Assembly: GCA_017452475.1 (NCBI GenBank) | Contig: JAFTMJ010000003.1 | Span: 1-63,653 of the forward strand | Length of the DNA: 63,653 nt | Direction of reading: 5' to 3' | From: Clostridia bacterium | Lineage (GTDB): Bacteria > Bacillota > Clostridia > Oscillospirales > CAG-272 | Part shown: piece by piece, positions 1 through 63,653 of the stretch | Position numbering within the stretch: the first letter of the stretch is position 1 | Layout of the letters: every line of letters starts with the position of its first letter | Program-made: the position numbers and the translations under genes | Notes under the pieces: generated by a model | Told to the model about the DNA's origin: nothing | What the model saw: only the letters and a program-made list of their open reading frames with translations | Database searches by the model: none

Positions 1-63
1 GTGGTACAATTAGATTTAAAGCAAAACGATTGAAAAGCAGACGGAAGGGTTGTAAGTATGTTA

Positions 64-1212
64 TTACTCAATAATCGTGTTAACCATATTCTTGATTTTA
101 TTGTGGGTACAGTCGTGCTGGGGGTTAAGCATCTGCTGACCGTAAACAATAGTTATCTGCTTTTCCGGGTCAATAGAGCACAAAAAGCCTGCGGCGCCGT
201 CCCAACCAAACTCACCTATTGAGGTAAGGTTGCCGCCTCTGCCCACACCAATCTTTGTCCTTACGCCGAAGCCGTAGCCGTATTCGTGGTTGGACATCCA
301 GGAGGAAAAGTCACGGTACATTTGGCTGTCAGTTGGCAAGGTGTTTGTGCGCATTAGATTTACGCTTGCCTTTGATAAAATCCTTGCTCCGTTTTCGCCA
401 ACGCCGTAGTTTGTCATTGCGTAGGCAAACTTAGCGTAGTCATCAACAGAGGTAATAACGCCCGCACCTCCAGAGTCATACTCCTCGCCGAAGATGTAAG
501 CATTTTTCTTTTCAACAAGCATAGCCTCATTTACAGAGTAGTCAAATTGATACTGTGTCATTACACGAGGTTCAATCTCGGGGGTCATATGGTAATATGC
601 TTCCATTCCAAGAGGGTCGAAAATAACACGTTTAACATAGTCACTGAACCTTTCTCCTGTGGAGGCTTCAACAAGCGCCGCTACAATATCGTGGCAAAGG
701 CTATATTGCCATCTTGTGCCCGGCTCAAAGTCAAGCCCCATTTTTGCGATGGCATTTGCAATTTCAAGGGTGGGAGCCTTAGGATTTTTTGCAACCGCTT
801 CCCTTATTTCGGGGGATTGGCAATCATAGTTAAAGCCTGCGGTCATATTGAAAATATCGTGTATTCTTATAAAATCCTTGGCAGGCTCAAGGGTTAGCTT
901 GCCGTTTTCATCATATCTTTTAATTTTAACATCCTTAAAGGCAGGCAAATACCACCAAAGTGGGTGGCCCATTAAAAATTTGCCCTCCTCCATAGCGCGC
1001 AAGCCTGCCGCGCAGGTAATGGGCTTGGAAGCGGAGTAGAGCATATAAAGCTCATCTCCCCTCATAGGCACCTTGTTTTCCCTGTCCTTGTAGCCGCATT
1101 GGTATCTGAAAATCTCACGACCCTTGTGTAAAACCTTTAGGTCAAGCCCCGGCACCTTTTCACGCACAGGAATAGTGTCAAGATATTTTTGCAAAGCAGA
1201 AAATGTATACAT
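64..1212 (-). CDS. Serine hydrolase, beta-lactamase class C/esterase family
   Basis: SxxK motif (YSASK), WQYS, FGWDGAAG C-terminal motif; 382 aa. Confidence 0.85.
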   Translation of the reverse strand: MYTFSALQKYLDTIPVREKVPGLDLKVLHKGREIFRYQCGYKDRENKVPMRGDELYMLYSASKPITCAAGLRAMEEGKFLMGHPLWWYLPAFKDVKIKRYDENGKLTLEPAKDFIRIHDIFNMTAGFNYDCQSPEIREAVAKNPKAPTLEIANAIAKMGLDFEPGTRWQYSLCHDIVAALVEASTGERFSDYVKRVIFDPLGMEAYYHMTPEIEPRVMTQYQFDYSVNEAMLVEKKNAYIFGEEYDSGGAGVITSVDDYAKFAYAMTNYGVGENGARILSKASVNLMRTNTLPTDSQMYRDFSSWMSNHEYGYGFGVRTKIGVGRGGNLTSIGEFGWDGAAGFLCSIDPEKQITIVYGQQMLNPQHDCTHNKIKNMVNTIIE

Positions 1213-1290
1213 TTTAGTTCTCCTTAGAATTTACTGAATACATAATAACATAAATTCAAGGGAAAAAGCAATATTTTCAAGAAAAATACA

Positions 1291-1319
1291 TTGATTTTAG
1301 TTAAATAAAATGATAGAAT
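1291..1319 (+). promoter_or_regulatory. sigmaA-type promoter for DUF1292-ClC-ARH cluster
   Basis: TTGATT (1291-1296), 17-bp spacer, TG-extended TAGAAT (1314-1319). Confidence 0.55.
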
Positions 1320-1421
1320 ATAGATATATTATGCATAAAGTCACATTCCCGTAGCCAAAAAATCGGCAAGAGCTTTTAATGCAGTATAAGGCTAAACGGT
1401 GGGTGCGCAAAAGGAGTAATT

Positions 1422-1718
1422 ATGTCAAACGAAGAATTGTATGAAAATGATGACTGTGTTGTTTTGAAAAACGCTGATGGCGAAGAGGTTGAATTTATAG
1501 AAATTGCGGGCATTGCGTATGAGGGCAAGTTCTATGCAATTTTGCAGCCTGTTGAGCGTTTTGATGGCATGGCTGATGATGAGGCGCTTGTTTTCGAGGT
1601 GTCAAGAATGTCAGACGGCAACGATAACTTCACAATAGTTTTGGATGATGAAATCATAGATGGGGTTTTCGGCGTATACTACAAGCTTCTTGACGAGGCA
1701 GACGAGGACAACAAATAA
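1422..1718 (+). CDS. DUF1292-like small acidic protein
   Basis: 98 aa, very acidic, L.N.DGEEVEF...Y..L.P pattern typical of DUF1292; AGGAG RBS. Confidence 0.75.
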   Translation: MSNEELYENDDCVVLKNADGEEVEFIEIAGIAYEGKFYAILQPVERFDGMADDEALVFEVSRMSDGNDNFTIVLDDEIIDGVFGVYYKLLDEADEDNK

Positions 1719-1727
1719 CCGAGCAAA

Positions 1728-3329
1728 ATGGGTATAAAAAAGAATTTTCAAAAGTACAAGGGCTTTATCCTGAATTTGTTGGTGCCTGCCCTTGTTTTTG
1801 GTTTTATAACGGGAGCGTTTACCTCCACCGTAGTAATACTGTACAAGCTGTGCGCATCGTATGTTATTGATTTTTCAGAGGTAGCATACAGCTTCCTTCG
1901 GTCACATTTGTACCTTTTACCTGCCGTGGCGGTTGCCCTGCTTGGGGTGAGTTGGCTTCTTGCTTGGATTTACAAAGGCTCGCCAAACCTAAAGGGCGGC
2001 GGCATTCCAACATCTGTCGGTGTGCTTCGCGGTCTTATAACATTTAAATGGCTAAGAAACCTAATTGGTGTTTTCTTTTTGTCCCTAAGCTCATTTTTAA
2101 TAGGTGTTCCCTTGGGTAACGAGGGTCCATCTGTTCAAATGGGTACCGCAATCGGTAGGGGCAGTGTCTATATGTTTGCAAAAAAGCACAGGGCATGGGA
2201 TAGGTATTCTATGACAGGCGGCGCCTGTGCAGGCTTTTCTGTTGCCACGGGCGCGCCAATTTCGGGCATACTTTTTGCTATTGAGGAGGCACACCAAAGA
2301 ATTTCTCCAACAATAGTTATTGTGGCATCCTCCTCTGTTATGTTTGCAAACATAACATCTAAGCTTTTGTGTCCTCTTGTGGGCGTTAGCGAAAGGCTTT
2401 TTGAAATTCCTGCAATTCCAACCCTTGATATAACGGATTATTTTATTCCTCTAATTGTTGGGTTGGTTGTGGGTATGTTCAGTGTCTTGTTCTTGCATTA
2501 TTACCGTTTTTTGGATTTTGTGCTTGACCGGGTATTTTCCAAAATCCCACACTTTGTAAAAATATTTATGGTTCTTGTGCTAACCGTTGCCTTTGGCTTG
2601 ATTTCCACATCCTTTGTTTCTACAGGTCACCACCTTATTTTAGATTTGTTTGTAAATAACACATCAGTGTGGTTGCTTTTGGGCATTTTGGCAGTGCGTA
2701 TGACCCTTACCCTGTCTGCCAATTCAACCGGAGTAACAGGCGGCACCTTTATTCCTATTTTGGCAATAGGCGTTCTGGTTTCATCAATTATCGCTAACTG
2801 CCTTTTGGCGCTGGGAGTTGACAGCAGCTTGTATACCGTAATTCTTGTTTTGGGAATTACCGCTTGCATTGCGGGAAGTATGAAAATGCCCTTGACGGCT
2901 ATTATCTTTTCCGTGGAGGCGTTGTCCTGCTATGACAACCTTTTGCCTGTAATAATTACCGCATTTATCGCATATTTGGTTACGGAGCTGTTTGGCGCTA
3001 AATCAATTAGTGATGCAACCATTGAAATGCGTGAGGAATATGAGGAAAAGGGTAAGGCGGTAACTACTGTTGATACCTTTGTCACAGTTCAAAGGGGCGC
3101 ATTTGCCATCGGTAAGCAGATAAGAGATATTTTCTGGCCAAGGAACCTTTTTGTTCTGTCCCTTCAGCATATTTCAAGCGAAACAGAGGTTGATGAGCAC
3201 GGCGGCAAGGAAATCCGCGAGGGGGATATTTTGCACATAAGATATTCAACGACGGAAAATGACGTAACAAAAGGTGAGCTGTTAGCCATAGTTGGTGAGC
3301 AGGATATAAATGAGGAGTGCGAGCAATGA
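1728..3329 (+). CDS. ClC-family anion channel/antiporter with C-terminal RCK_C (TrkA-C)-like domain
   Basis: GGGIP, GNEGPSVQ, GILFAIEE and GGTFIP signature motifs; many TM helices; soluble C-terminal domain GKQIRDIFWP...IREGDIL. Confidence 0.85.
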   Translation: MGIKKNFQKYKGFILNLLVPALVFGFITGAFTSTVVILYKLCASYVIDFSEVAYSFLRSHLYLLPAVAVALLGVSWLLAWIYKGSPNLKGGGIPTSVGVLRGLITFKWLRNLIGVFFLSLSSFLIGVPLGNEGPSVQMGTAIGRGSVYMFAKKHRAWDRYSMTGGACAGFSVATGAPISGILFAIEEAHQRISPTIVIVASSSVMFANITSKLLCPLVGVSERLFEIPAIPTLDITDYFIPLIVGLVVGMFSVLFLHYYRFLDFVLDRVFSKIPHFVKIFMVLVLTVAFGLISTSFVSTGHHLILDLFVNNTSVWLLLGILAVRMTLTLSANSTGVTGGTFIPILAIGVLVSSIIANCLLALGVDSSLYTVILVLGITACIAGSMKMPLTAIIFSVEALSCYDNLLPVIITAFIAYLVTELFGAKSISDATIEMREEYEEKGKAVTTVDTFVTVQRGAFAIGKQIRDIFWPRNLFVLSLQHISSETEVDEHGGKEIREGDILHIRYSTTENDVTKGELLAIVGEQDINEECEQ

Positions 3330-4114
3330 AGGGTGCAATTTTAGGTGACATAGTTGGCTCTTTATATGAGTTCTCGTCGGATAAAACAAAGGATTTTGTT
3401 TTTCTTACTCCAAGCTGTCATTTGACGGATGACAGTCTAATGACCATTGCCGTTGGGTGTGCCTGCGCCACCTCTGATATAACCGACAAGGATAGTTTTC
3501 AGGCTACCCTGTGTCGATTAATGCGGGAAATTGGTAATATGTATCCGTATGCAGGCTACGGCAGAGGCTTTTATGATTGGCTGACAAATGAGGATATGGG
3601 TCCCTATAATAGCTTCGGTAACGGTAGCGCAATGCGTGTATCCCCTGTGGCTTGGGCTGCCTCCACACTGCACGAAGCGGAAAGGCTGGCTAAGTGGAGC
3701 GCTGAGGTTACCCATAACCACGAGGAGGGCATTAAAGGGGCGCAAGCAATTGCCTCCTGCATTTTTCTTGCCAAAAGCGGAAAAAGCAAGGAAGATATTC
3801 GCAAATATGTGGAGAAGAATTACTATTCCTTGGATTTTACCTTAGACGAGATAAGACCGAGCTACCGCTTTGATGTTACCTGTCAAAGTAGTGTGCCCCA
3901 GGGTATAATGTGCTTTTTGGAAAGCGAGAGCTTTGAGGATGCCATAAGAAATGCTGTTTCCTTGGGTGGTGACGGTGACACAATTGCCGCAATGGCAGGC
4001 TCAATTGCCGAGGCATGCTACGGCATCCCAAGCGAGCTTGAGGACAAAATTCTTGATTATATCGATAGCGACCTTATTGATTATTATAATACCTATATTG
4101 ATGAACTATATTAA
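3326..4114 (+). CDS. ADP-ribosylglycohydrolase (DraG/ARH family)
   Basis: GAILGDIVGS, TDDS, SFGNGSAMR, GGDGDT motifs; ATG at 3326 overlaps ClC stop (ATGA). Confidence 0.88.
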   Translation: MKGAILGDIVGSLYEFSSDKTKDFVFLTPSCHLTDDSLMTIAVGCACATSDITDKDSFQATLCRLMREIGNMYPYAGYGRGFYDWLTNEDMGPYNSFGNGSAMRVSPVAWAASTLHEAERLAKWSAEVTHNHEEGIKGAQAIASCIFLAKSGKSKEDIRKYVEKNYYSLDFTLDEIRPSYRFDVTCQSSVPQGIMCFLESESFEDAIRNAVSLGGDGDTIAAMAGSIAEACYGIPSELEDKILDYIDSDLIDYYNTYIDELY

Positions 4115-4144
4115 AAAAGCTGTTGCAACCGCAACAGCTTTTTT
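4113..4144. terminator. Bidirectional intrinsic terminator
   Basis: AAAAAAGCTGTTGC-AACC-GCAACAGCTTTTTT between convergent genes. Confidence 0.85.
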
Positions 4145-4150
4145 AATTGG

Positions 4151-4762
4151 TTATTCAATTTTCTCAAAATCGGTGGCGCCGTGCTTGCAAATTGGGCAAA
4201 TGAAGTCATCGGGCAGGGTGTCACTTTCGTGAACATAACCGCATATTTTACACACATACCCTTTCTTTTTCTCCTGCTTCTTAGGCTTTACATTCTGGTG
4301 GTAGTAGTCATAGGTCATGCTTGGTTCATCCCCCATATGGGTTGCCTCGGTAACCTTGCAAATGAAAAGACCGTGAGAGCCTAAATCCACATATTCTAAA
4401 ACCTCAAGAGAGAAGAACGCATTTACAATCTCACCGGAAAGCACCGCCAAGCCGTTTTGGCTTTTCCAGTGGAACACATCCTTAAACTTGTCATTATCCT
4501 TGCCGCTTTGAAAGCCGAAATTTTTAAAAATGTCAAAGGGAGTGTCTGTATTTAAACAGTTTACATTCATTTTCCCCGTGCTTTTAATAACATCGTGGGA
4601 GTAGTTTTGCTTGCTGATTGATACACTTAAGGTAAGTGGAGTGCTTGATTGTTGAACAACCGTGTTTACAATTAACCCATTGTCCTTTTCTCCGTCATTA
4701 CAGGTGACAACATAAAGCCCGTAGCTTATCTTAAAAAGTGAAGCATTATCAAATTTTTCCAT
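4151..4762 (-). CDS. Flavin reductase domain protein with C-terminal rubredoxin-like domain
   Basis: SYGLYVVT, NGLIVNT, DLGSHGLFI flavin-reductase motifs; CKICG...CPIC tail; start set at MEKFD with AGGAG RBS. Confidence 0.85.
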   Translation of the reverse strand: MEKFDNASLFKISYGLYVVTCNDGEKDNGLIVNTVVQQSSTPLTLSVSISKQNYSHDVIKSTGKMNVNCLNTDTPFDIFKNFGFQSGKDNDKFKDVFHWKSQNGLAVLSGEIVNAFFSLEVLEYVDLGSHGLFICKVTEATHMGDEPSMTYDYYHQNVKPKKQEKKKGYVCKICGYVHESDTLPDDFICPICKHGATDFEKIE

Positions 4763-4801
4763 AATATAGCTCCTTTGTAGCTTTTCTACAAATAGTATAA
4801 C

Positions 4802-4830
4802 AAAAAAGCCTTGAATTAACAAGGCTTTTT
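4802..4830 (-). terminator. thrS terminator
   Basis: AAAAAAGCCTTG-N6-CAAGGCTTTTT directly after the thrS stop. Confidence 0.75.
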
Positions 4831-4837
4831 CTGTATT

Positions 4838-6766
4838 TTATCTTTTCTTTGTATCGATTTCTTCCTTAAGCATAGCTACCATTTGGTCAATTGGCATAAC
4901 ACCGCAGTCAATACCGCCGCGTGCACGCAGGGAAACTGTGCCGTTTTCCTTTTCGTTTGCGCCAACAACTACCACATAGTTTACCTTTTGGAGCTGTGCC
5001 TCTCTTATCCTCTTACCCATTGTTTCGTTACGGCAGTCAACCTCAACCCTCATACCCTGAGCGAGCATTTTGCTCTCAATTTCCTTTGCATAGTCATCAA
5101 AGTCAGAGTTAATAGGAATAATGGTTGCCTGTGTGGGGTTAAGCCACAGCGGCAATGCGCCTGCGTACTTTTCAAGGATAAGCGCAAGAGTTCTTTCGTA
5201 GCAGCCAAGAGATGTTCTGTGAATGATGTAAGGAGTTGCAAGCTGGTTGTTGGAGTCAACATATTCCATACCGAACTTCTTAGCCAAGAGCATATCAATC
5301 TGAATTGTAACAATAGTGTCCTCTTTGCCGAATACGTTCTTGCACTGAATGTCAAGCTTAGGACCGTAGAAGGCGGCCTCGTCAATACCGATTTCGTACT
5401 TCAAGCCGATTTCGTCAAGGAGCTTGCCCATAATCTCCTGCGCCTCATTCCACTGCTCGGCTGTGCCCTCGTACTTGTCTGTGCGGTTAGGGTCCCACTG
5501 TGAGAAGCGGAAGGTGCAGTCCTCCCAAAGACCAACAGTTTCAAGACAGTATTTTGCCAAGTCAAGGCAGCCCTTGAACTCCTCAGCAAGCTGGTCGGGG
5601 CGAAGCACCAAGTGACCCTCGGAAATTGTAAACTGTCTTACACGGATAAGACCGTGCATCTCGCCGCTGTCCTCGTTTCTAAACAGAGTAGAGGTTTCGC
5701 CAAGACGCATTGGCAGGTCTCTGTATGAGCGCTTCTTATTTAAAAATACCTGATATTGGAATGGGCAGGTCATAGGACGGAGTGCAAAGCATTCCTTTGT
5801 ATAGTCATCGGGGTCGCCCATAACAAACATACCGTCAAGATAGTGGTCCCAGTGGCCTGAAATCTTGTAAAGCTCACGCTTAGCCATCAAAGGTGTCTTA
5901 GTTAAAAGGTAGCCCCTCTTTTGCTCGGTGTCCTCAACCCAACGCTGCAAAAGCTGGATAACACGGGAGCCCTTAGGCAAAAGGATTGGCAAGCCCTGAC
6001 CTATTGAGTCAACTGTTGTAAAAAATTCAAGCTCACGGCCTATTTTGTTGTGGTCACGCTTTCTTGCCTCCTCCATAGCGGTTAAGTGTGCATTCAACTC
6101 ATCCTTAGATGGGAACGCAACGCCGTAAACTCTTTGGAGCTGCTTGTTCTTTTGGTCGCCCTTCCAGTATGCGCCTGTGCACTGTAAAAGCTTAAGAGCC
6201 TTAACTGCGCCTGTTGCAAAAAGGTGGGGTCCTGCGCAAAGGTCAACAAAATCGCCCTGCTGATAGAAGCTGATAACAGAGCCCTCGGGAAGCTCGTTAA
6301 TAAGCTGAACCTTGTAAGGCTCGCCCCTTTCCTCCATAAATTTAACGGCCTCATCTCTTGGAAGCTCAAAGCGTTCAACCTTCAAGTTTTCCTTAACTAT
6401 CTTCTTCATCTCATCCTCAAGCTTCTTGAGAACATCGGGAGAGAAGGCAACGTCGCTGTCAAAGTCATAGTAAAAGCCGTTTTCAATTGCAGGGCCTATT
6501 GTAAGCTTGGTTTCGGGGAACAATCTTTTTACCGCCTGCGCCAAAATGTGGGATGCAGTGTGCCAAAAAACGTGCTTGCCGTCAGCATCCGCAAAGGTTA
6601 AAAGCTCAACGCTCTGTCCGTCCTTAACAGGTGTGGTAAGACCGCATACAACACCGTCGCACTTAGCGGCAATAACGCTTCTGTCAACAAGCTCACCACG
6701 TCTTGCATGGTCAAAAACGCTTTCACCGGATACAAATTCAATTTCTTTTCCGTTAATAATAACCAT
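4838..6766 (-). CDS. thrS: Threonine--tRNA ligase
   Basis: TGS domain, HTASHILAQA, DLCAGPH, RPMTCP, AFYGPKLD, HRTSLG; start set at MVIING with GGAGG RBS. Confidence 0.97.
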   Translation of the reverse strand: MVIINGKEIEFVSGESVFDHARRGELVDRSVIAAKCDGVVCGLTTPVKDGQSVELLTFADADGKHVFWHTASHILAQAVKRLFPETKLTIGPAIENGFYYDFDSDVAFSPDVLKKLEDEMKKIVKENLKVERFELPRDEAVKFMEERGEPYKVQLINELPEGSVISFYQQGDFVDLCAGPHLFATGAVKALKLLQCTGAYWKGDQKNKQLQRVYGVAFPSKDELNAHLTAMEEARKRDHNKIGRELEFFTTVDSIGQGLPILLPKGSRVIQLLQRWVEDTEQKRGYLLTKTPLMAKRELYKISGHWDHYLDGMFVMGDPDDYTKECFALRPMTCPFQYQVFLNKKRSYRDLPMRLGETSTLFRNEDSGEMHGLIRVRQFTISEGHLVLRPDQLAEEFKGCLDLAKYCLETVGLWEDCTFRFSQWDPNRTDKYEGTAEQWNEAQEIMGKLLDEIGLKYEIGIDEAAFYGPKLDIQCKNVFGKEDTIVTIQIDMLLAKKFGMEYVDSNNQLATPYIIHRTSLGCYERTLALILEKYAGALPLWLNPTQATIIPINSDFDDYAKEIESKMLAQGMRVEVDCRNETMGKRIREAQLQKVNYVVVVGANEKENGTVSLRARGGIDCGVMPIDQMVAMLKEEIDTKKR

Positions 6767-6794
6767 TATATTTTCCTCCATTAAAAAATTCAAA

Positions 6795-6995
6795 AAATAA
6801 AACACCTCGACACATACCCTATAACAAAGGGCATTGTCGGGGTGCAGAAATATCCACACGGTTCCACCCGAGATTTAACTTAATTTTATAAAATTACAAA
6901 GGTGAGCGGTACCCTAAATACCAATTGCGGAGTTGCTTTCAGCCACGGCAACTCTCTCTGTACGCTTGAATTAAATAGGACATATTTCACCCGAA
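6795..6995 (-). promoter_or_regulatory. T-box riboswitch (Thr)
   Basis: T-box core GGGTGGAACCGTG (6857-6869, minus strand), AGAGA and GCTGAAA stem I motifs, ACC (Thr) candidate specifier at 6908-6910, terminator hairpin about 6800-6843 before thrS. Confidence 0.88.
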
Positions 6996-7021
6996 GCAAA
7001 ACAAAATTCTTACTTGTGAAC

Positions 7022-7050
7022 ATTATATCACCATAAAATTGCTTTGTCAA
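7022..7050 (-). promoter_or_regulatory. Consensus sigmaA promoter of thrS leader
   Basis: TTGACA (7045-7050), 17 bp, TG-extended TATAAT (7022-7027) on minus strand. Confidence 0.85.
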
Positions 7051-7124
7051 GTATAAATTATTAACAGTATATATGTTGACATTAAAGTGAAAAAATGTTA
7101 AAATTCAAAAAAGAGGTGAATGGA

Positions 7125-7544
7125 ATGAAGCTTAAATCTTATATAGCCGCCCTTGTGTCCCATTTGGTGGTTTTAATCGCCCTTGTTACCCCAATTATCC
7201 GCGCCAGCGATACAAGGACATCACTAACAGGCAACACAGAGTCAAGCAGCAGCTACTTAAATATTTTTCAATTTATCCAAACGGACCTATACAGCTTCAC
7301 ATCGGTTTTGATGCTGATTTTAGTGTTCATTCATTTTTTGGGCATTTCAAACGCAATTTACGGTATTGTAAAAAAGAAGTATAGCCACTGGTCAATTAAC
7401 CTAACATTTTTGTTTGGCTTTGCCTCTGCCCTTATGGGAGCTTTGCACCTATATTCAGGCTCATACGCCCTTTTTTCAATTTGTGCCGCATCTTTTTTGG
7501 TTATTTCCTTCTGCTCAATAAAGCTTATTAAATCAGAAGGCTAA
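7125..7544 (+). CDS. Hypothetical membrane protein (about 4 TM)
   Basis: Hydrophobic ORF; GAGGTG RBS upstream of ATG 7125 (alternative start 7095). Confidence 0.65.
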   Translation: MKLKSYIAALVSHLVVLIALVTPIIRASDTRTSLTGNTESSSSYLNIFQFIQTDLYSFTSVLMLILVFIHFLGISNAIYGIVKKKYSHWSINLTFLFGFASALMGALHLYSGSYALFSICAASFLVISFCSIKLIKSEG

Positions 7545-7555
7545 ATTATAACAAT

Positions 7556-7589
7556 AAATCCCCTCTCGGATTTGCCGAGAGGGGATTTT
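7556..7589. terminator. Bidirectional intrinsic terminator
   Basis: AAATCCCCTCTCGG-ATTTG-CCGAGAGGGGATTT between convergent genes. Confidence 0.85.
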
Positions 7590-7625
7590 GTTCGTTTGAA
7601 AATCGGTTCGTTTAAATAGGATAGA

Positions 7626-8564
7626 TTAAAGCTCCCAGCCGCCAAGCCAGCCTTCAAAGCCCTCGTAAACCTTGTTAAGCTCGCTCTTTAGCTCGTCGCC
7701 GCCGTTGATTGAATAAATGTTATCAAACCTGTCAAATTTTTCAACGTACTTATACTCGCTTGTGTACTCACCGTTATAAAGCTTGTTATACGCCTTCTTT
7801 GCAAGTGCCTCAGCCTGCCTTATGTTAGTAACCAAGTCCTTAAAGGCGGTCTTGTCAATCGCTTCAATCTTTTTAATTAGATTGTTAAAGTATTCAGGGT
7901 CAGTGCCGTAGCTCTTGTTTCCCTTTTCAAGGGTGTTCTTTGCATCATCTGCATAAAGATAGAAGCCGCCCTGCTTGTTTCCCTCATCGTCGGTGTAGTA
8001 ATTTACAAAGTACTCGTTCCACTTGCAAACAAAATCAACATAGTCATACATTTTGTATATCTCATCAATTATACCGCTTTGGGCAAATTTTTCCCAAACC
8101 GCAAAGTTTGCGCCCATATCGGAGCTTGTTAAGGTTTCGTATTCCGCATCAACAATTTTAAAGTTGAACTTGTAGCCGTATGGGTCGGTAAAGTAGTCGT
8201 TAACACTTGGGGCAACCGCCAGGGTTCCTCTTACCCTAACCGCGGAGGCGGTGTAGTCAAACCTTTCTCCGTTCTTTGGATAAACCTCGATGGTGTTTGA
8301 AAGCTCTGTTGTATTAGGCACACAGAAGGGGCAGCTTTGGTATGGCATATTCATCAAGAAGATGAAGGAGCCGTTAACAGGGGAAGAGGTGGCGATATAG
8401 CCGTTTATCTCAACGCTTTCACCGTCGATAGACTTTAAATAATCGTAGCTAAGGGTTGATTTAAAGCTTAACTTTATAAAATCATCTTCTCCGCAGGCAA
8501 CCGCCAAGGGGAGCAGAGTACAAATGCAAAGAATTATGCAAAGGAACTTTATAAAATTCTTCAT
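7626..8564 (-). CDS. Putative lipoprotein with DUF3299-like N-terminal domain (CPFC) plus helical C-terminal domain
   Basis: Signal peptide ending in lipobox-like AVA-C; FLMNMPYQSCPFCVPN...IEV resembles DUF3299; last gene of ABC operon. Confidence 0.6.
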   Translation of the reverse strand: MKNFIKFLCIILCICTLLPLAVACGEDDFIKLSFKSTLSYDYLKSIDGESVEINGYIATSSPVNGSFIFLMNMPYQSCPFCVPNTTELSNTIEVYPKNGERFDYTASAVRVRGTLAVAPSVNDYFTDPYGYKFNFKIVDAEYETLTSSDMGANFAVWEKFAQSGIIDEIYKMYDYVDFVCKWNEYFVNYYTDDEGNKQGGFYLYADDAKNTLEKGNKSYGTDPEYFNNLIKKIEAIDKTAFKDLVTNIRQAEALAKKAYNKLYNGEYTSEYKYVEKFDRFDNIYSINGGDELKSELNKVYEGFEGWLGGWEL

Positions 8565-8572
8565 TTCTTCTC

Positions 8573-9763
8573 CTATTCTGCCAAGCTGTCGCGCTTAGCC
8601 ATAACAAATGTGCAAATAATAGTTGGAATTACGCTGATTAGGAAAATGCCCAAAAGAATAAGTATTTCAGGCAGATATACCTTGCCAATGTCAAGCACTA
8701 CACCCATTGATGACACATAGTCGCTCATGAATATTAGGCATAGTCTTGAAGCGCCAAAGGCAAGCAGAGTGGATACCAAGCCGATTAAGCTGTTTTGGAT
8801 AAGGTATAAAAGATTTATCTTCTTCATACTGATACCAATCAAGCGCATTAGTGAAATTTCCTTTGCGGAGTGGTACATATTTAAAAGTGTGATTATGGAA
8901 ATAACGATAATATTCATAATAAGGATGATGGCACAAAGAACAAAAACGATATATTTTGTATCATCAGCCTCATCAAGCACCCCACGCACAACCTCCATTG
9001 GCTCAACCGCCTGCAAGGTAAATGCCTCCTCGTCGTGGGTGATTATTTTTCCGTCATATTCGCTTGCAAGCTGCACTGCATAGGTTGGGTTTAGGGTGTT
9101 AATCAAAATTGCGCAAACGCCGTGGCTATCGTGGTCGTGTCCGTCACCCTCGTCGCCTTCGTGCTCGTGCATTTCCCACAGGGTTTCGATTTGTGTAAAT
9201 ACCACACGGTCAAAGGATGTGTAGGATTCCTCAAGTATACCCACAACAACGATTCCCTTTTCGTGCTTGTCTCCCTCAATTGCGGAGTGGCTGGTGTGAA
9301 TTGTGTCGCCAACCTTCAGCCCGTTTTCCTTGGCAACCCTTGCGCCAACAACTGCTTGACAGGTTTTGTTTTCAGCAAAGAGAGCGCCGTCGCTCAATTC
9401 CTTGCCTTCTAAAAACGCGGGAGTAGTGCCGACAACACTGTTACCGTTATAGTTGTCCGCCATAGCATAAGGAATGGCTTTTACAACCTTGTCATTGTTC
9501 TTAAGCTCAGTATAAACAGAGTATGGGATAGTGCCAAGAGGCTCCTCTGTAAAATACATGGTGTTCATTGCAAGCTGTGTTTTGCTTCCCGCAGGACCCA
9601 CAATTAGGGAATAGTAGCCTGCGTTGTTTGTGATACCGTCACTTACCTGGCTTGAAATATTAAAGGCAAGAACGCCAACGGAGGCAGAAATGATTATGGA
9701 AACAATAATTAAGATAACCTGTACCTTTTTTATAGCCATATTCTTAAGGGCAAATTTAAGCAT
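8573..9763 (-). CDS. FtsX/MacB-like ABC transporter permease with His-rich loop
   Basis: N-terminal TM, large periplasmic-type domain, KEISLMRLIG FtsX motif, 3 C-terminal TMs; HEHEGDEGDGHDHDSH. Confidence 0.85.
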   Translation of the reverse strand: MLKFALKNMAIKKVQVILIIVSIIISASVGVLAFNISSQVSDGITNNAGYYSLIVGPAGSKTQLAMNTMYFTEEPLGTIPYSVYTELKNNDKVVKAIPYAMADNYNGNSVVGTTPAFLEGKELSDGALFAENKTCQAVVGARVAKENGLKVGDTIHTSHSAIEGDKHEKGIVVVGILEESYTSFDRVVFTQIETLWEMHEHEGDEGDGHDHDSHGVCAILINTLNPTYAVQLASEYDGKIITHDEEAFTLQAVEPMEVVRGVLDEADDTKYIVFVLCAIILIMNIIVISIITLLNMYHSAKEISLMRLIGISMKKINLLYLIQNSLIGLVSTLLAFGASRLCLIFMSDYVSSMGVVLDIGKVYLPEILILLGIFLISVIPTIICTFVMAKRDSLAE

Positions 9764-10397
9764 CGTACCGTCCTCCTGTCATCTCGTTCATATCAATTAC
9801 ATAGTCGAAATACTTGCAAAGGCGGTCATCATGGGTAACCGCAATCAAGGTCTTACCTTTGGAGATTTCGGTAAGCTGCTTAATAACAGCCTCGCCAATG
9901 GCAAAGTTTAGGTTTCCTGTCGGCTCATCTGCCAAAATAATATCCGGAGACTTAACAATGGCGCGGGCGATTGCAACCCTCTGCCTTTCGCCACCCGAAA
10001 GGTTTTTAACCTTCTTGTTCTTTTTGTCAAGCATATCAAGAGATTCAAGCACGCTTTCAGCCTTTGATGTGTCCACGCCCTCAAGCTTAAGAATGTTTAT
10101 GTTATCCATAACCGTCATTTCAGTAATCAGCTTAAAGTCCTGGAATATGTATCCTATGTTCTTAATGCGGAACAAATCCTTTTCCTTTTGGCTTGCCGCA
10201 GCCATATCCTTGCCGTCAATTTCAATCGAGCCCTTCTCGGGGGAGAGAATACCTGCAATCATATTAAGCAGGGTAGACTTACCACAGCCCGAGGCGCCGA
10301 GCAAAATGTATGATTTTCCGCTTTCAAAGGTCATATCCTTGTAGTCAATGGCAGTCTCGTTCTTGAATTTTTTAGAAACACCGATAATTTTAATCAT
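9756..10397 (-). CDS. ABC transporter ATP-binding protein (LolD/MacB type)
   Basis: [37 protein letters not shown]. Confidence 0.93.
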   Translation of the reverse strand: MIKIIGVSKKFKNETAIDYKDMTFESGKSYILLGASGCGKSTLLNMIAGILSPEKGSIEIDGKDMAAASQKEKDLFRIKNIGYIFQDFKLITEMTVMDNINILKLEGVDTSKAESVLESLDMLDKKNKKVKNLSGGERQRVAIARAIVKSPDIILADEPTGNLNFAIGEAVIKQLTEISKGKTLIAVTHDDRLCKYFDYVIDMNEMTGGRYDA

Positions 10398-10407
10398 ATT
10401 TACCTCC

Positions 10408-11289
10408 TTAATTTACTCCTATTAGCATTAAGAAAAAGCCAATAAGGGATGAAACTGAATACATTGTAATTATTATGCGCAAATTCTCCCGCTTTATGGG
10501 GTTTGCCTTTAGCAGCACCGCCACACCAACACCTGCGCCGGAGCAAAGCCCTGCAAGGGTTGCACCAAAGGAGAGGGAACCGTTTATATAAAGTGTGGTA
10601 ATAGCTGATGAAATGGCACAGTTTGGTATCAAGCCTAAAAGCGCGGTGATAAACGGCTGCGCATAGTGGCCGCTTAGCAAAAATTTATTTAAGTTGTCTG
10701 ATCCAATAAAGAAAATTGCATAGCCGATAATAACATTAACAATAAAAATAAATAAGGTAGTCTTTAGCGTGTGGATAAGAGCAGGCTTTAAAATTCCCTC
10801 CTGCTCCTCACAGCCGCAATCCTTGCACATATCGACAGAAACCTTTTTGATTTTTAAAAGCTTAAGGGCAATATCTACTCCAAAGCCCACAGTAATTCCA
10901 ATTATAATTTTTGCAACTATGATTTTCCAAATAGAGCCGTAGGCGCTCGGGGCTGAAATCAAAATCGGAATAGCTTCATCGCTTGTGGCTAAGAAAACCG
11001 CAATCAAGGTGCCCTCTGTCACCACCCCTGCGGTGTACAGGTTTGAAGCAGTGGCGGAAAAGCCGCATTGAGGGACACAGCCAAGCAAGGAGCCAACGGC
11101 AGGACCGCCATATCCGATTCTTGATAAGGTCTTTTCCATTTTAGCAGATGCCTTATGCTCAATAAATTCCATTAATAGGTAGGCTAAAAACAAAAACGGT
11201 ATAGCCTTCAGTGTGTCAATAACTCCGTGCAAAAGCGGTTCAAAATACTCAAGCACAGGGCTATGGGTTGCGTGTAAAAATAAATTCAT
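10408..11289 (-). CDS. Putative heavy-metal/manganese transporter (DUF2899/ArsP_2-like)
   Basis: PQCGFS, GTLIAVFLATSDEAIP and PNCA motifs; central CKDCGC; multi-TM; AGGAG RBS. Confidence 0.75.
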   Translation of the reverse strand: MNLFLHATHSPVLEYFEPLLHGVIDTLKAIPFLFLAYLLMEFIEHKASAKMEKTLSRIGYGGPAVGSLLGCVPQCGFSATASNLYTAGVVTEGTLIAVFLATSDEAIPILISAPSAYGSIWKIIVAKIIIGITVGFGVDIALKLLKIKKVSVDMCKDCGCEEQEGILKPALIHTLKTTLFIFIVNVIIGYAIFFIGSDNLNKFLLSGHYAQPFITALLGLIPNCAISSAITTLYINGSLSFGATLAGLCSGAGVGVAVLLKANPIKRENLRIIITMYSVSSLIGFFLMLIGVN

Positions 11290-11310
11290 TCAATCTCCTA
11301 TTTTCAAATT

Positions 11311-11340
11311 CGTTCTCAAATTGAGAACGTTTCTCAAATT
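11311..11340. promoter_or_regulatory. Palindromic operator, Fur/Zur-family-like
   Basis: TTGAGAA-CGT-TTCTCAA (11321-11337) overlapping TTCTCAA-A-TTGAGAA (11313-11327), just downstream of the minus-strand promoter. Confidence 0.6.
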
Positions 11341-11348
11341 ACAAGCCT

Positions 11349-11377
11349 ATTATAATACTCAAAACAAGAAAAGTCAA
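11349..11377 (-). promoter_or_regulatory. sigmaA promoter of the metal operon
   Basis: TTGACT (11372-11377), 17 bp, TATAAT (11349-11354), minus strand. Confidence 0.75.
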
Positions 11378-11498
11378 TACTTTTTAGCGTTAAAAACAAG
11401 CTCTTTTTACTAAAAAAAGCAAAAAATGTGGAAATTACTAATAAAAAAGTATTGAAAACGGAAAAAAGATGTGCTATTATCTATGCAGATAGATTTTA

Positions 11499-11592
11499 CA
11501 GAGTAAATGTATGTGCGTTAAGTGTTTAGAGGACGGGGAGTTGTCTCTTTAACGAAAGCCGTTGGCTGCGGTACATACGTTGCATCCCGCTG
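11499..11592 (+). promoter_or_regulatory. THF riboswitch
   Basis: CAGAGTA...GCGTTAAGTG...GGACGGGGAGTTG...AACGAAA...GCGGT...GCATCCCGCTG matches THF aptamer landmarks; upstream of folT-like CDS; promoter TTGAAA 11452-11457 / TATTAT 11475-11480. Confidence 0.9.
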
Positions 11593-11649
11593 GACTCATC
11601 TCCACAAATGGTGCAAAATCTGTATTTTCATTTGAGGAGGTGTTTTTTT

Positions 11650-13455
11650 ATGTCAAAAAAAGAAAGTATAAGAAAATTAACAACAACAGCTATGCTAATA
11701 GCCTTAAGCGTAATTATCGGTATGTTCTGCAAAACCTTTTTGAACTTCGGGGCAGGACTGTTTAGGGTTACCTTTGAAAATATACCTATTTTAATGGCAG
11801 GCATTATAATGGGACCAATTACAGGCGGCGTGGTCGGCTTGTCCTCCGACCTTTTAAGCTACCTTTTGTCCCCGCAAACATATCCCCCGAATTTGATAGT
11901 TACCTTGGGTGCTACCATGGTGGGAGTTGTGGCAGGCTTGGTGTCAAAATTTTTGGTAAAAAGGCGGGGAAGTGTCCAAATTATCGCCTCAGGAGCCTTA
12001 GCGCACATTGTTGGTTCAATGATAATTAAGCCAATAGGCTTGTTTCAATTCTACCAATACCTTGTGTTCCTAAGGATACCGTTTTATATGGTCATTGCCC
12101 CAATTGAAATTATGCTTATTTGCGTTTTATTAAGGAGGAAAAGCTTTGCCGCCGTGGTAGGATATGTTGATAAAATGAAGAAGGAAGAGGCGCTTGAATA
12201 TATTCATTCAATAAATTGGACCTTTTGCAAGCTGGGGCTTGAAAGGATAGGGGAGCTTTGCACTAAGCTCGGCAACCCACAGGATAGCTTAAGGTTTATC
12301 CATGTGGCAGGCACAAACGGCAAGGGCTCCTTTTGCTCAATGCTTTCAAGCGTATTAAAGGAGCAGGGCTACTGTGTGGGTATGTATACATCTCCATACA
12401 TTAAATGCTTTAACGAGCGCATGCAAATAAACGGTGAGCCTATAAGCGACGGTGAGCTAACGCAAATTACGGAAAAAATTAAGCCCATCGCTGACCAAAT
12501 GGATGACAAGCCAACGGAGTTTGAGCTTGTTACCGCCATTGCTTTTGAATATTTTAAAAATCACAAATGTGACTATGTTGTGCTTGAGTGCGGCTTGGGT
12601 GGCAGGCTTGACTCAACAAACATTATAAACACCCCCGTGTTGTCCGTAATAACAGGAATAGCTCTTGACCATACATCAATCTTGGGGGATACAATTGAAA
12701 AAATCGCAGGCGAAAAGGCTGGCATTATAAAGGAAGGAGTTGCAGTCCTTTGGTGCGGCACTGACAAAGAGGCGCAGGAGGTAATTTCAAATGCTTCAAA
12801 GGAGAAAAACGCACCGCTGTTTACCGTGAACAGAGAAGTGCTGAATGTGAAAAATGCGACACTGGATGGCACCTTTTTCGATTATGGCGAGCATAAGGAT
12901 TTGAAAATCTCCTTGCTTGGCGAGTACCAAACGCAAAACGCAATGAATGTGCTGTGCGCGGTCGATTTGCTAAGGGATAATGGAGTTAAAATTGACGAAA
13001 GCAGCATAAAAGCAGGCTTGGAAAAGGCTAAGTGGCAGGCAAGGTTTGAAATTATATCCCAAAACCCGTTGGTTATCTTTGACGGCTGTCACAACCCGCA
13101 GGGTGTTGACTCCTGTGTGGAAAGCATAAAAAAGTACTTCGGCGCAGAAAAGCTCATTGTTATTACAGGAGTTATGGCGGACAAGGATTACAATTACATT
13201 TCAAACAAAATCGGTCAAATTGCAAAAGAAGTATATTGCATAGCTCCAAATAACCCTCGCGCTCTTTCCGCAGGCGAATATGCCAAGGAATTTGAGAAGC
13301 AGGGCATACCTGCTTTTGGCTGTGAAAGCGTTGGCGAGGCTGCAAAAAAAGCGATTATGCGCGCAAGGGAGCTTGGCGCAGGTGTTGTTTGCTTAGGTTC
13401 CCTTTATATGTACTCGGAGGTTGAAAGCGAAATCAAGAAAAATAGTGAATTTTAG
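11650..13455 (+). CDS. folC: Fusion: folate ECF S-component (FolT) plus folylpolyglutamate synthase/dihydrofolate synthase (FolC)
   Basis: First 175 aa are a 6-TM S-component (AMLIALS, PILMAG...GPITGG); then MKKEEALEYIH...HVAGTNGKGS, YTSPY, LECGLGGRLDSTN, DGCHNP; no stop between; GAGGAGG RBS. Confidence 0.88.
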   Translation: MSKKESIRKLTTTAMLIALSVIIGMFCKTFLNFGAGLFRVTFENIPILMAGIIMGPITGGVVGLSSDLLSYLLSPQTYPPNLIVTLGATMVGVVAGLVSKFLVKRRGSVQIIASGALAHIVGSMIIKPIGLFQFYQYLVFLRIPFYMVIAPIEIMLICVLLRRKSFAAVVGYVDKMKKEEALEYIHSINWTFCKLGLERIGELCTKLGNPQDSLRFIHVAGTNGKGSFCSMLSSVLKEQGYCVGMYTSPYIKCFNERMQINGEPISDGELTQITEKIKPIADQMDDKPTEFELVTAIAFEYFKNHKCDYVVLECGLGGRLDSTNIINTPVLSVITGIALDHTSILGDTIEKIAGEKAGIIKEGVAVLWCGTDKEAQEVISNASKEKNAPLFTVNREVLNVKNATLDGTFFDYGEHKDLKISLLGEYQTQNAMNVLCAVDLLRDNGVKIDESSIKAGLEKAKWQARFEIISQNPLVIFDGCHNPQGVDSCVESIKKYFGAEKLIVITGVMADKDYNYISNKIGQIAKEVYCIAPNNPRALSAGEYAKEFEKQGIPAFGCESVGEAAKKAIMRARELGAGVVCLGSLYMYSEVESEIKKNSEF

Positions 13456-13482
13456 CAACATTTTTACAAAAAGTCGTTATAC

Positions 13483-13511
13483 TTGACAAAACCGAATATA
13501 TGTGTTATAAT
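13483..13511 (+). promoter_or_regulatory. Consensus sigmaA promoter of polysaccharide operon
   Basis: TTGACA (13483-13488), 17 bp, TATAAT (13506-13511). Confidence 0.8.
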
Positions 13512-13590
13512 TAATCAACTGTTGTACAGAATAAAACCAATATTCGTATTAGATTTTTGACGTGTTAAATTAATAGGATAGGAAGTATTT

Positions 13591-14625
13591 ATGAGTAATA
13601 AGGTTGAAAATACAAATCTGACAACCGAGGAAAAGGCCGAGCTTAAGGCTGAAAATAAGGCTGAATTCCGCGAGTGGTTAGCTTTTCAAAAAAAAGAATT
13701 TGTAAAGAATGTTAACATAGTAAAGCAGCTTGTTTTAAGGAGCATTAAGGTTCAGTACCGTAACTCCGTTATCGGCGTTTTTTGGACAATTCTTAACCCT
13801 CTTTTAAATATGCTCGTTATGTATTTGGTGTTTAGCAGTATGTTCCAAAGGAGTGGCGGTGCCACCCCGACGGACGGTGAAACATATGCGCTTTATCTCC
13901 TTTGCGGTAATATCGTGTTCGGTATGATGAGGACAGCGACGTTCCAGTCACTGCCGTCAATTGTGCAAAACAGGGGCTTGCTTACAAAGAATAAAATGTC
14001 TTACAATGTTTTCCCTCTGTCATACACGCTTAGCGCCGTGGTTAACTTCGGCTTTTCATTTATAGCCCTTTTGGGTGTTATGCTGTTTGTTCGCTTCTTC
14101 AGCGGTCAAGCGGTGTTCAGCTTCAATATTTTCTTGGTGCTTGTTGCATTGCCGGCATTGTTTTTATTCAGCTATGGCTTGTCCTTGGTTCTTTCCGCAA
14201 TGTACACATTCTTCAGAGATATTAAGCACTTCTACAATGTTTTCCTTACATTGTGGATGTATTTGACCCCGATTTTCTACAATATCAATATGTTTGACAA
14301 CGCAGGCTTCTCTGCAAGCTTTATGAAAACGGTTATTAAGCTTAACCCAATGTACTACTTTGTTGAGTATTTTAGGGATGTTGTTTACAGATGCTCGGCT
14401 CACGAGGGCGCAATCTCGGGCTTAAAGGCAGAGGTTGCAAATGCTATAGCTACAGGCTCAAATAGCTTGGCGGAGCTTCAGGTCGATTTGGCTGCAACTA
14501 TTGAAGCGGCACAGCTCCCGGGCGTTGGCGCTGTGTTCACGCTTTATGCAATTGGTGGTATAACAACGCTTATCGGTGCAATCGTGTTTATGGCAACTAA
14601 GCGTAAGTTTATTTACAACATTTAA
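13591..14625 (+). CDS. ABC-2 polysaccharide export permease (Wzm/TagG-like)
   Basis: YRNSVIGVFWTILNPL, WMYLTPIFY, LNPMYYFVEYFRD. Confidence 0.88.
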   Translation: MSNKVENTNLTTEEKAELKAENKAEFREWLAFQKKEFVKNVNIVKQLVLRSIKVQYRNSVIGVFWTILNPLLNMLVMYLVFSSMFQRSGGATPTDGETYALYLLCGNIVFGMMRTATFQSLPSIVQNRGLLTKNKMSYNVFPLSYTLSAVVNFGFSFIALLGVMLFVRFFSGQAVFSFNIFLVLVALPALFLFSYGLSLVLSAMYTFFRDIKHFYNVFLTLWMYLTPIFYNINMFDNAGFSASFMKTVIKLNPMYYFVEYFRDVVYRCSAHEGAISGLKAEVANAIATGSNSLAELQVDLAATIEAAQLPGVGAVFTLYAIGGITTLIGAIVFMATKRKFIYNI

Positions 14626-14637
14626 TGGTGGACGAAG

Positions 14638-15564
14638 ATGTTTAAGAGTCATAAAAAGCATATAATGAAAAATAGCGAGAACGTTATCGAGGTAGAAAAT
14701 GTTTGTATGGACTTCTACCGCCGTGACGAAAAGGTTGACAACCTTAAGGAGTTTTTTGTAAGACTCGTAAAGGGCAAGCTGGAGCGTAAAAAGGAAAGAA
14801 TTCTTGAAAATATCAGCTTTGAGCTTAAAAAAGGTGAGTCAATCGGTCTTATCGGTCATAACGGCGCAGGTAAGAGCACGCTGCTTAAAATTATTTCCAA
14901 TATCATTGAGCCGACCGAGGGTACGGTGCGCACGCACGGTGTAATCGCGCCGCTTCTTAACCTTGGCGCAGGCTTTGATTATGAGGCTACAGGTAAGGAA
15001 AATGTATATCTAAACGGTGCTATCTTAGGCTATTCAAAGAAGGAGCTTGAGCATAAGTACAAGGAGATAGTTGAGTTTTCCGAGCTTGAAAAGCATATGA
15101 ACATACCGCTTAAAAACTATTCCTCGGGAATGGTTGCCCGTCTTGGCTTTGCAATTGCTATTGACGTTGAGCCGCAAATTCTTTTGGTTGATGAAATTTT
15201 GTCAGTTGGTGATGAAAACTTTAGGCGTAAATGTGCTGACAAGATTGATGAGCTGCGCAGAAAGGGTGTATCCTTTGTTATCGTTTCCCATAATATTGAC
15301 CAGGTAAGGAAGCTTTGTCAAAAGGCATTGTGGATTGAAAATTCGCATGTAAGGGGCTACGGTGATGTTAACGAGGTTTGCGACAGATACGAGGAGTATT
15401 GTGCCGATATAAAAAAGAAGGCTGAACAGGCTAAGAGAGCGGCTGAGGTGGAAAAGTTTGCCAAGGCTGAGGCTGAGGCGGAAGCAAAGGCTGAAGAACT
15501 GTTAAGCGCAGTGCTAAACGAAAATAGCACGGCAGAGGCTGTTGCCGAAGCAGAAAACAAATAA
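14638..15564 (+). CDS. Polysaccharide export ABC ATPase (Wzt/TagH-like)
   Basis: GHNGAGKST, YSSGMVARLGF, ILLVDEILSVGD; Ala/Glu-rich tail. Confidence 0.9.
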   Translation: MFKSHKKHIMKNSENVIEVENVCMDFYRRDEKVDNLKEFFVRLVKGKLERKKERILENISFELKKGESIGLIGHNGAGKSTLLKIISNIIEPTEGTVRTHGVIAPLLNLGAGFDYEATGKENVYLNGAILGYSKKELEHKYKEIVEFSELEKHMNIPLKNYSSGMVARLGFAIAIDVEPQILLVDEILSVGDENFRRKCADKIDELRRKGVSFVIVSHNIDQVRKLCQKALWIENSHVRGYGDVNEVCDRYEEYCADIKKKAEQAKRAAEVEKFAKAEAEAEAKAEELLSAVLNENSTAEAVAEAENK

Positions 15565-15638
15565 TAAAGTTAGCCCGCCGAGTGATATTAATTTCTCGTC
15601 GGGCTGATTTTACTATGGAGGGGACAATGAAGGAGACA

Positions 15639-16994
15639 ATGAACAAGACAAGTGCGCTTTTTAACGCCTTGTTGGATCTTGTTTTAAATATAGGCGCCAT
15701 TTATTTGGCTATTTTGGTGGTGGGTAGAGATGTGTATGGCTTTAGCGGTACAACAATTGCCGTGTCTACCATTTGCGCATTCGCTTCAATTATTGTATAT
15801 TTTGCCAGCGATATGTACTCGCCAAAGGTGTTTGAAAAGCTGCACAGGGTGCTTATTAAGCTTTTCGGCGCGCAGATTTTTATAACAGGCGTTTTGGTTG
15901 TTTTGGTTGCAATATTTATGCCAACCGTTGCGCTATTTAAGCTCGTTCTTATAGGTGCAGGCTTTTCCTTGGCTGCGGTTTTAATCAAAACAGTGCTTTT
16001 TGTCAAGATTAGTCATAGTGCAAGAAGGGCGCAAAAGCACAAAAGAACAGTTCTTTTAGTTGGCAACGGTAAGGGTGCTTTGGAATATAAAAAGCAGCTT
16101 GACGCAAACCCACACTACGGCTATTCGGTTATTGGTTGCGTGGGAGAGCGGCAAACTGACGGGCTTAAGTGGTTCGGAAATTACAAGGATCTGCCCACCG
16201 TTTTAGAGGAGCAAAACCCCGATGAGGTGGTTATTGCGGTTTCACTAAGAGAGGAGCCGATGATACAGGAGTTTATTGATGTTTGCGACACTGCAGGTAT
16301 TAGGTCATCAATCGTTCCTCCTGTATACAGATACATCAAAGCAAAATGCCAGGTTGACATGGTTGGCTCAATGCCTGTTATCAACACAAGGGACATCCCT
16401 CTTGACAACCCTGCAAACGCAGCAATGAAAAGGCTAATGGACATTGTAGTGTCCTTGGTTGCCATAATTGTAACATCTCCCATAATGCTCGTTGCTGCCA
16501 TCGGCGTTAAGCTTTCGTCAAAGGGTCCTATCATTTTCAGGCAGGAGCGCGTGGGTAAAAACAACAAAAAGTTCACAATGTATAAGTTCCGTTCTATGCG
16601 TGTCAACGACCAGGAAACAACAGGCTGGACAACTGCAGAGGACAGAAGAAAAACAAGGTTTGGCACATTTATGCGTAAAACAGGCATTGATGAGCTGCCA
16701 CAGTTCTTTAATGTTCTTTTCGGCAGTATGTCAATTATCGGTCCCCGTCCTGAGCTTCCGACGTTTGTGGAGCAGTATTCAAAAACCGTTCCGCTATATA
16801 AGGTTAAGCACCAGGTGAAGCCGGGCATTACAGGTCTTGCGCAGATTTACGGCTTCCGTGGAGATACATCCATTGAGGGCAGAATAGAAATGGACATCAA
16901 ATACATTGAAAACTGGTCACTTTTCAACGATATAAAAATACTGTTTTTAACACCGTTTAAAATGTTTAACAGAAACGAAAAATATGTAAAATGA
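15639..16994 (+). CDS. Undecaprenyl-phosphate sugar phosphotransferase (WcaJ/WbaP-type)
   Basis: N-terminal TMs, KRLMDI, YKFRSM, DELPQFFNV, GPRPE, KPGITGLAQ; AGGAG RBS supports 15639 (15627 alternative). Confidence 0.9.
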   Translation: MNKTSALFNALLDLVLNIGAIYLAILVVGRDVYGFSGTTIAVSTICAFASIIVYFASDMYSPKVFEKLHRVLIKLFGAQIFITGVLVVLVAIFMPTVALFKLVLIGAGFSLAAVLIKTVLFVKISHSARRAQKHKRTVLLVGNGKGALEYKKQLDANPHYGYSVIGCVGERQTDGLKWFGNYKDLPTVLEEQNPDEVVIAVSLREEPMIQEFIDVCDTAGIRSSIVPPVYRYIKAKCQVDMVGSMPVINTRDIPLDNPANAAMKRLMDIVVSLVAIIVTSPIMLVAAIGVKLSSKGPIIFRQERVGKNNKKFTMYKFRSMRVNDQETTGWTTAEDRRKTRFGTFMRKTGIDELPQFFNVLFGSMSIIGPRPELPTFVEQYSKTVPLYKVKHQVKPGITGLAQIYGFRGDTSIEGRIEMDIKYIENWSLFNDIKILFLTPFKMFNRNEKYVK

Positions 16995-18025
16995 AAATAT
17001 TAATCGCCGCATCAAATATGGTGCATATCAACAACTTTCATCGCCCGTACATTGAGGAGTTTAAGGCTCGCGGGCATTCGGTGTATATAATGGCAAACGG
17101 AGAGGGCGCTGATTTCAATATTGAATTTGAAAAAAGCACCATTTCCTTTAAAAACCTTAAGCTGTCCTACAAAATAAGGGATATTATCAAGCAGGAAAGG
17201 TTTGATATAATCTATTTGCACACCACCTTGGCTGCCTTTTGGGTTAGAATGGCTTTGCGTGGGGTGAAAAACAGGCCTTATGTTGTGAATACGGTTCACG
17301 GCTATTTGTTTGGAGAAAACTCAAGCAAGGTGCATAACACGCTTTATCTAAGCTGCGAAAAGCTCCTAAGAAATCAAACAGATGAAATCGTGGTTATGAA
17401 TAAGGAGGATTACAACATAGCCAAGGATAACAAGCTTTGCCGTGGAAACATATACTTCATAAACGGTATGGGCGTTAACTTTAAGGATGTAACCGAAGAA
17501 ATATCAATGGGTCAAAAGGGCAAAATTTCCCTTGCCTTCGTTGGCGAAATAAGCAAGCGCAAAAATCAAATTTTCTTAGTTAAGTCTATGAAGCAATTGA
17601 CAAGCTATACCCTTACCCTTGTGGGCGACGGTGATGCAAGGGATGAAATTGAGGAATATATAGCAAAGGAAGGCTTAAGCGACAGGGTATTTATCACAGG
17701 CTTTACAAAGCAAGCATACGAATATGTTAAGGGCTGTGATATATATGTGTCTGCATCGAATATCGAGGGCTTACCGTTTAATATAATGGAGGCTATGTAT
17801 CTAAAAAAGCCTATTGTTGCTTCGAATATCAAGGGTCACTGTGACCTTTTGGAGGGCGGTCAGCTATTTCCCCCCAACAATATGGAGGAATATGTTCGCC
17901 TTGTTAAGAATACAACTATAGGTGAGCGCGCGTACGATATTGAGAGATATAGGCTCCAAAGCACCTTGGAGGAAAATATGAGCATATATCTTTCTAATGA
18001 AAAACAACCGTCAGTTGCAAAATAA
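16991..18025 (+). CDS. Glycosyltransferase family 4 (GT-B)
   Basis: VNTVHG, NGMGV, GEISKRKNQ, EGLPFNIMEAM; ATGA-type overlap with upstream gene. Confidence 0.88.
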   Translation: MKILIAASNMVHINNFHRPYIEEFKARGHSVYIMANGEGADFNIEFEKSTISFKNLKLSYKIRDIIKQERFDIIYLHTTLAAFWVRMALRGVKNRPYVVNTVHGYLFGENSSKVHNTLYLSCEKLLRNQTDEIVVMNKEDYNIAKDNKLCRGNIYFINGMGVNFKDVTEEISMGQKGKISLAFVGEISKRKNQIFLVKSMKQLTSYTLTLVGDGDARDEIEEYIAKEGLSDRVFITGFTKQAYEYVKGCDIYVSASNIEGLPFNIMEAMYLKKPIVASNIKGHCDLLEGGQLFPPNNMEEYVRLVKNTTIGERAYDIERYRLQSTLEENMSIYLSNEKQPSVAK

Positions 18026-18100
18026 CAACCCACTGTATGTTGACATTATTGGAAAATAGATGTATACTAAAGGTGTAAAACGAACAAAGGAGGCGTATAT

Positions 18101-18541
18101 ATGGAATGGGCTTGGCTGGCTCTTGCCATTGGCTTAATGGCTGTGGAGCTCACAACCACACAGCTTGTGTCCGTTTGGTTTGCAATCGGCGCAGGAGTGA
18201 CATCAATAGTTAAGGTTATTTTTTCCTCTCTCGGATTTCCGTGGCAGCTGCTGATTTTCACCTCGGTTTCCTTGGCACTTCTTATCGCAACAAGACCTCT
18301 TGTTAAGCGGTTTTTAGTGAAAAGGGACAGGGCGCACGAAACTAATTTGCAGCTCGTTGTCGGCAAGGATGCTGTGGTAGTGGAGGAAATAAATAATATT
18401 AAGGGCGAGGGCGCAATTAGGATAAACGGTCTTGTTTGGAGCGCCCGTTCGGATGATGATTCTCAAATCCCTGTTGATGAAATCGTCATTTTTAAAGAAA
18501 TAAACGGCAACAAAGCAATTGTATCAAAAAAAGGAGAGTAA
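18101..18541 (+). CDS. NfeD-family short membrane protein
   Basis: N-terminal TMs, G.IRINGLVWSARS OB-fold motif; paired with SPFH gene; promoter TTGACA 18040-18045 / TATACT 18063-18068. Confidence 0.85.
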   Translation: MEWAWLALAIGLMAVELTTTQLVSVWFAIGAGVTSIVKVIFSSLGFPWQLLIFTSVSLALLIATRPLVKRFLVKRDRAHETNLQLVVGKDAVVVEEINNIKGEGAIRINGLVWSARSDDDSQIPVDEIVIFKEINGNKAIVSKKGE

Positions 18542-18544
18542 ATT

Positions 18545-19477
18545 ATGTGGTGGATAATTCCATTGGTTATTGTGGTACTGCTTATAATAGTAGTTATCGC
18601 AAACATTAAAATTGTGCCTCAGTCAAAGGCATATGTAATTGAGCGTCTTGGTGCGTATCATTGTACCTGGGACACAGGCTTACATGTTCTCATTCCTATC
18701 ATTGATAGGGTAGCAAAGCAGGTTTCCTTGAAGGAGCAGGTGGCAGACTTTCCGCCGCAGCCCGTTATTACCAAGGATAATGTAACAATGCAGATAGACA
18801 CAGTTGTGTTCTTCCAAATTACAGACTCTAAGCTTTTCGCATACGGCGTTGAAAATCCGATTGCCGCTATCGAAAACTTAACCGCAACAACCCTTCGTAA
18901 CATCATTGGCGATTTGGAGCTTGACCATACCCTTACATCAAGAGATACAATCAACGCGAAAATCCGTTCCATACTTGACGAGGCAACAGACCCTTGGGGT
19001 ATAAAGATCAACAGGGTAGAGCTTAAGAATATTAAGCCACCGGCTGAAATTCAGGATGCAATGGAAAAGCAAATGAAGGCGGAGCGTCAAAGGCGTGAGG
19101 CTATCCTTCGCGCAGAGGGTGAAAAGTCCAGTAACATCCTTGTTGCGCAGGGTAAAAAGGAGAGCCAAATTCTTGAGGCTGAGGCGGCAAAGCAGGCGGC
19201 TATCCTCCAAGCAGAAGCGGAGAAGGAGGCAAGGATCAGAAGGGCAGAGGGTGAGGCTGAGGCTATTCTCAAAATCAACCAAGCGCAGGCTGAATCCATT
19301 AAGCTGATTAATGACGCAAATCCTGGCAATGAGTACCTAACCCTTAAGAAGCTTGAATCCTTTGAAAAGGTTTCTGACGGTAAGGCGACAAAGGTTATTA
19401 TCCCAAGCGACCTTCAAGGCGTTGTGGGCTTAGTTAACACTATTGCAGAAAGCACAGCTGACAAAAAGAATAACTAA
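18545..19477 (+). CDS. SPFH/Band 7 (stomatin/QmcA-like) protein
   Basis: VIERLG, ITKDNV, LRNIIG, WGIKINRVE, AERQRR coiled coil. Confidence 0.92.
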   Translation: MWWIIPLVIVVLLIIVVIANIKIVPQSKAYVIERLGAYHCTWDTGLHVLIPIIDRVAKQVSLKEQVADFPPQPVITKDNVTMQIDTVVFFQITDSKLFAYGVENPIAAIENLTATTLRNIIGDLELDHTLTSRDTINAKIRSILDEATDPWGIKINRVELKNIKPPAEIQDAMEKQMKAERQRREAILRAEGEKSSNILVAQGKKESQILEAEAAKQAAILQAEAEKEARIRRAEGEAEAILKINQAQAESIKLINDANPGNEYLTLKKLESFEKVSDGKATKVIIPSDLQGVVGLVNTIAESTADKKNN

Positions 19478-19480
19478 AAC

Positions 19481-19514
19481 AAAAGCATACAGGCGCTAAC
19501 CTGTATGCTTTTTT
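19481..19514. terminator. Bidirectional intrinsic terminator
   Basis: AAAAGCATACAGG-N6-CCTGTATGCTTTT. Confidence 0.85.
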
Positions 19515-19521
19515 GAATATA

Positions 19522-20826
19522 TTAGATTAATTTGCCGTAAACAAATTCGCCGTCTGTATGGGTCGGCTCTACAAAAAGGAATTCACACTTGCGTGGACGG
19601 TCGCTTTCAACCTTTACCTCAACAAAGCTTGGAGTGTGCCCTGAAATGTAGGTGCCGTCAAAGCTTTCGAATAACACTTCGATTTTAGGGTTTTGCTTGA
19701 TATAATCCTCAAGTAAAGCCTTTTTTATCACTTTTTGTTGGTGGCTTAGCTTGTGCAAGCGCGCCTTCTTAATCTCTTCAGGCACCTGGTTCTTCATTTC
19801 TGCGGCAGGGGTGCCATTTCTTTTGGAGTAGGGGAAAATGTGCAGATGAAGGAATTTTTCATTTTCAAAAAACTCAAGGGTTTTTGAAAAATCCTCCTCT
19901 GTTTCATTTGGAAAGCCTGTAATAACATCGGCTGAGAGCATTATGTTGGGTATGCATTTGCGCAAATAACCAATATTTTTCTTCGCCATATCAATATTGT
20001 ATTTACGCTTCATCTCGTTAAGGGTTTTGGTGCATCCGCTTTGCATTGAAATGTGGAAATGAGGCATTAGCTTGTCCGCATTTTTTATTTTATCCACAAA
20101 TTCCTTGGTAATGCTTGCAGGGTCAAGGGAGCCTAAGCGAATTCTTTTTAAATCCTCAATTTCGTTAACCTCAAGTATCAAATCCCCGAGGGAGTGTCCG
20201 TTTTTGAGGTCTTTTCCGTATGCGGCGGTTTCGATTCCCGTTAGCACAATTTCACGGCAACCCTCATTAACCACTGTGTTAACATCCGTCATCACGTCCT
20301 CCTTGCTTGCGGAGCGCACGCAGCCCCTTGCGTAAGGGATGATGCAGTATGCACACTTGGAGTTGCAGCCGTCCTGTATCTTAATAAAAGCACGCACGCG
20401 GACAAGAGGTGCGCCAACACGCATAGTGTCAAACTTGCTGCTGTAAATGTCACTCATGCAAAGCGTACACTCTTCTTTTCTGTTCCTTGCCAATTCTAAT
20501 GCCATTTTGGCAATTTTAGATTTGTCATTGTTACCGCAAACCAAGCTAACCCCGGGAATTTTCATGGCGTTTTGTGGGTTTATCTGTGAGTAACAGCCTG
20601 TAACCACAGTAACCGCGTGGGGATTTTTGGATATGAGCCGCCTTATAATTTGCTTTGACTTTCTGTCGCTTTCGTGGGTGACGGAGCAGGTGTTTATAAT
20701 GCAAATGTCGCAGGGGTCCTCGTGCCCGACGATTTCAACGCCGCTCTTTGAAAGCTCACGCATTATAGCATCGCTTTCATATTGATTAACCCTACAGCCA
20801 AGGGTATATATGCAAGCCTTTAGCAT
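19522..20826 (-). CDS. mtaB: tRNA (N6-threonylcarbamoyl-A37) methylthiotransferase
   Basis: TLGCRVNQYES, NTCSVT, radical SAM GCNSKCAYC, FPYSKRNGTPAA. Confidence 0.88.
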   Translation of the reverse strand: MLKACIYTLGCRVNQYESDAIMRELSKSGVEIVGHEDPCDICIINTCSVTHESDRKSKQIIRRLISKNPHAVTVVTGCYSQINPQNAMKIPGVSLVCGNNDKSKIAKMALELARNRKEECTLCMSDIYSSKFDTMRVGAPLVRVRAFIKIQDGCNSKCAYCIIPYARGCVRSASKEDVMTDVNTVVNEGCREIVLTGIETAAYGKDLKNGHSLGDLILEVNEIEDLKRIRLGSLDPASITKEFVDKIKNADKLMPHFHISMQSGCTKTLNEMKRKYNIDMAKKNIGYLRKCIPNIMLSADVITGFPNETEEDFSKTLEFFENEKFLHLHIFPYSKRNGTPAAEMKNQVPEEIKKARLHKLSHQQKVIKKALLEDYIKQNPKIEVLFESFDGTYISGHTPSFVEVKVESDRPRKCEFLFVEPTHTDGEFVYGKLI

Positions 20827-20964
20827 GAAAAGCCCCTCCTTTTAAGCATTTTTACCTATTTTATCACATATGAGCCCCAAAGTAAACAAAAAATCAAAAA
20901 AATTACTTGAAATGAGGGGGAAAATACAATATAATAAAATAAAGAAAGCTATTTTAGAGGAAAA

Positions 20965-21966
20965 ATGAGAGAATTTATAATTAATAAAAACGATGCAGGT
21001 CAACGTCTTGACAAGTTTGTTTTAAAGGCTGTCAAGGGTATGCCTGTTTCCTTGATGTATAAGGCAATTCGATTGAAAAAAATCAAGGTTAACAGAAAAA
21101 GGGCGGAGCAAAAGCAGGTTTTAGCCGAGGGGGACATTGTTCAAATGTTCCTAAGCGAGGATTTGTTTAGTGAAAGGGTAACCGACAACGAGCTTTTAAC
21201 GGTAAAAACCGACCTTAATATTGTTTACGAGGATGAAAATGTCCTTGTTTGCGATAAGGCGCCGGGAATTTTGGTTCATAGCGGCGACGGGGACGGTAAA
21301 ACAAGTGGTGACGGAGATGTGGGGGATAGAAACACCTTGATTTACCACATTCAGGCTTACCTTGCCCAAAAGGGAGAATATAATCCTGCAAAGGAGCAGT
21401 CCTTTGCCCCTGCTCTGTGCAACCGTATTGACAGAAATACAGGTGGTATGGTTATCGCTGCAAAGAATGCGCAAGCTCTTCGCGATGTTAACGAAAGGAT
21501 TAAAAATAACCAAATCACAAAGAAATATTTGTGCGTTGTTCACGGCGCATTACCGCAAAAATCAGACACTCTTAGGGACTTTTTGATAAAAGACAGTAAG
21601 AACAACAGGGTTCGCGTGCTTAAAAACAGGGCGCAGGGCGCCAAGGAAATTGTAACAGGCTACACCCTGCTTTCTCACAACAAGGAGAGAAATTTATCAT
21701 TGGTGGAGGTTCAGCTTTTTACAGGTCGCACCCATCAAATCAGAGCGCATATGGCATCAATCGGCAACCCGCTTTTGGGGGATGGCAAGTATGCTAAAAA
21801 CGGTGATGACAGGCAGCTTGGATACAAGCATCAAGCGCTATATTCATACAAGCTTACCTTTGAAAATGCCGAGGACAGCCTATCATATTTGAACGGCAAA
21901 ACCTTGACGGTTAAAAGGAGCAGTGTCTATTTTTTGAGAGAATTCAAGGATTTTGTATTAAAATAA
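20965..21966 (+). CDS. RluA-family pseudouridine synthase with S4 domain (RluC-like)
   Basis: GQRLDKF, NRIDRNTGG, TGRTHQIRAH, LGDGKY. Confidence 0.9.
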   Translation: MREFIINKNDAGQRLDKFVLKAVKGMPVSLMYKAIRLKKIKVNRKRAEQKQVLAEGDIVQMFLSEDLFSERVTDNELLTVKTDLNIVYEDENVLVCDKAPGILVHSGDGDGKTSGDGDVGDRNTLIYHIQAYLAQKGEYNPAKEQSFAPALCNRIDRNTGGMVIAAKNAQALRDVNERIKNNQITKKYLCVVHGALPQKSDTLRDFLIKDSKNNRVRVLKNRAQGAKEIVTGYTLLSHNKERNLSLVEVQLFTGRTHQIRAHMASIGNPLLGDGKYAKNGDDRQLGYKHQALYSYKLTFENAEDSLSYLNGKTLTVKRSSVYFLREFKDFVLK

Positions 21967-22067
21967 TGAAAATTATTCGCAAAAACTGTTGACATCTATT
22001 TTATTTTGATATATAATTTAATATATAATACTTTAGTTATTTCTTACATTCTAAGGAGGTTTCGCTA

Positions 22068-23177
22068 ATGAGTGAAAATAAGGACAGAAAAAATACCGCT
22101 TCAATTTCAGAAAATTCAGTTTTAGCAAATAGCAAGCGCGGTTTCCCATTCAAAAAGGTTTTCTTTGCTATTTTGGTAGCCTTGGTTGTTATTTCAATCA
22201 TCCTGTTGGTTATCAACATAGTTATCAATAGCTATTTTAGTAAGGTTAAGGTGTATGACGGTGAGATTACCATCAATAAGGAATTGATGGACAAAATGCC
22301 GATTTACAAGGACAACAAGGCATATTTTGCAAAGAATGAGAGCTTGCATGCGGCATATGATGCAGCACTCCTCAACTATGCTCAGGCTTCATCCGATGCA
22401 AGGGAAGATGAGAATGTGTTTAACTATGCAATCTTCGGTACTGACCAATATGACGGCTCTAAGGAAACAGCAAGCGCTGACATTATTATGTTGGCTTCCG
22501 TAAATGAGGAAAAGGACTTTGTTACTTACCTTTCATTTGAAACAAAAATGTTCGTTTACATCCCCGGTGTTGGCGTTGGTCCAATGAGTGATGCTTATCT
22601 TTTGGGCGGTCCACAGCTCTTGGCAAATACAATCGAGCAGAATTACGGTATAAAGGTTAACGGCTTTATCGACCTTAATATGTCTGCATTCAGCCAGCTT
22701 ATCGACCTTTTCGGCAATGTTGAGTTTAAGGCTGACAAGGCGTTTGTTGATGAGCTTAACGAGGATATCAAGCTATTTAACGAGGCAAAGAAGCTTACAG
22801 GGGACAAGGCAGTTAAGCCTGCAACTCTTAAGAACGGTAAGGTTTCCTTGGACGGTGACCAAACACTTGCATACCTAAGAAACGCAAGCTCTGAAAAGTC
22901 AAGAATAGCTAATGATGTTTTAGCTCAGATTACCGCAAAGATTTACGAGCAGGGTCTTGGCGGCGCAAAGACAACACTTGATATTGCCCTTGAGGAAATG
23001 ACAGTTTCACTCTCAAGAGATGATGTTGGTGCCCTTGTTTCAATAGGTACATCCGTTCTTGGCAGTGTTAAGGCTATTCCTGTTGGTAATATGGAGGGTA
23101 GAACACAAATCAGCGGTGGTTACACTTGTAACTATGCGGCTGAAAGAGCAGCAGTTATTAGAATGCTTTATCAATAA
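22068..23177 (+). CDS. LCP (LytR-CpsA-Psr) family protein
   Basis: Single N-terminal TM, ADIIMLAS, AYLLGGP, LDGDQTLAYLR. Confidence 0.75.
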   Translation: MSENKDRKNTASISENSVLANSKRGFPFKKVFFAILVALVVISIILLVINIVINSYFSKVKVYDGEITINKELMDKMPIYKDNKAYFAKNESLHAAYDAALLNYAQASSDAREDENVFNYAIFGTDQYDGSKETASADIIMLASVNEEKDFVTYLSFETKMFVYIPGVGVGPMSDAYLLGGPQLLANTIEQNYGIKVNGFIDLNMSAFSQLIDLFGNVEFKADKAFVDELNEDIKLFNEAKKLTGDKAVKPATLKNGKVSLDGDQTLAYLRNASSEKSRIANDVLAQITAKIYEQGLGGAKTTLDIALEEMTVSLSRDDVGALVSIGTSVLGSVKAIPVGNMEGRTQISGGYTCNYAAERAAVIRMLYQ

Positions 23178-23183
23178 AAAATC

Positions 23184-23208
23184 AAAGCTGACCCTTGCGG
23201 TCAGCTTT
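23184..23208 (+). terminator. Intrinsic terminator after LCP gene
   Basis: AAAGCTGACC-CTTGC-GGTCAGCTTT. Confidence 0.75.
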
Positions 23209-23221
23209 ATTTTAGGAGGGA

Positions 23222-23251
23222 TGTCACCCAATTGGGTGAACGCGGGTGACG
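23222..23251. promoter_or_regulatory. Candidate BirA operator
   Basis: GTCACCC-N14-GGGTGAC inverted repeat 10 bp upstream of birA; arm and spacer architecture like TGTnAAC-N14/16-GTTnACA. Confidence 0.45.
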
Positions 23252-23260
23252 AAAATATAA

Positions 23261-24226
23261 ATGGATACAAGAAAAGCTGTATTAGATATGCTATTTAAGG
23301 CGAACGGGGAAATATCGGGAGAGGAGCTAGCTAACCGAATGGGCATTAGCCGTAACTCCGTTTGGAAGGCGGTAAACGGGCTAAAAAAACAGGGCTATTC
23401 CATTGCTTCATCAAAGCAGGGGTACCGCTTGGTGGATGACGGTAGGTTTAATGAATATAGCATCAAAGCACACTTGAATGACGAGCATAATATTTATATA
23501 TATAAGAAGGAAACATCGTCAAACACGGTTGCAAAGGAACTTTGCCGTGATGGAGAAGGGGAGGGAAGCGTTGTTATTGTGGAGTCCCAAACCGCAGGCA
23601 AGGGCAGAATGGGCAGGAGCTTTATTTCGGAAAGCGAAAACGGGCTTTATATGTCCATTATTTTGCGTCCAACCATCCCCGCTGACAGGTGCGTAAACAT
23701 CACTGTTTTGTGCGCCGTTTCCGTGCTTGAGGCTATCGAAAAGCTAACGGGCAAGGAATGCCGCATTAAGTGGGTAAATGACATTTATATTGGGGACAAA
23801 AAATGCTGTGGCATCTTAACCGAGGCGTCAATAGATTTTGAAAGCGGCGCAATGCAATATGCGGTTGTCGGCATTGGTGTCAATATGTGTCCTCCAAAGG
23901 GCGGCTTTGACAAGGACATTGCCGATATTGCCTGTGGAATTTATGAAAATGAATGTCCCCACGGCTTTAAGGCTAAGCTTTGCGCAGAGATTATCAACCG
24001 CTTTTTCCATCATTACAGGTGCATAGAAAACAAGGAATATATAAACCTATACCGTGAAAAATCCAACATAATAGGCAACCCTGTGGATGTTTTTGTGGGT
24101 GAAAGAGTTATAAGCGGTATTGCGGTTGATATCGACTGTGATGCTCGCCTTGTGGTTAAAGATGATAGTGGGGTATCACATTCCTTCAGCTCGGGTGAAG
24201 CAAGGGTTAAAAGGCAGGGGAAATGA
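23261..24226 (+). CDS. birA: Bifunctional biotin--protein ligase/repressor
   Basis: N-terminal HTH (ISGEELA...SRNSVWKAV), QTAGKGRMGR, KWVND, GIGVN. Confidence 0.92.
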   Translation: MDTRKAVLDMLFKANGEISGEELANRMGISRNSVWKAVNGLKKQGYSIASSKQGYRLVDDGRFNEYSIKAHLNDEHNIYIYKKETSSNTVAKELCRDGEGEGSVVIVESQTAGKGRMGRSFISESENGLYMSIILRPTIPADRCVNITVLCAVSVLEAIEKLTGKECRIKWVNDIYIGDKKCCGILTEASIDFESGAMQYAVVGIGVNMCPPKGGFDKDIADIACGIYENECPHGFKAKLCAEIINRFFHHYRCIENKEYINLYREKSNIIGNPVDVFVGERVISGIAVDIDCDARLVVKDDSGVSHSFSSGEARVKRQGK

Positions 24227-24744
24227 TGAAGCGCGAAAGAATAAGGGACATTACCTTTGTGGCGCTGTGTGTGGCAATTATGGCGGTTGTTTCTCAGCTT
24301 GCTATTCCCTTCGGTCCTGTGCCTTTTACCCTTCAGGCTTTTGCCGTTTCCTTGATTGGCTATTTTTTGGGATTAAAAAGGGGCTTGGCTGCGGTGGCTG
24401 TTTATATTGCGGTAGGGGCAGTTGGAGTACCTGTTTTTGCAGGCTTTAACGGTGGCTTTGGTGCCTTAATTAGCTACACAGGGGGCTTCATCTTTGGATA
24501 TTTGCCCTTTGTGTGTCTGTGCGCCTTAGGTAAAGCAGGATGGCAAAAAATATGCTTTGGCAGCTGTGGCTTACTCCTGTGTCACCTTGTTGGGGTTATA
24601 CAGTATATGCTTTTATCAAGCCTTAGCCTGTGGGTGTCATTTTTTACAGTGTCACTGCCATTTTTGTTAAAGGACATTATCCTTGTTATCGGAGCGTATT
24701 TTGTTAGCAAAGCTTTAAATAAAAGACTAAAAAATACGGCATAG
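24223..24744 (+). CDS. bioY: Biotin ECF S-component
   Basis: PVPFTLQ, G.PVFAGF.GG, TGGFIFG; follows birA. Confidence 0.92.
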   Translation: MMKRERIRDITFVALCVAIMAVVSQLAIPFGPVPFTLQAFAVSLIGYFLGLKRGLAAVAVYIAVGAVGVPVFAGFNGGFGALISYTGGFIFGYLPFVCLCALGKAGWQKICFGSCGLLLCHLVGVIQYMLLSSLSLWVSFFTVSLPFLLKDIILVIGAYFVSKALNKRLKNTA

Positions 24745-24766
24745 ACAGTGCATCTATGCCGTATTT

Positions 24767-25444
24767 TTATATTTCGTTAACGCTGTTCCAATTAATTGGC
24801 TCTTGCTTTGTGCTAATTAAGAATTCATTCGCCTTAGAAAAATGCCTGCAACCGAAAAAGCCTCCGTAGGCAGAAAGAGGGGAAGGATGTACCGTTTCCA
24901 GCACCAAATGATGCTTGTTAGTAATAAAAGCCTTTTTGCTCCTTGCGTTGCCACCCCAAAGGAGAAAAACAATGGGGCGTGGGCTTTCGTTCAGCGCCTT
25001 AATCACATTGTCGGTAAAGGTTGCCCAGCCGATTTTTTGGTGGCTGTTTGCCTGCCCCTGCCTAACTGTCAGCGTGGCATTTAAAAGCAAAACACCTTGC
25101 CGTGCCCAGGAGGTCAGCTCCCCGTGGCTTGGTATATCCATTCCAATGTCATCGTGCAGCTCTTTATATATGTTTACAAGAGAAGGAGGAATTTTCACCC
25201 CCTGCTTAACAGAAAAGGAAAGACCGTGGGCTTGCCCCACCTCGTGGTATGGGTCTTGACCTAAAATAACAACCTTAGTGCCCGAAAAGGCGGTGAATTT
25301 CAATGCGTTAAATATATCGTGCATGGGTGGAAAAATAATTCGCGTGGCATACTCACTTTTTAAAAACTCACGTATTTTTAAATAGTAGGGCTTTTTAAAT
25401 TCGTCGCGCAAAATCTCATCCCAATCGTTACCTAAGTGTACCAT
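24767..25444 (-). CDS. ung: Uracil-DNA glycosylase family 1
   Basis: GQDPYH, PPSLVNI, GVLLLN, HPSPLS. Confidence 0.96.
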   Translation of the reverse strand: MVHLGNDWDEILRDEFKKPYYLKIREFLKSEYATRIIFPPMHDIFNALKFTAFSGTKVVILGQDPYHEVGQAHGLSFSVKQGVKIPPSLVNIYKELHDDIGMDIPSHGELTSWARQGVLLLNATLTVRQGQANSHQKIGWATFTDNVIKALNESPRPIVFLLWGGNARSKKAFITNKHHLVLETVHPSPLSAYGGFFGCRHFSKANEFLISTKQEPINWNSVNEI

Positions 25445-25583
25445 AAAATCACCTCAGTTAAATGTTACCATTTTTGATGTTTTTTGTCAATAAATTTTCT
25501 CTATTTACTTGAAATATGTGGGGTCATATGATATACTTGATTATGTAGGAAAACTACAATTTTTATATTCAAGGAGTATTGAA

Positions 25584-26324
25584 ATGATTAGAGTAACAGT
25601 TTGGAACGAGTATTGTCATGAGCAAGAGGAAGAAAGAATTAGGAAGGTGTATCCAAAGGGAATACACAGTGCTATTGCTGAATTCCTCGGCGCAAATGAG
25701 GATATCGAGGTTACAACCGCAACACTTTATGATGAAAATAAACAGTTAAGACCCAATGCAGGCATTACAGATGAATTGCTTGCCAATACAGATGTTATGT
25801 TCTGGTGGGGACATGTTAGACACGGTGAGGTGCCTGACGAAATTGCAATTAAGGTTAAGGAGGCTGTTCTTTCGGGAATGGGTATTGTTTTCCTTCACTC
25901 CGCACACCACTCCAAGCCCTTCAAGCTTTTGATGGGTACAACCTGTAACCTTGGCTGGAGAGAAAGCGACGATAAGGAAAGGCTTTGGATTCTTGACCAT
26001 AACCATCCGATTATGGCAGGCATCGAGGGCAGATATTTTGAGCTTGAGACTGAGGAAACATATACTGAGCCGTTTGGCGTTCCCGACCCTGATAAGCTTC
26101 TTTTGATTGGCTGGTACAACGGCGGTGAGGTTTTCCGTTCAGGCTGTATTTGGAGGCGTGAAAACGGTAAGATTTTCTACTTCCAGCCCGGTCACGAGTC
26201 CTACCCAACCTTCTATAACCCAACAGTACAGAAGATTTTGACAAACGCGGCTCGTTGGACAGCGCCTATTTGCCCAAGAATGCCACTTGAGTGCCCTTGG
26301 GTTGCAAGATTAGAGGAGAAATAA
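25584..26324 (+). CDS. ThuA-like (trehalose utilization) domain protein
   Basis: RVTVWNE, YPKGIH, WWGH, GIVFLHSAH, FQPGHE; start set at MIRVT. Confidence 0.88.
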   Translation: MIRVTVWNEYCHEQEEERIRKVYPKGIHSAIAEFLGANEDIEVTTATLYDENKQLRPNAGITDELLANTDVMFWWGHVRHGEVPDEIAIKVKEAVLSGMGIVFLHSAHHSKPFKLLMGTTCNLGWRESDDKERLWILDHNHPIMAGIEGRYFELETEETYTEPFGVPDPDKLLLIGWYNGGEVFRSGCIWRRENGKIFYFQPGHESYPTFYNPTVQKILTNAARWTAPICPRMPLECPWVARLEEK

Positions 26325-27346
26325 TGCTTAAGTTTGGAATAATCGGCGTGGGCAAAATCTGCCAAGGCTGTCACTTGCCCGCTTATGATAAAATTGATGA
26401 TGTAGAAATAGTTGCCCTTTGCGACATTAACGAAGAAAGGCTTAAGCAGGTTGGGGAAAAGTACCCAAATGCCAAGCTTTACACAAGCTATGAGGAAATG
26501 ATTAATAAAGAGGAGCTTGATGCGGTTGACATCTGCACCCCAAACAACATTCACTCTAAGGCAGCGGTTTACGCCCTTGACCACGGCTTGAATGTGCTGT
26601 GCGAAAAGCCCGATGCGGTTAGCGTTAGCGAGGCAGAGAAGATGAAGGCGTCTGCTGAAAAAAGCGGCAAGACCTTAATGGTTATTAGGAACAACCGCTA
26701 TCGTCCCTCCACAAAGTTCCTAAAGCAATATATTGCCGAGGGCAAGATGGGTGAGATTTACGCAGGTAGGTGCGGCTGGATTAGGCGCCGTGGCATCCCG
26801 GGCTGGGGCGGTTGGTTTACCGATAAGGCACAGGCGGGCGGCGGACCCTTGATTGACTTGGGTGTTCACATTATCGACCTTTCTATGTACTTAATGGGCA
26901 ACGCAAAGCCTGTTACCGTTAGCGGCTGTACATATCTTAAGTTCCCTCATACCTCCTATTCGAAAATAGATGTTGAGGATTTGGCAATGGGCTTTATCCG
27001 CTTTGATAACGGCGCTTGCTTGCAAATCGAGTTCTCTTGGGCTTCCAATATTCCCGGGGACCAAATGTTTGTCGAGCTTCGCGGAACGAAGGCAGGCTCA
27101 AGGATGTCAGGCATTGACAGGAAGTTTGAAATATTCACCGAGGAGTGTGGAGTTAACACATACCTCCGCCCCGACATTGACGACTATAACTGTCCTCCCC
27201 ATCACGAGCAGAATATAAGGCACTTTATTGATGTTATAAACGGCAAAGCCGAGCCGGACTTCACCCCCGAGCAGGGACTTAATATGGTTAAAATTCTTGA
27301 AGCTCTTTATAAGTCTGCAGAGCTTGGGCACGAAATTCAGCTATAA
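26324..27346 (+). CDS. Gfo/Idh/MocA family oxidoreductase
   Basis: GIIGVG, ICTPN, LCEKP, GGGPLIDLGVH; TAATG overlap with upstream stop. Confidence 0.92.
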   Translation: MLKFGIIGVGKICQGCHLPAYDKIDDVEIVALCDINEERLKQVGEKYPNAKLYTSYEEMINKEELDAVDICTPNNIHSKAAVYALDHGLNVLCEKPDAVSVSEAEKMKASAEKSGKTLMVIRNNRYRPSTKFLKQYIAEGKMGEIYAGRCGWIRRRGIPGWGGWFTDKAQAGGGPLIDLGVHIIDLSMYLMGNAKPVTVSGCTYLKFPHTSYSKIDVEDLAMGFIRFDNGACLQIEFSWASNIPGDQMFVELRGTKAGSRMSGIDRKFEIFTEECGVNTYLRPDIDDYNCPPHHEQNIRHFIDVINGKAEPDFTPEQGLNMVKILEALYKSAELGHEIQL

Positions 27347-27399
27347 AATTAAAATCCATCAGCAACGCGCAAACCGCATAATGCTGATGGATTTTTTTG

Positions 27400-27735
27400 T
27401 TATTCGTTAATGTTGATAAGAGTAATAGGCTTTGATTTTTCCTTCGCCTTGGTAACGGTATAGTTAGTTCCTCTTGATTTGCCGTCCCAAATTACCAGCA
27501 CGGAGTCAGCTATATCAATCATTTCCTCGTTGCGCTTTAAGGGCGCGCCTTTGCCGAATCTGTTATATTGCGGTCTTAAAACAAGCTTGGATATGTTATG
27601 CTTATCTGCATATTTTTCCGCTACCGTGTCAACACCCTTAGCCCCACCTGTTATAATAAGCTCCACATTGCTTGGAATATAATCATCTAAATCAAACTCT
27701 GCAATGGAACGTGATCCTGCAATTAACAGCTTCAT
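27400..27735 (-). CDS. SLOG-superfamily protein (DUF2493/YspA-like)
   Basis: IAGSR, ITGGAKGVD, APLKRN..M, WDGKSRGT motifs. Confidence 0.78.
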   Translation of the reverse strand: MKLLIAGSRSIAEFDLDDYIPSNVELIITGGAKGVDTVAEKYADKHNISKLVLRPQYNRFGKGAPLKRNEEMIDIADSVLVIWDGKSRGTNYTVTKAKEKSKPITLININE

Positions 27736-27877
27736 AATTTACCTCGCTCTTTTATATGTATTCCTATAAATCACCTTTGTTATATTAGATGAAATATAAT
27801 AATGATTGTATTTTATCATATAATTTACAAATTGTAAATAGGATATAATAAAATAAAGTAATTATTGGAGGTAAAAT

Positions 27878-28114
27878 ATGCTGGATAGTCAATACAAAAT
27901 GAATTTGATTAAGATAGGTTTAAAAATTGCATATTATAGAAAGCTCCAAGGTATGACACAGGAAGAATTGGCAGAGGCATGCGATATATCGGCAGGATAT
28001 TTAGCACAATTAGAAGGACCAAACAGCTATTTTTGTCCTTCGCTAAAGACTCTCTTTAAAATTGCTGAGGTTTTGGGCACAACAGTGTCGAAGCTTACCG
28101 ATATTGATGATTAA
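27878..28114 (+). CDS. XRE-family HTH transcriptional regulator
   Basis: YRKLQGMTQEELAE...YLAQLE...PSLKTL..IAEVLG. Confidence 0.9.
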   Translation: MLDSQYKMNLIKIGLKIAYYRKLQGMTQEELAEACDISAGYLAQLEGPNSYFCPSLKTLFKIAEVLGTTVSKLTDIDD

Positions 28115-28223
28115 TATTTGAAAAATTGCTCGGCAGAGATGCCGAGCAATTACTTTCATACTATTGATTTTTATTGTATATTGTGGTAAAATAAGTAAAA
28201 GCAAAAATAAGGAGGCTTATCCT

Positions 28224-29048
28224 ATGGGAGTTGTAGTAGGCATTGACATTGGCGGCAGCACCACCAAAATTGTGGGCTTCGACCACGATAAAAATTTAAT
28301 TCATCCAATGTTCGTTACGGCGGATGACCCAATAACATCAATTTACGGTGCCTTTGGTAAGTTTACCGACAGTAATAATTTAGGTCTTTCCGATATTGAA
28401 AGGGTTATGATAACGGGTGTTGGCGCATCCTATGTTAACAAGCCCATATATAATTTAAAGTGTGAGCATACCCCCGAGTTTAAAAGCATTGGCTTGGGCG
28501 GCTTGTATCTTTCAAAGCTTAATGAGGCAATCATTGTCAGCCTTGGCACAGGTACGGCGCTTGTCCACGCAAAGAAGGGTAAGGCGCCCGACTATCTTGG
28601 CGGTACAGGCGTTGGCGGCGGTACACTTGTGGGTCTTTCCAAGAAAATCCTTGGAGTTAACAAGGTGGAAACCATTGATGAGCTTGCCCGCTTAGGTGAC
28701 ATTAACAACATCGACTTAAAAATCAAGGATATTTCAAAAAAAGATATTGGATTAAGCGGTCAAATGACAGCGGCAAACTTTGCAAACATAAGCGAAACCG
28801 CAAGCCAAAATGACTTTGCCTTGGGTCTTATAAATATGGTTTTTGAAACCGTGGGTATGGTTGCGTATTTTGCGTCTAAGCCATACGGACTTAAGGATAT
28901 TGTGGTTACAGGTAATCTAACCCAAATGTCTCAGGCATCTGAGATTTTTGATGTGCTTAACAAGATGTTTAAAATGAACTTTGTTATTCCGGAAAATGCG
29001 CAGTTTAGCACAGTTATAGGAGCTGCCCTTTCCTACTTTGAAAAATGA
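28224..29048 (+). CDS. Type II pantothenate kinase (ASKHA fold)
   Basis: GIDIGGSTTK, TGVGA, EF..IGLGG, SLGTGT, GGTGVGGGT; GGAGG RBS. Confidence 0.8.
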   Translation: MGVVVGIDIGGSTTKIVGFDHDKNLIHPMFVTADDPITSIYGAFGKFTDSNNLGLSDIERVMITGVGASYVNKPIYNLKCEHTPEFKSIGLGGLYLSKLNEAIIVSLGTGTALVHAKKGKAPDYLGGTGVGGGTLVGLSKKILGVNKVETIDELARLGDINNIDLKIKDISKKDIGLSGQMTAANFANISETASQNDFALGLINMVFETVGMVAYFASKPYGLKDIVVTGNLTQMSQASEIFDVLNKMFKMNFVIPENAQFSTVIGAALSYFEK

Positions 29049-30046
29049 TAAAGCGGATTGAGGAAATAAATAACCGCAGGAATATAAACAACCGTGTTTT
29101 CACTCTTGTGGCGTCCTATCTTAACAATTATCCCGATTTGGTAACAAGTAAAACTATTTTGGAAATAACTAACGGAAATAAGGAGAATGAGGAAAGGGCG
29201 TTTGCCTCATTCCTTGCCAATGTTTTTTCCGAAAACGAAAATGAGATAAGAGTGCTTGAAAGGGAATATCTTTTGCCCTCTGTTAAGCGTTTATCCCCCG
29301 AGGAGTATCTGAAAAACCCGTTTTTGCAGAATATAAAAATTCCCAAAACCGCAAAGGGCGGGTGGACTCTTGGCTATCAATCCTATAAGCCGTACGAGGG
29401 ATTTATTTACCGTGATATTGAGGTAAAGCCAAATTATACCGAAATTCCCCAAATCGGCTTTTTTGACACTGAGCTTTCCTTTCCAACCGTGTTTGAAAAC
29501 GGCATTGAGTGGATGGCTATTAAGCCAAACGAAATCGAAACAATGGGTGCCCCGATTGAAAAAGCCCGTGGGCGTGTCTTAGTTTACGGTCTTGGCATAG
29601 GATATTTTGCTTATATGGTCAGCGAAAAAGCGGAGGTTGACTGTATAACCGTTGTGGAACGGGACCAAAATGTAATTGACTTGTTTTGTGAGCATATCTT
29701 GCCCCAATTTCCTAACAAAAGCAAAATTCAAATAGTTAAATCCGATGCGTTTGAGTACGCAAAAAACAAAATGAAAAGGGGCGCCTTTGACTATGTTTTC
29801 ACCGACCTGTGGCACGATGTGTCAGATGGGGTGGATTTGTATGTGAAAATGAAAAAATTCGAGGGGGAGTGTCCAAATTCCCACTTTGAATATTGGATTG
29901 AACGCTCAATTCTGTCAAGCATCCGTTGGAGCATTTTTGATGGTATTTACTCCCGTGTAAAAGCAGGTAAATTCAACGGTACTATTGAGGAAATAGAGGG
30001 CTATTTGAAGGACAGCTATCTCAAAAGCTTCGTAAAATTCGTATAA
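29045..30046 (+). CDS. Putative SAM-dependent methyltransferase (spermidine-synthase-like fold)
   Basis: VLVYGLGIGY, ITVVERD, DAFEY, DYVFTDLW. Confidence 0.6.
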   Translation: MIKRIEEINNRRNINNRVFTLVASYLNNYPDLVTSKTILEITNGNKENEERAFASFLANVFSENENEIRVLEREYLLPSVKRLSPEEYLKNPFLQNIKIPKTAKGGWTLGYQSYKPYEGFIYRDIEVKPNYTEIPQIGFFDTELSFPTVFENGIEWMAIKPNEIETMGAPIEKARGRVLVYGLGIGYFAYMVSEKAEVDCITVVERDQNVIDLFCEHILPQFPNKSKIQIVKSDAFEYAKNKMKRGAFDYVFTDLWHDVSDGVDLYVKMKKFEGECPNSHFEYWIERSILSSIRWSIFDGIYSRVKAGKFNGTIEEIEGYLKDSYLKSFVKFV

Positions 30047-30076
30047 TACAAGGGAGGAGCTATCCTCCCAATATAT

Positions 30077-30153
30077 CTACCCGTAGCCCAGCTGGATAGA
30101 GCAACAGACTCCGACTCTGTAGGTCGTAGGTTCAAATCCTATCGGGTAGGCCA
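30077..30153 (+). tRNA. tRNA-Arg(CCG)
   Basis: Acceptor CTACCCG/CGGGTAG, D-loop AGCTGGATAG, anticodon arm ACAGA-CTCCGAC-TCTGT, T-loop GGTTCAAATCC, encoded CCA. Confidence 0.95.
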
Positions 30154-30154
30154 A

Positions 30155-30192
30155 AAAAACGACAAATTTCGACAGAAATTTGTCGTTTTTTA
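30155..30192 (+). terminator. Terminator after tRNA
   Basis: AAAAACGACAAATTTC-GACA-GAAATTTGTCGTTTTT. Confidence 0.8.
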
Positions 30193-30194
30193 TT

Positions 30195-30362
30195 CAAGCC
30201 ACAGGCTTGGTATGGAATCACGCGTTAGCGTGTATGGTATCGCCGTAGGCGTATGGCATCACCAAAGGTGCATTTTTCTGCTGCTTGATTCCATACGATT
30301 GCTTTGCAATCAATTCCGTGCCGCAACAAGTTGCGGATTCCATGCACGGCTCAGCCGTGATT
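30195..30362. repeat. Modular motif-plus-hairpin array
   Basis: GTATGGNATC x3 (30210, 30232, 30251) and inverted RATTCCRTRC x3 (30287, 30312, 30336) interleaved with different short perfect hairpins. Confidence 0.75.
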
Positions 30363-30503
30363 GAGTACACGCGGGTTCAAATCCATACTGAAAAGCGAAA
30401 AATATTTTTTATCTTTCCTTTCGCACCTTTGGTCGAAAAGCATTGACTTTATGTCCCCACAGTTGTATAATATGTATGCAACCATAAAATGCAGGAGGTA
30501 GCT

Positions 30504-30791
30504 ATGAGGGAAGGAACAAGCGGATTTTGGATTAATAAAATTGACGGTGCGATAAGCATCGGCTATGAGGATTACGGCGTTTCCCAGTTCGGCGGCGGAT
30601 GCTTTGAAAAAACCTACTATTTAAACAAGGAAAATTCAAAAAAATTCCTCTCAGCCTTGAAGAAGGAGTATAAGGGTACCCTACGGGAAATGGTTGAGAC
30701 TGCCTTCGGCAAAAACTTTAATGACCCACTATTTTGGGACTTCTGCAAGAAAAACGAAATAACCTTCACCTCCTCCACCTGGAGCAGCTGA
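30504..30791 (+). CDS. Hypothetical protein
   Basis: 95-aa ORF with AGGAGG RBS; no recognised motif. Confidence 0.7.
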   Translation: MREGTSGFWINKIDGAISIGYEDYGVSQFGGGCFEKTYYLNKENSKKFLSALKKEYKGTLREMVETAFGKNFNDPLFWDFCKKNEITFTSSTWSS

Positions 30792-30810
30792 TTTTTGAAA
30801 GGCGTGTGCT

Positions 30811-31057
30811 ATGATTTATACGGAAATGACAAAAAAGGCTCTTAGCCTTTCCTTTGATGCTCACAAGGGTCAGGTTGACAAAAGCGGTATGCCATATGTT
30901 TTTCACCCCTTCCATTTGGCTGAGCAAATGGCTGACGAGGATACAACGGTTGTCGCCCTTCTTCACGATGTGGTGGAGGCTTGAGTGCATTACCCCTTAC
31001 GATATTGAAAGGGCAGAAAAATACAAACAAGCAATAAAGCTTCTTGAAAGCGAATAG
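30811..31057 (+). pseudogene. HD-domain (RelA/SpoT hydrolase-like, Mesh1-type) pseudogene with internal deletion
   Basis: MIYTEMTKKAL...AHKGQVDKSGMPYVFHP...ALLHDVVEA-stop (30811-30984); family-like C-terminus ITPYDIERAEKYKQAIKLLESE follows at once in another frame. Confidence 0.75.
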
Positions 31058-31200
31058 AATTTTAAATCCGCACGGCAGTGCGGTTTTTTGTTCTTTTTAA
31101 CTTTGTTGAAAAAACTGTTGCACTTATAAAATGCGTGTGATATAATATAATCAATATTAGTAACGGGCGAGCTATGCCCAAAAGTAAAAGGAGATACAAT

Positions 31201-32874
31201 ATGCTATCTGACATCGAAATTGCACAGGGTGCAAAGCTAAAGAGAATTAACGAAATTGCTGACCAAATCGGTCTTTTGCCAGAGGAGTATGAGCCATACG
31301 GTCACTACAAGGCAAAAATCACAGATGAGTTTTTGAACAGAATGGCGGACAAGCCAAACGGTAAGCTCATTCTTGTTACCGCTATTAACCCAACCCCCGC
31401 AGGCGAGGGTAAGACAACCACATCCGTTGGTCTTGGTATGGCGATGAATAAGATAGGTAAGAAAACTATTATCGCTCTTCGTGAGCCATCCTTAGGTCCT
31501 GTTTTCGGAGTTAAGGGCGGTGCCGCAGGCGGCGGCTACTCCCAGGTTTTGCCTATGGAGGATATTAACCTTCACTTCACAGGCGACTTCCACGCAATCA
31601 CAACCGCAAATAACCTGCTTTCTGCAGTAATTGACAACCATATTCAGCAGGGTAATGTGCTTGGCATCGACCAAAGGAGAATTCTTTTCCCAAGAGTGCT
31701 TGATATGAATGATAGAGCTCTTCGTAATGTAGTTGTAGGTCTTGGCACAAAGGTTGACGGTGTTCCCAGGGAGGACCACTTTATGATTACCGTTGCCAGC
31801 GAGATTATGGCTATCCTTTGCCTAAGTGAGTCTATTGACGACCTAAAGACACGCCTTGGCAAAATCCTTGTTGCTTATAAGTATGACGGCTCTCCCGTTT
31901 ACTGCCGTGACTTGGGTGTTAACGGCGCTATGGCGGCTGTTTTGAAGGATGCCTTGAAGCCTAACCTTGTGCAAACAATAGAGAACACCCCTGCGCTTAT
32001 CCACGGCGGTCCCTTTGCAAATATTGCCCACGGCTGTAACTCTGTTCGCGCAACAAAGCTTGCATTAAAGCTTGCTGACTACACAGTTACCGAGGCAGGC
32101 TTCGGCGCTGACCTTGGTGCTGAAAAGTTCTTTGATATTAAGTGCCGCTTTGCAGGTCTTAAGCCTGAGTGCGTTGTTCTTGTTGCAACCGTTCGTGCCC
32201 TTAAGTATAACGGCGGCGTTCCAAAGGCAGAGCTTGTAAACGAAAATCTTGAGGCGCTCAAAAAGGGTGCGGTTAACCTTGAGGCTCATATTGATAACCT
32301 CCAAAAGTACGGCGTACCTGTTGTTGTTGCTATTAACCGCTTCGGCACAGATACAGATGCAGAGCTTAAGGCAGTTGAGGAAATGTGCATTGCCAAGGGC
32401 GCTGACTTTGCCTTGTCCGATGTATTTGCTAAGGGTGGCGACGGCGGTATTGAGCTTGCAAAGAAGGTTGTTGCAGCCTGCGAAAAGCCATCTAACTTCC
32501 GTGTTCTTTACCCGGATGAAATGTCTATCAAGGATAAGATTATCACAGTAGCTAAGGAAATCTACGGCGCAGGCGACGTTAAGTTTGATGCCGCAGCATC
32601 TAAGGCAATAGCTGAGTTTGAGGCTCTTGACCCCGAGTACTCCAAGTTCCCTGTTTGTATGGCGAAAACACAGTACTCCCTGTCCGACGACCAAACAAAG
32701 CTTGGCAGACCAACAGGCTTTACCCTTACCGTGCGTGAGGTTAAGCTCTCTGCAGGCGCAGGCTTTATCGTTGCATTGACGGGCTCTATTATGACAATGC
32801 CGGGCCTTCCAAAGGCTCCTGCCGCACTTAAGATTGATGTTGATAATGACGGAAAGATAACAGGACTGTTCTAA
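31201..32874 (+). CDS. fhs: Formate--tetrahydrofolate ligase
   Basis: [49 protein letters not shown]. Confidence 0.97.
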
Positions 32875-32875
32875 T

Positions 32876-33310
32876 ATGATAAAGGAATTTCACACACAAA
32901 CTGTGGAAGAAACCGAGGATGTAGGGCGTGAGCTTGCTCTTATGCTTGATAAGGGCAAGCCGCACTTTATCGCAATGTATGGGGACTTGGGCGTTGGCAA
33001 AACCGCCTTTGTCCGTGGGCTTGCCTCCGTGCTTGCCCCCGGCGCAAGAGTAAAAAGCCCTACCTACACGGTTGTGAATAAATATGATGGTTTATCTCTT
33101 CCTTTATACCATTTGGATGTTTACCGCATAAATGATGAGGATGAGCTTTATTCCATCGGCTTTGACGACTATGTAAATACAGGAATTTGCGTGGTTGAGT
33201 GGAGCGAAAATATTCCCGACTCTATTCCCTGTGACGCAACCTGCGTTACCATTGAAAAAGAGGGGGAGAATTTTGAAAAAAGAAAAATAGTAATTGAGGT
33301 GAAGAGATGA
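32876..33310 (+). CDS. tsaE: t6A biosynthesis ATPase
   Basis: GDLGVGKT, VKSPTY, YHLDVYR, VVEW. Confidence 0.93.
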   Translation: MIKEFHTQTVEETEDVGRELALMLDKGKPHFIAMYGDLGVGKTAFVRGLASVLAPGARVKSPTYTVVNKYDGLSLPLYHLDVYRINDEDELYSIGFDDYVNTGICVVEWSENIPDSIPCDATCVTIEKEGENFEKRKIVIEVKR

Positions 33311-34002
33311 AAATTTTAGCAATAGATTCTACAGCCAACACCTCAACCGTTGCCGTGCTTGAAAATGACAAGCTTTTGTCATTATATTCAGCAAACATAA
33401 AAAACACCCATAGCGAAACGCTTTTGCCTATGGTAAAATCCGTGCTTGATACCCTAAAGCTAACAAATGAAGATATTGATGCCTATGCCGTTTCAAACGG
33501 CCCGGGCTCATTCACAGGTGTTAGAATTGGCGTTGCAACCGTTAAGGGCCTTGCCTTTAACAGGGGTAAGCCCTGCGTTGAGGTCAGCACCGTGGAGGCA
33601 TTAGCTGCCAACCTTGATGGCTTTGCGGGTATTGCGTGCCCAATTATGAATGCAAGGCGAGGGCAGGTATATACAGGCGCGTTTCTAAACGGCAGGAGAA
33701 TAATCGATGACTGCTGTATGATGCTTTGCGACCTTATTCCAATGCTTGAAAAATACGGTGAGCCCATCTATTTTGTGGGCGATGGCTATTCCTTGATTGA
33801 GGGTATGGATAATGAGAAATTCAGACACACCCCCGAGCATTTAAGATATCAAAATGCATATTCCGTTGGCAAAATTGCATATAGAATGCTTGAAAACGGT
33901 GTGTATACAAATGATACGGATTTGCGTGTGGAATACTTAAGAAAGCCACAGGCGGAAAGAGAACGAGAGGAAAGACTTAAAGGAAAAGAGAATGATGAAT
34001 AA
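33307..34002 (+). CDS. tsaB: t6A biosynthesis protein
   Basis: ILAIDS, HSETLLP, GPGSFTGVRIG. Confidence 0.93.
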   Translation: MKILAIDSTANTSTVAVLENDKLLSLYSANIKNTHSETLLPMVKSVLDTLKLTNEDIDAYAVSNGPGSFTGVRIGVATVKGLAFNRGKPCVEVSTVEALAANLDGFAGIACPIMNARRGQVYTGAFLNGRRIIDDCCMMLCDLIPMLEKYGEPIYFVGDGYSLIEGMDNEKFRHTPEHLRYQNAYSVGKIAYRMLENGVYTNDTDLRVEYLRKPQAEREREERLKGKENDE

Positions 34003-34453
34003 GCCAATTTTAGTTGCCTGCGACCACGCGGCAGTAGAAATGAAAAAAGAGGTAATTAAGCACCTTGAGGAGCAGGGCTACACCTGTGTTGATTTTGGAA
34101 CTCACACAAACGCAAGCTGCAACTATCCCGACTATGCGGAGAGGGTTTGCCAAGCCATCAACGACGGCGAAGGGGATATGGGTATTTTGATTTGCGGTAC
34201 AGGCATAGGTATGTCTATGGCTGCGAATAAGTGCAGAGGTATTCGCGCGGCTCTTTGCTCTGATACCTTTTCTGCAAGATTTACAAGGCTTCACAACAAT
34301 GCCAATGTCCTATGTATGGGCGCGCGCACAATAGGCGCAGGCTTGGCTTGTGACATTGCAGATGTTTTTGTGAAAACAGGCTTTGAGGGTGGCAGACACC
34401 AAACAAGGGTTGATATGGTGATGGCTCTTGAGGAAAAGCGTTTTAATAAGTAA
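33992..34453 (+). CDS. rpiB: Ribose-5-phosphate isomerase B
   Basis: ACDHAA, YPDYA, CGTGIG, HNNANVL, FEGGRH. Confidence 0.93.
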   Translation: MMNKPILVACDHAAVEMKKEVIKHLEEQGYTCVDFGTHTNASCNYPDYAERVCQAINDGEGDMGILICGTGIGMSMAANKCRGIRAALCSDTFSARFTRLHNNANVLCMGARTIGAGLACDIADVFVKTGFEGGRHQTRVDMVMALEEKRFNK

Positions 34454-34474
34454 TTTTTTATTGAGGTGAACAAT

Positions 34475-35935
34475 ATGAAGAAAGTTTATTTTATCACAGG
34501 CAGCCAGGATCTTTACGGTGAGGAGTGCTTACTTGATGTAGCAAAGGACTCAAAGACAATTGCAAAGTATCTTGACAAAAAAATTGACGGTGTTAAGGTT
34601 GAGTACATCGGTATCGTAAGGGATGAAAGCAGCTGTGTTGACCTTTGCAAGAGGGCAACAAACGACCCTGACTGTATCGCGGTTATTACTTGGATGCACA
34701 CCTTCAGCCCTGCAAAAATGTGGATTAAGGGCTTGCAGCTTTTGACAAAGCCGCTTTTGCACTTCCACACACAGGCAAACGAAAAGCTTCCGTATGATGA
34801 AATCGATATGGACTTTATGAACCTTAACCAAACCGCACACGGCGGACGCGAGTATGGCTTTATGTGCACACGTCTCGGCGTTAAGCGTGAGGTTATTGTT
34901 GGCTACTACAAGCACGAGGATGTTATTGAAAAAATCAGAAAATTCCTTGATGTTGCAAGGGCTGTTGATTTTTCTAAGAACCTTAATGTTGCTATGTTCG
35001 GCAGCAATATGAGGGAGGTTTCCGTAACCGACGGTGACAGAGTAGAGAGCCAAATTAAGTACGGTTGGAATGTAAACTACTACGGCATTGGCGACCTTGT
35101 TGCCCTTGTTAACGAGGTAACAAAGGAAGAGCTTGATGCTAAGATGGCAGAGTACAAAGAGCTTTACATAATGAACACAGACAATATAGATGCTGTAAAG
35201 GAGCAGGCAAAGTATGAAATCGCCCTTGATAAGTTCCTTACAAACGGTAACTTCGGCGCTTATACAGACACCTTCCAGGACCTCCACGGTATGAAGCAGC
35301 TCCCCGGTCTTGCTACTCAGAGAATGATGGCAAAGGGCATCGGCTTCGGCGCAGAGGGCGACTACAAAACAGCGGCTCTTAATGCTATTTTCTGCGAAAT
35401 GGCAAAGGGAAGAAAGGGCTCAACAGGCTTTATGGAGGACTACACCTACGACTTTACAAAGGGCGGTGAGGTTGTTCTCGGCTCCCATATGCTTGAGGTT
35501 TCGCCCGACTTTGCTTCAACTCAGCCAAAAATTGAGGTACACCACTTGGGTATCGGCGGCAAGGAGCCCCCTGCAAGGCTTGTGTTTGACGGCGTTGAGG
35601 GTGACGCTGTTGCCGTTTGTATGATTGATATGGGCAACCGCTTCCGTCTTATCTGCGCATCCGTTGAGCTTGTTAAGCAGCCTAAGCCAATGCCAAAGCT
35701 CCCCGTTGCAAGAATTATGTGGAAGCTAAAGCCCGACCACGCAACAGGTGCCGCAGCTTGGATCTATGCAGGCGGCGCACACCATACAGTTGTTTCAAGC
35801 GCACTTACAGTTGACGATGTTCGTTTGTTTGCAAAGCTTACAGATACCGAGCTTGTTGTAATTGATGAAAACACCGACCTTAATAAGCTTCAAAGCGAGC
35901 TTGATATGCTTGACCTTTTGGCAAAGCTAAAGTAA
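34475..35935 (+). CDS. araA: L-arabinose isomerase
   Basis: GSQDLYG, WMHTFSPAKMWI, MNLNQTAHG, GFGAEGD, FMEDY, HMLEV, AGGAHH. Confidence 0.93.
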   Translation: MKKVYFITGSQDLYGEECLLDVAKDSKTIAKYLDKKIDGVKVEYIGIVRDESSCVDLCKRATNDPDCIAVITWMHTFSPAKMWIKGLQLLTKPLLHFHTQANEKLPYDEIDMDFMNLNQTAHGGREYGFMCTRLGVKREVIVGYYKHEDVIEKIRKFLDVARAVDFSKNLNVAMFGSNMREVSVTDGDRVESQIKYGWNVNYYGIGDLVALVNEVTKEELDAKMAEYKELYIMNTDNIDAVKEQAKYEIALDKFLTNGNFGAYTDTFQDLHGMKQLPGLATQRMMAKGIGFGAEGDYKTAALNAIFCEMAKGRKGSTGFMEDYTYDFTKGGEVVLGSHMLEVSPDFASTQPKIEVHHLGIGGKEPPARLVFDGVEGDAVAVCMIDMGNRFRLICASVELVKQPKPMPKLPVARIMWKLKPDHATGAAAWIYAGGAHHTVVSSALTVDDVRLFAKLTDTELVVIDENTDLNKLQSELDMLDLLAKLK

Positions 35936-36154
35936 TTTTCGGCTCATATAATATATAATGAAGCAAATTCAACATAACGCAAAAAAGCTCTCTTTTGAAA
36001 AAAGGGAGCTTTTTTGATGAATAACAATGAATATTTATAATGAAATATTCACAAAATATTCACTGTGCATTATGCAATATTTACTAAAATTCAAAGCGAA
36101 AACAGTTTATTTATAATAAAAGACAATAAAAATAAAAAATATTTAAAAAAGGAC

Positions 36155-36212
36155 TTGACAAACGGTTAATAAAGATATATAATACAATTCGTAAAAAATG
36201 AATAATATTTCA
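36155..36212 (+). promoter_or_regulatory. arg operon promoter with ARG-box-like site
   Basis: TTGACA 36155-36160, 17 bp, TATAAT 36178-36183; TGAATAATATTTCA at 36199-36212 resembles the ArgR box. Confidence 0.65.
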
Positions 36213-36228
36213 TTCGGAGGAAAATAAA

Positions 36229-37455
36229 ATGGATAAGTCAAAAATCAAAAAGGTAGTTTTAGCATATTCAGGCGGTCTTGATACTTCAATTATCATTCCG
36301 TGGTTAAAGGAGAATTACAACAACTGTGAGGTTATCGCCGTTAGCGGTAATGTTGGCCAGGCTGATGAGCTTGAGGGTCTTGAGGAAAAGGCTATTAAGA
36401 CAGGCGCTTCCAAGTGCTACATTGAGGACTTAACAGAGGAGTTTGTTGATGATTATGTAATTCCTACCGTTAAGGCAGGCGCACTTTACGAGGAATATAT
36501 GCTCGGTACATCCTTTGCACGTCCTGTTATTGCAAAGAGAATAGCTGAGATTGCTATTAAAGAGGGTGCAGACGCAATCTGCCACGGCTGTACAGGTAAG
36601 GGTAATGACCAGGTTCGTTTCGAGCTTACAATTAAGGCTTTTGCTCCCGATATGCCTATTATCGCTCCTTGGAGAGAGTGGACTATTAAGTCCCGTGAGG
36701 AGGAAATTGAGTACGCAGAGGCGCACAATGTACCTCTTAAGATAAACCGTGAAACAAACTACTCAAAGGATAAGAACCTTTGGCACTTAAGCCACGAGGG
36801 CCTTGACCTTGAGGATGCAGGCAACGAGCCTCTTTACGAAAAGGAAGGCTTCCTTGAAATGGGCGTTTCTCCAATCAAGGCACCCGATGCTCCTACATAT
36901 GTAGAGCTTGATTTTGTTAAGGGTATACCAACCGCTATTAACGGTGAGAAAATGAGTGCCAAGAATATTATTCTTAAGCTTAACGAGCTTGGCGGAGCTA
37001 ACGGTATCGGTCTTCTTGACATTGTTGAAAACCGTTTGGTAGGTATGAAGTGCCGTGGTGTATACGAAACACCGGGCGGAGCTATTTTGTATGCGGCTCA
37101 TAGCTACCTTGAAACAATTTGTCTTGACAAGATGACAATGCATGAAAAGCAAAAGCTTTCCATCACCTTTGCAGAGCTTGTATATAACGGTCAGTGGTTC
37201 ACACCCCTTCGCGAGGCTCTTTCCGCCTTTGTTGACAAGACACAGGAGAACGTAACAGGTAAGGTTAAGCTCAAGCTCTATAAGGGCAACATCATCAAGG
37301 CAGGCGTATGGAGTGACTATTCCCTCTATTCCGAGGAAATCGCTACCTTTGGTGAGGACAATGTATATAACCAGGCTGACAGTGCAGGCTTTATCAACCT
37401 CTTTGGCTTGCCAATTAAGGTTCAGGCGCAGGTTAACGCAAAGAACAAGAAATAA
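36229..37455 (+). CDS. argG: Argininosuccinate synthase
   Basis: [39 protein letters not shown]. Confidence 0.97.
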
Positions 37456-37539
37456 TCAATAAACCGTTTGCGGTGGGTTTTTGCCCATCGCAATACGGCT
37501 TTATATTTATTACGCGCGTACGCACGAAAGGATATTATT

Positions 37540-38913
37540 ATGGACAAAATGTGGGCAGGAAGATTTGAAAAGGCTTTGGACAAGCAGGCTGACGATTTTA
37601 ACTCTTCCATTCATTTCGACAGTAAAATGTATAAGCAGGACATTCGCGGCTCGCTTGAGCATGCGCTTATGCTTTGCTCCTGCGGAATTTTAAACCAAAC
37701 CGAATATGAAAGGATTACCGAGGGTCTTAACTCAATTCTTGAGGACTTGAACAGCGGTAAGCTCGCATTTGATATGGATGCTGAGGACATTCATATGTTT
37801 GTGGAGGCAGAGCTGACAAAAAGGATTGGGGACTACGGCAAGAAGCTGCACACCGCAAGGAGCCGTAACGACCAGGTGGCATTAGACCTTCGCCTATATA
37901 TGCGTGACGAGGCAAACAAAATAATTGACCTTTTGCACACCCTTGTGGAAACAGTAAAGGACAAGGCGGCAGAAAATCAGGATGCGATTATGCCGGGCTA
38001 CACCCACCTTCAAAGGGCGCAGCCAATCACCTTTGCACAGCATCTTCTTGCATACTGTATGATGCTTTTGCGTGATATTACAAGGGTTAAGGATGCGGTG
38101 AAAAGAATGAATTATTCGCCTCTTGGCTCCTGCGCCTTGGCAGGCACAACCTACCCAACAAACAGGGATATGGTGGCAGAAAGCCTTGGGTTTGACGGCG
38201 TTTGTATGAACTCTATTGACGGTGTTTCCGACAGGGACTACTGCATTGAGTTAGAAAGCGCCTTTGCAACTATTATGATGCACCTGTCCCGTTTTTCCGA
38301 GGAAATTATCCTTTGGTCAAGCTGGGAGTTTAAGTTTGTGGAGCTTGATGATTCCTATACAACAGGCTCATCAATTATGCCGCAAAAGAAAAACCCCGAT
38401 ATGGCGGAGCTTGTGCGCGGTAAGACAGGCAGGGTTTACGGTGACTTGATGGCAACCTTAACAATGCTTAAGGGCATCCCACTTGCATATAACAAGGATA
38501 TGCAGGAGGACAAGGAGGCTATCTTTGACGCCACCGAAACGGTTATTAAGTGCTTACAGGTGTTCATTCCTATGGTTAAGACAATGACACCCATTAAGGA
38601 AAATATGTATAAGGCGGCAGGCAAGGGCTTTATTAACGCAACCGACTTAGCCGACTACTTGACAAAAAAGGGTATGCCCTTTAGGTCTGCCTACAAAATC
38701 GTTGGCACTATCGTTGGCGAGTGCATTAAAAATGACATTACCCTTGACCAAATGGAGCTATCCGCTTATAAAAAGCACTCTGATTTGTTTGAGGAGGATT
38801 TATATAATGAAATCTCTCTTGAAAGCTGTGTGGCAAAGAGAATTTCCAAGGGCTCCACAGGCTATGATTCTGTTAAGGAGCAGCTTGCATACGTGGAGGA
38901 GCAATTGAAATGA
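37540..38913 (+). CDS. argH: Argininosuccinate lyase
   Basis: MWAGRF, HTARSRNDQ, PGYTHLQRAQP, GSSIMPQKKNPD. Confidence 0.97.
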   Translation: MDKMWAGRFEKALDKQADDFNSSIHFDSKMYKQDIRGSLEHALMLCSCGILNQTEYERITEGLNSILEDLNSGKLAFDMDAEDIHMFVEAELTKRIGDYGKKLHTARSRNDQVALDLRLYMRDEANKIIDLLHTLVETVKDKAAENQDAIMPGYTHLQRAQPITFAQHLLAYCMMLLRDITRVKDAVKRMNYSPLGSCALAGTTYPTNRDMVAESLGFDGVCMNSIDGVSDRDYCIELESAFATIMMHLSRFSEEIILWSSWEFKFVELDDSYTTGSSIMPQKKNPDMAELVRGKTGRVYGDLMATLTMLKGIPLAYNKDMQEDKEAIFDATETVIKCLQVFIPMVKTMTPIKENMYKAAGKGFINATDLADYLTKKGMPFRSAYKIVGTIVGECIKNDITLDQMELSAYKKHSDLFEEDLYNEISLESCVAKRISKGSTGYDSVKEQLAYVEEQLK

Positions 38914-39839
38914 AAAAGGTGTTCATAGACGGCAAGGCCGGTACAACAGGCTTGCGCATTGAGGAAAGGCTTTCTCAAAGAGATGATATAGAGATTGTTA
39001 CCATCCCCGAGGAATTAAGGAAGGACCCGCAGGCGAAAAAGGAGATTTTAAACTCCGTTGACGTAGCCTTCCTTTGCTTGCCCGACCAGGCAGCAATTGA
39101 GTCTGTTAGCTTAATTGAAAATCCAAACGTGGTTGTTATAGACACGTCCACCGCCCACAGGACAAACCCTGCTTGGGCATATGGTTTTCCCGAGCTTGGC
39201 GTTGAGTTTGAGGAAAAAATCAAAAACAGTAAAAGGATAGCGGTGCCGGGCTGTCACGCAAGCGGCTTTATCGCCCTTGTTTACCCTCTTGTTAAAAACG
39301 GCATCATTTCAGCAGACACATTGCTCACCGCCACATCATTAACAGGGTATAGCGGCGGAGGCAAAAAAATGATTGCGGACTATGAATGCGATGAGCTTGA
39401 TATGCTTCTTCAAGGCCCAAGACAATACGCCTTGACCCAAAAGCACAAGCATTTGCCCGAGATGCTAAATGTAACAGGGCTTAAAAATGCGCCTGTGTTC
39501 TGCCCGATTGTTGGCACCTTCTATTCGGGTATGGAGGTTACCGTGCCTCTGTTTAAAAGCCAGCTTTTGAAGGGCGGCATTGATGAAATACGTGAGCTTT
39601 ACAAAAGCACATATAACAGTAAGATAGTACACTATGCGGAAAACGCGGATGAGGGCGGCTTTTTGTCCGCTGTGGCATTAGAGGGTAAGGACTTTATGCA
39701 AATCGAGGTTTACGGCAACGAGGACAGGATATTGCTGGTTGCAAGATATGATAACCTTGGCAAGGGCGCTTCAGGTGCCGCAGTTGAGTGCTTGAACATT
39801 GTTTTAGGCACGGACAAAACAAAAACTCTTGAATTATAA
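38910..39839 (+). CDS. argC: N-acetyl-gamma-glutamyl-phosphate reductase (short form)
   Basis: IDGKAGTTGL, IAVPGCHA, TGYSGGG, DNLGKGASG. Confidence 0.95.
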   Translation: MKKVFIDGKAGTTGLRIEERLSQRDDIEIVTIPEELRKDPQAKKEILNSVDVAFLCLPDQAAIESVSLIENPNVVVIDTSTAHRTNPAWAYGFPELGVEFEEKIKNSKRIAVPGCHASGFIALVYPLVKNGIISADTLLTATSLTGYSGGGKKMIADYECDELDMLLQGPRQYALTQKHKHLPEMLNVTGLKNAPVFCPIVGTFYSGMEVTVPLFKSQLLKGGIDEIRELYKSTYNSKIVHYAENADEGGFLSAVALEGKDFMQIEVYGNEDRILLVARYDNLGKGASGAAVECLNIVLGTDKTKTLEL

Positions 39840-39871
39840 TTTGAAAAAGGGAGCTTTCCCAAGGAGCGAAT

Positions 39872-41083
39872 ATGAAGATTATTGAAGGTGGCGTTTGCGC
39901 CGCGCAGGGCTTTTCTGCCTCTGGTATCCATTGCGGTATCCGCAAGAACAAAAGTAAGCGTGATTTGGCTCTTATTTACTCTGATGTAAAGGCAAGCTGC
40001 GCTTCCGTATACACAACAAACAAGGTTAAGGGCGCGCCCTTGACCGTTACTAAAAATAATATTAGCGACGGCTACGCACAGGCGGTTATATGCAACAGCG
40101 GCAATGCCAACACCTGTAATGCAAACGGCATCAAGGTGGCGGAGAACACCTGCGCATTAATTGCCGAAGCGCTTAAAATCAACCCAAAGGATGTGGTTGT
40201 TGCCTCCACAGGCGTTATCGGTCAGCCTCTTGATATCACTCCGATTAAGGAGGGTATACCAAGCCTTGTTGCCTCTCTTGGAAACAACAGTGAGGAGGCG
40301 GCTGAGGGTATTATGACAACTGATACACGCCTAAAGCAAATCGCTGTCAGCTTTGAAATTGGCGGTGTTGAATGTAAAATCGGCGGCATTGCCAAGGGCA
40401 GCGGTATGATACACCCTAATATGGCAACTATGCTTGTTTTCATCACGACAGACTGTAATATTTCTCCCGATATGCTCCAAAGGGCGCTTTCGGGTGACAT
40501 TAAAAACACTTTTAATATGGTTAGCGTTGATGGGGACACCTCAACAAACGATATGGTAACCGTTTTGGCAAACGGCAAGGCAGGAAATGATGAAATTAAG
40601 ACACAGGGTGAAGATTTTGACACCTTTATGAAGGCGCTTAACACCGTTACAGTATATCTTTGCCAAAGGATTGCCGCAGACGGTGAGGGTGCAACAAAGC
40701 TTCTTGAGTGCAGAGTTAGCGGCGCATATGATGAGGATAACGCAAAGGTAATTGCCAAGAGCGTTATTTGCTCATCTCTTGTAAAGGCGGCAATGTTTGG
40801 CTCGGATGCAAACTGGGGCCGTGTCCTATGCGCAATCGGATACAGCGGCGCAAATGTTGATGTTAACAAGGTGGATGTTTCCTTTAAGTCCTCAAAGGGT
40901 GAAATCATTGTTTGCCAAAATGGCGCAGGCGTTGATTTTTCCGAGGAAATTGCTAAGGAAATCTTGCTTGAAAACGAGATAACAATTAATGTTTGCTTAG
41001 GTGACGGTAACGGACAGGCAACTGCTTGGGGCTGTGACCTAACCTATGATTATGTAAAGATAAACGGAGATTATAGAACCTGA
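39872..41083 (+). CDS. argJ: Ornithine acetyltransferase/N-acetylglutamate synthase
   Basis: NSGNAN, ASTGVIG, KGSGMIHPNMATML, DTSTND, DGEGATK, NGDYRT. Confidence 0.96.
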   Translation: MKIIEGGVCAAQGFSASGIHCGIRKNKSKRDLALIYSDVKASCASVYTTNKVKGAPLTVTKNNISDGYAQAVICNSGNANTCNANGIKVAENTCALIAEALKINPKDVVVASTGVIGQPLDITPIKEGIPSLVASLGNNSEEAAEGIMTTDTRLKQIAVSFEIGGVECKIGGIAKGSGMIHPNMATMLVFITTDCNISPDMLQRALSGDIKNTFNMVSVDGDTSTNDMVTVLANGKAGNDEIKTQGEDFDTFMKALNTVTVYLCQRIAADGEGATKLLECRVSGAYDEDNAKVIAKSVICSSLVKAAMFGSDANWGRVLCAIGYSGANVDVNKVDVSFKSSKGEIIVCQNGAGVDFSEEIAKEILLENEITINVCLGDGNGQATAWGCDLTYDYVKINGDYRT

Positions 41084-41964
41084 TGGAAAATATGCCAATT
41101 AAAATTACAAATGCGCAAAGGGCGGAAATACTTACCCAAGCCCTCCCTTACATAAAGGAATATTACGGCAAGACTATCGTAATTAAATATGGCGGAAACG
41201 CAATGATTAACGAGCTTTTAAAGGAGCAGGTAATGGAGGATATTGTCCTTCTTCACCTAATCGGCGTTAATGTTGTTCTTGTTCACGGCGGCGGACCCGA
41301 GATTACCGATACACTTAAGAAAATCGGTAAGGAGTCCAAGTTTGTTGGGGGCTTGCGCGTAACAGACAAGGAAACCGTTGATGTTGTTCAAATGGTTTTG
41401 GCAGGTAAAATTAATAAGACCCTTGTTAACAAGCTTGAAATAAACGGCGGCAAGGCAATCGGAATTTCGGGCCTTGACGGACATATGATTAAGGCGGTAA
41501 TGAAAAACGAGGAGCTTGGCTATGTAGGCAAGATTACCGAGGTTGATGTTACCCCAATCAATGACTTGATTGAAAAGGGCTACATCCCCGTTGTTTCCAC
41601 CATCGGCTGTGATGAGTGCGGCAATGTATATAACATTAATGCAGATACCGCCGCTGCCTTTATAGCAGGCAATTTAAAGGCTGAAAGGCTCATTACAATG
41701 ACAGACATCGAGGGCATTTTAAAGGATAAGGATGACCCCCATTCTCTCATTCAAAAGATTGATATTAAGGGCTGCTATGAGCTTTTTGAAACAGGAGTTA
41801 TCGGCGGCGGAATGATACCAAAGGTTGAGTGCTGTATTGATGCAATCCGTAAGGGCGTTAAAACAGTTACCATTCTTGACGGTCGTGTGCCCCACGCCCT
41901 CCTTATTGAAACCTTAACAGATGAGGGCGCAGGTACAATGGTGGTAGAGGATTTGGACAAATGA
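41083..41964 (+). CDS. argB: Acetylglutamate kinase
   Basis: VIKYGGNAM, VHGGGP, NINAD, GGMIPK. Confidence 0.96.
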   Translation: MENMPIKITNAQRAEILTQALPYIKEYYGKTIVIKYGGNAMINELLKEQVMEDIVLLHLIGVNVVLVHGGGPEITDTLKKIGKESKFVGGLRVTDKETVDVVQMVLAGKINKTLVNKLEINGGKAIGISGLDGHMIKAVMKNEELGYVGKITEVDVTPINDLIEKGYIPVVSTIGCDECGNVYNINADTAAAFIAGNLKAERLITMTDIEGILKDKDDPHSLIQKIDIKGCYELFETGVIGGGMIPKVECCIDAIRKGVKTVTILDGRVPHALLIETLTDEGAGTMVVEDLDK

Positions 41965-43133
41965 GCATTAAGGAAAAGGATAAGGAATTTATAGCCAACA
42001 CCTACGCAAGGTTTGACCTTCAAATCACCCGCGGATGTGGCTCCTTGGTTTATGATGACAAGGGTAAGGAATATATTGATTTGTCAAGCGGAATTGCGGT
42101 TAATACCTTCGGTATGTGCGACCCTGTGTTTATAAATGCGGTTAATGAGCAGTTAAATAAGTGTCAGCACACATCTAATTTATATTATTCCGAGCCTTGC
42201 GTTAAGCTTGCAGAAATGCTCTGCACAAGGACAGGGGCGAAAAAGGTGTTCTTTGGTAATTCGGGCGCAGAGGCAAACGAATGTGCCATTAAGGTTGCCC
42301 GCCTTTGGGGCAGCCAAAACAAAGGAGAAAAGTATTATAACATTATCACCCTTAAAAATAGCTTCCACGGAAGAACAATTACCACTCTTGCGGCAACAGG
42401 GCAGGATGTTTTCCACGCATATTTCAATCCGTTAACCGAGGGCTTTTTGTACGGCGAGGCAAATAATGTTGACTCTATTGAAAAGCTTCTTTTGGAAAAC
42501 AAGTGCTGTGCAATAATGATGGAGCTTGTTCAAGGCGAGGGCGGAGTTATGGCGCTTAACCCGGATTTTGTGGGGGGAGTGTCTAAATTATGCGAAAAAT
42601 ACAATGTTCTTTTGCTAATTGACGAGGTTCAAACAGGCAACGGCAGGACAGGTAGTCTGTATGCATTCCAGCAGTACGGTATCACCCCGGATGTTGTAAC
42701 AACGGCAAAGGGTCTTGGCGGCGGCTTGCCAATTGGCGCTTGTATGATGTTTGGCAAAACCGAGGGCATCTTGGGCGCAGGCTTGCACGGCTCCACCTTC
42801 GGCGGCAATCCTGTTGCGTGTGCCGCAGGCGTTAGCATAATTGAAAGAATAGATGAGCCTCTTTTAAAAGAGGTTAGGGAAAAATCACAGTATGTTTTTG
42901 ATGAGCTTAGCGGAGCTGAGGGAATTAAGAGCGTTAGCGGCTTAGGCCTTATGATAGGCATTGAAACCGTGGCAGATGCGTCCCTCGTTATTTCCAAGTG
43001 TATGGAAAGGGGCTTGCTCCCAATCAAGGCGAAAAATAAGGTTAGGCTGTTGCCTCCCCTTAACATCCCCTTTGACCTTTTGAGAAAGGCTGTTAAGGTA
43101 TTTAAAGAGGTGGCAAAGGAGTGTGTACAATGA
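41961..43133 (+). CDS. argD: Acetylornithine aminotransferase
   Basis: [41 protein letters not shown]. Confidence 0.93.
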
Positions 43134-44113
43134 ACTTAAAGGGCAGAGATTTTTTAAAGCTGCTTGACTTTACCCCCGAGGAAATCGGCGGTCTTATTGA
43201 TTTGGCGGCTGAGCTAAAGGATAAAAAGAAAAAGGGCGTTCCTCACGCAACCCTATGCGGCAAGAATATTGCGTTAATTTTTGAAAAAACAAGCACCCGT
43301 ACTCGTTGCAGCTTTGAGGTTGCCGCATACGATTTAGGTATGCACGCAACATATCTTGACCCCAAGGCATCGCAGATAGGTAAGAAGGAAAGCATTGCAG
43401 ACACCGCAAGGGTTTTGTCCTCTATCTATGACGGTATTGAGTACCGCGGTTACGGGCAGGAAATAGTTGAGGAGCTTGCAAAATACTCCAAGGTTCCTGT
43501 TTGGAACGGTCTTACAAACGAGTTCCACCCAACACAAATCTTAGCGGACTTTTTAACAATCAAGGAGCATTTCGGCAAGCTTAAGGGCATTAAGCTTGTT
43601 TATATGGGAGATGCAAGGTATAATATGGGCAACTCCTTAATGGTTGGATGCGCAAAAATGGGTCTTGACTTTGTGGCATGCGCGCCTAAAAAGTATTTCC
43701 CCGACCAAGCGTTAATCGAGAAGTGCCAAGCAATCGCCAAGGAAACAGGCGCAACCCTTTCCTTTGAGGAAAATCCCGATATAGCAGTTAAGAACGCAAA
43801 TGTTATCTACACAGATGTTTGGGTTTCAATGGGCGAGCCAACTGAGGTATGGCAGGAAAGAATTAATGACCTAAGCCCATATCAAGTTAACAAAGAGCTA
43901 ATGTCCAAGGCAGATAAAAACGCAGTATTTATGCACTGCCTCCCCGCATACCACGATATGAACACAGAGGTAGGCAAGGAAATGGGCGAGAGGTTCGGCA
44001 GGGTCGATATGGAGGTAACCGATGAGGTGTTCGAAAGCGAGCAATCAATCGTGTTCCAAGAGGCAGAGAACAGAATGCACACAATAAAGGCTACAATGCT
44101 TGCAACACTCTAA
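43130..44113 (+). CDS. argF: Ornithine carbamoyltransferase
   Basis: STRTR, HPTQ, WVSMG, HCLP. Confidence 0.95.
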
Positions 44114-44165
44114 TGTTGCAAGTGTTTTGCCTTGATGGCATTTGCCAAAATAAAAAGGAGAAAAT

Positions 44166-44783
44166 ATGAAGTTCTTTTATTCCCCCAAGCAATTAATTGA
44201 GCTGATTAAAAACAGTAAAAAGTATGCCTCCTCAAAAAAGGAGATAATGACAAGGGAATGGTTCCTTTCCGAAAATGGCGAGCGCGCATATAATGAGGCA
44301 AACACTCCCACCAAGCGTCTAAGACTCTTTTTTGATTATTTCAAGGGCGTAGAAAGGGAAGTTCTTAAGCGAATTAAAAGCCAAGCCCAAGGCAAGGAAG
44401 CCTTTAAGGAGCTAATGGGAGGGGGTAAAACCTCCGCCGCCTTCAAAATGGCATATCTCCACGCCTTTGGAATTGAGGAAACAGACTTCTATTTTAGCAG
44501 CTATCCCGCAATTTTTGATGTAAGCAAAAACCCCTTCGCTAACTACTATTTGCAAAACGGCAGGTTTTCCGCCCCCGATCTTCTTGCAATCTTGAAAAAT
44601 GACAGCGCAAGGAGCTTTACAGACGGCACAAACAGACCGTACCTTAATTTGACCTACTGTCAAAACGGTCAGGCGAGTGAAATGTACAAGCTTGAACGCC
44701 TTATAATTACAATTGCGGAAATGGACAATGATGAAAATCTTGTGGCGCCGTTTATCCATCAATTTGATATGGAGATAAAATGA
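44166..44783 (+). CDS. Hypothetical protein
   Basis: 205-aa soluble ORF with AAGGAG RBS; no recognised family. Confidence 0.75.
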   Translation: MKFFYSPKQLIELIKNSKKYASSKKEIMTREWFLSENGERAYNEANTPTKRLRLFFDYFKGVEREVLKRIKSQAQGKEAFKELMGGGKTSAAFKMAYLHAFGIEETDFYFSSYPAIFDVSKNPFANYYLQNGRFSAPDLLAILKNDSARSFTDGTNRPYLNLTYCQNGQASEMYKLERLIITIAEMDNDENLVAPFIHQFDMEIK

Positions 44784-44784
44784 T

Positions 44785-45951
44785 ATGGACGAAAAGGAAA
44801 TAATTTGTAACAAGCTCCTAAAAACAAAGAGCTTATATGAAAAAAGCGAAGCCTTGCGTCAGCGCCTTGCGTCCTTCGGCTCTACCGAGGCATCAAATAG
44901 GCGCACGCTTTTGGATAATTCAAATGCAAGAAACAGAAAAATAGTAGAAGACGGCAAAAACAGAATGGCAAAAAGGCCAAAGCTTCCTGCTTGTACAGGG
45001 TCAATGCCTGTTCCACCCGACAAGCCCTTATTTAGCTCCCAAATTCAAATAATCGCTTGCGCCGTTTTAGGCTTGCTAACCTATGCAATGCTTATATTTT
45101 CTATTATTTTTGCCTTTTTGGTTGCGGTAAACATTTTTGAGGACCCGGAGCCTTACTTTGGACCCATGCGCACATTCTTTTTACTGTTCATAGGCGGCTT
45201 GGTGCTGTGGGGCTTTGTTGGTAAAAAAGTGGCGTACAATGCCGAGTATTATGAGAAAAATGAGCAATATAAAATAAAGGCTGATTTGTGGGAAAATGAG
45301 TTTGAAGCATCTATCGGTTATATAACAGGTAACGACTTTGTCAATGATTATCGCAAATTTGATGAGTCCTTTATCAATTTTGTGAAAACCACCGAGGAAA
45401 ACCTAAAGTACTCCTTTGCTCAGTACGGCAGGGATAAGAGTGACTTGGCAACAAACAGCGCCAGTGACAAAGCTCGCTTAAATGCAGAGTACGAAGCTAC
45501 TCTTAGGGAGCTTTCGAGTATTAATATGGTGGTTCCCGAGTACTATAAGTATGCAGGTCGGTTTTATGACGCCCTGCGGTGCGGACGGGCAGACTCCTTA
45601 AAGGAAGCGATTAACATAGTCCTTAACGATGTTCGCTTAGAGGAAGAGGAAAGTGCAAGAAGGGCAGAGGCAGCACGTCAAGCGGAAATTTTGCAAAGGC
45701 AGGCAGATGAAGCACGCAGGCACAATGCGGAAATGGAACGGGCGGCTAATGAGCAGGCAAGGGCGGCGGAAAAATCATATGATGAAGCTGCGCGCCACAA
45801 TCGTGAAATGGAGAAAAACGCATATAAACAGCAAAACAAAAGATATTCAAATGATATTTGCTTAAGATGTGCCAATTATGCTGGCAAGGGCGGCAGTTGC
45901 AACGGCGAATTCGTTAAACGCACAGGAACCTGCGGCTCATTCAGATCGTGA
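44785..45951 (+). CDS. Hypothetical 2-TM protein with coiled coil and C-terminal 4-Cys motif
   Basis: Two hydrophobic segments, GRADSLKEAIN, Ala/Glu/Arg coiled coil, C-x2-C-x8-C-x9-C tail. Confidence 0.75.
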   Translation: MDEKEIICNKLLKTKSLYEKSEALRQRLASFGSTEASNRRTLLDNSNARNRKIVEDGKNRMAKRPKLPACTGSMPVPPDKPLFSSQIQIIACAVLGLLTYAMLIFSIIFAFLVAVNIFEDPEPYFGPMRTFFLLFIGGLVLWGFVGKKVAYNAEYYEKNEQYKIKADLWENEFEASIGYITGNDFVNDYRKFDESFINFVKTTEENLKYSFAQYGRDKSDLATNSASDKARLNAEYEATLRELSSINMVVPEYYKYAGRFYDALRCGRADSLKEAINIVLNDVRLEEEESARRAEAARQAEILQRQADEARRHNAEMERAANEQARAAEKSYDEAARHNREMEKNAYKQQNKRYSNDICLRCANYAGKGGSCNGEFVKRTGTCGSFRS

Positions 45952-46096
45952 TTTTTATACAAGGTGAATAGTTTTACAAACAAAAATGTCCGTTAGGGCA
46001 TTTTTGTTTTATCTCAACCTTTGGTTTGGTTTTGAAACCGTGAGTTTGTTGACAAAAGTCCAAACAAATGGTAAACTAAAATAAAGAGGTGATATT

Positions 46097-46549
46097 ATGA
46101 AACGAGTATTAGCTATGGGCATACCGTATGCAATAAGCCTGTTGCTCACCCTTGTTTTAGGCTTTTTATTTACGGAAAGTATAGTATTTAATGTAGTTCC
46201 TATCATTGCTGCTGCCTTTATGACGCTTCAAATTGTGATTTTTTTGAACAGGGACTCAGCGAAAAACAGCAACATATCAAACGGCAACCTAAGTGATGAT
46301 GAGGCATATAGCCTTTTGAAAGCAGTTGCCTATACTACCGTTTTTACAATTCCTGTGCTGTTTCCGTTTGTGATATTCTTTAGCTTAACCGTAAAAACAA
46401 TTGTATCATCCTTATCGTGGGCTCTAAGCCTTGCAATAGGCTTCGTGGTGTTTAGAATAAAGCACGGGGGCGAAATTAAAAACAGAATAAGCAAGGAGGA
46501 AACAGAGCTTAAGGAGCAGCAAAAAAGAGAGGAGCAGGGTATAATTTAA
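46097..46549 (+). CDS. Hypothetical 4-TM membrane protein
   Basis: Hydrophobic 150-aa ORF, GAGGTG RBS, upstream TTGACA/TAAACT promoter-like pair. Confidence 0.75.
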   Translation: MKRVLAMGIPYAISLLLTLVLGFLFTESIVFNVVPIIAAAFMTLQIVIFLNRDSAKNSNISNGNLSDDEAYSLLKAVAYTTVFTIPVLFPFVIFFSLTVKTIVSSLSWALSLAIGFVVFRIKHGGEIKNRISKEETELKEQQKREEQGII

Positions 46550-46562
46550 CGCGAAGAATAAA

Positions 46563-46755
46563 TAATTATTTCTGTAGGCGTTGCAGTTGTTGTATGCCTG
46601 CTTGCGGTATTTATAGTAGTATACATAAATGTTAACTGTAATTACATTACTCTTTCGGGGGATTTAGACAACGGTTAAATATACTATCGTTGATGAAAAT
46701 GGCAGTATCATTTCCGAAAAAACATATACAAGAAAAACACTATATGGAGAAAATT
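46563..46755 (+). pseudogene. Possible decayed membrane-anchored protein gene
   Basis: Startless frame IIISVGVAVVVCLLAVFIVVYINVN...-stop, followed by KYTIVDENGSIISEKTYTRK in another frame. Confidence 0.3.
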
Positions 46756-46791
46756 AAAAAGATGGGAACCCCGGTTTCCATCTTTTTAATT
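46752..46791. terminator. Bidirectional terminator directly after the displaced rarA 3' copy
   Basis: AATTAAAAAGATGGGAACC-CC-GGTTTCCATCTTTTTAATT. Confidence 0.8.
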
Positions 46792-46986
46792 TATAATTTT
46801 TTACCCTTTATAGCTTCCCAATAGGCTTTTGCGGATTGCCATAGCCTCCCTCAGTGAGGGAGGGGGACCGCAACGCACAAACAAAAACCACCGCCTAAGC
46901 AAATTAAGCGGTGGAAGGAGTTGTAAGCTGTATAGTAGTTATAGCTTTTTGCCCTTGATAGCTTCCCAATAGGCTTTTGCGGATTG
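46791..46986 (-). repeat. 48-bp direct repeat of rarA 3' end (46791-46838 and 46939-46986) flanking a 100-bp hairpin element
   Basis: Both copies encode QSAKAYWEAIKGKKL-stop; 29-bp identical core (46810-46838 = 46958-46986); 4 synonymous differences. Confidence 0.92.
46839..46938. mobile_element. Non-autonomous REP/MITE-like hairpin element (candidate)
   Basis: CCTCCCTC-AGT-GAGGGAGG (46845-46863) and CCACCGC...GCGGTGG (46889-46915); GC-rich relative to flanks; bounded by direct repeat. Confidence 0.55.
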
Positions 46987-48174
46987 TTCGGTTTTATTGT
47001 TCCCAAATTCATAGTATTTTGCATTTTTTAAATCATCGGGCAAATACTGTTGCTCCACATAGTCATTGGGGTAATCGTGGGGGTACTTATAGCCTTTAAA
47101 CAATGGGGCAACCAAATGGATAGGCGTTTCTTGACCCTTGCCGTTTTTAATGTCCTCGCTTGCTTTTGCAATCGCTAAATATGCGGTGTTGGACTTCGGC
47201 GCGGTTGCCAGCATAATGGCGCAGTTAGCAAGAGGGATTCTTGCCTCGGGCAAGCCAAGCTCGCGGGCGCTTTGACATAATGCGTATGTAATTTGCGCCG
47301 CCTGTGGATAGGCAAGACCTATATCCTCACTTGCGATAACCTGTAGCCTCCTGCAGGCGGAAATTATATCTCCTCCCTCAAGCAGCCTTGCAAGGTAGAA
47401 AACCGCCGCGTCGGGGTCGGAGCCGCGGATTGATTTTTGCAAGCCTGAAAGGAGATTGTGATGTACATCACTGTCCCTGTCAAACATTCCTGCGGAAACA
47501 GAGGGTATAAACTCCCTTGCCACGCTTTCGGTGATTTCATCATCACTTGCAAAATAAGCACCCTCAAAAAGGGTAAGGGCGTGTCTTACATCACCGCCTG
47601 CGCAGGATGCCAAAAATTCAAGGGCATCATCTCCTGCTGTCTTACTTAAAGAGTTTTCCTCATTTAAAGCCGCCAAGGCTCTTTTAAGCACAGGCACAAT
47701 CTCCTTTGCGCTAATATGCTTAAACTCAAAAACGGAGCAGCGGGAAATAAGCGCATCGTAAATTGCAAAATAAGGGTTTTCGGTGGTGGATGCAATTAAT
47801 GTTACGCGGCCGTCCTCAATAAACTCAAGGAGAGATTGCTGTTGCTTTCTGTTAAAATACTGTATTTCATCAAGGTATAGCAAAATACCTTTAGAGGAAA
47901 AGACGGAATTTGCTTGGGCAATAACCTCCTTGATATCCGAAAGGGAGGCGGTGGTTGCGTTCAGCTTAAAAAGCTCCATACCTGAGTTTTTGGCAATAAT
48001 GTTTGCAACCGTTGTCTTGCCCGTGCCGGGAGGACCGAAAAATATCATATTGGAAATCCTGCCCGAGCTTATCATCCTTGTTATTACACCGCGAGCGGAA
48101 ACAAGGTGTGCCTGCCCTGCCACCTGCGAAAATGAGGAGGGACGGAGCAAATCTGCAATTGGCTTGTTGTTCAT
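46939..48174 (-). CDS. rarA: Replication-associated recombination protein A
   Basis: LRP..F..V.GQ.HL, FGPPGTGKTT, YLDEI, STTENP, QKSIRGSDPDA, ASEDIGLA, YKYPHDY. Confidence 0.95.
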   Translation of the reverse strand: MNNKPIADLLRPSSFSQVAGQAHLVSARGVITRMISSGRISNMIFFGPPGTGKTTVANIIAKNSGMELFKLNATTASLSDIKEVIAQANSVFSSKGILLYLDEIQYFNRKQQQSLLEFIEDGRVTLIASTTENPYFAIYDALISRCSVFEFKHISAKEIVPVLKRALAALNEENSLSKTAGDDALEFLASCAGGDVRHALTLFEGAYFASDDEITESVAREFIPSVSAGMFDRDSDVHHNLLSGLQKSIRGSDPDAAVFYLARLLEGGDIISACRRLQVIASEDIGLAYPQAAQITYALCQSARELGLPEARIPLANCAIMLATAPKSNTAYLAIAKASEDIKNGKGQETPIHLVAPLFKGYKYPHDYPNDYVEQQYLPDDLKNAKYYEFGNNKTEQSAKAYWEAIKGKKL

Positions 48175-48268
48175 ATATACCTCTTAAATTTGTCAAATCA
48201 TACATAAATTATTTTATCATAGTTAGTAACAAAAATCAATATAATAAAGTAATAAAGGAGAATTGACT

Positions 48269-48583
48269 ATGAAAGAAAATGAGGATATCAGCATAAGAGA
48301 AGCAATAAAGGTCTTAACACTGTTTTTCATACTATCGGTTGTTTCAATGGTGATGATTTATTCAAAATTTGAACAAGGGGTCGAGGATTTTTGGGAAAAC
48401 AGGGAGGAATATAAAAACACGGTTTTGGACAGCGAAATTTTTGACCTAATCGACCTTGATAATGTGAAAACGACGGATGGAGTGTCTGATTTTGATGCGG
48501 AAGCCAAGGTTAATGAGTATATAGAAAGCGGTGGAGAGGAGCAGGTGTTTTCGTCATTTTTCGATACACTGTGGCAAAAATAG
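48269..48583 (+). CDS. Small single-TM acidic hypothetical protein
   Basis: One N-terminal TM then acidic domain; AAGGAG RBS; 3 bp upstream of M50 protease. Confidence 0.65.
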   Translation: MKENEDISIREAIKVLTLFFILSVVSMVMIYSKFEQGVEDFWENREEYKNTVLDSEIFDLIDLDNVKTTDGVSDFDAEAKVNEYIESGGEEQVFSSFFDTLWQK

Positions 48584-48586
48584 CAA

Positions 48587-49162
48587 ATGGAGGGCTTTAG
48601 CGAAAAAGTAGGTATTTTAGCCCTGCTTGTCACAACATTGAGCTTAGGCACATCCCCTCACCCAATCATTCTGATTTTCTCATATTTGATCCACGAGCTT
48701 GGACATTTGGTTTTTTCATCTCTTGCAGGCGCAAAGCTGAAAAAGCTTAAGATAGGGCCCTTGCACCTAAGCATTTCCTATGACACAAGCGGTCTTACAT
48801 ATAAAAGGGAAATTTTAGTTCAATTAGGAGGCATAGCCTTTAACCTTTTCTTTGCCCTTTGTGCCCTTGCCTTGCCAATAAAGGGTAACGGGGCGGAGTT
48901 CTTTATAGTGAGCAATTTTTCCTTAGCCGCAATGAACCTTTATCCCGTGTCAATATTAGACGGCGGAGGTATACTTAAAAATGTGTTTTCCCTATTTTTG
49001 TCGGGGGGAGTGGCTGAAAAAGCCTCGCGCACAGTGTCCTTGGTGTGCGGAATTCTTATGTGGCTTGTGGCGGTTTATTTGCAAATAATATTTAAGTCAA
49101 ACCTGTCATTGTTCATTATATCCGTGCTATTGCTTGTTGAGCTTTGCTTTTCTTACTCATAG
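48587..49162 (+). CDS. Site-2 protease (M50, SpoIVFB-like)
   Basis: HELGH, NLYP...LDGG, multi-TM. Confidence 0.85.
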   Translation: MEGFSEKVGILALLVTTLSLGTSPHPIILIFSYLIHELGHLVFSSLAGAKLKKLKIGPLHLSISYDTSGLTYKREILVQLGGIAFNLFFALCALALPIKGNGAEFFIVSNFSLAAMNLYPVSILDGGGILKNVFSLFLSGGVAEKASRTVSLVCGILMWLVAVYLQIIFKSNLSLFIISVLLLVELCFSYS

Positions 49163-49351
49163 AGTAAAATCAACATAAATTCACCAAGCACTCGCACACG
49201 TGTGCGATTTTATAAAAAAATGTAATTTTTTTGCCCGTAACTATTGCACTGTGTGATGTTTTTTGATATAATGCAATTGATTTATCATTTTTCGACAGGT
49301 AAAGACGATACCTGTCAGTATAGATCAATCTATGAAAGAACGGGGAAAGAA

Positions 49352-50473
49352 ATGAACGAAAAAAAGATCATTGAGCTTAAGAATGTAGCTAAGTCCTACG
49401 ACGGTGAGATAATTCTTGACCACATTAATCTTGATGTTCACGAAAAGGAGTTTATGACTCTTTTGGGACCAAGCGGCTGTGGAAAAACAACTACTCTTCG
49501 TATTATCGCAGGCTTCGTTACACCAGATACAGGAGACGTGGTATTTGACGGCGTTAGAATTAACGATATCCCGGCATATAAGCGCCATGTAAACACCGTA
49601 TTCCAGAAATATGCATTGTTTCCGCATCTAAATGTTTATGAAAACATTGCTTTTGCTCTTCGATTGAACAAGGTATCAGAAGAAGAAATTTTTGAAAGAG
49701 TTACAGAAATGCTCGCTATGGTTAACCTTCGCGGCTTTGAAAAGAGAGATGTTAACCTTCTTTCGGGCGGTCAGCAACAGCGTGTTGCCATTGCCCGCGC
49801 TTTAATCAACAAGCCAAAGGTGCTTTTGCTTGACGAGCCCCTTGGCGCCCTTGACCTAAAGCTTCGCAAGGATATGCAGAACGAGCTTAAAAATATACAG
49901 AGAAAAACAGGCATTACCTTTATTTATGTTACCCACGACCAGGAGGAGGCGCTTTCTATGTCCGACACCGTTGTGGTAATGGCAGACGGTAAAATACAGC
50001 AGATTGGCACTCCAACCGACATATATAATGAGCCGGAAAACGCCTTCGTTGCTGACTTTATCGGCGAAAGTAATATAATTGACGGTATTATGCTTGATGA
50101 CTATAAGGCTAAATTCTCAGGTCACGAGTTTGTTTGTCTTGACAAGGGCTTTGAGAAAAACGAGCGTGTTGATGTTGTTGTCCGCCCTGAGGATGTGGAT
50201 GTTGTCCCTCCCGAAAAGGGTATGCTTACAGGCGTTGTCACCTCCGTTACCTTCAAGGGCGTTCACTATGAAATTATCGTAAACATCAATAATTTCAAGT
50301 GGATGATACAGTCAACAGACTATGTGGAGCCAAACCAAAAGATTGGTATTTACATTGAGCCTGATGCAATTCACATTATGAAAAGGTCTGAATATTCAGG
50401 TCAATTTGGAGATTACTCGTCCTTCAGTGATGAGCTGGACAAGCTATCCGATGTAACAGAGGAGGAAGAGTAA
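49352..50473 (+). CDS. potA: Spermidine/putrescine ABC ATPase
   Basis: [35 protein letters not shown]; promoter TTGCAC 49244-49249 / TATAAT 49267-49272. Confidence 0.93.
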
Positions 50474-50477
50474 TAAA

Positions 50478-51308
50478 ATGACAAAAAAGAGCTTTATGCA
50501 AAAGGCGGCCGCTGCCCCCCACGTTGTTTGGGCGGTGCTGTTCATAATAGCTCCCTTGATATTTGTTGTTTATTATGCCTTTACCGACAAGGACGGTGCA
50601 TTTACCTTTAGCAATATTACCGAGCTTATGCAGGCAAGCTACCTTGAAATCTTTTTAAGGAGCCTTTGCTTCGCCTTCTTAGCAACGGTTATTTGCTTGA
50701 TTATTGCATATCCAATTGCGTATTTTATGGCTAAGGCAAAGCCAAAAACCCAAAAAATACTTATAATGCTTGTTATGCTGCCACAGTGGCTCAACTTCCT
50801 AATCCGCACCTATTCTTGGATGGCGCTTTTGGAGGACACAGGCATTATCAACTCTATTTTGGGTGTTTTCGGCATCGACCCCATACATATGATAAACACA
50901 TCGGGAGCCGTTATTTTGGGTATGGTATATAACTACCTGCCTTATATGATTATTCCACTTCATTCCGTTATAAGCAAGATCGACCCTAAGCTCTTAGAGG
51001 CGGCGGCTGACCTTGGCTGTAGCCCCTTAAAGGTTATAACAAAGGTGGTTTTGCCACTTAGCGTTTCGGGCATTATTTCGGGTGTAACAATGGTGTTCGT
51101 TCCGTCAATCAGTACCTTCTACATTTCACAAAAGCTTGGCGGAGGTAACTTTGACCTAATCGGTGATACCATTGAAAGGCAGTTCCAAACCGCCTACAAC
51201 TATAACCTCGGTGCCGCTATGTCCTTTGTGCTTATGCTGATTATTATTGTCAGCATGGCAATAATGAACAGGTACTCAGGTGAGGATGACGGGGGTGTTA
51301 TAGTATGA
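50478..51308 (+). CDS. potB: Spermidine/putrescine ABC permease
   Basis: LIRTYSW, YNYLPYMI, EAAADLG. Confidence 0.92.
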   Translation: MTKKSFMQKAAAAPHVVWAVLFIIAPLIFVVYYAFTDKDGAFTFSNITELMQASYLEIFLRSLCFAFLATVICLIIAYPIAYFMAKAKPKTQKILIMLVMLPQWLNFLIRTYSWMALLEDTGIINSILGVFGIDPIHMINTSGAVILGMVYNYLPYMIIPLHSVISKIDPKLLEAAADLGCSPLKVITKVVLPLSVSGIISGVTMVFVPSISTFYISQKLGGGNFDLIGDTIERQFQTAYNYNLGAAMSFVLMLIIIVSMAIMNRYSGEDDGGVIV

Positions 51309-53443
51309 AAAAGAGTAAAATCTTCGGTAACATCTATACCGTCCTTGCATTCATCTTTCTGTATATGCCAATTGCGGTTTTGGTAATTTTCTCCTTTAAC
51401 GCATCTGACAGTACAGGAAATATTACAGGCTTTTCACTTAAGTGGTACGGTGAGCTTTTTAGCGATGCCGCCACACTAAACGCACTTAAAAACACGCTTA
51501 TCCTTGCAATTTTGTCCTCCATAATTGCCACCGTTATCGGTACAATGGCATCCTACGGTATTAACAAAATGCAAAATAAGCACATAAAGAGTGCAACTAT
51601 GTCAGTTACAAAAATACCTATGATAAACCCTGAAATCGTTGTAGGTATTTCAATGATGCTTTTGTTCGTGTTCGTTGGCGGCATTGTGGGCTCACAGTCA
51701 AGCCTTGGCTTTGGCACTGTTTTGATTGCCCACATCACCTTCAATTTGCCTTATGTTATACTTTCCGTTTTGCCTAAGTTTAAGCAAATGGACAAGTCAT
51801 TGCCTGAGGCGGCGCAGGACTTAGGCTGTACCCCCCTTCAGTCATTTTTCAAGGTTGAGCTGCCTGCTATTTTGCCGGGTGTTGTTTCGGGCTTGATTAT
51901 GGCATTTACCTTATCCCTTGACGACTTTGTTATAAGCTATTTCACAATAGGCAGCGGCTTTGAAACCTTACCTATCAGAATTTACTCAATGACAAAGAAG
52001 CGCGTTACTCCCGATATGTACGCCCTGTCAACACTTATCTTTGTGTCTATCCTTGTTCTTTTACTCATCTCCAACCTTACCTCTGACAAGAGCAGAGAAA
52101 AGATGTCCAAAAAGGCAAAGAAGATAACCAAAATAGTTGTTGGCTCCCTCTTTGGTGTGATTGCGGCTGTTACAATCGTAGTGTTTATCGTTTCCGCCTC
52201 CACAGAAACCCTTACCCTTAATGTATATAACTGGGGTGAGTATATTTCCGACGGCGGTGAGGACACCCTGGATGTTAACCAAAAATTCGAGGAGTATTAT
52301 GAGGATTGGTACTTCAAAAAGTATAATAAGCGCGTTAAGGTTAACGTAAATTACACAACCTATGCAAGCAACGAGGATTTGTACGCAAAAATCAAAAGCG
52401 GCGCGGCGGATTACGATATTATCGTTCCCTCCGACTATATGGTTGAGCGACTTAAGTCCGAAGGACTTTTGCAGACTATTGACTTAAGCAAAATCCCCAA
52501 CTATGAAAATATTTCGGAGCAGTTTAGAAACCCCTATTACGATAACGGAAAAGAGAAGTACTCCGTTATGTATACCTACGGTATTGTCGGTATTGTCTAT
52601 AACAAGGACAAGATAAATGATGATGACCTTGCTAAAATCGAGGCAGGTGAGGCAGGCTGGGAGCTTCTTTGGGATGAGGACTACAAGGGTCAAATCCTTC
52701 AGTTCAATAACGCCCGTGACGCCTTCGGCGTTGCTATGTACTCTCTCGGTATTGATGTGAACAACGCAACCGATGCTGAGTGGCAAAAGGCATACGAAAG
52801 GCTTAAGGAGCAAAAGCCATTAGTGCAGAGCTATGTTATGGACGAGATATTTAATAAAATGGAGGGTGGCGAGGCTGCCTTGGCGGCATACTACGCAGGC
52901 GACTGCCTTTCTATGATAGAAAGGGCGGCGGAGGCAGGCGTTAACCTTGGCTTCTACTATCCCAAAACCAACGGTAAATATGTCACCAACATTTTTGCAG
53001 ATGCAATGTGCATTCCAAAGAGCGCCACAAATGTGGAGCTTGCCCACGCGTATATTAACTATATGCTTAGTGAGGAGCCTGCGGTTGCAAATGCGGAATA
53101 CCTGTATTACGGCTCACCAAACAAGCTTGTTGTGAACAACGGGGACTATATTGATTACCTTGGAGATGACTACGGTGTTATATACCAAGAGGAATTTGAG
53201 TCCCAGCTTGATTATATGTTTGAAACCTATGCATACAGGAGCTTGCCCGATGAAAAGCTAAAGCTTCAAAACAACCTATGGGAAACACTTAAGGTTGGCT
53301 CTGATTCCTTCGACAGCGGTATTTATGTCATCTGCGGTGTTATTGCCGCAGTGCTTATCGGCTTTGGCGTATATTGCTACATTATTAAGCGTAAGCGCAG
53401 AAGACTGTATTGGAATACGCAAAAGGAAGCAAGCAAAAAATAA
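51305..53443 (+). CDS. potC: Fusion of PotC permease and PotD binding protein with extra C-terminal TM
   Basis: FLYMPI, AHITF, EAAQDLG, TLSLDDF; then LNVYNWGEYI, SNEDLY, YDIIVPSDY; final TM followed by KRKRRR. Confidence 0.9.
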   Translation: MKKSKIFGNIYTVLAFIFLYMPIAVLVIFSFNASDSTGNITGFSLKWYGELFSDAATLNALKNTLILAILSSIIATVIGTMASYGINKMQNKHIKSATMSVTKIPMINPEIVVGISMMLLFVFVGGIVGSQSSLGFGTVLIAHITFNLPYVILSVLPKFKQMDKSLPEAAQDLGCTPLQSFFKVELPAILPGVVSGLIMAFTLSLDDFVISYFTIGSGFETLPIRIYSMTKKRVTPDMYALSTLIFVSILVLLLISNLTSDKSREKMSKKAKKITKIVVGSLFGVIAAVTIVVFIVSASTETLTLNVYNWGEYISDGGEDTLDVNQKFEEYYEDWYFKKYNKRVKVNVNYTTYASNEDLYAKIKSGAADYDIIVPSDYMVERLKSEGLLQTIDLSKIPNYENISEQFRNPYYDNGKEKYSVMYTYGIVGIVYNKDKINDDDLAKIEAGEAGWELLWDEDYKGQILQFNNARDAFGVAMYSLGIDVNNATDAEWQKAYERLKEQKPLVQSYVMDEIFNKMEGGEAALAAYYAGDCLSMIERAAEAGVNLGFYYPKTNGKYVTNIFADAMCIPKSATNVELAHAYINYMLSEEPAVANAEYLYYGSPNKLVVNNGDYIDYLGDDYGVIYQEEFESQLDYMFETYAYRSLPDEKLKLQNNLWETLKVGSDSFDSGIYVICGVIAAVLIGFGVYCYIIKRKRRRLYWNTQKEASKK

Positions 53444-53449
53444 TACTTT

Positions 53450-53492
53450 CCCCCAAGCTATCCAAGCGGTAGCTTGGGGCTTTCTTTTTTTA
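53450..53492 (+). terminator. pot operon terminator
   Basis: CCCCAAGCTA-N9-TAGCTTGGGG followed by T-rich tract. Confidence 0.75.
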
Positions 53493-53496
53493 CTTG

Positions 53497-53578
53497 ATTT
53501 CGCTTGAACGAAGGGAGAATAAAACAAATATTTCGCTTGAACGAAAATATAATCTGTTGCAAATTTCGCTTGAACGAA
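53497..53578. repeat. Three identical 16-bp direct repeats at exact 33-bp period
   Basis: ATTTCGCTTGAACGAA at 53497, 53530, 53563; unique 17-bp spacers. Confidence 0.95.
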
Positions 53579-53782
53579 GCGCATAAGCGCCGAAAAATAA
53601 AGCTCTTTCCGCCTTTTGCCTTTACGGCATATACCAAAACCGTAAAAAAAGTACAGATGTATGTAGCCTGATACGTACATCGTTGGTACAAAAAAATATG
53701 GACAAAAAAACCGTTTTGGGGTGGTGTTTTTTCACCGAGATTTCCTGTATAATCTTATCAGTAAGCAAGAAAGGAGAGCCTT

Positions 53783-54097
53783 ATGAAAACGGTAAAGGAT
53801 GGCGATCTTTACAGGGTTGTTGAGCTGTACGGAAAAAGCTTTGAGCTTCGGTACGGCTACTACGAGGAGTACGAAAGGGAAAAATGCGACCCCGTCCCCA
53901 TATATCCCGATTTTAGAAAAAGTCCGGTATATACAAATGAAGGCTTTCCCTTCGTTACCCAAATGCAGGAGCTGTGTCAGCACGGCGAGAGCAGATTTGA
54001 GGATGGGTGCTGTGTAGATTGCAGGTATTTTGAAAACGGGGAAGAGCTGATAGGAATTTGTAAGAGCCCCAAAAACAAAAAGCATATAATGAAATAG
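53783..54097 (+). CDS. Small Cys-rich hypothetical protein
   Basis: 104 aa, AAGGAG RBS, GYYEEYE, PIYPDF, C-x-H...CC-x2-C...C. Confidence 0.8.
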   Translation: MKTVKDGDLYRVVELYGKSFELRYGYYEEYEREKCDPVPIYPDFRKSPVYTNEGFPFVTQMQELCQHGESRFEDGCCVDCRYFENGEELIGICKSPKNKKHIMK

Positions 54098-54121
54098 CAA
54101 AGCGAAATTTAGGAGATTAAT

Positions 54122-57100
54122 ATGGAAAACAGGCTTACAAGAATATTTAAGATAATGGTGGCAATGCTGGCAATTCTTTTGCTCGGCGTAATTGGCGGCT
54201 TCCTTACAACAGTCGGTGCGGAGGAGCTTCCCGAGGGCACCTTAATAGTAGAAACCGAAAACAAAAAAACATACGTTTTCTCTCCTGACGGATATAAAGC
54301 CGAGAATGAGGCGTTCGTGTCCCATACAGGACCGTATCTAATCTACGGTGAGGCAAGCCGTGATATTAGCTTTACCTCAAGCGGCGGTGAGCCCGTAACC
54401 TACGATGTTATATTTCACACATGGACGGCATGGGCGGAAGAATGGTACGGAATTTTTGGTGTTGAAACAGGGGTTACATTAAACATAACCGTGTACGGAA
54501 GCTGTACTTTAAAAGGCTTTAATCATCCGGGAATTTCCGTAGGAGAAAGGCATGTGGGGGCTTCTATGCCTGTTGTTAACTTCACAATCGCGGAGAACAG
54601 CTCCATTACAATTGGAAACCAATATTATGAAACAGAAACGTGTGTTGCAGACGGCGTTGAGATTAGTATAAACGGTGAAGCAACCTCCAGCTTGGACTTG
54701 AGTAGCAGTGATTGGCGCAACAATACAACTCTTGTGCTTTCAAGGGGCGAGAAAACCGGCCACAAAACGGTATATAGCTATGTGGATGATGCAACCTGTA
54801 GAATGACCTGTGATAGCTGTGATTGGGTTGCCAAGGATGTTAATCACCAAATCGAAAACCTTGCCTTGGAGTCCACAGATGAAAATTATGGGCTAAAGCA
54901 TGCGGCAAAATGTGTAATGTGCGGTCATGTTTACTTTGTTGAGAATCACAGTATTAGGTATAATACCAATGAGCAACAGCACATTGCATATTGCAATGAT
55001 TGCAATTACTTCGAGAATTTTACTGACCATACATTTGACAGTACAGGCTGTACTGTGTGCGGCATTACGTACATTGCCGAGCATACAGTTGATGGGGAGG
55101 CAACAAAATATCTTACGATTGATGCATTAACTGAGGTGGTAAAGGAAAAGGGCGGATTAGTTACTCTTCTTAAGAATATAGAAGAACATTACTATGAATT
55201 TGAAGCAGACACAACTAATCTTGTAATCGATTTGGCAGGGTATAAGCTTAGCGGCGTTAATATGGAAGTAGCAGTTGGCGGCTCCATAAAAGTGATAGAT
55301 TCCTCTCAAGCCAAAACAGGAATGCTGATAGGAAGAGGTTATTACAATAATAACATAGAAGGAGAACTCATAATAGATGGCGTAACTTTGGAAAATATCG
55401 CAATTCGTGTACAAAACGGGGGAAGAACTACGCTTTCTAATGCTATACTTAATGACAAATGCATCTTAGTTATGAGTGACGGCTTGTCAATTGTAATTAC
55501 AAATGTTACCTCCAACGGTGAGCTTGAAATTAGTATAAATGCAAGGGAAAATAAAGGAGTAAAAATAGTCAGCGGCGCATTTAAAAAGCTTAAAACTGTA
55601 AATCCGTACGGTCAAAATATATCCGTAAATACGCTTCTTGAAGCGGGTTATGCGTTTGCGGGCGAAAACGGCATTCTTGACGGTTCAAAAGACACCATAA
55701 GCAATGTTACCGCAATAGTTTCCCACGGTGAGCATACTATAGATTCATATCATAACGATGTGGGAACCCACTGGGTAGGCTGCAGCTGCGGATATGCTGA
55801 AGAAAATGTGGAAAAGGAAGCTCACTCAATGAACGAAAGCAACATTTGTCCCGTGTGCAAAGCTGAGATTGAGGCATTGGTTGTTGGCGGTGAAGACGTA
55901 AAATATTTTACAACCGTTAAAGGTGCGGTAGATTATGCAAACACCGTGGCAGTGGCGGAGGTTAGGCTATGCCGTGATGCCACATTTGATCAATTATATA
56001 TTAGAAGCAATATAACCTTGGAGCTTAATAATCATAAATTAACATCAACTGTTGACAGGATATATGTTTACGGCAGGCTTGGGATTATAGATAAGAGTGA
56101 AGGAAAGCAAGGCGGCATCTATGCCAAAAGTGAAGACGGCTATATCATAAATGTTTATGACAAAGCGCAGCTTAGAGTAGTTAACGTAGAAGTGTCAGGA
56201 ATTATTCACTCACCCACCGCTGAGGAAGGAATTTTGATAGAAATTTCAGGTGGCAAATTTACAGGCGCAAATAAATTCAGACTTGGCGATGGCACAAAGC
56301 TGCACATTTCAGGTGGCTTGTTTGAATGTAAAGAGTCGGTAATAGATTTGGGCTGGGGCTCGAGAATTGAGCTTGTAATCACAGGCGGAGAATTTAAAAA
56401 CTGCACTATTCTGGGCAGGTACGATGAAGAAACAAGCTCCTTTGATTTTGACGGAATTTTGAGCAATGTCGGCAATTGTAAAATTTTTATAATCACAGAA
56501 AACGGCACGAGAGTTACATTTGATGACATAACTAAGTACTACGAGGGAACAATGCTCGTAGCACACGAAATGTATGTGTTGAAAAAGGACGAGAAGTGCC
56601 ATTATTATGAATGTACAGAATGTGAAATTATGCTATCAAGCATGCTTGAGCATACCCCGTCATACGCACTGTCACAGGAGGATGCGTCATTGCATACCGC
56701 CGAATGTGCAATATGCAAATTTGATATGGGCACAAGTGAGCATAGCGGCGGCACAGCAACCTGTACAGAGGGCGCGGTGTGTCAGCATTGTAATACCATA
56801 TACAGTGAGCCGCAGGGTCATAAATACGATAATGCCTGCGATGCTGAGTGTAACAATTGTGGAAATACGCGTCAAACAAGCCATAATTATGATAATGCGT
56901 GTGATACCGTGTGTAACAAATGCGGCGCAACACGAAAAGTGAGCCACAAGTATGATAAAGACGGTAAGTGTACAGTGTGCGGCGCCACAGGCGGCAATGC
57001 ACCCGCATCTGAAATCGGTACAGGCGCCATAGTCGGCATTGTTCTTGGCTCGACTGCCGTAGGCGGCGGTATAATATTTGCAATTATCTGGTTCATTTTA

Positions 57101-57127
57101 AGAAGAAAAAAACGCCTCTTGAAATAA
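54122..57127 (+). CDS. Large membrane-anchored surface protein with Cys/His repeats
   Basis: N-terminal signal/TM, about 12 H...CxxC/CxC units, beta-rich blocks, C-terminal TM plus RRKKR; AGGAG RBS. Confidence 0.85.
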   Translation: MENRLTRIFKIMVAMLAILLLGVIGGFLTTVGAEELPEGTLIVETENKKTYVFSPDGYKAENEAFVSHTGPYLIYGEASRDISFTSSGGEPVTYDVIFHTWTAWAEEWYGIFGVETGVTLNITVYGSCTLKGFNHPGISVGERHVGASMPVVNFTIAENSSITIGNQYYETETCVADGVEISINGEATSSLDLSSSDWRNNTTLVLSRGEKTGHKTVYSYVDDATCRMTCDSCDWVAKDVNHQIENLALESTDENYGLKHAAKCVMCGHVYFVENHSIRYNTNEQQHIAYCNDCNYFENFTDHTFDSTGCTVCGITYIAEHTVDGEATKYLTIDALTEVVKEKGGLVTLLKNIEEHYYEFEADTTNLVIDLAGYKLSGVNMEVAVGGSIKVIDSSQAKTGMLIGRGYYNNNIEGELIIDGVTLENIAIRVQNGGRTTLSNAILNDKCILVMSDGLSIVITNVTSNGELEISINARENKGVKIVSGAFKKLKTVNPYGQNISVNTLLEAGYAFAGENGILDGSKDTISNVTAIVSHGEHTIDSYHNDVGTHWVGCSCGYAEENVEKEAHSMNESNICPVCKAEIEALVVGGEDVKYFTTVKGAVDYANTVAVAEVRLCRDATFDQLYIRSNITLELNNHKLTSTVDRIYVYGRLGIIDKSEGKQGGIYAKSEDGYIINVYDKAQLRVVNVEVSGIIHSPTAEEGILIEISGGKFTGANKFRLGDGTKLHISGGLFECKESVIDLGWGSRIELVITGGEFKNCTILGRYDEETSSFDFDGILSNVGNCKIFIITENGTRVTFDDITKYYEGTMLVAHEMYVLKKDEKCHYYECTECEIMLSSMLEHTPSYALSQEDASLHTAECAICKFDMGTSEHSGGTATCTEGAVCQHCNTIYSEPQGHKYDNACDAECNNCGNTRQTSHNYDNACDTVCNKCGATRKVSHKYDKDGKCTVCGATGGNAPASEIGTGAIVGIVLGSTAVGGGIIFAIIWFILRRKKRLLK

Positions 57128-57318
57128 TCAGTTTAATTACTCTCCCTAAATGTCCGTAAGGACAAAAAAGACTGTTGCTTTTATGCGGCAGTCTTTTTTA
57201 TTTTACATTTTTCAAAGCTCCTTGAATTTTTACGAAATTTTTACAATATTATTGAAAAATTGCATAATTAATGATATAATGTAATAAAATAGTGCATTTG
57301 CACAAGAAGGAGGAAATT

Positions 57319-58827
57319 ATGAACAAATTTGCGAAGCTTCTCGGCTATGATCCTGTTGAGAAGCAAACAAACGTCAAAACAGAAATCATTGCCGGCATCG
57401 TTACATTCTTGGCAATGGCGTATATTTTGACAGTTAACCCCGCGCAGATCCTTGTTGGTATGGAAAACGCCGGTGCTTATTGGCCTTCCGTATTTATGGC
57501 AACTGCAATCGGCGCGGTAATCGGCACACTTTTAATGGCATTCGTGGCTAAAATGCCGCTTGCACAGGCATCAGGTATGGGTCTTAACTCATTGCTTGGC
57601 GGTCTCATTGCAATGTGGGCAGCAACCAGCTACGGCGTTCGCTTTACAATCGGTCAGGCGTTCGCTATGGTTCTTATCTCAGGTATTATTTTCTTGCTTT
57701 TGTCTGTTGTAAAAATCAAGGGCAAGACCTTCCGTGAGCTTGTGTTTGACGGTATGCCTGTTGCGGTAAGGAGCGCTATCTCAGTTGGTATCGGCTTGTT
57801 CATTGCATACATCGGCTTCCAAAACGCAGGTGTAGTTGTTTTCAATTCATACACACAGGTTGGCTTTGTTGATCTTACAAACTGGGGTCTTCAAATAGTT
57901 AACTACGGTAACCCACCAGCCTTCGCTGCAAAGACAGCAGTTGTTGCTCTTATCGGCTTGTTCTTAATAGCTATTCTTGACAAGCTTAAGGTTAAGGGCT
58001 CTGTTATTTTCGGTATTCTTGGCGCAACAATCGTTGGTATTCCTTTCGGCGTTACAAACATCGATGCTCTTACAAATGCAGAGGGCTGGATGTTCTGGAA
58101 GAACTTTGCTAATTTCTTCACAAGTGAAAACAGTGTTTTCTGTTCCTTCACCGATGTGTTTAAGACAGGCTTCCCATCAGAGTCCATATTCACAGTTATC
58201 ATGGTTATCATTACTATGTGTATGATTGATATGTTCGATACTATGGGTACAATCGTTGGCTGCTGTGGCGGTAACAGGGTTCTTTCTGATGAGAACGATA
58301 AGCCACACAACTACGGCAAGATTATGATGTCCGATGCTATCGCTACCTGCGCAGGCGCAGTAGTTGGTACATCCACAGTTACAACCTTCGTTGAGTCAGG
58401 CGCAGGCGTTAGCGCAGGCGGCAGAACAGGCTTGACAGCACTTTCAACAGCTTGTATGTTCTTCCTTGCTATGTTTGTTATGCCTATCTTCCAGGTTATC
58501 CCATCAGCTGCAACCGCGTCAGCTCTTATCTATGTTGGCGTTCTTATGATGAAGAACAACATTAAGAGTGTTGATTTCTCAACCGCTATTAACGCAACAA
58601 GCGCATTCTTGACAATAGTTGTTATGGTTCTTTCATACTCTATTACTAAGGGAATCGGTGTTGGCTTGGTTTCCTACACTGTTATGAGCGCAATCTTGTA
58701 TCTTGTTGAGCTTATCATTGCTTGCGTTAAGAAGACAGAGAAGCCAAAGTGGAATATTTCTGTTATTTCAATAATAGTTTCACTTCTATTCTGCGTATAC
58801 TTCTTTGTTCCAACAAACCTTTTCTAA
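57319..58827 (+). CDS. NCS2-family nucleobase permease (AzgA/PbuG-like)
   Basis: EIIAGIVTFLAMAYIL.VNP, ASGMGLN, DMFDTMGT, TVTTFVES.AGV..GGRTGLTA. Confidence 0.92.
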   Translation: MNKFAKLLGYDPVEKQTNVKTEIIAGIVTFLAMAYILTVNPAQILVGMENAGAYWPSVFMATAIGAVIGTLLMAFVAKMPLAQASGMGLNSLLGGLIAMWAATSYGVRFTIGQAFAMVLISGIIFLLLSVVKIKGKTFRELVFDGMPVAVRSAISVGIGLFIAYIGFQNAGVVVFNSYTQVGFVDLTNWGLQIVNYGNPPAFAAKTAVVALIGLFLIAILDKLKVKGSVIFGILGATIVGIPFGVTNIDALTNAEGWMFWKNFANFFTSENSVFCSFTDVFKTGFPSESIFTVIMVIITMCMIDMFDTMGTIVGCCGGNRVLSDENDKPHNYGKIMMSDAIATCAGAVVGTSTVTTFVESGAGVSAGGRTGLTALSTACMFFLAMFVMPIFQVIPSAATASALIYVGVLMMKNNIKSVDFSTAINATSAFLTIVVMVLSYSITKGIGVGLVSYTVMSAILYLVELIIACVKKTEKPKWNISVISIIVSLLFCVYFFVPTNLF

Positions 58828-58830
58828 AAT

Positions 58831-58869
58831 AAAAAAACGCATTAAGCCTTGCGCTTAATGCGTTTTTTT
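58831..58869. terminator. Bidirectional intrinsic terminator
   Basis: AAAAAAACGCATTAAGC-CTTGC-GCTTAATGCGTTTTTTT. Confidence 0.85.
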
Positions 58870-61268
58870 TATTTTGCAGGGATATCGTAAACGGATATTA
58901 CACAAATATCCTTTAAAAGCTCATCTGCACATATGTCAGTTTTAGCAAAAATCTTATAAGGCTTGTCTGTTGGCAAATCAAAGTAGTTGTCACTTAGCAC
59001 AAGGTCGTGGTGCTTAAAGGAAATTTCCACGCTCTTTGCAAGAGCGCAGGCAGAAAGGGTAAAGCATACTCCCTCATCCGTTTTTTCTGCCTCAATATGT
59101 ATTTTCGGGTCAAGGAGCTTAAAGTGCTTGGGCTTTTTGCCAAGCTCCACATTTCTTGAAACAAGCTCGCCTTGATTATTATAAAGCTCTGCGTAAAAAT
59201 ATGTGTCACGCATTCCGTCAAAGTCAGTGTTGGAAAAAGCGGCAGCATCCAAGGAGAAAAGGGCATTAACCGCCACAGGCACACGCTTTTCCCAAAGTAG
59301 AGTGAAGTCGTTTTTCATAACTCCTACAACAATGTAACCGTCAAATGTGGAAAGGCTTTCATTTGCAATATTAACGGTTATGCTCTCGCCCTCGTTAAAA
59401 AGACCTAAAGCAATAGTCTGGTAGAACCGCCTTGCAAAATAGTGTAGTGCCTTGTACCTGCCATAGTAGTCAATGCTTGACCAGGAGGCAACGGGCCAGC
59501 AATCGTTTAATTGCCAGTAGATGGAGCCCATGGTGTAGCCACGGCACCTTCTGAAATGCTCAACGCCGTACCTCATTGCATTTGCTTGGTTTAGCTGAGA
59601 GGCATAAACTGTCATTTCCAAATTCTTTGGCAGGGGGTATTCCTCCGCCAAGTAACGTATGAGCTTTACGTTTCCGTGCCAATGCTTTTGGTGCATCTCC
59701 ATAGTGTAGGAAAGAGGATTTAGCTCATCCTGCGGGCAAAAATCATATACTGTCTTAATGGAAGGCAAGCTTTCAAAGCCATATTCGGAGCAGAAGCGGA
59801 ATTTGTGGCGTCTGTACTCATAAAGCTCGCATCCGCCGTTCCAAACATCCCAAAAATGAACATCTCCGCGGGTATAATCCTTAGGATTGCTGAAATTGCC
59901 TCCCGAGGTGGGGCTTGATGATGTATAGGAAATCTGCGGCGCTATTTTGGCGCACATCGTAGGGAGCAGGTCCTCATATAGCCTTAGGTAATCTGCGCGC
60001 ACCTGTGGATCATCACCGTCTGTATCCTCCCAAAAGCAAAGAGCCTCCTCCATTTCGTTGTTGCCGCAGAGAACACCTAAGCAGGCGTGGTGGCGGATTC
60101 TTTTCACATTGTACTCAGCCTCCGCCATAATCTCCCTTTCAAATTCAGGTCGTAGCCAAACATTGGCGCAGGCAACCATAAAGTCCTGCCAAACAATAAG
60201 TCCGTACCTGTCGCATAAATCGTAAAAATAATCCTCGGGGTAAAAGGCGCCGCCCCAAATTCTTATGCAGTTAAAATTGGCAAAAATACAGTCCTGTATA
60301 AGCCCTTCGGTGCGCTCCTTGCTTAGGCGAGAGGTCAGGCTGTCCATTGGCACCATATTTGCACCCATTGCAAATATTTTTATGCCGTTTACCTTGAAGC
60401 AAAATTCCTGTCCGTATTCGTCATCCTCGCGGCTTAATCCAAGGGTGCGTAAGCCCACGGTCTTGGTCACTCTGTCAATGCATTCATTTCCCTTGTAAAG
60501 GCAAAACTCCAAGTCATATAAATTCTGCTCGCCGTACCCGTTTGGATACCACAGGCGAGGGCTTTCAAAGGTATATTCACCTTGTCCGTTAATAAGCTCA
60601 ACTCTTTGTCCCTCAACCACGCAAAAAGTCTGTAAATAAGACACAGAGTGGCGTGTTTTACATTCAAGAAAAACCCTAACCTTGCCGTTTTCGTGGTATT
60701 GCGTTATTTCAATATCCCCAAGCCTGTCATCGTTGTAGCACTCAACAGTTACCTTGCGGAAAATACCCATATTGGGAAGGGTTGGTGCCCAGTCCCATCC
60801 CGACATATAAAGCGCCTTTCTTAAATGCGCCGCGCCGGGTACTGTATCTCCGTTTGTATACAAATGGTGGCTTTTTTCCATTTTTTCAAAATACTCTAAA
60901 GGACTTTTGAAAAAGAGGCGAATTTCGTTTTTCTCCCTTGCCAATCCTCGTATGTTGTATTCATACATTCTGTGCATATTGAAAACACTGTCAAGCAGTG
61001 TGCCGTTGAAGTAAATATCGCATATGGTGTCAAGCCCGTAAAAGCGAAGCTCAATATGCTCCCGCAAAAGCTCATCCTTAGTAAGGTCAACGGTGGTGTA
61101 AAAAACGCAGTCATTGCGGGAGAGTTGGCTCAGTCTCTCCTCGTTTGTGCCATAGTAAGGCTCCTCTATTATTTTGTGGTCAAGCAGTACACTGTACATA
61201 TCACAAGGCACAGTACATTCAAGTCCACTGTGCGCCATAAAATCCATTTTCCAATTCTTAATTTCCAT
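58869..61268 (-). CDS. Glycoside hydrolase family 2, beta-mannosidase-like
   Basis: GLDTI, RKALYMSGWDW.P, WYPNGYGEQ.LY, IRIWGG, WQDF, CGNNE, SEYGFES, WQLND.WP; start set at MEIKN with GGAGG RBS. Confidence 0.9.
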   Translation of the reverse strand: MEIKNWKMDFMAHSGLECTVPCDMYSVLLDHKIIEEPYYGTNEERLSQLSRNDCVFYTTVDLTKDELLREHIELRFYGLDTICDIYFNGTLLDSVFNMHRMYEYNIRGLAREKNEIRLFFKSPLEYFEKMEKSHHLYTNGDTVPGAAHLRKALYMSGWDWAPTLPNMGIFRKVTVECYNDDRLGDIEITQYHENGKVRVFLECKTRHSVSYLQTFCVVEGQRVELINGQGEYTFESPRLWYPNGYGEQNLYDLEFCLYKGNECIDRVTKTVGLRTLGLSREDDEYGQEFCFKVNGIKIFAMGANMVPMDSLTSRLSKERTEGLIQDCIFANFNCIRIWGGAFYPEDYFYDLCDRYGLIVWQDFMVACANVWLRPEFEREIMAEAEYNVKRIRHHACLGVLCGNNEMEEALCFWEDTDGDDPQVRADYLRLYEDLLPTMCAKIAPQISYTSSSPTSGGNFSNPKDYTRGDVHFWDVWNGGCELYEYRRHKFRFCSEYGFESLPSIKTVYDFCPQDELNPLSYTMEMHQKHWHGNVKLIRYLAEEYPLPKNLEMTVYASQLNQANAMRYGVEHFRRCRGYTMGSIYWQLNDCWPVASWSSIDYYGRYKALHYFARRFYQTIALGLFNEGESITVNIANESLSTFDGYIVVGVMKNDFTLLWEKRVPVAVNALFSLDAAAFSNTDFDGMRDTYFYAELYNNQGELVSRNVELGKKPKHFKLLDPKIHIEAEKTDEGVCFTLSACALAKSVEISFKHHDLVLSDNYFDLPTDKPYKIFAKTDICADELLKDICVISVYDIPAK

Positions 61269-61477
61269 AAAACCCCTCCAAAAAGAGCAATATATACATA
61301 CTTTACCACAAAACCGAAAGCATTTCAATGACATTGAGCATAAATTATCATTTGAATTCAACTTTTTAAAGCAAAAAGGCGACCTGCATTTACGCAGCTC
61401 GCCATTACTTTGACTTGAATTAATGTACAAAATGTGATATAATAACAAAAAAGGAAATTTTTGGAGTGTGATATGAA

Positions 61478-62263
61478 TTGAACGGAAAGAACTATTCTAT
61501 CCCTTTTGGAATGGTGTTTAAAAGGTATTATTGTTCCAAATGCGGAACTAAGCTTGAAAAAGAAAAAACACATCGTGTGGTCACAAAGGATGATAAGGAT
61601 TATTATCAATATCATGAATTAGGAAATTTACCGCAAATAGACTATGACGTGTATGAATATAGATTCAAATGCCCATCTTGTCAATCAAGGATATCGTTTA
61701 ACGAGCAATGCGTTATTGAAAGAATTCAAAAAAAGCAACGCCAAAAAGCTCTGTCATCCACAGAAATAAAAGAGAATTATAGAGAATGTAAGCGAAAAAA
61801 TGACAAAAGAGTTTTGTGGAGAAATATAATAATTTCTGTAATTATGGGCTTGATTGTCTTTGCAGCATCCTATTTATTCAGTAGCGACAAAAGCTTTGAA
61901 AATCTTTGGAAATATGTCCTTATTTCTGCCGTTTTAATCGTCTTTATGGTAGTGTGTAGCATAAAAGGGTACAATGGTAGCCATAAGATGAAAATCAATA
62001 AAACATATTCCTATGAAAAAGAATCTTTATATAAAAAGATACATGCATATTCATCGCATAACAGAAAGCTAATCGAGGCTTCTGAAAAATGCCACTGCTT
62101 TTATTGTAAAGGTAGTATGAATAGCAGAGAAATAGTAGAATATATTGACCAAGGGCAAACCGCAATATGCCCAAAATGTGGAATCGATGCCATAGTGCCC
62201 GATGGTATCGATGAGAAAATAGACGATGCTTTGATTAACGAAATGCACGAATATTGGTTTTAA
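61478..62263 (+). CDS. Hypothetical 2-TM protein with Cys-rich domains at both ends
   Basis: CSKC...CPSC N-terminal; two TMs; H..SS.NR...CHCFYC...CPKCGID C-terminal; TTG start. Confidence 0.75.
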   Translation: MNGKNYSIPFGMVFKRYYCSKCGTKLEKEKTHRVVTKDDKDYYQYHELGNLPQIDYDVYEYRFKCPSCQSRISFNEQCVIERIQKKQRQKALSSTEIKENYRECKRKNDKRVLWRNIIISVIMGLIVFAASYLFSSDKSFENLWKYVLISAVLIVFMVVCSIKGYNGSHKMKINKTYSYEKESLYKKIHAYSSHNRKLIEASEKCHCFYCKGSMNSREIVEYIDQGQTAICPKCGIDAIVPDGIDEKIDDALINEMHEYWF

Positions 62264-62343
62264 CACTAAAATGACACCTTGCGGTGTCCACTTCGTAGTG
62301 GATAAAGATAGATGGAAACACTAGCAAAGAAGGATAAAACAAA

Positions 62344-63222
62344 ATGTCTAAAAAAAGGTTTTCTGTGAATATGGCGGACAAAATTGCACTTGTCATCTTA
62401 AGTAGCATTCCGTTTGTAGGTGCATTGTGTTTGTTTTTTAGTTACTATTTAGACGGTATTGGCTATATGTATCACAGACAAGACGCTGTTGACGCATTTT
62501 GCTGGGCTTGTGTAATTATTGCTTTATTACTTGCACTATTTATTTCAGTAATCGTATTTATGTTCAAGGGAAAGCGTGGTGTTAAAGCTACTTGTGCCAT
62601 ATTGCTGATTATATCCATTCCTGTATCTGTATGTGCAAGCTTAGCGGGGTTTGTCTGCAGCTTTTTCGGCAATGGTTGCTCTTATACTGATGATATTGCA
62701 AATTATGGAAAATATGACCGTGAAAACCCCATTGCATATTTTCCGCAAAGCATCACAAAAGATATGACTGTTATTGATTTTTCATATTTTTATAGGTATA
62801 TTGATACACATCAAACAGATATATACCTTGAGGTTAAATTTTCCGATAGAATCACTATGGAAAAATATTTGAATACGGCAAAAGCAGCTTTTTCGCAAAA
62901 GGGCTTTATAGAATATAAAAACCCATATAATTCAAAATATACCGATATAGTTGAAAATAACAGTGTGAAATATTCAGATGGTTATTGTGCTTCAAGTATA
63001 GAATTTGACGGAGATGCGGATTACAAATATGTTGAAATGACATACTATTCGGTTTCATATTCTTATGACGAATTAACAGTAATATATAATTATACAGATA
63101 TAGGAAGCGACATAAAATGCGGAAACTCCCCCGACAACGGCGAATATTATCCGCGCTTTCTTGCTCGTTTCAATGTAGAGTGGAGCAAAGCTAATAATTT
63201 TTCCCAAAAATGCAAAATATAA
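62344..63222 (+). CDS. Hypothetical membrane protein (3 TM plus soluble C-terminal domain)
   Basis: 292-aa ORF, AAGGA RBS, hydrophobic N-terminal third. Confidence 0.75.
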   Translation: MSKKRFSVNMADKIALVILSSIPFVGALCLFFSYYLDGIGYMYHRQDAVDAFCWACVIIALLLALFISVIVFMFKGKRGVKATCAILLIISIPVSVCASLAGFVCSFFGNGCSYTDDIANYGKYDRENPIAYFPQSITKDMTVIDFSYFYRYIDTHQTDIYLEVKFSDRITMEKYLNTAKAAFSQKGFIEYKNPYNSKYTDIVENNSVKYSDGYCASSIEFDGDADYKYVEMTYYSVSYSYDELTVIYNYTDIGSDIKCGNSPDNGEYYPRFLARFNVEWSKANNFSQKCKI

Positions 63223-63324
63223 AGGAGACAAGAGACAGAAAACAGTTTTTGTCTCCTTTTTTAACATCAAATTGATACCGTTTCGGTTAATTGTTGATAA
63301 GAGAAAAAATGTAATCATTGATAC

Positions 63325-63472
63325 GTTCCCCTTGAAAATGAGTTGCAACGAGCCTTTTGCTAGCGAGCCCACGAGAACCCCCAAAACTCATTCTTCGTGT
63401 TGGGGAACCCCTACCAACGCCTTTCGTCGCACTTGCGAACTCTATTCGTGGCAAAGCCACGAGCAGAAGTTC
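63325..63472. other. Structured intergenic element (ncRNA or dispersed palindromic repeat)
   Basis: Nested pairings GTTCCCC/GGGGAAC and AATGAGTT/AACTCATT; hairpin TCGTGGC-AAA-GCCACGA. Confidence 0.45.
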
Positions 63473-63653
63473 GAACGATGATTCATAGCCAACAAAAAAG
63501 ACAGGCACAAGACCAATATCATTAAGATAAGAAACGACAAAAAATAGAAAAAGCACCTATCAAAGATTTAACGCGATGATAGGTGCAATTTTTTTGTAAA
63601 ATAGGTATGACAAAAAAGAGGCAGTGAAAAACTGTCAAAAAAATATTGCAAAA

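Follow-up and report, generated by a model that had tools for sequence, protein, structure and literature searches.

Coupling of vitamin transport to metabolic trapping is known from PnuC with NadR, and retention of folate by folylpolyglutamate synthase (FPGS) from L. casei and from mammalian cells. In these systems the vitamin is modified at once and cannot leave, a logic shared with the FolT-FolC protein proposed here, but transporter and enzyme are separate in the former and covalently linked in FolT-FolC. In Firmicutes, operons are found in which a THF (tetrahydrofolate) riboswitch is followed by folT and folC, an arrangement with the parts and the order of the gene described below. An orf2/folT-folC operon has been reported for Streptococcus suis (PMC4232619). 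The operons of S. suis and of F. prausnitzii (L028) specify two separate proteins, whereas the gene in the window (the whole 63,653-nucleotide stretch of DNA, from an uncultured Clostridia bacterium of gut or rumen, that was analysed) encodes one polypeptide. The S-component fold is also found carrying cytosolic domains in the 5TMR-LYT sensor kinases, and the AxxxA motif of S components has been linked to docking on EcfT and to assembly of the ECF complex (PMC11109136).

One frame of 601 codons (11650-13455, plus strand) was found to encode a folate-family ECF S component (residues 1-175) followed by a complete FolC, with zero stop codons between the two parts, in agreement with the first-pass annotation, which had claimed a 175-aa S component running without a stop into a complete FolC. 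Pfam matches in the 601-aa protein were ECF_trnsprt (residues 8-169), Mur_ligase_M (219-437) and Mur_ligase_C (465-584). The sole long ORF detected at the locus by an ORF scan extended from 11608 to 13455 on the plus strand; its credible start is the ATG at 11650, which is preceded by GGAGG at 11636-11640 and gives a product of 601 aa. The start previously assigned, position 11499, falls in the riboswitch and outside the ORF. The explanation that best accounts for the data as a whole is that this is a genuine monocistronic gene whose single polypeptide consists of FolT, a 14-residue tether and FolC, and we regard it as probable. The features of the locus are listed in Table 1.

Table 1. Positions in the window of the folT-folC fusion gene, its parts and its upstream elements.
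Feature	Positions	Strand	Description
Promoter-like site	11452-11480	+	TTGAAA, 17-nt spacer, TATTAT with TG extension; consensus match only
THF riboswitch aptamer	11497-11594	+	Rfam RF01831
Expression platform	11597-11649	+	Predicted hairpin 11597-11642, then T7 at 11643-11649
FolT domain	11650-12132	+	Residues 1-161; six membrane helices; folate-family ECF S component
Tether	12133-12174	+	Residues 162-175, RRKSFAAVVGYVDK
Met176	12175-12177	+	Ancestral FolC start codon, now internal, in frame
FolC domain	12175-13455	+	Residues 176-601 and stop codon; folylpolyglutamate synthase/dihydrofolate synthase family

The riboswitch that had been proposed to control the fusion gene was confirmed by the Rfam covariance model RF01831, which matched with 81.3 bits (gathering score 36) over the full model, positions 1-99, without truncation. 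A THF riboswitch was present upstream of folT in 20 of the 20 relatives tested, fused and split alike. The promoter-like site matches the consensus at 10 of 12 positions, and this candidate promoter would give rise to a transcript starting just 5' of the aptamer. The arms of the platform hairpin, predicted to be stable (CATCTCC-A-CAAATG ... CATTTG-A-GGAGGTG), appeared in the MFE fold as well as in the centroid fold, the 3' arm being the ribosome-binding site itself, and the motif GGAGGTGTTTTTTTATG of the expression platform is kept among members of the clade of fused genes to which the window gene belongs. The hairpin was not called by a simple terminator scan, because its loop exceeds 8 nt. 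Binding of THF would turn transcription off, with the terminator stem also burying the ribosome-binding site, so that the element would act as an OFF switch.

The FolT domain matched the NCBIfam model TIGR04518 (folate-family ECF S component) over residues 5-164 with 101.7 bits (cut-off 60), and in a genome-wide search with the same profile the fused FolT scored 106.1 bits against that cut-off. An AlphaFold2 model of the FolT part (residues 1-175) had a pLDDT of 91.9, and its best 11 fold matches in the PDB were all FolT chains (TM 0.57-0.77), including 4z7f, 4huq_S, 7nnt_C, 5d3m_C, 5d0y and 5jsz_C, with RibU, BioY, PanT and ThiT ranking behind them. Sequence identity to the solved FolTs of L. 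brevis (4HUQ), E. faecalis (4Z7F) and L. delbrueckii (5D0Y/5D3M/5JSZ/7NNT) was 16-24%; unlike these, the protein carries a 47-kDa cytosolic enzyme at the C-terminus of FolT. Helix 1 contains an AxxxA motif (A14-M-L-I-A18); over 110 fused proteins, its first position (A14) holds Ala 97 times and Ser 12 times, and its last (A18) holds Ala 107 times. Family HMM, fold and AxxxA are thus shared with the FolTs of group II ECF transporters, which likewise rely on a common ECF module encoded elsewhere. As part of the same overall explanation, the domain is likely to serve a group II ECF transporter as its folate-binding S component, with both termini cytoplasmic, and this topology supports the placement of FolC on the cytoplasmic side. 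High-affinity binding of folate and its ECF-dependent uptake would fit the THF riboswitch and the fusion to FolC, which lend them indirect support.

The tether, judging from its sequence, consists of the cytoplasmic tail of FolT itself and about three codons of what was once intergenic spacer. The pattern SFAxVVGY is conserved clade-wide in the tether region, and in a split relative (L009) FolT ends with ...SFCKLTGYL, followed by a stop. The tether was modelled as a short helix (164-170) and a coil (171-177) with a pLDDT of 72-74; the full-length model had a pTM of 0.74, a value that does not fix the orientation of the two domains. Between Leu161, at the end of helix 6, and the FolC Met there are 15-54 residues across the fused proteins, the window protein belonging to the shortest class. 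In ECF structures the cytoplasmic end of helix 6 is close to the surface where S components meet EcfT, so that a tether of 14 residues may be sterically tight in the toppled, docked state.

The FolC domain matched the NCBIfam model TIGR01499 (folC) over residues 197-592 with 390.5 bits (cut-off 162.65; 392 bits in the genome search), and scored under the cut-offs of the bifunctional equivalog models (233.6 against 700 and 220.6 against 360). Its fold matched the FPGS structures 1o5z, 2vor, 1w78, 2gc6 and 1fgs with target-normalised TM scores of 0.84-0.89. The domain was 29-34% identical to the bacterial FPGSs of L. casei (1FGS/1JBW), T. maritima (1O5Z) and E. coli (FolC, 1W78), from which it differs in being tethered to the membrane via FolT. 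Invariant across the 110 fused proteins were the GTNGKGS P-loop (221-227), E313/G315/G317/G318/R319/D321, H341, K356/K361 and D478-G479-x-H481-N482. The FolC part has the two-domain Mur-ligase fold, with P-loop and catalytic residues intact. In profile searches of the genome, which is 96.8% complete, the fused gene was the only FolC and the only FolT over the cut-off, so that both functions probably fall to the fused protein. No folP, folK or folA (DHFR) was found in this 96.8%-complete MAG of 94 contigs; in a genome that lacks folP and folK, only the FPGS activity, and not that of a dihydrofolate synthase, would have a substrate. Genes for the ECF module, ecfA (15054-15926), ecfA' (15930-16796) and ecfT (16798-17631), followed by truA, are located on a contig separate from that of the fusion (C40, 15054-18398).

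Clustered at 90% identity, fused FolT-FolC proteins fall into at least 110 groups, and at 50% identity into about 14; NCBI lists such proteins as 'folate family ECF transporter S component'. No paper describing the fusion was found in a full-text literature search, and a passing mention in early comparative work is possible. The first-pass annotation did not know the fusion as a characterised architecture, which is in line with that search; in sequence space, with clusters in such number, the fusion is not unusual. The FolC tree requires six changes between the fused and the split state, at least three of them on well-supported branches. In split Oscillospirales relatives, -23 to +46 nt separate the stop of folT from the ATG of folC; the junctions include ATGA overlaps and TAAGGAG, in which the stop forms part of the Shine-Dalgarno (SD) sequence, and at ten split loci folT and folC share one frame. 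The F. prausnitzii locus (match 2-593) was rejected as a fusion, as tblastn placed folT and folC in different frames, and five further candidates for full-length fusions (G129, G070, G051, G116 and G018) contained one in-frame stop each and were reclassified as split. The ancestor appears to have been the common, tightly packed riboswitch-folT-folC operon. We infer an order of events in which the folT stop codon of such an ordinary operon would have been lost; fusion has arisen several times within Oscillospirales. In the lineage of the window the fusion is probably old and vertically inherited, again as a component of the explanation favoured overall.

An open junction could arise from an assembly or sequencing error, or from a recent loss of the stop in a gene pair that is itself being lost; the source genome is a MAG, and a single base change suffices to fuse or split folT and folC. 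Against this, a second strain has the gene in the same frame, colinear over its length, with 19 substitutions and no indel. This strain is represented by identical DNA from two assembly pipelines (ENA, L126; Logan, L127), counted as one extra strain because the identity suggests one sample assembled twice. Whether the nearest relatives are fused or split had been posed as a check by the first-pass annotation, and they are fused: the two congeneric genomes sampled (G031 and G120; 65% identity) carry the fusion, and the nine fused loci of the clade, which comprises about 46 clusters, are monophyletic in the FolC tree (SH-aLRT 97). The order ArsP_2, fused gene, ABC2_membrane is kept in five clade members (62-73% identity). 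The invariance of the catalytic residues, in what is the only folC of the genome, also argues against decay. The open junction does not appear to be an assembly artefact, and error or decay is an explanation to which we give almost no credence. Greater weight attaches to the production of two proteins, the fused FolT-FolC and a free FolC started at Met176, in which case the fusion would add a tethered pool and soluble FolC would stay. Stand-alone FolC proteins of relatives start at the position equivalent to Met176, and the residue is found in 46 of 46 clade members and 107 of the 110 fused proteins (97%) amid hypervariable flanks (4-18 different residues at positions 173-179 over all 110), which could mean an SD-independent internal start. 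An A-rich stretch, GATAAAATG, lies immediately before the internal ATG, and some other fused lineages retain a strong SD there (GGGGAGG in L011, -12.1 kcal/mol). In the window's clade, in contrast, the internal SD is weak or absent, with anti-SD duplex energies of +2.2 to -6.5 kcal/mol at the internal ATG against -8.5 to -13.4 kcal/mol at folT starts (-5.5 and -12.8 kcal/mol, respectively, in the window). Split folC starts had a median of -6.5 kcal/mol, down to -11.7, and background internal Met codons -2.7, in statistics that cover the loci at which the automatic search located an ATG and leave out some distant ones. The weak AGGA upstream of the ATG at 12175, as described in the first-pass annotation, is indeed present (12159-12162, 12 nt ahead) and reads AGGC in the 99%-identical strain, and a consensus scan found no promoter-like sites on the plus strand within folT. 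Conservation of Met176 was rejected as decisive proof of an internal start and is weak evidence alone, because the same invariance is seen in 26% of the clade columns. The FolC start codon of the clade is conserved despite decay of its ribosome-binding site; owing to this decay, the main protein made from the gene is likely to be the fused one, probably with no other beside it, and we consider an accompanying free FolC unlikely. Cleavage of a fused precursor into separate FolT and FolC would sit with the lower model confidence of the tether and has nothing direct in its favour, while the linkers, which differ in length and have no sequence common to the lineages, showed neither a protease motif nor a conserved site of cleavage; this we judge highly improbable.

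For the single fused polypeptide, which is our preferred reading, a role in folate import can be proposed. The organism would have no folate synthesis of its own and no second FolT or FolC, and the fused protein would therefore have to dock on the shared EcfA-EcfA'-EcfT. Once docked, it would import (probably reduced) folate, which FolC would polyglutamylate at the inner membrane surface, so that folate would be kept in the cell and be usable as a cofactor. Given a sole FolT/FolC in a genome without folP, folK and folA, the physiology is sensibly read as uptake with subsequent polyglutamyl trapping, and import-coupled trapping, as suggested in the first-pass annotation, is a reasonable proposal. 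Net uptake through facilitators can also be driven by trapping enzymes, as established for Pnu transporters. By analogy with the logic of PnuC/NadR, or with solitary BioY, the S component alone might serve as a slow facilitator, independent of the ECF module, with the attached ATP-dependent FolC pulling folate in by trapping. A bulky cargo beside the EcfT-contact surface might hinder docking, which would favour such a route, but the ecfA-ecfA'-ecfT cluster of the genome is canonical, the AxxxA motif associated with ECF assembly (PMC11109136) is conserved among the 110 fused proteins, and split orthologues of the fused FolT domains lie in the same operon context; we regard ECF-independent uptake as improbable. 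Docking of the fused protein on the ECF module thus remains the preferred reading. In toppled, ECF-docked FolT the folate site opens toward the cytoplasm (PMC7755397), and folate might conceivably be handed straight on to FolC, or channelled. The covalent link would then be functional in itself, with tethered FolC taking folate from docked FolT and ATP-driven glutamylation aiding release of the ligand from an S component of very high affinity, in a natural group-translocation-like unit, a proposal that we make tentatively and consider doubtful.

A further S-component fusion, to a LarA-type racemase, is present in the same genome (contig C58, 2159-4006). A soluble cargo on an S component, which had been called mechanistically surprising, is less so in view of this protein and of the 5TMR-LYT kinases: all combine the six-helix fold with a large soluble domain at the cytoplasmic C-terminus, although the 5TMR-LYT kinases serve as receptors without docking on an ECF module, in contrast to the role proposed for FolT-FolC. 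FolT-FolC joins two well-understood and already adjacent genes, and the conceptual gain is therefore modest. A rigid soluble domain of 47 kDa on a 19-kDa S component would nevertheless be a useful fiducial for cryo-EM. Should the fused protein function in the proposed way, it would be a natural experiment on the amount of cytoplasmic bulk that is compatible with an exchangeable S component that topples, and on whether downstream metabolism is coupled to the release of a vitamin bound very tightly; were direct hand-over true, the principle may extend to other fusions of S components with enzymes, for example that with LarA. In folate-auxotrophic Clostridia of gut and rumen, folT and folC have fused repeatedly and independently, and this recurrence offers good evidence of a comparative kind that uptake and polyglutamylation form one functional unit in these organisms, a point of relevance to modelling how vitamins are cross-fed in gut communities.

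A single long open reading frame was detected by ORF scan within positions 11290–13600, on the forward strand at 11608–13455. Its credible start is the ATG at 11650, which is preceded by GGAGG (11636–11640) and seven T residues, resulting in a fused protein of 601 residues (P0001), both halves of which passed the family membership tests (TIGR04518 and TIGR01499, each above cut-off). The first-pass annotation had described FolT and FolC in one frame under a THF riboswitch at 11499–13455, and the ORF, Pfam, NCBIfam and Rfam results confirmed this observation in every particular; the fusion placed in that span stands, while the start it gave, 11499, falls within the riboswitch rather than the ORF. 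The genes on both sides are unrelated to folate and the exporter downstream has its own promoter, so the fused gene stands alone. This downstream promoter would serve the ABC-2 exporter and sugar-transferase genes; the site scan placed no terminator-like site in the interval separating it from folC.

Features of the fused gene, its surroundings and a second S component–enzyme fusion of the same genome (C58, another contig)
Feature	Position	Basis or remark
Promoter-like site, TTGAAA-17 nt-TATTAT, TG extension	11452–11480	Consensus match
THF riboswitch aptamer, full length	11497–11594	Rfam, 81.3 bits (gathering score 36)
Folate-family S component, TIGR04518	P0001, residues 5–164	NCBIfam, 101.7 bits (cut-off 60)
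ECF S component, ECF_trnsprt	P0001, residues 8–169	Pfam
FolC, TIGR01499	P0001, residues 197–592	NCBIfam, 390.5 bits (cut-off 162.65)
Two Mur-ligase domains	P0001, residues 219–437 and 465–584	Pfam
Sigma-70 consensus promoter, TTGACA-17 nt-TATAAT, TG extension	13483–13511	Perfect match; 28 nt past folC stop
ArsP_2/ABC/FtsX metal operon	Upstream of fused gene	Divergent
ABC-2 exporter	Downstream of fused gene	Own perfect promoter, 13483–13511
ECF S component, PF12822	C58:2159–4006 ORF, residues 7–166	50.5 bits
Lar_N	C58:2159–4006 ORF, residues 188–392	238.6 bits
LarA_C	C58:2159–4006 ORF, residues 453–603	211.9 bits

A long RNA hairpin (11597–11642) was predicted to separate the aptamer from the start codon; its 3' arm is the Shine-Dalgarno (SD) site and is followed by U7 and the ATG. 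In the resulting GGAGGTG-T7-ATG arrangement (11636–11652), near-identical in every member of the window's clade that was examined, the 3' arm of the terminator doubles as the ribosome-binding site and the terminator U-tract as the spacer from the SD to the start codon. The hairpin is predicted to be an OFF switch that ends transcription and masks the ribosome-binding site. Each of the 20 relatives tested, whether fused or split, had a THF riboswitch ahead of the gene or genes.

Independent sequences of relatives exclude, for practical purposes, both an assembly artefact and a newly arisen inactivating mutation. The gene for a 99%-identical protein from another sample (P0002) differs by 19 substitutions and no indels over 1806 nt, and the AGGA that had been noted ahead of the internal ATG reads AGGC in that strain. 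Both of the other genomes that were sampled from the window's genus (65% identity) share the open frame, and five remoter members (62–73% identity) are likewise fused and retain the gene order ArsP_2, fused gene, ABC2_membrane; the close relatives checked thus do not carry split genes. Maximum-likelihood analysis of the FolC domain recovered the window's group of nine fused loci as a single clade (SH-aLRT 97).

A protein search for full-length fused homologs identified 110 clusters (90% identity level) carrying both domains, of approximately 590–643 residues and down to 48% identity; those with an NCBI name are called 'folate family ECF transporter S component'. In a library clustered at 50% identity, roughly 14 of the 150 top-ranked representatives were full-length fusions, and the named relatives were Oscillospiraceae, Ruminococcaceae, Acutalibacteraceae and 'Clostridia bacterium' MAGs. 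Even sampling of the window's family gave matches in 99 of 151 genomes; folT lay directly upstream of folC wherever both genes matched, and only about ten of the 99 had the fused form. The order-level sample contained 309 matching genomes, only a few of them clearly fused. Some genera contain both fused and split species (G057 vs G139, G103 vs G007, G138 vs G056 and G117 vs G027), and the FolC tree needed six changes between the two states, at least three of which are forced by well-supported branches. In split relatives the distance from the folT stop to the folC ATG ranges from −23 to +46 nt, including ATGA overlaps and TAAGGAG sites where the stop codon forms part of the SD, and at ten split loci both genes are already in one frame. 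The repeated changes in the tree, the tight or overlapping split genes and the shared riboswitch indicate that the fusion has been derived repeatedly, by one mutation each time, from a familiar operon, and path lengths near 0.5 substitutions per site in the tree indicate long retention in the window's lineage.

Faecalibacterium prausnitzii APC923/61-1 has unfused folT and folC genes behind the THF riboswitch, with 42 nt and a change of frame between them, which would make this cultured gut species a convenient split comparator. In seven further genomes of the order-level sample (G160, G214, G189 and G234, all of genus g107, and G359, G373 and G403) the FolC match starts near query residues 171–194 and sits inside open frames of 591–677 residues, which may represent additional fusions, either to divergent FolT or to other N-terminal domains. 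Seven library proteins of about 800–890 residues (P0122, P0124, P0127, P0128, P0137, P0142 and P0146), with two FolC-matching stretches or a C-terminal FolC behind some 370–480 other residues, represent different FolC architectures, fused or duplicated.

With a start at 11650 and no stop at the junction, the ribosome must make the fused polypeptide. That free FolC is also translated, from Met176 (12175–12177, the ancestral FolC start), seems unlikely in the window's lineage. The anti-SD pairing energy before this internal ATG is weak, from +2.2 to −6.5 kcal/mol in the clade and −5.5 in the window, compared with −8.5 to −13.4 for folT starts and −2.7 kcal/mol for ordinary internal Met codons; folC starts of split relatives have a median of −6.5, down to −11.7 kcal/mol. 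A consensus scan found no promoter-like site on the forward strand inside folT. On the other side, a younger fusion (L011) retains a strong SD (−12.1 kcal/mol), and Met176 never varies in the 46-member clade and occurs in 107 of the 110 fused proteins amid hypervariable flanking residues, although its invariance is weak evidence by itself as 26% of clade columns are also invariant. Either internal initiation without an SD or some structural role could account for its retention despite the decayed SD.

Both halves of the fused polypeptide are intact. The AlphaFold2 model of whole P0001 had a pLDDT of 90.8 and a pTM of 0.74, and its FolC part superposed on folylpolyglutamate synthase structures 1O5Z, 2VOR, 1W78, 2GC6 and 1FGS with target-normalised TM-scores of 0.84–0.89. 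For residues 1–175 modelled separately (pLDDT 91.9), the 11 top PDB matches were all FolT chains, with RibU, BioY, PanT and ThiT ranking lower. In FolC, the P-loop GTNGKGS, E313, H341, K356/K361 and D478-G-x-H-N are invariant in the 110 fused homologs. The AxxxA motif of helix 1, tied to assembly on the EcfA-EcfA'-EcfT module (PMC11109136), is conserved at A14 (97/110) and A18 (107/110). The six-helix count and charge distribution indicate that both termini of the FolT part are cytoplasmic, placing FolC on the side of the membrane that holds ATP and glutamate.

The genome (2.10 Mb, 96.8% complete) holds, by profile search, exactly one FolC and one FolT above cut-off, both being the fused gene, and a canonical ecfA-ecfA'-ecfT-truA cluster on contig 40. 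Neither folP, folK nor a FolA-type DHFR was found in this 96.8%-complete genome, suggesting dependence on imported folate; the organism is probably a folate auxotroph requiring reduced folates. The fused protein would be its sole visible route for folate uptake and polyglutamylation, and this, together with the need for imported folate, is the strongest argument that it functions in both roles.

The fused protein would dock on EcfAA'T like other group II S components, and its FolT part would then topple, exposing the folate site to the cytoplasm; a toppled state with the folate site open to the cytoplasm is known for ECF-FolT2 (PMC7755397). The tethered FolC would add glutamates and so trap the vitamin. 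Helix 6 ends at Leu161, and Met176 follows 15 residues later; this tether belongs to the shortest class among fused proteins (range 15–54) and was modelled at intermediate confidence (pLDDT 72–74). We consider it doubtful that it is functionally required for direct folate hand-over and ligand release. The earlier interpretation of import-coupled trapping is partly supported, and its surprise that a toppling S component should carry so large a cargo is softened by two cases. The S-component fold commonly bears C-terminal cytosolic domains in 5TMR-LYT kinases (PMC11109136), and the genome encodes a second S component–enzyme fusion, a 604-aa reverse-strand ORF (C58:2159–4006) in which the S component continues in frame into an entire lactate racemase of the LarA type.

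Among known systems the nearest is the THF riboswitch-folT-folC operon found in Firmicutes such as S. suis (PMC4232619), from which the fused gene differs in the covalent FolT-FolC link. The first-pass annotation had not recognised the fusion as a characterised architecture, and a full-text literature search, with the founding comparative papers outside its reach, found no paper on the fused protein. Judged from sequence, the fusion is real, widespread, recurrent and already automatically annotated, its activities being predicted. Conceptually, FolT-FolC is a Rosetta-stone case, in which two genes with an established functional partnership are joined.

Follow-up and report, generated by a model that had tools for sequence, protein, structure and literature searches.

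On a modest balance of the evidence, the stretch behind the tRNA-Arg(CCG) gene at positions 30154–30388 of the window (the whole stretch of DNA analysed, 63,653 nucleotides) is one copy, lacking a gene, of a DNA repeat that is modular and dyad-symmetric, occurs in gut and rumen Clostridia and, in its complete copies, forms the upstream module of PF05635 gene cassettes. The array of hairpins and linker words in this stretch very probably belongs to the superfamily of Gut-1-type hairpin-and-linker repeats. What is new here is a linker class, uncaptured by Rfam, of these known but uncharacterised repeats. The descriptive part of the account (anatomy, copy number, range, polarity, turnover and mosaics) is secure, and the mechanism is what we infer from it.

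Anatomy and pairing of the window copy

The element occupies the 3' flank of tRNA-Arg(CCG) (30077–30153, forward strand; called by ARAGORN, 60.3 bits with the Rfam tRNA model), and all of its parts are given on the same strand. An intrinsic terminator with 17-bp arms and a T-run (30154–30191), located as an inverted repeat and by a terminator scan, is followed after a gap of 3–6 nt by the array, which opens with hairpin 1 (CAAGCC-aca-GGCTTG, 30195–30209). The left half (30210–30269) contains the linkers GTATGGAATC (30210), GTATGGTATC (30232) and GTATGGCATC (30251), alternating with the hairpins ACGC-gtta-GCGT (30220–30231), GCC-gta-GGC (30242–30250) and ACC-aaa-GGT (30261–30269). The centre (GCATTTTTCTGCTGCTT, 30270–30286) measures 17 nt rather than the 16 bp of the initial annotation. 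The right half (30287–30358) carries the inverted linkers GATTCCATAC (30287), AATTCCGTGC (30312) and GATTCCATGC (30336) and the hairpins GATTGC-ttt-GCAATC (30297–30311), CGCAAC-aa-GTTGCG (30322–30335) and ACGGC-tca-GCCGT (30346–30358), the loops of which are complements of the left-half loop types. The 3' strand of a long-range helix, P1 (CTGCTGCTTG, 30278–30287), can pair with the 5' arm and loop of hairpin 1 (30195–30204). The tail (GATTGAGTACACGCGGGTTCAAATCCATAC, 30359–30388) is common to most gene-less copies and includes a T-loop-like word, GGGTTCAAATCC (30373–30384).

The six 10-bp motifs and seven perfect mini-hairpins that had been annotated initially were recovered exactly in place, and all seven spacers, from 30195–30209 through 30346–30358, fold perfectly. 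The annotated extent of 30195–30362 describes the array and falls short of the full element, as the terminator (30154–30191) and the tail (30359–30388) travel along with it. The linker word of the window class is GTATGGNATC. Four of the six window linkers fit this word exactly, and they are its only exact fits in the 63.6-kb window. The forward strand folds with −75.7 kcal/mol (z = −3.9 vs shuffles) and the reverse strand with −67.3 kcal/mol (z = −2.6). The terminator scan also marks hairpin 4, followed by ATTTTT at the centre, as a weak terminator-like site. After the T-loop-like word, the tail region (30359–30415) continues as an A/T-rich weak hairpin. The 11-nt segment formed by hairpin 4 and GC (ACCAAAGGTGC, 30261–30271) has a perfect inverted copy 151 nt downstream (30423–30433), which is missing from the orthologous copies in genomes G014 and G001.

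The flanking genes have housekeeping functions and include those for formate-tetrahydrofolate ligase, TsaE and TsaB. The window contains no same-strand PF05635 gene in the ∼70 nt that follow the right half, and no integrase was found among ten neighbouring genes or within several kb of the array. The next open reading frame (30489/30504–30791, 95–100 aa), driven by a strong promoter (TTGACT-17-TATAAT, 30443–30471), has no match in Pfam, NCBIfam, PADLOC or defence-system libraries and is absent at the empty sites of G003 and G011. A 57-aa frame at 30811–30984 resembles, as judged by eye, the N-terminal part of an HD-domain (RelA/SpoT-type) hydrolase, ends early and is probably a gene fragment. 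The window copy itself, which is gene-less, is probably without effect on the neighbouring genes.

The pairing of the spacers was surveyed in 98 spacers from 24 oriented dyads. Perfect Watson-Crick hairpins make up 93 of the 98, with 64 distinct sequences, and Watson-Crick pairing amounts to 97.7% compared with 32.8% when the arms are re-dealt, which upholds the earlier observation that hairpin sequences vary while pairing is kept. Mismatches in ∼460 spacer pairs comprise two G-T and one A-C, and the counts are similar in other linker classes. A strand-asymmetry test of G-U against A-C was dropped as the mismatches are too few, though their scarcity is itself informative. The loops are of the G(N)NA type in linker orientation, with complements in the inverted half. 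This mirroring of loop types between halves is observed in every linker class, and the position of the purine-loop half with respect to the tRNA changes from class to class.

P1 and hairpin 1 are mutually exclusive, and both covary. In 17 copies, P1 is 96.5% paired, with five pairs changed on both sides, a result reached by 0 of 500 shuffles and compared with 18–41% in slid controls. Its covariation includes a hairpin-1 loop position, and the window copy forms 8 of the 10 pairs. Hairpin 1 is 99% paired with four pairs changed on both sides. The two halves had also been proposed to pair into a multi-branched rod, an idea that is not supported: the variable linker positions show no compensating changes. 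Linker position 7 reads A39/C25/T7 on the left vs T79/G3 at the right mirror position, the other variable positions give C-A or T-T, and the nested linker register pairs no better than shuffled registers. A linker-linker rod was rejected as a selected structure on the basis of 20 dyads in nested, parallel and shifted registers, with 18–48% non-pairs at variable positions.

Layout, range and turnover of the repeat

The same anatomy was traced through 65 arrays of the window's linker class (the GTATGG class), ∼40 of which are dyads. The polarity of the ∼40 dyads is always '>>><<<' ('>..<') and in none '<..>'; the units are direct within each half, with one inversion at the centre. Eighteen of the dyads begin 50–65 nt past the 3' end of a tRNA (Arg, Met, Glu, Ser, Tyr, Leu or Gln). 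In every case the '>' half is the one into which the tRNA reads, and no dyad faces a tRNA 5' end. One terminator type, CGACAA..TTGTCG, recurs before arrays at different tRNAs, and the terminator is therefore apparently borne by the element. The last hairpin is followed by GATT, after which comes a PF05635 gene with its ribosome-binding site or, alternatively, the tail with the T-loop-like word; in the gene-linked copies, the ribosome-binding site and the PF05635 start codon occupy the tail position. The T-loop-like word is present in at least 10 of 16 gene-less GTATGG dyads. It resembles the 3' part of tRNA-Arg here, yet it is identical behind tRNA-Met, Gln and Tyr elsewhere. The T-loop tail was not found downstream of 50 PF05635 genes and was rejected as the general end of gene-linked cassettes. 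A sigma-70 promoter scan detected no promoter inside the arrays.

The host genome (2.1 Mb, 94 contigs) contains 11 GTATGG clusters: the window copy, a second head-to-head copy at C53:16949–17125 and nine one-directional arrays. One of them, on contig C53, is gene-linked and ten are gene-less. These counts, together with the 18 of ∼40 dyads behind a tRNA, bear out the suggestion of a modular, multi-copy repeat with tRNA association. Strict arrays of all linker classes number ∼30 in the host genome, and 14 of these are located at contig ends. Examples within ∼120 nt of an end are C28:28–108, C33:51–96, C48:38–83, C54:38–83 and C84:8–65, among others; such hairpin-and-word arrays near contig ends indicate that the arrays break assembly. 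Logan contigs of SRR12529367 likewise end at window positions ∼30150 and ∼30288. Other non-coding repeats, with CCCCGTAGCCTCCACTTGTTAAGGGGAGGTGGCTTGCG.AGCAAGACGGAAGGG and TGCATTCTGCATT-type words as examples, adjoin one-directional GTATGG arrays at C9:6800–6900, C65:12965–13050 and C87:240–400.

The taxonomic range was mapped by scanning 185,579 prokaryote species genomes, one per species, with the exact pattern GTATGGNATC-N8-16-GTATGGNATC, for which ∼150 chance matches are expected by our own estimate for a collection of this size. The scan gave 80 loci, 39 of which have a fully palindromic spacer. All 39 are in metagenome-assembled genomes (MAGs) of Clostridia, Eubacteriales, Oscillospiraceae, Acutalibacteraceae or Christensenellaceae, mostly from the guts of ruminants and other animals. 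The remaining 41 loci lie in unrelated phyla and never have palindromic spacers (0 of 41). They constitute a natural control, which excludes a chance origin of the palindromic arrays. Phage and plasmid records gave no array match by pattern scan or BLAST, and 45 of the 46 pattern matches in viral contigs lack palindromic spacers, leaving at most one candidate; a phage or plasmid origin was rejected on these grounds.

The host genome has at least four further linker classes of identical build: GTATATCATC behind tRNA-Arg(ACG) and tRNA-Leu, GTGAAAT(A) behind tRNA-Trp and at many contig ends, AGTGAAGTT, AGCTAAATT behind tRNA-Gln and ATGATGT behind tRNA-His. With the Rfam model of Gut-1 (RF01706), the GTGAAAT arrays reach 71.4, 63.5 and 62.5 bits, above its gathering score of 50 bits. 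The AGTGAAGTT arrays (49 and 40 bits) and the GTATATCATC arrays (23.6 bits) score below the cut-off. In the window region 29500–31000, Rfam gives no Gut-1 match even at E-values up to 10, and an Rfam identity for the window array was rejected on this basis; the GTATGG arrays of contigs C53, C7 and C87 do not match RF01706 either. The model fits the left and right halves on opposite strands. Gut-1 matches are present in 107 of 251 genomes of the order (78 above the cut-off) and extend over 62 of 139 genera; single genomes contain up to 18 or more copies.

Gut-1 was reported from metagenomes as a candidate sRNA with three hairpins (Weinberg et al. 2010, PMC2864571) and was rated an RNA by its authors on covariation. 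Like each half of the window array, it has three short hairpins, free in sequence, with a single constant word between and around them, and it shares with the window class the gut Clostridia, the same genome and niche (e.g. behind tRNA-Trp) and the dyad build. The constant word differs, GUGAAAU in Gut-1 and GTATGGNATC here. The published description comprises neither the dyad partner half nor the terminator, the tRNA association and the PF05635 neighbour, all of which are noted here. The window array is a sister of the Gut-1 motif with a different linker word, and Gut-1 is one half of a dyad element that represents one of several linker classes. The novelty of the repeat is accordingly partial, because the sister class is the described family RF01706, and is retained for the window class, which is unmatched in Rfam.

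Turnover of the arrays is apparent at orthologous sites. Behind the orthologous tRNA-Arg(CCG), genomes G014, G001 and G017 contain the same array. At this site, G062 and G053 have GTATATCATC words, G019 has GAAATCC words, G044 has ATGAAGC words and then a second GTATGG array, and G064 has GTGAAATA followed by GTATATCATC arrays. The site is empty in G003 and G011, where the tRNA and terminator are followed by the ligase gene. The terminator and array are 91–92% identical to those of G014 and G001, compared with 75% and 69% for the flanking protein gene. A mosaic copy at tRNA-Ser in G011 joins a near-identical window-type left part to a G017-type right part. Several hairpin modules recur (CGCAAC-aa-GTTGCG, GCC-gta-GGC and AATGC-aaa-GCATT), always in the same orientation relative to the linker, which suggests that modules are shuffled at the linker words and that copies have spread from locus to locus and across species. 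At L034/L003 (G017:C43), tRNA-Arg, its terminator and the array form a block whose orientation towards the upstream spermidine-synthase-like gene is the reverse of that in the window.

PF05635 (Avd-like) genes downstream of the arrays

The initial annotation held that the array is not explained by any nearby gene. This is true within the window; elsewhere, the family lies directly upstream of PF05635 genes. An array lies immediately upstream of all four PF05635 genes in the host genome, and its word differs from gene to gene. PF05635 is encoded in 45 of 50 congeners (∼140 genes), and about two-thirds of 50 loci inspected in the genus have an upstream array. Eight GTATGG arrays directly precede a gene of the C53 type, with products 69–94% identical to the C53 protein. 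The C53 protein is assigned to TIGR02436 ('four helix bundle protein'), matches PDB 2RLD and has no match among defence-system models. Linker class tracks protein subfamily across the genus, and the words of related proteins are themselves related (e.g. GTATGGAATC with GTATATCATC, and GTGATAT with GCGATAT).

The position of the promoter depends on the class. In several classes, the PF05635 promoter is located after or over the last unit, so that these arrays lie outside the mRNA, and in some the last word overlaps the -35 or -10 element of the gene. In the gene-linked GTATGG copies, no promoter was found between the array and the PF05635 start codon, and the array must therefore be part of the mRNA leader through terminator read-through. 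Co-occurrence of arrays with a cognate protein is weak: no C53-type gene at ≥74% identity is present in 6 or 7 of 10 GTATGG-bearing congeners, which are MAGs of 65–95% completeness.

Another PF05635 subfamily, found in congeners (loci L075–L078, L083, L085, L096 and L101), has no hairpin arrays. Its genes are flanked by short tandem words in inverted arrangement, for example GGTATAG-type upstream and CTATACC-type downstream, a layout like that of rRNA intervening sequences. Upstream of the gene-linked cassette of the host genome, C53:16860–16905 contains ..CGACACGCCTACGGGTCACCA, which is similar to ..CCCGTACGGGTCACCA, the 3' end of the tRNA located before the orthologous cassettes of other species; ARAGORN calls no tRNA at these positions.

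Enzymatic partners were sought by domain. The HUH/RAYT-like nuclease suggested as a partner was rejected, as PF01797 has no match in the host genome; it is present in 18 of 50 congeners, unrelated to array content. Reverse transcriptase (PF00078) is absent from the host genome and present in 9 of 50 congeners. A diversity-generating retroelement (DGR) was rejected, as the host genome has no reverse transcriptase and the arrays come with no template or variable repeat, and the PF05635 cassettes are not retroelements because reverse transcriptase is absent here and rare in the genus.

Readings of the element and comparison with known systems

The evidence leans to DNA rather than RNA. DNA is favoured because G-U pairs are few, the loops are mirrored, the array has no promoter and it lies behind a terminator, and because of the mosaic copies and an array identity of 91–92% vs 69–75% for the flanking gene. 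As a mechanism, we tentatively propose, at somewhat less than even confidence, that the element acts and evolves as DNA, spreading and reshuffling by recombination at linkers while template switching keeps the arms complementary. The unit is a constant linker word of 7–10 nt with a short perfect palindrome drawn from a shared pool. A full element consists of the terminator, hairpin 1, three to four units, a centre that is an inverted copy of the hairpin-1 arm and loop, three to four inverted units and then the tail or a PF05635 gene. Whenever a strand becomes transiently single, its palindromes would fold; recombination at linker words would carry copies from one terminator flank to another and reshuffle them, and the perfect complementarity of the arms would be maintained by template switching inside the palindromes. 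Template switching in quasi-palindromes transfers a change in one arm to its partner, and double changes in short palindromes of DNA do not, therefore, require selection for structure. Complete copies would form the upstream module of PF05635 gene cassettes, and gene-less copies such as that of the window would have no role for their neighbouring genes.

Several observations run against the DNA reading. P1 covaries as expected of an RNA or a single-strand switch, though an inverted repeat kept as DNA gives the same counts. The gene-linked GTATGG arrays would lie in the PF05635 mRNA leader. A purely symmetric DNA model does not account for the asymmetry at linker position 7, and the high conservation of the array might stem from selection acting on its sequence and not from recent spread. 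The searches brought up no enzyme able to move or copy the element; the host genome encodes neither RAYT nor reverse transcriptase.

A structured RNA, which would arise by read-through from the tRNA operon, is an unlikely alternative. Its hairpins would display single-stranded linker words, hairpin 1 and P1 would form a switch, and gene-linked copies would act as a 5' leader that stabilises or regulates the PF05635 mRNA. The forward-strand fold (z = −3.9), which beats both shuffles and the reverse strand (z = −2.6), is in line with this reading, as are the mutually exclusive and covarying hairpin 1 and P1, the sister arrays that match the covariation-based RNA candidate RF01706 and the gene-linked GTATGG copies without a promoter between array and start codon. 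In contrast, only 2 G-U pairs were found in ∼460, loop types flip with linker orientation and the half with purine loops relative to the tRNA varies by class. The array also starts 3–6 nt after a strong terminator without a promoter of its own, and in other classes the PF05635 promoter follows or overlaps the last unit.

Somewhat more doubtful is a docking array for a trans-acting, sequence-specific PF05635 protein (of the C53 type here), in which each linker word would be one binding site and the hairpins would be spacers or structural cues. The tracking of linker class by protein subfamily, with related words for related proteins, is consistent with docking but is equally expected if array and gene are co-inherited. 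The last word that overlaps the gene's -35 or -10 element in some classes and the one gene-linked and ten gene-less GTATGG arrays of the host genome would also fit, as would the inverted arrays of short words that flank another PF05635 subfamily and the requirement of DGRs, which use Avd, for a DNA hairpin with a free stem and a GRNA loop (PMC3240598). However, 6–7 of 10 GTATGG-bearing congeners have no C53-type gene (≥74% identity; completeness 65–95%). A bolder reading, which we regard as a long shot, is that arrays and PF05635 proteins may constitute an undescribed, reverse-transcriptase-independent system at stable-RNA genes, in which a pentameric Avd-like protein would read the class word between DNA hairpins with G(N)NA loops. 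Such a system would be attached at tRNA terminator flanks here and at rRNA intervening sequences elsewhere. The displayed word would be the same kind of cue that DGR targets need, gene-less arrays would be extra docking or landing sites, and Gut-1 would be a DNA element and not an sRNA.

A remnant of a small integrative element, with the tRNA 3' part and the tail as att cores and the 3 + 3 inverted words as arm-type integrase sites, is highly improbable: the tail does contain GGTTCAAATCC (in orthologues GGTTCAAATCC-ATCGG-TTA), close to the tRNA's GGTTCAAATCCTATCGGGTA, empty sites exist and tandem elements occur in the order terminator-array-tail-terminator-array, but no integrase is found within several kb, the tail has the same word at tRNA-Met, Gln and Tyr whatever the tRNA, the palindromic spacers are left unexplained and gene-linked copies have the gene outside the dyad, not between its arms.

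The element is the usual upstream neighbour of PF05635 genes and has a fixed place behind tRNA terminators. The adjacency of array and PF05635 gene links two families of unknown function, the Gut-1-type repeats and the Avd-like genes. In practice, the arrays break short-read assemblies of gut Clostridia, and compensating changes in such arrays can pass for RNA covariation. The importance of the element is moderate and would be greater if the PF05635 connection proves functional.

The REP/BIME sequences of enterobacteria and Pseudomonas are multi-copy extragenic palindromes behind gene ends that form composite clusters with defined linkers and are associated with RAYT transposases; they are non-coding and can break assemblies. 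The present repeat similarly has many extragenic copies of a palindromic unit (11 clusters and ∼30 arrays). In REP/BIME, however, the palindrome is conserved and the units alternate, whereas here the linker is conserved, the palindromes are diverse (64 distinct among 98) and the units are direct in each half. Moreover, the RAYT (Y1/HUH) partner of REP/BIME has no counterpart in the host genome. Sponge RNAs of the CsrB/RsmZ type contain many hairpins and a repeated short word with GGA. Here, GGA is located between the hairpins and only in this linker class, other classes being without GGA; unlike these RNAs, the window array has no promoter and half of its words are inverted.

The target of DGRs includes a DNA hairpin with a free stem sequence and a GRNA loop as a required cis element (Guo et al. 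2011, PMC3240598), and DGRs, which use the PF05635-family protein Avd, are the only system with a studied member of the family (PMC3240598). The free stem, the constrained loop (GRNA there and G(N)NA here) and the linked PF05635-family gene recur in the present arrays. The DGR hairpin is single with a stem of 7–10 bp, whereas the stems here are 3–6 bp long and arranged in arrays, and the parallel is an analogy rather than evidence. In 23S rRNA intervening sequences, a PF05635 open reading frame lies inside a long inverted repeat (Pfam description; bioRxiv 10.1101/2024.02.27.582315). These sequences are inserted inside an rRNA helix, whereas the present element follows a tRNA terminator, both of its halves precede the gene and the window copy is gene-less. 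The two have in common a dyad-symmetric non-coding structure at a stable-RNA gene and an association with PF05635.

Follow-up and report, generated by a model that had tools for sequence, protein, structure and literature searches.

The locus considered here raises the question of why a single bacterial gene should appear to end twice. The window, by which we mean the whole stretch of 63,653 nucleotides that was analysed (contig JAFTMJ010000003.1 of a Clostridia bacterium), contains the rarA/mgsA coding sequence at 46939-48174 on the minus strand. The Pfam domains RuvB_N, AAA, AAA_assoc_2 and MgsA_C, which identify RarA/MgsA, were found on a protein identical to the 411-amino acid product of this reading frame, and its closest homologues are annotated as replication-associated recombination protein A. 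The last 15 codons and TAA of the gene (46939-46986, minus strand; the inner copy) are repeated in direct orientation at 46791-46838 (minus strand; the outer copy). The two 48-nt copies are identical at 44 positions and both translate on the minus strand as QSAKAYWEAIKGKKL followed by a stop codon. They share an identical core of 29 nt (46810-46838 and 46958-46986), and the four differences (46796, 46797, 46803 and 46809 in the outer copy; 46944, 46945, 46951 and 46957 in the inner copy) all lie on the stop-codon side of the core. The outer/inner codons are TTA/CTA, AAA/AAG, GGT/GGC and ATA/ATC, all four pairs being synonymous, with A or T in the outer copy and G or C in the inner copy at every differing site. 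The untranslated outer copy adjoins a strong terminator hairpin (46751-46792, no strand assigned; 20-bp arms, then a T-run) that is bidirectional and common to rarA and the convergent downstream gene, and 100 nt of non-coding DNA (46839-46938, no strand assigned) separate the two copies. A preliminary description of the stretch had reported the duplicate, the core, the stop-side synonymous differences and the adjacent terminator, and all of these were confirmed.

The first part of an answer comes from strains of the same species, which were reached through RarA proteins with 2-3 residue differences. Two of them (L054 and L055) are empty at rarA; the gene ends in ...ATA AAG GGC AAA AAA CTA TAA and is followed directly by ATTAAAAAG... 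and a terminator. The TAA|ATTAAAAAG junction of these strains is also the junction 3' of the outer copy in the window, and the outer copy is therefore the native rarA end, as the preliminary description had proposed. The 48-nt target, which is present once in L054 and L055, aligns with both flanking copies of the window. A third strain (L056) carries one unit of gene end plus inserted element, as in the window, while L057 and L051 carry two, so that rarA is followed by gene end, element, gene end, element, gene end and terminator. The inner copy runs on from rarA in L010, L056 and L057. In the nearest species (G014, G017 and several metagenome-assembled genomes, MAGs; RarA 91-93% identical) the rarA stop codon is followed by an ordinary terminator and there is no duplicate, which identifies the element as a gain. 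The outer copy and the terminator are thus the native arrangement, and the added DNA consists of the element (100 nt in the window, 101 nt in other strains) and 48 nt of duplicated target. Among strains about 1% diverged or less, the empty, single and double states all occur. The preliminary description had envisaged both empty sites and larger cargo at this position; the empty sites exist, and the occupied strains hold one or two units of the element. The occupied strains form one clade with about 10 fixed, evenly spread differences from the empty strains in rarA, which fits a single insertion in their common ancestor, and the outer copy is the same in all four occupied samples.

The surroundings of the site also vary between strains. 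Compared with L054 and L055, the window is without 404 bp (junction 46665/46666) from the middle of a 189-amino acid gene convergent with rarA. This gene is intact in the empty-site strains, and its last ~125 nt (46666-46790, plus strand) are all that remain of it in the window. A homologous terminator hairpin with compensatory changes lies directly 3' of the rarA stop codon in L054 and L055. The changes in the stem are clustered and compensatory (window 46751-46792, GATGGAAACC..GGTTCCCATC; L054 4237-4290, GACGGGAATTCC..ATTCCCGTC), and its flanks are 98-99% identical between strains; the stem is fast-evolving yet paired.

What was inserted is one member of a dispersed repeat family, referred to here as element E. 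Pieces of the 100-nt spacer are scattered through the 2.1-Mb, 94-contig genome to which the window belongs, in which a structure-aware scan recovered about 70 clear copies and a covariance model 87. With the covariance model E was found in 23 of 24 other species of the genus, with 1-89 copies each, and its distribution elsewhere in the order is patchy (69, 14, 10 and 2 copies in four families, none in the remaining ones). The family is non-coding, ranges from 45 to 101 nt, and has the layout AGCCTCC, hairpin 1, GGAGG, a spacer of one or two bases, a second stem-loop whose sequence varies, and GGARGG(R)GYK. In the window the conserved core of the family occupies about 46843-46921 (plus strand, AGCCTCC...GGAAGGAGTTG), and hairpin 1, the A-box hairpin of the family (CCTCCCTC AGT GAGGGAGG), at 46845-46863 (no strand assigned). 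Both hairpins are backed by covariation as well as by the fold. In an alignment of 29 distinct copies 86% of cells are paired, compared with at most 62% when partners are slid, and double-sided changes occupy 61 cells as against 19.6 in shuffles, with none of 500 shuffles reaching as high a value.

The copy in the window folds as RNA at -39.2 kcal/mol (z = -4.4) and is a long-loop variant whose second stem encloses a unique 36-nt centre. Every long-loop E has a centre of its own that is present at no other place in the genome. Read in the rarA sense, the centre of the window's copy contains an 11-pair hairpin (46914-46888; CCACCGC..GCGGTGG) followed by TTTTTGTTTG, the whole feature spanning 46878-46914 on the minus strand. 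In a pattern scan and in the fold it has the GC-rich hairpin and U-run of an intrinsic terminator, and rarA transcripts probably end at this terminator-like hairpin inside E. The ends of the family are ragged; the conserved B-box is 0-16 nt away from the coding copy, and 2-8 nt follow the A-box; they have only a CT-rich, CCTCC-like motif in common and no clear terminal inverted repeats. An Rfam scan of 46000-47500 returned sub-threshold chance matches only, none at the gathering score, and exact-pattern scans of the genome contig collection gave no match to the unique centre of E or to the 30-mer of its common short form.

Several further observations concern variants of E and other small repeats. 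Long-loop copies (window 46872-46907; C47 ~8780-8815) have an extra copy of a stem-2 arm (GCGGT/GCGGTGG) within the unique centre. This looks like a short insertion into the loop with duplication of the arm, and in the window it yields the terminator-like hairpin. Short-form copies often lie inside compound arrays with other short repeats (C7 ~12570-12770, C22, C52, C65, C87, C90, C93 and C94), their partners being motifs of the AATGCAAAATG type and another hairpin family, which ends in GCTCCCTCAG.., and many contigs end there. At C6 6679-6860 of the same genome there are three tandem 63-nt units, each with the second half of E alone and a 30-nt spacer. A separate small element family is located outside the window, 3' of the tRNA genes for Leu-GAG, Met-CAT, Ser-TGA, Ser-GCT and Pro-TGG (C28 11521-11816, C37 5330-5646, C87 6615-6905, C11 4553-4835 and C61 20003-20515). 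In this family the order is native terminator, inverted T-arm copy, shared core GCAGCGTTAAGAAAAACATTCGGGGAATGTTTTTTAGCGGTGACCGAAG, variable part and a displaced direct copy of the last 16-39 nt of the tRNA.

The preliminary description had regarded the insertion as one that targets rarA, and this did not hold up. The layout of gene end, E and gene-end copy was found at six genes of the genome (rarA and five others, with duplications of their own, 37-77 nt) and at at least six loci in other species. The other five genes encode a citrate synthase (C47; 61-nt duplication with seven synonymous differences and one D/E), a ZIP transporter (C84; 77 nt, one difference), a uvrA-like protein of 945 amino acids (C76; 37 nt, three synonymous differences and one D/N), an unnamed gene at which 45 nt and E occur twice in tandem (C82), and a gene at a contig end with three or more units (C79). 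At three of 13 loci in other species that were picked just for one match to E (G013:C19, G015:C9 and G013:C4), E lies at a stop codon and the gene end is repeated on either side of it over 42-68 nt, and closely spaced pairs of E are mostly tandem units of gene end and E (G003:C35, G003:C3 and G015:C18). In another family, E is flanked by a 125-nt duplication with no obvious coding frame (G027:C35).

The 12 gene-end loci have a consistent geometry. The duplication ranges from 33 to 77 nt and its sequence is specific to each locus, and E has the same orientation at 12 of 12, the CAAYCCYTCC end adjoining the coding copy. The insertion point lies no more than a few nucleotides from the stop codon, and at five loci E sits inside the stop codon or the last sense codons, where the flank completes or supplies the stop (TA|A, TA|G, GG|G TGA, AA|T TAA). 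Additionally, at all five loci of the window's own genome for which the native downstream sequence was inspected (C79 left out), the native terminator hairpin begins 1-22 nt downstream of the insertion.

Insertion polymorphism and copy-number variation are also found beyond rarA. Four strains are empty at the ZIP transporter locus (L087, L089, L091 and L092, ending in ...TTG GGA TAA|TAAAAAGCACCC), several carry a single unit and one is double; the 77-nt target, present once in the empty strains, aligns with both copies at C84. At the citrate synthase locus there are single-unit strains and one double (L096), whose middle copy joins an outer-type 5' part to an inner-type 3' part, as unequal crossing-over between two copies predicts. 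In a further contig (L093, ERZ27317403 k141_374412) the ZIP stop codon is followed by the first 10 nt of the element (GTGAGTCAAC) and then by unrelated sequence; either the contig is chimeric or E has been the site of a rearrangement. One orthologous gene, ending in ...LDEYTL(T/K)NARRAI(D/E)NML(K/N)*, has E and a duplicated end in two species (G013:C4, L116; G015:C18, L099). The copies are near-identical within each species and diverged between them; either one old insertion has undergone concerted evolution, or E has entered this gene end more than once.

The differences between inner and outer copies bear on how the displaced end has been maintained. It was argued in the preliminary description that a neutral duplication would not be expected to give synonymous changes only. 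At rarA itself this argument is weakened. The empty-site allele (ATA..GGC..AAA CTA) is intermediate, each copy differing from it at two synonymous sites, so two of the changes fall in the inner copy, which is under selection. The other two are third-position C>T changes in the outer copy, and both would be synonymous by chance about 1 time in 10. Over all loci of the genome, however, 19 of the 21 nucleotides that differ are synonymous, and in other species the shares are 5 of 5 (G015:C9) and 8 of 11 (G013:C19). The excess of synonymous differences over all loci is real, and a neutrally decaying fossil would not give it. The most economical reading would be that displaced copies are snapshots of working alleles. 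Both copies at the ZIP locus carry a strain-specific GGA variant, and a GGT/GGG polymorphism is common to outer copies and empty-site alleles; together with the polymorphism of zero, one and two units, these observations fit recombination that resets displaced copies. The copies at C47 and G013:C19 are about 13-20% diverged, mostly by synonymous changes, and at C47 the outer copy ends in the genus-typical ...EER and the inner copy in the rarer ...EDR. Polarising the C47 differences by orthologues was abandoned, the nearest species being merely 78% identical and too distant.

The explanation that we favour, and consider probable, is that a small non-coding repeat with two hairpins inserted with a long target duplication and that unequal recombination between the repeats followed. 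It builds on the insertion polymorphism, the exact target duplication, the family membership, the recurrence at other genes and in other species, the copy-number variation and the hybrid middle copy observed here. E would have entered exactly between the rarA stop codon and the native terminator, with duplication of the 48 bp that lie upstream of the entry site, and the duplication may have been made at insertion, either through widely staggered breaks or by copy-in at a stalled fork. The gene-proximal copy would stay the working end, and the distal copy with its terminator would be the original end, now untranslated. If only insertions that preserve the protein survive, the close association with stop codons would be accounted for, as would the stops that E supplies. 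The long direct repeats then recombine unequally, with gain, loss and hybrid copies as the outcome, and strains carry zero, one or two units. Unequal recombination within the array, and allelic recombination with strains free of E, may also move sequence between the coding and displaced positions fast enough to outpace point mutation of the displaced copy.

Some findings weigh against insertion of this kind. No partner enzyme was found in the window's own genome or in G027 among the two families searched, PF01797 and PF01609. PF01797 (Y1/HUH) has no match in the genome of the window with its 87 copies of E or in G027 with its 69 copies, and it does occur in genomes free of E; PF01609 (IS4-type DDE) is absent from the same two genomes and does not track the copy number of E in 40 relatives. 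The search covered these two families, and MAGs often lose copies of insertion sequences. The ragged ends without clear terminal inverted repeats are unlike those of a transposase-defined element, and the unique long-loop centres mean that there is no evidence for recent copying of the rarA-site E itself. The mostly synonymous divergence of 13-20% at C47 and G013:C19 is hard to obtain through conspecific recombination alone. In a separate test, the idea that E carries a stretch complementary to its own target was tried at four loci in both orientations against shuffles and rejected (best p = 0.018 in eight tests), E having no significant match or complement to its targets.

That divergence is more readily accommodated if the new gene end came from elsewhere, a unit of gene end plus E from another strain or species having recombined into the homologous gene end, in which case the inner copy would be foreign and the outer copy native. 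Such a homing-like or Campbell-type route is close to the proposal in the preliminary description that a foreign element supplied a recoded end by crossover in the core, general recombination taking the place of an integrase. The synonymous differences (19 of 21 over all loci of the genome, 5 of 5 at G015:C9) would arise if both copies had once been working ends in different lineages, the differences at rarA all lie on the stop side of the 29-nt core, the outer copy at C47 has the genus-typical ending and the inner copy the rarer one, and excisable tandem units exist. A life cycle akin to this one has been hypothesised for restriction-modification (RM) units (PMC2853133). However, the empty-site allele at rarA is intermediate and not of the outer type, and the strain-specific variant at the ZIP locus is in both copies. 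An imported block next to E in rarA was ruled out by the tree-like haplotypes and the even divergence along the gene. Furthermore, the identical runs at G013:C19, at most about 9 nt long, would not suffice for integration by homology, double-stranded DNA circles of 89-172 bp would be very small, and a founding event that joined E to a gene end would still be required. On balance we regard a donor-supplied end as unlikely.

It is also conceivable that no transposase was involved, if a fork or repair synthesis stalls at the terminator hairpin, copies E from elsewhere and re-enters the original template 37-77 nt upstream. Such template switching would account for the position of the insertion 1-22 nt upstream of the native hairpin at the five loci whose native downstream sequence was inspected, for the ragged ends and variable duplication lengths, for the absence of PF01797 and PF01609 matches, and for the readiness with which E and its flanks form tandem arrays. 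It does not predict the constant orientation or the frequent placement in or right after the stop codon, no genomic source copy with the same centre was found, and there is no clear microhomology at the two rarA junctions; we consider it a decidedly unlikely account.

A site-specific scar, left by an integrase-mobilised satellite or a collapsed island that targets the rarA 3' end, follows the interpretation in the preliminary description, which spoke of a minimal integrase-less satellite or a collapsed island, and is now highly improbable. Direct repeats that contain a gene 3' end and an identical core do resemble attL and attR. The 100 bp between them are nevertheless one of 87 dispersed repeat copies, the 29-nt core has no second locus in the genome, and E occurs at about 87 sites with locus-specific duplications. 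The unrelated flanks of 37-77 nt leave no core common to the insertions. A search for integrases beside copies of the 29-mer had been suggested; the 29-mer occurs only at rarA, the reading frames that neighbour the site are without recombinase domains, and gene order there matches that of the empty-site strains and of related species. An exact-pattern scan for the 29-mer in the metagenome contig collection gave no match.

An assembly artefact, in which two strain alleles of a collapsed repeat are placed in series, was named in the preliminary description as an outcome that would undo its account. The worry is a natural one for a MAG of 94 contigs whose contigs often end in copies of E. The duplicate structure was checked against independent assemblies, namely Logan k = 31 contigs of SRR12529367 and MEGAHIT k141 contigs of other samples. 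In the former, L010 runs from rarA through the inner tail to the start of E, and L052 begins in the downstream genes, crosses the terminator, outer tail and core, and reaches E. The rarA core is just 29 nt long, so L052 holds a 31-mer that links an outer-specific base, the core and the first base of the element. MEGAHIT contigs L051, L056 and L057 (98.9-99.8% identical) cover the full structure, and in these contigs one 141-mer covers the outer tail, the whole element and the inner-type tail, an arrangement held within one k-mer length in both L051 and L056. The middle unit of double arrays moreover has extra variants found in no other unit. The junctions thus recur in independent k31 and k141 assemblies; the duplicate structure at rarA is real, and an artefact is scarcely credible. 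Equally hard to credit is translation of the outer copy or selection for its peptide, which the coding-like evolution of displaced copies might suggest, given unit lengths that place it in frame +1 (148, 151 and 172 nt), +2 (89 and 152 nt) or 0 (99 nt), the lack of a start codon or ribosome site ahead of it, its position beyond the terminator-like hairpin of E, and frame-breaking indels in the outermost copy at G015:C18.

The insertion that we favour can be compared with several known kinds of element. Insertion with long target duplication is reportedly the subject of Nobusato et al. 2000 (Gene 259:99). Such insertions were described from genome comparisons for restriction-modification units, and according to Furuta, Abe & Kobayashi 2010 (PMC2853133) the repeats exceed 30 bp (46-423 bp in tabulated cases), the insert is without mobility genes, the units amplify via their flanking repeats and no mechanism is established. 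E shares with these Nobusato/Furuta insertions direct repeats of more than 30 bp that align to a single empty-site copy (48 nt at rarA, 77 nt at the ZIP gene), an insert without mobility genes (here 100 nt of non-coding hairpins), the ability to overlap gene 3' ends, and amplification of units through the flanking repeats. It differs in that the published cases are kilobase units of RM genes and single events, whereas E is 45-101 nt, non-coding with no RM genes, and occurs tens of times in a genome, invariably with the same orientation and at the stop codon. IS1634 and IS1549 likewise have long direct repeats of variable length (8-514 bp), also without explanation (PMC2266710). The duplications of E vary from copy to copy in the same way (33-77 nt at 12 gene-end loci), but IS1634 and IS1549 are 1.5-2 kb long and encode a DDE transposase, whereas E has no coding capacity in its 45-101 nt, no clear inverted ends and no PF01609 gene in its genome.

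Small structured repeats provide the second comparison. E resembles REP/BIME/REPIN, RUP, BOX, Correia and RPE elements in being short, abundant, hairpin-forming and mostly intergenic, often beside gene ends, and as in REP-type repeats its stems are kept by compensatory change and can supply terminators. The partner of REP is the RAYT Y1 transposase, which is absent from the genome of E, and E has no Rfam match; a REP/REPIN-RAYT system is not supported, no PF01797 RAYT gene accompanying the copies in the window's own genome or in G027. We know of no REP insertion that duplicates 37-77 bp of its target. A miniature inverted-repeat element (MITE) is not supported, given the lack of clear terminal inverted repeats, the ragged flanks, and duplications that vary from 33 to 77 nt instead of being short and of fixed length. 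Integrative elements that bring a replacement 3' end for a gene or tRNA (attL/attR) are like the E locus in having the displaced native end downstream with synonymous differences, but they code for an integrase or an endonuclease and have a single target, whereas E is non-coding and occurs at many different genes. The feature is best filed as one that joins two known kinds, the small structured repeat and the insertion with long target duplication.

Tentatively, a more specific proposal can be put forward, as a possibility that we hold with less than even confidence. E may be the cis-acting part of an undescribed bacterial insertion process, in which some activity of the host, or one encoded in trans, that belongs to none of the tested transposase families sets a gene-less, two-hairpin element of 45-100 nt at the stop codon in a single orientation, with a 33-77 nt duplication of the gene end that often completes or supplies the stop codon. 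The unit of gene end and element would then amplify, excise and spread between strains by way of its long repeats, and in doing so would keep the displaced ends coding-like.

Few features of bacterial genomes are commoner than small hairpin repeats, and to our knowledge the route by which most of them spread is not known. The footprint of E is unusually informative in this respect, with a long variable duplication, a site at the stop codon, and alleles of zero, one and two units that segregate within a single species, and this makes insertion and turnover directly testable. E also extends insertion with long target duplication, so far a matter of RM gene units, to a tiny non-coding element. 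Displaced gene ends of this kind break short-read assemblies, may mislead gene callers and mimic att sites, and it is a population-genetic puzzle that untranslated copies show almost no non-synonymous change. E is abundant in a genus of uncultured Oscillospiraceae-like Clostridia of the rumen and gut group, in which many genes are affected, and its insertions show how the terminator of a gene can be replaced while the protein is left unharmed.

Follow-up and report, generated by a model that had tools for sequence, protein, structure and literature searches.

Three phased dyad repeats in a Clostridia genome as likely operator sites of a dual-HTH regulator

Three perfect 16-bp repeats set at an exact 33-bp period in the genome of a Clostridia bacterium are likely to be the operator sites of a 404-aa regulator that carries two helix–turn–helix (HTH) domains and whose gene lies on a different contig of this genome. 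From comparison with related genomes, the regulator appears to govern two genes that follow the repeats, one for a small Cys-rich protein and one for a large surface protein. The repeats lie in a stretch of 63,653 nucleotides (contig JAFTMJ010000003.1 of assembly GCA_017452475.1, positions 1 to 63,653 of the forward strand), which is called the window here. An earlier reading of the window from its letters alone (the original prediction) had singled out the array and proposed that it is bound cooperatively by a dimeric protein, either as an activator array or as iteron or recombination sites.

A perfect repeat array beside the pot operon

The 16-mer ATTTCGCTTGAACGAA occurs in three exact copies on the + strand (53497–53512, 53530–53545 and 53563–53578), spaced 33 and 33 bp from start to start, and the starts at 53497, 53530 and 53563 bear out the phase given in the original prediction. 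The unit can be extended to 17 nt, with G, A and G as the last position in copies 1, 2 and 3, and the 16–17 nt separating the copies are, as had been proposed, unrelated to one another; because these spacers differ, Tandem Repeats Finder did not report the array. The internal dyad predicted for each repeat, TTCG-N6-CGAA, is likewise present in all three copies, with true symmetry limited to the outer 4+4 bases and a non-symmetric centre, CTTGAA. Chance cannot account for three identical copies at an unvarying period.

No further copy of ATTTCGCTTGAACGAA was found in the window with up to three mismatches allowed. Elsewhere in the 2.1-Mb genome there is no exact copy and, at up to two mismatches, one unrelated match, and near-matches in relatives fall mostly within coding sequence. 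The genome scan with the exact 16-mer that had been offered as a check thus came back empty; the informative search motif is the degenerate dyad TTCG-N6-CGAA, which is needed to reach a second locus. The array and its surroundings contain the following features.

53451–53491, + strand: intrinsic terminator of the potA-potB-potCD operon, with a 12-bp stem, a 5-nt loop and a T-run
53497–53513, no strand assigned: site O1, ATTTCGCTTGAACGAAG, core dyad 53499–53512
53530–53546, no strand assigned: site O2, ATTTCGCTTGAACGAAA, core 53532–53545, ending 2 nt 5′ of a TATAAT
53548–53553, + strand: TATAAT hexamer in the O2–O3 interval, read from the sequence and compared with relatives
53563–53579, no strand assigned: site O3, ATTTCGCTTGAACGAAG, core 53565–53578
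53580–53684, + strand: unique AT-rich spacer with hairpins, 105 bp
53685–53703, + strand: Box A, GGTACAAAAAAATATGGAC, A-rich and conserved 5′ of relatives' Cys-ORF and surface-protein promoters
53716–53732, + strand: Box B, TTGGGGTGGTG and a T-run, lying roughly −44 to −28 from the likely transcription start
53746–53753, + strand: TG plus TATAAT, a likely −10, conserved in position and sequence at nine target genes
53783–54097, + strand: Cys-rich ORF, 104 aa, cytoplasmic, partner of the regulator gene in relatives
54122–57127, + strand: Cys-rich surface protein, 1001 aa, signal/TM segment at the N terminus, TM anchor at the C terminus
57164–57199, + strand: cassette-closing terminator, with a 15-bp stem and a T-run

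The array begins 6 nt past the T-run of the pot-operon terminator, in agreement with its predicted place directly after it, and the stem of that terminator (53451–53479) marks the upstream edge of the cassette. The potC-potD fusion gene (51305–53443) joins PotC (permease) and PotD (solute-binding protein) in a single polypeptide of 712 aa, which has a TM segment at its C terminus; the genus retains the fusion, at 708–758 aa in most relatives. Around the array lie the pot transporter genes, the Cys-rich ORF, the surface-protein gene and a permease gene, and the content of the contig is chromosomal. The closest relative (G017) lacks the cassette at this place; a terminator and then a convergently oriented glycosidase gene come after its potCD. 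The DNA 3′ of potCD in relatives holds unrelated genes and never the permease, and synteny is too poor to define the insertion precisely.

The dyad accompanies a dual-HTH regulator gene

The regulator came into view through intergenic near-match arrays at 32–33 bp that lie, in two relatives (G017 and G025), directly 5′ of a gene for a ~405-aa protein. The orthologue of that protein in the genome studied here (G000; 86% identity) is the 404-aa product of a minus-strand gene on a different contig (C11, 5043–6257). The original prediction had seen no cognate DNA-binding gene in the window, and this holds, the candidate gene sitting on C11. Across the whole genome TTCG-N6-CGAA occurs at 20 sites and forms two clusters only, the window array and a pair of dyads on C11; the C11 dyads, 32 bp apart, follow a TTGACA-17-TATAAT promoter and precede the regulator gene's RBS.

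The regulator has an N-terminal HTH_17 domain of the excisionase/MerR-like winged-helix kind (PF12728, 35.7 bits, above the Pfam cut-off), a middle part of ~270 residues that forms a TPR-like superhelix, and a C-terminal LuxR/GerE HTH (PF00196, 44.2 bits against a cut-off of 23.5). A C-terminal four-helix GerE HTH above cut-off is what defines the LuxR/FixJ/GerE family, to which the protein can accordingly be assigned. Its AlphaFold model (pLDDT 87.5) consists of the HTH, TPR-like and HTH parts only. Sequence matches in the PDB were to NarL, VraR and GerE, and Foldseek returned weak TPR matches only (RapF, Rap–Phr, AimR and MalT domain III, 1hz4, E 0.08). Neither Pfam nor NCBIfam finds a P-loop domain in it, and searches of PHROGs and PADLOC gave generic HTH matches only. 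Just 3′ of the regulator gene, at C11 ~4470–4560 (L020), are an apparent tRNA gene (reverse complement) and repeated GGGAGGGG-type elements; in relatives the Cys-rich ORF occupies this position, which may be a site of rearrangement.

Phased dyads and the regulator gene occur together across the genus. All 11 same-genus orthologues (64–86% identity) have two to four dyads at 32–35 bp 5′ of the gene, and phased pairs, defined as two dyads 15–23 bp apart, are found in 12/12 genus genomes with an orthologue and in 0/25 without (Fisher's exact test, p = 5e-10). One genome of another genus (G056) has a single isolated dyad pair, whose gap of 22 nt is longer than that of any other pair.

A scan of species-representative genomes extended the comparison to 344 relatives, all of them in uncultured Clostridia-type metagenome-assembled genomes (MAGs), largely from ruminant hindguts; locus statistics are for the best 80 of the 344, with 78 upstream regions counted. 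In this set, 63 of the 78 loci have at least two strict dyads and 76 have at least one site, at spacings of 31–36 bp, with 33 bp in 55 of 95 intervals. Because sites were defined by the strict dyad, the invariance of TTCG and CGAA is partly circular; the presence/absence test is free of that circularity, and so is an unbiased count of all 4-mer inverted dyads, in which TTCG-N6-CGAA came first, in 75 of the 78 upstream regions. Where a TTGACA-17-TATAAT promoter is recognisable, the first dyad begins 10–13 bp past the −10 (about +5) in nearly all loci, and in seven loci an extra dyad falls exactly within the 17-bp −35/−10 spacer. Conservation between species is restricted to the 4+4 half-sites. 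The features that were looked for in an operator array, namely a motif at the regulator's own promoter, co-occurrence with the regulator, and conserved position and spacing, were all found, and the part of the original prediction that invoked phased sites for a dimeric protein on one helix face gains strong comparative support.

At the corresponding position, paralogous regulators (~50% identity) carry repeated dyads of other sequence, one of them TAGCG-N6-CGCTA with a 25-bp period. Paralogous modules of regulator plus Cys ORF were seen at L036 and L037 (G003:C31 and C34), L032 (G030:C5) and L035 (G003:C40), with G003 holding four such modules in all; GAACGAACAAT repeats are another operator type among them, and L036 has a near-copy of its own operator (GTAATACCGC) at the Box B position. 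Variant half-sites also occur: four sites at exact 33-bp steps stand 5′ of the regulator at L153 (JAZSMG010000149.1), three of them with TTCG-N6-CGTA, and L156 has one TTCG-N6-CGTA site.

Dyads lie upstream of a promoter module without a −35 hexamer

Most regulator-bearing genomes contain one or two additional dyad pairs; as MAGs are incomplete, the absence of secondary sites from some genomes carries little weight. Nine of the ten secondary pairs examined lie 130–180 bp 5′ of a conserved module that fronts a gene for a large Cys-rich lipoprotein (687–1292 aa), and the tenth (G025:C25) is close to the end of its contig, where no gene of that type is visible. Three elements make up the module, namely Box A (GGnCAAAAAAATATGnCC), Box B (TTGGGGTG[G/T]TG) and an extended −10. 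It has no −35 hexamer, and relatives also carry it in the spacer that separates the regulator gene from the Cys ORF. In one sub-clade, two to three dyads at 33 bp lie between the regulator stop codon and the Cys-ORF promoter, like the dyads of the window.

In the window genome the module occurs at 53685–53753 only, and no other Box A or Box B promoter was found. Box B is conserved at every main-clade target promoter, where it stands in place of the −35 hexamer. The TG-TATAAT at 53746–53753, conserved also in relatives' regulator-to-Cys-ORF spacers, is followed 3′ by a conserved nTAnnnGTAA stretch and then an RBS, and is the likely −10 of a promoter for the Cys-rich ORF operon. Box A is a palindrome with covarying arms in relatives, and the right arm in the window (TGGAC) is not complementary to the left. 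The arm pairs differ by species (GGACA/TGTCC, GGGCA/TGCCC, GTGCA/TGCAC and CCGCA/TGCGG) around a conserved A-rich centre, as observed at 53685–53703 and in the regulator-to-Cys-ORF spacers of L101, L107, L111, L116, L098, L156 and L147; such covariation suggests a hairpin or a co-evolving binding protein.

The centres of the three window sites lie 176–242 bp upstream of the putative target −10, an unusually long distance. No fixed helical distance separates arrays from target −10 elements, the last site being ~130–180 bp away and varying among targets; with no fixed helical relation to the promoter, activation would need looping or another factor. Between O3 and Box A, the 105-bp spacer is comparable in length to the ~70–115-bp spacers at relatives' target sites. 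It holds a 10-bp stem, perfect with one G–U pair (53656–53665 with 53672–53681), and a 7-bp stem (53621–53627 with 53640–53646), and the RNA fold of 53560–53790 is more stable than that of shuffled sequences (z = −3.0). Judged by these comparisons, the layout of the window array is typical of a working target site.

The genes behind the module are arranged in the window as in relatives, apart from the regulator. The order in G025, G017 and G014 is dyads, regulator, Cys ORF and surface proteins including homologues of the 1001-aa protein; the Cys-rich ORF adjoins the regulator gene in all 11 other genus genomes that have the ORF, and is downstream of it on the same strand in 69 of 76 MAG loci. 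Among 12 genus genomes, G000 is the sole case in which the two are apart. Since the regulator lies elsewhere in this genome only, the window cassette corresponds to the relatives' unit minus the regulator gene.

That separation lends itself to a rival reading, in which the array is a functionless relic: the leftover of an autoregulated promoter after the regulator gene moved, which may still bind the regulator and controls nothing. The segment O2–TATAAT–O3 is indeed in the exact register of autoregulated regulator promoters. O2 starts 22 nt before the end of the hexamer at 53548–53553 and O3 starts 11 nt after it, against −21 and +11–12 in those promoters, and the register of O2 matches that of the in-spacer site of relatives. 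The −35 is lost: ACAAAT stands where a match would lie, and a consensus sigma-70 scan of 53300–53900 found no promoter. By this register the window array probably derived from a regulator-type promoter, and the hexamer may be a vestigial or factor-dependent −10. The spacer at 53580–53684 also lacks a homologue anywhere, a query with 53575–53700 having matched nothing else in the genome or among the loci collected. Against a relic, the three copies are perfect and in exact phase, with no sign of decay, and two to three sites 5′ of a Box A/B promoter are normal at secondary targets and throughout one sub-clade. We regard the relic as improbable.

The Cys-rich protein is a probable partner of the regulator

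The 104-aa Cys-rich protein has no match in Pfam, NCBIfam, PHROGs or PADLOC. Its AlphaFold model (pLDDT 93.2) is mostly beta, and Foldseek found no similar fold among solved structures (best E 2.2). In an alignment of 46 sequences C65, C77, C80 and C93 are invariant, and the protein has neither a signal peptide nor a recognisable DNA-binding motif. The 1001-aa surface protein, without a match in Pfam or NCBIfam, is presumed to be regulated cargo; with the target lipoproteins of G013 and G014 it shares a Cys-repeat of ~90 aa only. Cargo varies by species: large Cys-rich lipoproteins or surface proteins (many CxxC, 687–1292 aa) fall into three or more families with scant relation to one another, and these families (54122–57127 here; L070–L079) follow one shared operator and Box A/B promoter module.

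Natural variation in the two HTH domains bears on which of them contacts the dyad. In one sub-clade the LuxR recognition helix differs (SESMVRF/YLITQ) and the TTCG dyad is retained along with the HTH_17 helix; GTCG-N6-CGAC occupies the promoter spacer of a homologue of 25% identity whose LuxR helix is unrelated; and a paralogue with an altered HTH_17 helix (SHRQVQ) has TAGCG-N6-CGCTA. On balance this variation, drawn from few independent lineages, makes HTH_17 the likelier reader of the dyad. Box B, for its part, differs with the LuxR helix, being TTGGGGTGGTG-like in the SESTVKQ clade and ATAGTGACAA in the SESMVRF/YLITQ clade, which hints, speculatively, that the LuxR HTH reads the promoter-proximal Box B.

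A second rival is a different binder, whether the Cys-rich 104-aa protein, which the original prediction had put forward for an EMSA test, or another transcription factor, with the regulator associated through co-regulation. Co-occurrence with the regulator is as tight for the Cys-rich protein as for the sites, so that presence and absence alone cannot tell the two proteins apart as binders, and its fold has no PDB match. Yet it is mostly beta-strand and shows no recognisable DNA-binding motif, whereas two HTH domains are present in the regulator; a regulator gene with such sites in its own promoter is a textbook sign of autoregulation; and the dyads of paralogues change together with the regulator's HTH_17 helix. 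A different binder seems a shade less probable even than a relic, and the Cys-rich product is better seen as a regulated partner.

The repeats could in principle act as RNA, as UUCG-loop-CGAA hairpins in a leader or as a CRISPR-like or otherwise processed array. Most sites at regulator genes are 3′ of the −10 and hence transcribed, and each unit can form a 4-bp stem. The array nevertheless folds no better than shuffled sequence (z = −0.59), and an Rfam scan at a permissive threshold gave a chance lncRNA match only. Positions 5 and 10 (C and A in the window) are often unpaired, mismatches are common in the pairs just inside them, interspecies conservation is confined to the half-sites, and in seven loci a site lies in the promoter spacer, which is not transcribed. 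Repeats of 16–17 nt with 16–17-nt spacers are also far below CRISPR dimensions (repeats of about 23–47 nt, spacers equally long or longer, and mostly a leader or cas genes), and with three copies and no cas context a CRISPR array was rejected. A role as RNA is very unlikely.

Least probable of all is the iteron or recombination half of the original prediction, which found no support: short phased repeats do border a strain-specific block that is missing after potCD in G017, but no Rep, integrase, invertase or transposase gene occurs in the cassette or next to the related arrays, the motif reads as a palindrome without direction, no AT-rich unwinding element with DnaA boxes adjoins it, PHROGs and PADLOC yield generic HTH matches only, and the related arrays hold fixed promoter positions at chromosomal regulator genes in ~90 loci. 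Site-specific recombination sites were rejected also for their layout, the repeats being tandem and flanking no segment, with no recombinase gene adjoining.

A model for binding and control

In the preferred reading, that of operator sites for the dual-HTH regulator, each TTCG-N6-CGAA dyad of 14 bp would be occupied by one dimer. With 10 bp between their centres, the half-sites would fall in successive major grooves, as fits a symmetric HTH dimer. The 33-bp period, about three helical turns, would bring neighbouring dimers onto one face of the DNA and allow cooperative binding, with dimer–dimer contacts presumably made through the TPR-like domain.

Two settings of the sites are expected to differ in outcome. 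At its own strong promoter the regulator would bind from about +5 onward and, in some species, within the −35/−10 spacer too; sites at +5 to +80 or in the spacer of strong consensus promoters imply autorepression. In the window the array stands 170–250 bp 5′ of the −35-less promoter (Box A, Box B, TG-TATAAT) that would serve the Cys-rich ORF and the 1001-aa protein, and this upstream position would place the operon under the regulator's control. Our best guess is that the array serves there as an upstream activating or loading site, a role favoured by the position of the sites far upstream of a promoter without a −35. For the sign of regulation at the window we would give activation roughly an even chance and consider repression or a roadblock somewhat unlikely. 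The activator array of the original prediction is plausible in this light, but sites at the regulator's own gene occupy repressor-type positions, so activation is not to be assumed.

A bolder scheme, which we hold to be doubtful, combines the two domain assignments in a two-headed bridge. HTH_17 dimers would sit on the array and the LuxR HTH on Box B (about −40), closing a loop of ~130–200 bp that activates the genes for Cys-rich surface proteins, with the Cys-rich protein as a metal- or redox-sensing partner.

Discussion

The regulator resembles several known systems in part. With MalT and other LAL regulators, which bind repeated boxes cooperatively and have a TPR-like sensor domain, it shares a C-terminal GerE-type HTH, a helical-repeat middle (the weak match to 1hz4, E 0.08) and several phased sites per promoter, whereas it lacks the STAND/AAA ATPase, has an extra N-terminal HTH_17 and is only 404 aa long; MalT boxes, too, are asymmetric, in contrast to the symmetric 14-bp dyads at 33 bp found here. 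The absence of an N-terminal STAND/AAA+ NTPase places it outside the MalT/LAL subfamily.

The quorum-sensing RRNPP regulators of Firmicutes (PlcR, NprR, Rap and AimR) offer an N-terminal HTH joined to a TPR-like part, palindromic boxes, autoregulation and a small ORF directly downstream, and the weak structural matches to RapF, Rap–Phr and AimR point the same way. Their HTH, however, is of the XRE type, compared with HTH_17 plus a C-terminal LuxR HTH in our candidate, and their small ORF encodes a secreted pro-peptide, unlike the folded ~100-aa Cys-rich protein without a signal peptide. With HTH_17 and no secreted-peptide gene adjoining, the regulator does not belong to RRNPP.

BldC and Xis, excisionase- or MerR-like binders of the HTH_17 kind, assemble cooperatively on repeated sites. 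The N-terminal HTH_17 recalls them, as do sites within the −35/−10 spacer, where MerR operators lie, and phased sites that suggest oligomers; BldC and Xis are nevertheless small, single-domain proteins on head-to-tail direct repeats, as opposed to inverted dyads and a TPR plus LuxR fusion, and MerR promoter spacers measure 19–20 bp rather than 17 bp. Lambda OR1–3 and OL1–3, tripartite operators of cooperative repressor dimers, are similar in having three near-identical dimer dyads closely spaced at a promoter, with autoregulation, but have a period of ~23–24 bp instead of 33 bp and an unrelated protein family, and the window array lies far upstream. Plasmid iterons have short repeats, a fixed helical phase and a dedicated protein in common with the array; they point in one direction and adjoin an origin and a rep gene, and the window array shows none of these features.

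An operator array is an ordinary kind of element; the regulator and its regulon are an uncharacterised variant, and for the dual-HTH family we found no relevant papers or source names. An orphan repeat is now tied to a specific regulator family, to a Cys-rich protein without a known fold and to large, highly variable Cys-rich surface proteins, all in uncultured Clostridia of ruminant hindguts. If confirmed, the defined operator (TTCG-N6-CGAA at 33 bp) and the promoter module would predict which surface proteins are switched together, and the regulator would offer a simple case in which to study the use of two HTH domains by a single protein. The two-headed bridge, if true, would be an undescribed regulatory module common in uncultured ruminant-gut Clostridia.
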